In this document: positions 1 to 4,207 of the stretch, one piece after another
How positions within the stretch are numbered: the first letter of the stretch is position 1
Layout: every line of letters starts with the position of its first letter
IMG/VR virus record: IMGVR_UViG_3300011952_000019
Reading direction: 5' to 3' (one strand)
DNA length: 4,207 nt
From: a virus
Taxonomy: Duplodnaviria; Heunggongvirae; Uroviricota; Caudoviricetes
The notes under the pieces: model-generated
Databases searched by the model: none
What the model was told of the DNA's origin: nothing
The model's input: only the letters and a program-made list of their open reading frames with translations
Translations under genes and position numbers: made by a program

Positions 1-48
1 GATGTGCAGATGATTGAAGAGATTATCCTGGCTCACCTCGACCGTTAG
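1..48 (+). CDS. 3' end of upstream late gene, probably tail completion protein S (partial, 5' end outside window)
   Basis: Frame-1 reading DVQMIEEIILAHLDR then TAG at 46-48. Assignment to gpS rests only on P2 gene order (S precedes V); 15 residues are too few to recognise by sequence. Confidence 0.35.
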   Translation, partial: DVQMIEEIILAHLDR

Positions 49-114
49 TTGTGCCATTCCCGACACCTCATCGTCACATTGCCGCCAGTATGACCCGGCG
101 GCATCCTTCCCGTT
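49..114 (+). promoter_or_regulatory. S-V intergenic region, expected position of the P2-type late promoter for the V-W-J-I-H operon; exact elements not resolved
   Basis: 66-nt non-coding spacer between the upstream stop and the V start. In P2 the tail fibre operon is transcribed from an Ogr-dependent late promoter upstream of V. Only an imperfect TGT(50-52)...ACA(63-65) partial dyad is visible, with 10-nt rather than the canonical 12-nt spacing, and there is no clear Shine-Dalgarno before ATG 115. Confidence 0.2.
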
Positions 115-700
115 ATGAACACTCTCGCAAATATTCAGGAACTCGCGCGCGCACTGCGCAACATGATTCGCACCGGCGTTATCGTCGAAACCGACCTTAA
201 CGCCGGTCGCTGCCGTGTGCAGACCGGCGGCATGTGTACCGACTGGCTGCAGTGGCTNNNNNNNNNNNNNNNNNNNNNNNNNNNNNNNNNNNNNNNNNNN
301 NNNNNNNNNNNNNNNNNNTTATTCCGGCGATAATCCCGCGCCGTCTGCGTCGGCGGGTGCCCTGCATATCCGTTTCCCTGACGGGGCGGTGATTGAGTAT
401 GAACCCGAAACCAGTGCGCTCACGGTAAGCGGAATTAAAACGGCCAGCGTGACGGCTTCCGGTTCTGTTACTGCCACTGTGCCGGTGGTCATGGTGAAAG
501 CGTAAACCCGCATCACCCTGGACACACCGGAGGTGGTCTGCACCAACAGGCTGATTACCGGCACGCTGGAAGTGCAGAAGGGCGGGACGATGCGCGGCAA
601 CATTGAACACACCGGCGGTGAACTCTCATCAAACGGTAAGGTACTGCATACCCATAAACACCCCGGCGACAGCGGCGGCACAACCGGGAGTCCTCTATGA
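115..700 (+). CDS. V: Baseplate assembly / central spike protein V (P2 gpV family), disrupted here: interrupted by N-gap 258-318 and carrying an in-frame TAA at 503-505 (possible pseudogene or sequencing error)
   Basis: N-terminus MNTLANIQELARALRNMIRTGVIVETDLNAGRCRVQTGGMCTDWLQW matches P2 gpV. After the gap the frame-2 reading YSGDNPAPS...VPVVMVKA, TAA, then TRITLDTPEVVCTNRLITGTLEVQKGGTMRGNIEHTGGELSSNGKVLHTHKHPGDSGGTTGSPL continues the gpV C-terminus to TGA 698-700. Stop overlaps the W start (ATGA). Confidence 0.85.
258..318. other. Run of 61 N (assembly gap or masked bases) inside gene V
   Basis: Directly visible. The V frame before the gap (codons starting at positions 1 mod 3) and after it (2 mod 3) do not join across 61 nt, so the true missing length differs from 61. 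Confidence 0.99.
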
Positions 701-1044
701 CAGCGCGTTATCTCGGAATGAATCGCAGTGATGGCCTGACGGTCACTGACCTTGAGCATATCAGCCAGAGTATCGGCGATATCCTGCGCACACCGGTCGG
801 CTCACGGGTGATGCGCCGTGATTACGGCTCCTTGCTGGCGTCCATGATTTACCAGCCCCAGACCCCGGCGCTTGAGTTGCAGATTAAGGTCGCCTGTTAC
901 ATGGCGGTGCTGAAATGGGAACCCCGCGTCACCCTGTCATCCGTCACCACGGCGCGCAGCTTTGACGGGCGAATGACGGTCACGTTAACCGGCCAGCACA
1001 ACGACACCGGCCAGCCACTTTCGTTAACCATCCCTGTGAGTTGA
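697..1044 (+). CDS. W: Baseplate wedge protein W (P2 gpW; T4 gp25-like family)
   Basis: 115-aa ORF, MTARYLGMNRSDGLTVTDLEHISQSIGDILRTPVGSRVMRRDYGS..., recognisable as gpW; size and position are right. GGGAG at 686-690 sits 6 nt upstream of ATG 697; the start overlaps the V stop. Confidence 0.95.
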   Translation: MTARYLGMNRSDGLTVTDLEHISQSIGDILRTPVGSRVMRRDYGSLLASMIYQPQTPALELQIKVACYMAVLKWEPRVTLSSVTTARSFDGRMTVTLTGQHNDTGQPLSLTIPVS

Positions 1045-1048
1045 AACC

Positions 1049-1957
1049 ATGCCGATTATCGACCTGAACCAGCTACCCGCACCGGATGTGGTCGAGGAGC
1101 TGGACTTTGAAACCATTCTTGCCGAACGCAAGGCGACACTGATTTCCCTTTACCCGGAAGACCAGCAGGAGGCGGTCGCCCGTACCCTGACGCTGGAATC
1201 TGAGCCTCTCGTCAAACTGCTGGAGCAAAATGCTTATCGTGAGCTTATCTGGCGTCAGCGTGTGAATGAGGCCGCACGGGCGGTGATGCTGGCCTGTGCT
1301 GCCGGTAATGACCTTGATGTGATTGGTGCCAATTACAACACCACACGCCTGATTATCACCCCGGCAGATGATTCGACCATCCCGCCGACACCGGCAGTGA
1401 TGGAGTCTGACACCGATTATCGTCTGCGTATTCAGCAGGCGTTTGAAGGTTTAAGCGTCGCCGGGTCGGTGGGTGCCTATCAGTATCATGGTCGCAGTGC
1501 CGACGGGCGTGTCGCGGATATCTCTGTCACCAGTCCGTCTCCGGCCTGCGTCACCATCTCTGTGCTGTCACGTGAAAATAACGGTGTCGCATCCGAAGAC
1601 CTGCTGGCGGTGGTGCGTAACGCCCTTAATGGCGAGGACGTCAGGCCGGTGGCCGACCGAGTGACCGTGCAGTCTGCCGCCATTGTTGAATACCAGATAA
1701 ACGCCACGCTGTACCTTTACCCTGGTCCCGAAAGCGAACCCATCCGCGCCGCCGCCGTGAAAAAACTGGAAGCATACATCACGGCACAGCACCGGCTGGG
1801 GCGCGACATCCGTCTGTCTGCCATTTATGCCGCCTTGCATGTGGAAGGCGTGCAGCGTGTCGAGCTGGCCGCACCACTGGCCGACATTGTGCTCAACAAT
1901 ACGCAGGCGTCTTTCTGTACCGAATACCGCGTCGTGACCGGAGGCTCGGATGAGTGA
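1049..1957 (+). CDS. J: Baseplate assembly protein J (P2 gpJ; T4 gp6-like family)
   Basis: 302-aa ORF beginning MPIIDLNQLPAPDVVEELDFETILAERKA..., recognisable as gpJ. Starts 4 nt after the W stop; the 3' end overlaps the I start by 8 nt. Confidence 0.95.
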   Translation: MPIIDLNQLPAPDVVEELDFETILAERKATLISLYPEDQQEAVARTLTLESEPLVKLLEQNAYRELIWRQRVNEAARAVMLACAAGNDLDVIGANYNTTRLIITPADDSTIPPTPAVMESDTDYRLRIQQAFEGLSVAGSVGAYQYHGRSADGRVADISVTSPSPACVTISVLSRENNGVASEDLLAVVRNALNGEDVRPVADRVTVQSAAIVEYQINATLYLYPGPESEPIRAAAVKKLEAYITAQHRLGRDIRLSAIYAALHVEGVQRVELAAPLADIVLNNTQASFCTEYRVVTGGSDE

Positions 1958-2480
1958 TTCGCGCCTGCTGCCGACCGGCTCATCACCGCTTGAAGTCGCC
2001 GCCGCAAAAGCCTGTGCGGAAATTGAAAAAACGCCGGTCAGTATTCGTGAGCTGTGGAACCCGGATGCTTGTCCGGCAAATCTGCTGCCGTGGCTGGCGT
2101 GGGCGTTTTCGGTTGACCGCTGGGATGAAAAGTGGCCGGAAGCAACAAAACGCGCCGTTATCCGCGATGCGTATTTCATTCACTGCCATAAAGGCACTAT
2201 CGGTGCAATCCGGCGTGTGGTGGAGCCGCTCGGCTATCTCATTAACGTAAAGGAATGGTGGGAGACAAACGACCCGGCCGGAACCTTTCGCCTTGATATC
2301 GGCGTACTGGAAAGCGGTATCACGGAAGAGATGTATCTGGAAATGGAACGGCTGATTGCCGATGCCAAACCCGCAAGTCGCCACCTTATCGGTCTGAACA
2401 TTATCCAGGACATTCCCGGCTATCTGTATACAGGCGGTGTGGTCTGTGATGGTGATGTTATTACTGTTTATCCCGGATAA
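1950..2480 (+). CDS. I: Baseplate / tail protein I (P2 gpI)
   Basis: 176-aa ORF MSDSRLLPTGSSPLEVAAAKACAEIEKTPVSIRELWNPDACPANLLPWLAWAFSVDRWDEKWPEATKRAV..., recognisable as gpI. GGAGG at 1940-1944 sits 5 nt before ATG 1950, which lies inside the J 3' end. Confidence 0.95.
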   Translation: MSDSRLLPTGSSPLEVAAAKACAEIEKTPVSIRELWNPDACPANLLPWLAWAFSVDRWDEKWPEATKRAVIRDAYFIHCHKGTIGAIRRVVEPLGYLINVKEWWETNDPAGTFRLDIGVLESGITEEMYLEMERLIADAKPASRHLIGLNIIQDIPGYLYTGGVVCDGDVITVYPG

Positions 2481-2490
2481 GTGAGAAACA

Positions 2491-4207
2491 ATGAGCACGA
2501 AATTTAAAACCGTTATCACTACTGCCGGAGCCGCAAAGCTGGCAGCCGCCACTGTCCCCGGCGGGAAAAAAGTAAACCTGTCTGCAATGGCCGTGGGTGA
2601 TGGTAATGGCAAATTGCCGGTGCCGGATACCGGTCAGACGAAGCTGGTGCATGAGGTCTGGCGTCATGCCCTGAATAAAGTCAGCGTGGATAATAAGAAT
2701 AAAAACTATATCGTGGCTGAACTGGTTGTTCCGCCCGAAGTGGGCGGCTTCTGGATGCGTGAGCTTGGTCTGTATGACGATGCCGGAACACTGATTGCGG
2801 TATCCAACATGGCAGAAAGCTATAAGCCAGAACTGGCTGAAGGCTCCGGACGTGCGCAGACCTGCCGCATGGTTATTATTCTCAGCAACGTGGCGTCCGT
2901 TGAACTGAGTATTGATGCCAGCACGGTGATGGCGACGCAGGATTATGTCGATGACAAAATCGCAGAGCATGAGCAGTCCCGCCGCCATCCTGACGCCACG
3001 CTGACAGAAAAAGGTTTTACTCAGTTAAGCAGTGCAACAAACAGCACCAGTGAAAAGCTGGCGGCAACGCCAAAAGCGGTCAAGGCTGCGAATGACAACG
3101 CAAATTCACGTCTGGCGAAAAATCAGAACGGTGCAGATATCCAGGATAAATCAGCTTTTCTGGACAATGTTGGCGTTACCAGCCTGACGTTTATGAAAAA
3201 CAATGGCGAAATGCCGCTTGATGCTGATCTGAATACGTTTGGTCCTGTTAAGGCTTATTCAGGTATCTGGTCTAAAGCAACATCCACCAACGCAACACTG
3301 GAGAAAAATTTCCCGGAAGATAATGCTGTCGGTGTGCTTGAGGTTTTTGCTGCCGGCAATTTTGCAGGTACGCAACGCTTTACCACGAGAGACGGCAATG
3401 TATACATGCGTAAACTCGCCAATAAGTGGAATGGCACTGATGGTCCGTGGGGCGTATGGCGTCACACTCAATCTGCTACCCGCCCTTTGAGTACGACTAT
3501 AGACCTGAATACGCTTGGAGCCGCCGAGCATCTTGGTTTATGGCGTAACAGTAGCTCAGCTATAGCTTCATATGAACGCAATTATCCAGAGGAAGGCGGC
3601 TTTGCTCAGGGGATGCTTGAGATCCTCGAAGGCGGAAATTATGGAAGAACGCAACGTTATACCACTCGCCGTGGAAATATGTACGTCCGCTGCCTTGCGG
3701 CAAGCTGGGATGCATCAAATCCGCAGTGGGAACCGTGGTTAAGAGTCGGTCATCAGTCAGAGAGTCGTTATTACGACGGGGATTTGAATGATGTGACTTC
3801 ACCAGGTATTTACAGCGTTACAGGTAAAGCGAGCAACGGTCCAATACTGGATGGAAACGGCGTGACAGTCCTCGGTATTCTGGAAGTGTTGAGGCGCTTT
3901 GATGGTGTTAACGTATGGCAGCGTTATACAACTGCCGGAACAGGTACAACCCTTAAAGGTCGCACGTTTGAGCGCGTTTTTACCGGCAGCTCATGGAGCG
4001 AATGGCGGGAAGTTTACACATCTTATTCACTTCCCCTGAATCTGGGTATCGGCGGCGCAGTAGCAAAACTATCCAGTCTGGACTGGCAGACCTACGATTT
4101 TGTGCCGGGCAGTCTGATAACCGTTCGGCTTGATAATATGACCAACATTCCCGACGGTATGGACTGGGGCGTCATTGATGGCAACCTGATAAACATCGCA
4201 GTTGGTC
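2491..4207 (+). CDS. H: Tail fibre protein H (P2 gpH family), 5' part only; open to the window end with no stop
   Basis: ATG 2491 lies 10 nt after the I stop. Frame 1 is open for 572 codons to position 4206. N-terminus MSTKFKTVITTAGAAKLAAATVPGGKKVNLSAMAVGDGNGKLPVPDTGQTKLVHEVWRHALNKV... is the conserved baseplate-proximal domain of P2-type tail fibres, followed by GFTQLSSATNSTSEKLAATPKAVKAA and repeat-rich distal sequence. Absent from the ORF track only because it lacks a stop in the window. Confidence 0.93.
   Translation, partial: MSTKFKTVITTAGAAKLAAATVPGGKKVNLSAMAVGDGNGKLPVPDTGQTKLVHEVWRHALNKVSVDNKNKNYIVAELVVPPEVGGFWMRELGLYDDAGTLIAVSNMAESYKPELAEGSGRAQTCRMVIILSNVASVELSIDASTVMATQDYVDDKIAEHEQSRRHPDATLTEKGFTQLSSATNSTSEKLAATPKAVKAANDNANSRLAKNQNGADIQDKSAFLDNVGVTSLTFMKNNGEMPLDADLNTFGPVKAYSGIWSKATSTNATLEKNFPEDNAVGVLEVFAAGNFAGTQRFTTRDGNVYMRKLANKWNGTDGPWGVWRHTQSATRPLSTTIDLNTLGAAEHLGLWRNSSSAIASYERNYPEEGGFAQGMLEILEGGNYGRTQRYTTRRGNMYVRCLAASWDASNPQWEPWLRVGHQSESRYYDGDLNDVTSPGIYSVTGKASNGPILDGNGVTVLGILEVLRRFDGVNVWQRYTTAGTGTTLKGRTFERVFTGSSWSEWREVYTSYSLPLNLGIGGAVAKLSSLDWQTYDFVPGSLITVRLDNMTNIPDGMDWGVIDGNLINIAVG
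3226..4060 (+). repeat. Three tandem protein-level repeats of about 92-93 aa within the distal part of tail fibre H
   Basis: Units start at 3226, 3502 and 3781, each opening with DLN(T/D)...G.(Y/W) and containing G.LE(V/I)...(T)QR(F/Y)TT(R/A).G..Y.R...W...W: EKNFPEDNAVGVLEVFAAGNFAGTQRFTTRDGNVYMRKLANKWNGTDGPWGVW / ERNYPEEGGFAQGMLEILEGGNYGRTQRYTTRRGNMYVRCLAASWDASNPQWEPW / ...GVTVLGILEVLRRFDGVNVWQRYTTAGTGTTLKGRTFERVFTGSSWSEW. The units are diverged at DNA level. Confidence 0.6.

Follow-up and report, generated by a model that had tools for sequence, protein, structure and literature searches.

A TAA codon within the baseplate spike gene V of a P2-like prophage and its possible origin as a consensus error beside a scaffold gap

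The central spike gene V of a P2-like (Peduovirus) prophage was found to be interrupted by an in-frame TAA at a codon that reads TCA (Ser) in the homologues. Judged from the alignment, this is one point nonsense change (C504A) in an otherwise intact gpV gene and not a natural gene end. The TAA is most readily read, with a probability of roughly 0.55, as a base-call or assembly error in the consensus of a poor stretch beside a scaffold gap. The window, i.e., the whole stretch of DNA that was analysed (4,207 nt), covers the beginning of the prophage's late tail operon; its features are collated in Table 1.

Late tail operon and the interrupted gene V

The open reading frames of the window follow the order V-W-J-I-H and overlap or abut one another, as in the Peduovirus late tail operon, and the window DNA is 91–98% identical to that of P2 and of prophage relatives annotated with this order. 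By megablast, the V–W stretch was matched in 75 phage records and in about 1,500 complete E. coli genomes (95–98% identity), in which the matching genes carry the annotation of baseplate assembly proteins V, W, and J. The stop codon of V (TGA, 698–700) overlaps the start codon of W (ATG, 697–699) in the sequence ATGA. Because W is preceded by a Shine–Dalgarno sequence of its own (GGGAG, 686–690, six bases upstream of the ATG), the genes downstream need not rely on coupling.

The intergenic region between S and V comprises only 66 nt (49–114). In P2, orf30 lies between these two genes on the opposite strand; it is absent from the window, and the short version of the region is common to most of the prophage relatives. 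Within these 66 nt, the V operon should have its Ogr-dependent late promoter. Two open reading frames on the minus strand run antisense to V (319–759, 146 aa, and 197–610, 137 aa); such frames are typical of the strand opposite to GC-rich coding DNA, and nothing points to their being genes. The prophage is a mosaic. From V to I its nearest relative is the Logan contig L008 (ERR11560354), the H gene of which diverges beyond about position 3363, whereas H from 2947 onwards (2947–4207) is identical to that of E. coli EcPF14, a genome whose V to I genes come from another lineage (with a V of 188 aa). The contrast between 2393–2946 and 2947–4207 implies a putative recombination junction within the 5' portion of H.

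Table 1. Features of the window with their positions and the basis of each assignment.
Feature	Position	Strand	Basis and remarks
Gene S, 3' end	up to 48		followed by the intergenic region and then V
Gene V, P2-type baseplate central spike gpV	115–700	+	alignment to P2 V and homologues; broken by N-run and TAA
Run of 61 N, scaffold gap of wrong size, inside V	258–318		flanks 257 and 319 mapped on homologues
Private changes in V	357 A>G (D98G), 504 C>A (S147stop)	+	MAFFT panel of 17 homologues
In-frame TAA, V codon 147 of 211	503–505	+	TCA (Ser) in homologues; single change C504A
V codons 148–211, past the stop: second half of the triple beta-helix and Apex	506–697	+	Pfam Phage_spike
Gene W, gp25-like baseplate wedge	697–1044	+	intact, 115 aa; ORF list, homologue annotation, direct reading
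Private changes in W	831 G>C, 843 A>C, 850 G>T (D52Y), 858 G>C	+	MAFFT panel of 17 homologues
Gene J	1049–1957	+	intact, 302 aa; ORF list
Private change in J	1226 G>C (E60Q)	+	MAFFT panel of 17 homologues
Gene I	1950–2480	+	intact, 176 aa; ORF list
Gene H, tail fibre, 5' 1,717 nt	2491–4207	+	open up to the end of the window

Gene V also contains a run of N, as the original prediction had pointed out. All homologues have 111 nt where the window has 61 N, and the size of the gap is thus off by 50 nt. Owing to this mis-sizing, the two halves of V seem to lie in different frames; the frame change is an artefact, and the assembly is imperfect here. Residues 49–85 of V are masked by the run, and upstream of it the first 48 residues alone can be read. 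The contig L008 is identical to the window over 1–257, and in its V protein Pfam places Phage_base_V (the OB-fold, PF04717) at residues 19–86 (E 6e-21) and Phage_spike at residues 138–190.

Translation of 320–700 in one frame gave ...ATVPVVMVKA, followed by TAA, then TRITLDTPEVVCTNRL...VLHTHKHPGDSGGTTGSPL up to the TGA overlapping the start of W. Both the in-frame TAA and the continuation of gpV-like sequence beyond it, as originally described, are thereby confirmed. The 64 residues after the TAA match PF18715 (Phage_spike) with E 9.3e-24 (83.6 bits, cut-off 28.2) and the GpV Apex motif with E 0.0012 (19.3 bits, just below the cut-off of 20.8), so the homology beyond the stop is not due to chance. 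In place of the uninterrupted frame of about 211 codons that marks gpV, the record as written encodes a V product of at most 146 aa, and termination at the TAA would remove the 65 residues 147–211, in accordance with the figure first estimated. The segment HTHKH, which had been proposed to be the metal-binding apex, occupies 647–661 (codons 195–199) and agrees with the HxH iron-cage motif (bioRxiv 10.1101/2023.02.25.529910), the iron-binding codons being H197 at 653–655 and H199 at 659–661. Positions 506–700 are identical in DNA to L008, i.e., no decay is seen downstream of the stop. A GTG at 533 opens an open reading frame of 55 aa that spans the spike's C-terminus.

Alignment to P2 gpV and its homologues gave TCA (Ser) as the sense codon at this position: it is present in P2, in an E. 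coli prophage, and in a Salmonella phage, one base apart from the TAA of the window. A C at 504 was found in each of the 15 panel homologues that cover the site, and every annotated V gene of the close lineage is a single gene of 211 aa. The proposal that a single nonsense substitution, and not a natural end of the gene, is present was borne out by this comparison.

In P2, the N-terminal OB-fold of gpV is seated under the gpD hub and is followed by an intertwined triple beta-helix (bioRxiv 10.1101/2023.02.25.529910; bioRxiv 10.64898/2026.09.14.750843; PDB 3qr8, 3qr7); the Apex comprises residues 191–211, in which H197 and H199 of the three chains cage an Fe ion (bioRxiv 10.1101/2023.02.25.529910; bioRxiv 10.64898/2026.09.14.750843). 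P2 gpV is represented by PDB 3qr8, 3qr7, and 3aqj and by Pfam PF04717, PF18715, and PF18946. The V protein of L008 matches the structure 3qr8 over residues 1–211 (E 9e-138); this intact closest relative corresponds to P2 gpV residue for residue over 1–211, with I150V as the sole difference within the 65 residues at stake. The window shares with P2 the order and position of the late operon genes (S, V W J I H), the ATGA overlap of V and W, and the HxH iron-cage motif at codons 197 and 199. It differs from P2 gpV in having TAA instead of TCA at codon 147 and Gly instead of Asp at residue 98, and in being masked in part by N. Apart from the break in its frame, the gene corresponds to P2 gpV in all respects.

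Substitutions downstream of the gap and searches for the TAA allele

Across 319–4207, seven bases of the window were not seen in any of the 17 homologues of the panel, the homologues being invariant at each of these positions (at 357 and 1226, in 15–16 homologues). All seven fall within the 908 nt after the N-run, and none in the other approximately 3,200 nt; by simple arithmetic, such clustering has a chance of about 2e-5 if this segment is fixed and of about 6e-4 if any span of equal length is allowed. Over 1–2500, L008 differs from the window solely at these seven positions, being identical to it over 1227–2500 as well as 1–257. Elsewhere the window carries the same sequence as known relatives; where the H region departs from the nearest relative, the changes are mainly synonymous transitions, and each of them recurs in another homologue.

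The private changes consist of one transition and six transversions, three of the latter being G>C, whereas the biallelic sites that vary naturally within these genes show 174:85 (Fisher p=0.007). In five of the seven cases the new base repeats the preceding base (binomial p=0.045); the TAA change instead repeats the base that comes after it. The four changes in W are packed into 28 nt (831–858), a patch that looks like bad base calls. This cluster was absent from 1,502 matching E. coli records, in which the best identity was 96.9% (four mismatches in 131). The W and J proteins that result from the private changes had no record in a collection of 153 billion gene positions; the unaltered I protein was found exactly on 14 public contigs.

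The TAA allele was sought in several collections. It was absent (megablast) from the 1,090 complete E. coli records that match 460–560, the best of which reached 99% (one mismatch), and a short megablast query gave no 100% match among 54 phage records. Exact-pattern scans did not find it in GTDB representative genomes (35-mer) or in JGI metagenomes (32-mer). A looser 18-mer (TAA or TGA) gave 101 matches in genome contigs and four in IMG/VR; the loci that were fetched all represented unrelated DNA without a V gene.

V was found to be broken by other lesions in 11 public contigs, in which the last 55 codons are called as a separate open reading frame. Among 10 of these, from other E. coli assemblies (L123–L132), codon 147 is still TCA wherever the site is covered. 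The likeness to the window is confined to the small open reading frame at the end of V; the lesions themselves are different, being 1-nt indels, deletions, or inserted sequence. In L123, L125, L129, L130, and L132, 1-nt indels in or beside the CACCCTGGA run (the equivalent of 514–522) split V; in L124 and L127, a deletion fuses an upstream gene to the tail of V; and in L128 and L131, unrelated sequence lies upstream. V is repeatedly found broken in assemblies, through real decay or through long-read errors.

Origin of the TAA codon

The original prediction had offered three causes (a defective prophage, a conditional-lethal nonsense mutant, or a base-call error) without choosing between them; the present data favour the last of these and make a deliberately produced mutant unlikely. 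As a consensus error, the TAA would be a TCA codon for Ser147 miscalled or mis-consensused from C to A in an otherwise normal P2-type gpV gene, and the source of the miscall would be a low-quality stretch of draft scaffold directly downstream of the mis-sized gap. Relaxed selection scatters changes and favours transitions. The odd spectrum of the private changes, their packing after the gap, and the exact match elsewhere are therefore better accounted for by a consensus of locally poor quality than by evolution with selection relaxed, and from them we infer errors and not mutations. Several points speak against an error. The TAA lies 186 nt from the edge of the gap and the most distant private change 908 nt away, a long way for a simple contig-end effect; seven events are few; G>C is not known as a typical platform error; and other public records carry a genuinely disrupted V, so broken V genes do occur in prophages.

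That a resident P2-like prophage acquired a genuine nonsense mutation (Ser147 to ochre) very recently is a serious possibility, somewhat short of an even chance. The A at 504 stands in the sequence as given, and the V genes split by indels, deletions, or insertions in other public assemblies suggest that V does become inactivated in resident prophages. The changes D98G in V, D52Y in W, and E60Q in J could stem from the same relaxed or mutagenic episode, and the Shine–Dalgarno sequence of W would keep the rest of the operon readable. Set against this are the confinement of all private changes to the vicinity of the gap, where scatter would be expected under relaxed selection, a transversion-rich spectrum with three G:C>C:G changes that is unlike natural polymorphism, and the absence of the nonsense allele from every other genome searched. 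A mutator host is an unconvincing source, with three of the seven changes being G:C>C:G; the classical mutT and mutY mutator spectra do not match that of the private changes. Nor does the gene resemble a natural pseudogene of a decaying prophage, since no lesion is seen in W, J, I, or the H fragment, the private changes are confined to 357–1226, and the stop was met in none of the other genomes searched.

That the TAA is real and the prophage nevertheless viable is very improbable; a spike cut at residue 146 would then have to plug the tube, or low-level ochre read-through would have to provide three full-length chains per virion. A laboratory-made conditional-lethal mutant, i.e., a deliberately selected ochre allele of V, is hardly credible. 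Laboratories do produce and use nonsense mutants of gene V of P2, but the window is not P2 DNA (identity of about 91% from V to H), the P2 laboratory mutants are amber and not ochre, the mosaic wild-type prophage with its N gap is typical of a draft bacterial genome, and six further private changes would be left unexplained.

A natural or functional gene end, either as a split V with a separately translated C-terminal piece or as programmed read-through of the TAA, is effectively excluded by the homologue comparison. The 55-aa open reading frame from GTG 533 is called by gene callers in other records and might be taken for such a piece, but it is called there solely since other lesions break V, with TCA kept where the site is covered. 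The uniform TCA of the panel and the single 211-aa genes of the close lineage likewise contradict a split gene, no second example of the TAA was met in any of the collections searched, and the trimeric helix needs covalent continuity with the OB-fold in order to sit on the hub (3qr8, 3qr7). With regard to a suppressor, no tRNA was found in the window.

Consequences for the spike and for annotation

If the TAA is a consensus error, the prophage would encode a normal spike of 211 aa, with the OB-fold under the hub, the intertwined triple beta-helix, and an Apex with Fe caged by H197 and H199, and the stop would have no biological role. If the mutation is real, the product would consist of the OB-fold and about half of the beta-helix, with helix residues 147–190 and the Apex (191–211) gone; tails would probably be assembled with a stunted spike or none, so that the prophage, barring an ochre suppressor, would probably be defective or impaired.

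The likely phenotype of a truncation at residue 146 is bracketed by two engineered mutants of P2 that also end gpV prematurely (structures of engineered gpV mutants: PDB 8vol, 8vom, 8von). V is essential, as Vam1 (Gln9 amber) fails to grow on hosts that carry no suppressor, and in the laboratory gpV-DEL, in which the Apex is deleted after Thr196, is as infectious as the wild type (Miller et al. 2023, bioRxiv 10.1101/2023.02.25.529910). The stop at codon 147 differs from both in being ochre, not amber, and not engineered, and it also removes about 44 residues of the beta-helix. The position of the His-rich tip was given correctly at the outset, but its importance was overstated, the Apex alone being dispensable in the laboratory; any defect would accordingly come mainly from the loss of half of the beta-helix and not of the His cage. 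A stop at codon 147 would probably leave a defective or impaired spike. The 192 bases of V mRNA that would be left untranslated could possibly lower the expression of W-J-I-H by polarity.

A premature stop in a structural gene of a prophage, or a miscalled base in a draft scaffold, is familiar; the finding is ordinary either way, and its importance beyond annotation is small. In the case of an error, the annotation should show an intact spike gene, and the calls behind D52Y in W, E60Q in J, and D98G in V should be distrusted too. If the TAA is real, one more recently inactivated P2-like prophage is at hand, and the truncation, which lies between those of the two engineered mutants, would constitute a natural test of a spike without half of its beta-helix and without its iron-loaded tip. 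Should the prophage prove to be viable as well, the dispensability of the Apex would extend to most of the helix.

Follow-up and report, generated by a model that had tools for sequence, protein, structure and literature searches.

A mid-fibre array of three tandem pyocin-type knob domains in an L-413C-type P2-like tail fibre, probably an accessory and exchangeable module

The closest structurally described counterparts of the repeats considered here are the fibres of the Pseudomonas aeruginosa R1 and R2 pyocins (6CL5, 6CL6, 6CU2; PMC6116203), which contain two knob domains and terminate in a lectin-like foot. The structural neighbours that Buth et al. 2018 (PMC6116203) named for the pyocin knob, by PDB code or fibre, are five: 5EFV, 5M9F, T4 gp34, 6EU4 and the R2 fibre itself; and a more recent atlas of tail fibres counts 'Pyocin knob' among the mobile pseudo-domains (PMC12143355). 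Among P2-like phages, the H tail-fibre protein of Yersinia phage L-413C has been described, in the account of Garcia et al. 2008 given in PMC7460101, as a P2-like N-terminal stretch of 207 aa and a P2-like C-terminal stretch of 137 aa that enclose a mosaic middle. The only experimental mapping of host range that we found for a P2-like H protein concerns phage P88, in which a swap of aa 716-746, towards the C-terminal end, altered host range (PMC5285337).

The DNA analysed here (the window) is a stretch of 4,207 nucleotides from a virus of the Caudoviricetes (IMG/VR record IMGVR_UViG_3300011952_000019), in which genes V, W, J, I and H follow one another in the order seen in P2 (Table 1). The product of the last of these begins with the tail-collar fibre domain that characterizes the N-terminus of the P2 gpH family, followed by a rod segment that also matches the tail fibre S of phage Mu (PDB 8ju3/5yvq). 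Both of these Pfam families lie upstream of aa 244-520, and the Pfam scan of H assigned no family to that region; a scan of H with the NCBIfam HMMs returned zero families, and one with PHROGs only generic 'tail fiber' families. The units of about 92 aa that fill this region are not further copies of PF03406, which covers a single stretch on their 5' side. Short ORFs of 51-90 aa, found between 3239 and 3802 in other frames or on the minus strand, were not taken as genes; they fall inside the well-supported coding frame of H.

Table 1. Features of the 4,207-nucleotide window (nucleotide positions count from its first letter; aa numbering is that of H)
Feature	Position	Strand	Remarks
Gene V	115-700		P2-type tail operon; interrupted by an N run at 258-318
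Gene W	697-1044		P2-type tail operon
Gene J	1049-1957		P2-type tail operon
Gene I	1950-2480		P2-type tail operon
Gene H (tail fibre)	2491..4207	+	ATG at 2491; first 572 codons, ORF open at window end
N-terminal tail-collar fibre domain of H, aa 1-151	2491..2943	+	Pfam PF12571, E 2e-57; baseplate-attachment part, conserved with P2 gpH
Single Phage_fiber_2 repeat, aa 170-211	2998..3123	+	Pfam PF03406, E 3e-21; rod segment
Knob repeat R1, aa 244-336	3220..3498	+	knob HMM domain aa 245-335, iE 3e-37
Knob repeat R2, aa 337-428	3499..3774	+	knob HMM domain aa 337-427, iE 7e-41; z=33 against R1
Knob repeat R3, aa 429-520	3775..4050	+	knob HMM domain aa 430-517; HHalign E 6e-6 against R1+R2 profile
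Start of conserved fourth domain, aa ~528 onward	4072..4207	+	cut by window end; ~100 aa (~528-625) in full-length relatives

An earlier note, made from the sequence alone, had proposed that H contains three degenerate tandem repeats with a shared motif at 3226-4060. Self-alignment supports this with significant internal similarity, and the limits that we obtained, 3220-4050, lie within 6-10 nt of those proposed. Smith-Waterman comparison of R1 with R2 gave a score of 181 against 25.9 +/- 4.6 for shuffled sequences, and none of the 1000 shuffles scored as high (z=33). Divergence is much greater in R3: its pairwise scores against R1 (z=4.0) and R2 (z=2.8) were equalled by 2 and 21 of 1000 shuffles, respectively, and in a MAFFT alignment it is 29% identical to R1, compared with 37% for R2. 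Pairwise comparison of R3 is thus only marginal, and it is at the level of sequence profiles that its homology is established. An HMM built from the R1 and R2 copies of homologues matches R3 in register; alignment of the R3 profile with the R1+R2 profile by HHalign gave a probability of 85% over 68 columns (E-value in Table 1); and a joint knob HMM recovers exactly three domains in H, with the limits listed there. The motifs common to the units are DLN..G, G.LEV, QRYTT, G..Y.R and W..W. At the DNA level, Tandem Repeats Finder reported no repeat and identities are no more than scattered when the units are aligned as DNA, so the duplication is old.

The low pairwise scores of R3, together with the mere 7 bits that it receives from the R1+R2 HMM, could be read to mean that the third unit is no true repeat, and that behind two knobs H continues with an unrelated domain whose similarity to them is due to chance or convergence. 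We regard this as very improbable: the profile-profile alignment is significant and in register across its 68 columns, the DLN, G.LEV, QRYTT and W.EW motifs occupy equivalent positions in R3, the unit shares the five-strand pattern of the others in the structure model described below (pLDDT 73-88), and in the distant homologue P0054 an R3-like unit stands immediately behind an R2-like unit.

In the predicted monomer, the fold of the units is that of the pyocin knob. The AlphaFold2 model of H aa 236-572 is of moderate confidence overall (mean pLDDT 69, pTM 0.49), with pLDDT values of 70-88 over the three units, each of which displays five β-strands that coincide with the conserved motifs (in R1, GIWSK, GVLEVF, TQRFTT, VYMRKL and RHTQ, with the same pattern in R2). 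The modelled units have the features that define the pyocin-knob fold, a five- or six-stranded antiparallel β-sheet over which the connecting loops curve, and they are arranged head-to-tail as three contiguous domains behind the PF03406 rod segment. The strands are better conserved than the loops (mean entropy 0.49 versus 0.66, Mann-Whitney p=0.008). The structure matches of the model include all five of the neighbours named by Buth et al. (PMC6116203), and Foldseek, as an independent search, placed the R1 and R2 pyocin fibres first (6cl5, E 5e-7; 6cl6, E 1.7e-6). A search of PDB sequences with the repeat profile pointed in the same direction (6cl5, E 6.7e-7; 6cl6, E 3.5e-6; 6ct8/6cu2, E 5.6e-5). 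On the pyocin fibre the stretch that matches best belongs to Knob2, and Knob1 gives a weaker one; the best stretch of 6cl6, chain positions 139-209, corresponds to approximately residues 458-528 of the fibre, inside Knob2, if the construct carries 3 extra N-terminal residues. In addition, many close homologues bear the NCBI label 'pyocin knob domain-containing protein'. Judging from the profile matches and the predicted fold, R1-R3 are pyocin-type knob domains, homologous to the knobs of the pyocins; they are globular domains and not repeats of a fibre shaft.

Identity to the pyocin knobs is only about 20%, H has three knobs and perhaps a fourth where the pyocin fibres have two, and in place of the lectin-like foot it combines a PF12571 N-terminus with a tip of the gpH/gp37_C type served by a gpG chaperone, the tip being known from full-length relatives. 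The knob 'towers' of staphylococcal receptor-binding proteins (phi11 gp45, 5EFV; phage K gp144, 5M9F; phi812, 9EUF) and the distal domains of T4 gp34 (5NXH) have no detectable sequence similarity to the knobs of H, and the tower proteins belong to a different virion context, as receptor-binding proteins of siphovirus or large-myovirus baseplates.

Full-length relatives allow the array to be placed within the fibre. The closest of these, from E. coli EcPF14, is 99.2% identical to the window at the nucleotide level across H, a figure that rises to 100% in the knobs; its CDS spans 911 aa, its locus includes the P2-like C-terminal stretch of about 137 aa, and a gpG-type assembly gene lies 3' of H. 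The H protein of Peduovirus P24C9 is 919 aa long (95.6% nucleotide identity to H of the window). Against a full length of about 911 aa, the knobs would occupy aa 244-520, or roughly 27-57% of the chain. By this reckoning the array is mid-fibre and the receptor-binding tip of H lies outside the window, which cuts the gene short; the location in the distal half of H given by the earlier note reflects this truncation. Nor does repeat number, to which that note had tied fibre length and host range, differ among close relatives, as every one examined has three copies.

Comparison with reference P2 (NC_001895) reveals where the two fibres part. In blastn alignments homology extends from gene V to position 3096 of the window (about aa 202 of H) at ~91% nucleotide identity and then ends, with the density of mismatches rising sharply from the bin that starts at 3091. 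The breakpoint thus lies after the conserved N-terminal domain and inside the PF03406 repeat. P2 gpH (669 aa) shares only these first ~202 aa with H of the window, is ~240 residues shorter than the full-length relatives and yields nothing significant with the knob HMM; the two proteins are not collinear over their whole length. The expectation of the earlier note that the repeat region would be the part of the window differing from reference P2 was correct. Conversely, the H protein of phage L-413C (NC_004745, 913 aa) has the same layout as that of the window, with a P2-like segment of ~205 aa, three knobs and the fourth domain, and its Pfam layout is the same as that of the closest full-length relative. 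Its amino acid identity to H of the window is 100% in the N-terminus, 87% in the linker and 81% in the fourth domain; in the knobs it is 47% (R1), 67% (R2) and 45% (R3). On the basis of this shared organization, H of the window is an L-413C-type and not a reference-P2-type tail fibre.

A segment-by-segment comparison of H of the window with eight P2-like H genes reveals that the knobs have been exchanged as units. The N-terminal domain is 98-100% identical in amino acid sequence among these proteins, whereas divergence is concentrated in blocks that differ from phage to phage. In P24E6b and YpM22 only R3 is divergent (74% aa identity, dS 1.45), with dS close to 0 in R1 and R2; in 569R9 it is R1 and R2 that diverge (~81% aa identity, dS 1.0-1.6), with R3 at 99%; and in P24B2 all three knobs are divergent. 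The edges of these blocks, as traced by mismatch density (~3220-3270, 3750-3775 and 4050), coincide with knob boundaries. Synonymous divergence inside them is saturated, with dS of 0.8-1.6 in divergent blocks and at most 0.2 in neighbouring knobs. R3 is the knob most often swapped between phages, and the Yersinia pestis phage YpM22 and the coliphage P24E6b have one R3 allele in common. Because the divergent blocks match the predicted knob boundaries and dS is saturated inside them, whole knobs are evidently swapped by recombination among P2-like phages. Positive selection on the knobs was considered and discarded, since dN/dS in the swapped blocks is only ~0.1-0.2; with dS saturated, such values imply old alleles that have been moved by recombination and not diversification through point mutation.

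The array also travels as part of a larger cassette, consisting of the linker, the three knobs and the fourth domain. In the Stf protein of vB_EcoM-613R2 (948 aa) this cassette is 97.5% identical at the nucleotide level, even though the N-terminus is unrelated (only ~26% identity over aa 1-151) and the tip is of the Collar/His-box type. In gp37 of approximately 200 T-even phages, including T6, RB32, RB3, PST and EcNP1/Nami, the entire cassette is present and collinear (aa 105-453 of Nami gp37) with ~61% amino acid identity, and the similarity is visible even in the DNA (64-71%); here the gp36-binding N-terminus precedes it, and behind it come a Gp34_trimer-like region and an intramolecular chaperone of the Peptidase_S74 type. 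One cassette is consequently found with three distal ends: gpH/gp37_C, Collar plus His-box, and Gp34_trimer plus Peptidase_S74. These occurrences, and the whole-knob swaps among P2-like phages, support the suggestion of the earlier note that this region is a module passed between phages by horizontal exchange. Of 5426 complete E. coli genomes, 349 (~6%) contain 80% or more of the cassette.

When 1.84 billion proteins were searched with the knob profile, 2095 cluster representatives scored at E<=1e-3, and the stricter limit of E<=1e-10 was reached by 412. Knob copies number 1-8 per protein, with a mode of 3, in the best 150 of the 2095 representatives; a re-scan of these best 150 gave 1-7 copies with a median start-to-start spacing of 95 aa. 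In the same 150 proteins the arrays typically lie at 0.21-0.64 of protein length, and in only 9 do they reach the last 10%. Across the family, then, such predicted knob arrays are modules that as a rule lie in mid-fibre and vary in copy number. A scan of genome contigs with the single protein yielded zero confirmed relatives, and the taxonomic spread given here is based on phage and E. coli collections.

Downstream of R3, the fourth domain behaves differently from the knobs: it is 94-100% conserved in P2-like H proteins, with the exception of that of L-413C, while the knobs vary. It belongs to the cassette held in common with T-even gp37, and its collinearity with Nami gp37 extends as far as the window does. 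By eye it appears knob-like, and the array may thus have a cryptic fourth knob; comparison with the knob profile by hhalign revealed no sequence similarity (P 0.13), a search of PDB sequences with a profile of the domain gave zero matches, and an AlphaFold2 model made from four fragment sequences has a pLDDT of 34.5 and is unusable.

What the knobs might do is suggested by their position, their variation and the precedent of the pyocins. One reading holds that they are the main receptor-binding and host-range region of the fibre, each knob binding a glycan and the combination of alleles setting host range. A host-range role for the knobs would extend to H, by analogy, what has been proposed from the variability of pyocin Knob2, the most diverse part of R-type pyocin fibres, which has been proposed to outweigh the C-terminal lectin domain in determining the killing spectrum (PMC6116203). 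In agreement with this, no part of the window varies more than the knobs among H proteins that are otherwise 98-100% identical, divergent knob alleles are kept and shuffled, and the loops of the knobs vary more than their strands. The array is, however, mid-fibre and not at the tip; an identical cassette serves three unrelated tips with chaperones of their own, as would be expected of a tip-independent module; the R3 allele of the Y. pestis phage YpM22 recurs in coliphage P24E6b; the low dN/dS of the swapped blocks gives no sign of positive selection; and in P88 it was a swap near the C-terminus that changed host range (PMC5285337). We therefore consider it unlikely that the array is the primary determinant, and keep the idea in view since single knobs are replaced independently and pyocin Knob2 provides a precedent; the retention and shuffling of divergent knob alleles could mean that their weight in host range is greater than we have assumed. 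A related and still more doubtful scenario is one in which every mid-fibre knob of P2-like, Stf and T-even fibres is an independent glycan-binding module, so that the set of knob alleles would encode host range combinatorially, in addition to the tip; the strictly conserved fourth domain, whether a knob in cryptic form or a fold not seen before, would act as the fixed anchor for recombination of the cassette.

At the other extreme, the knobs may be purely architectural, serving as folding nuclei and rigid spacers of length and register that bind no ligand, with their diversity a product of neutral drift and hitch-hiking. Buth et al. considered the multi-core knob likely to be important in folding of the trimer (PMC6116203), the arrays are mid-fibre in most members of the family, selection within alleles is purifying, and a range of 1-8 copies across the best 150 family members is what would be expected of a module that sets length. 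This alternative seems possible but not probable, given that recombination breakpoints fall exactly at knob boundaries, that R3 is replaced separately from R1 and R2, that the N-terminus and the fourth domain stay 94-100% conserved in the same P2-like H proteins (L-413C excepted), and that saccharide binding by knob-like domains has been seen in one or more solved structures (PMC6116203). In particular, breakpoints at knob boundaries and the independent replacement of R3 suggest selection for new combinations of knobs and not passive hitch-hiking.

Between these, we regard it as likely that the segment at 3220-4050 encodes three tandem pyocin-type knobs midway along a P2-like H fibre of the L-413C type, and that it functions as an accessory, self-trimerizing and exchangeable module. 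That a length-setting accessory with possible secondary binding is favoured over a primary determinant of host range follows from the sharing of the cassette by three unrelated tips, the R3 allele common to the Y. pestis phage and the coliphage, the mid-fibre location of the array and the mapping of host range in P88 to aa 716-746 (PMC5285337). We propose that each unit of ~92 residues in the H homotrimer would form a five-stranded antiparallel β-sheet, the conserved motifs supplying the strands, and that, as in the pyocin structures, three such sheets, one from each chain, would pack around the fibre axis to give a single globular bead. The array would accordingly appear as three, or possibly four, beads in line, with the N-terminal attachment domain and a short rod on one side and, on the other, the distal shaft and the tip, both encoded beyond the window. 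If so, it would constitute a self-contained trimerizing module to which each unit adds a fixed length. The variable, solvent-exposed loops would probably make secondary contacts of low affinity with LPS or surface glycans, with the primary choice of receptor residing in the C-terminal tip. Because the beads are expected to fold independently and are flanked by conserved sequence, whole knobs or the whole cassette are swapped by recombination among P2-like phages, with the Stf fibres of other myoviruses and with T-even gp37 fibres.

Neither the domain nor the architecture is new in itself: knobs of this type and mosaic fibres of this layout are both known, and the protein is essentially identical to annotated RefSeq entries. 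The analysis does permit a more precise annotation, in which H is an L-413C-type fibre whose aa 244-520 form three pyocin-type knobs and whose tip is not in the window, and it places domain-level boundaries of recombination at ~3096, ~3220, ~3775 and ~4050. Such boundaries could guide the design of chimeric fibres for P2/P4 delivery vectors or of retargeted pyocins. For the biology of these phages, the array adds to the well-documented cases in which segments of tail fibres are exchanged as modules.

The chimeric fibre Stf of Escherichia phage vB_EcoM-613R2 combines a divergent N-terminus and two PF03406 (Phage_fiber_2) rod/shaft repeats with the linker, three pyocin-type knobs and fourth domain of the window's tail fibre H, the shared part starting at about the equivalent of window positions 3031-3090. 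Across the knob cassette the two share 97.5% nucleotide identity. The 613R2 protein terminates in a tip of the Collar/His-box type, similar to the tips found in lambda Stf and T4 gp37. Its gene is followed downstream by those for Tfa and a serine acetyltransferase.

Locations of the chimeric fibre and of the domain following knob 3 (L001, EcPF14 prophage locus; L005, vB_EcoM-613R2 locus)
Feature	Window	Other locus	Remark
Stf, Escherichia phage vB_EcoM-613R2		L005:4083-6929	948 aa, chimeric fibre
Post-knob-3 domain	4072-4207 and beyond	L001:7582-7900	

The E. coli prophage EcPF14 carries an H gene 99% identical to that of the window; however, its match to the window begins only at 2051, inside gene I, its J gene is only about 64% identical to the window's and its V is shorter (EcPF14 region L001:4862-5561). 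Together these observations indicate that the same fibre gene occurs with a different baseplate gene set, and sequence comparison places the putative breakpoint between EcPF14 and the window inside gene I, at about 2051. A second, small mosaic block is seen at window 3091-3150 (H residues ~201-220), within the rod/linker that immediately precedes the knobs. It occurs as two alleles, namely NDNANSRLAKNQNGADIQDKS in the window, EcPF14, P24E6b and 613R2, and YDNAEKRMQKDQNGGDIPDKG in the Peduovirus P24C9; the same divergent block is present here in YpM22 and ph899, with 17 mismatches in that 60-nt bin.

Gene V of the window is interrupted by a run of 61 N (258-318). In P2 and P24C9 the matches flanking this run are 111 nt apart (window 257/319 corresponds to 951/1063 of the P2 locus, L003, and to 1717/1829 of the P24C9 locus, L004), and the masked stretch is therefore not length-preserving. 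The V reading frame appears broken, the ORFs at 115-333 and 533-700 lying in different frames, and the N run has the appearance of an artefact of masking or assembly rather than biology.

The post-knob-3 domain is 94-100% identical across the P2-like H proteins except that of Yersinia phage L-413C (81%), and the three knobs in these proteins vary by 20-40%. It found no match in PDB or Pfam, and its AlphaFold model (pLDDT 34) gave no usable fold. This domain may be a fourth knob in cryptic form, or it may serve the cassette as its fixed recombination anchor. In P0029, a partial E. coli homologue, a PF03406-like shaft repeat (…IPGVNIAGNQNTSGNAATATKLKTARKISGVAFDGS) directly follows knob 3 and the fourth domain is absent; thus, the latter is not obligatory.

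The best representative match of the knob profile, P0056 (1300 aa), contains two separate knob triplets (residues 217-488 and 721-992); within this single fibre, the three-knob cassette itself seems to have undergone duplication. The cassette is also plasmid-borne at 35 of the 465 places where it is matched in E. coli genomes, as in the 47-kb E. coli plasmid record NZ_CP064105.1 (hit H165; 97.4% identity), and such plasmid records may represent phage-plasmids.
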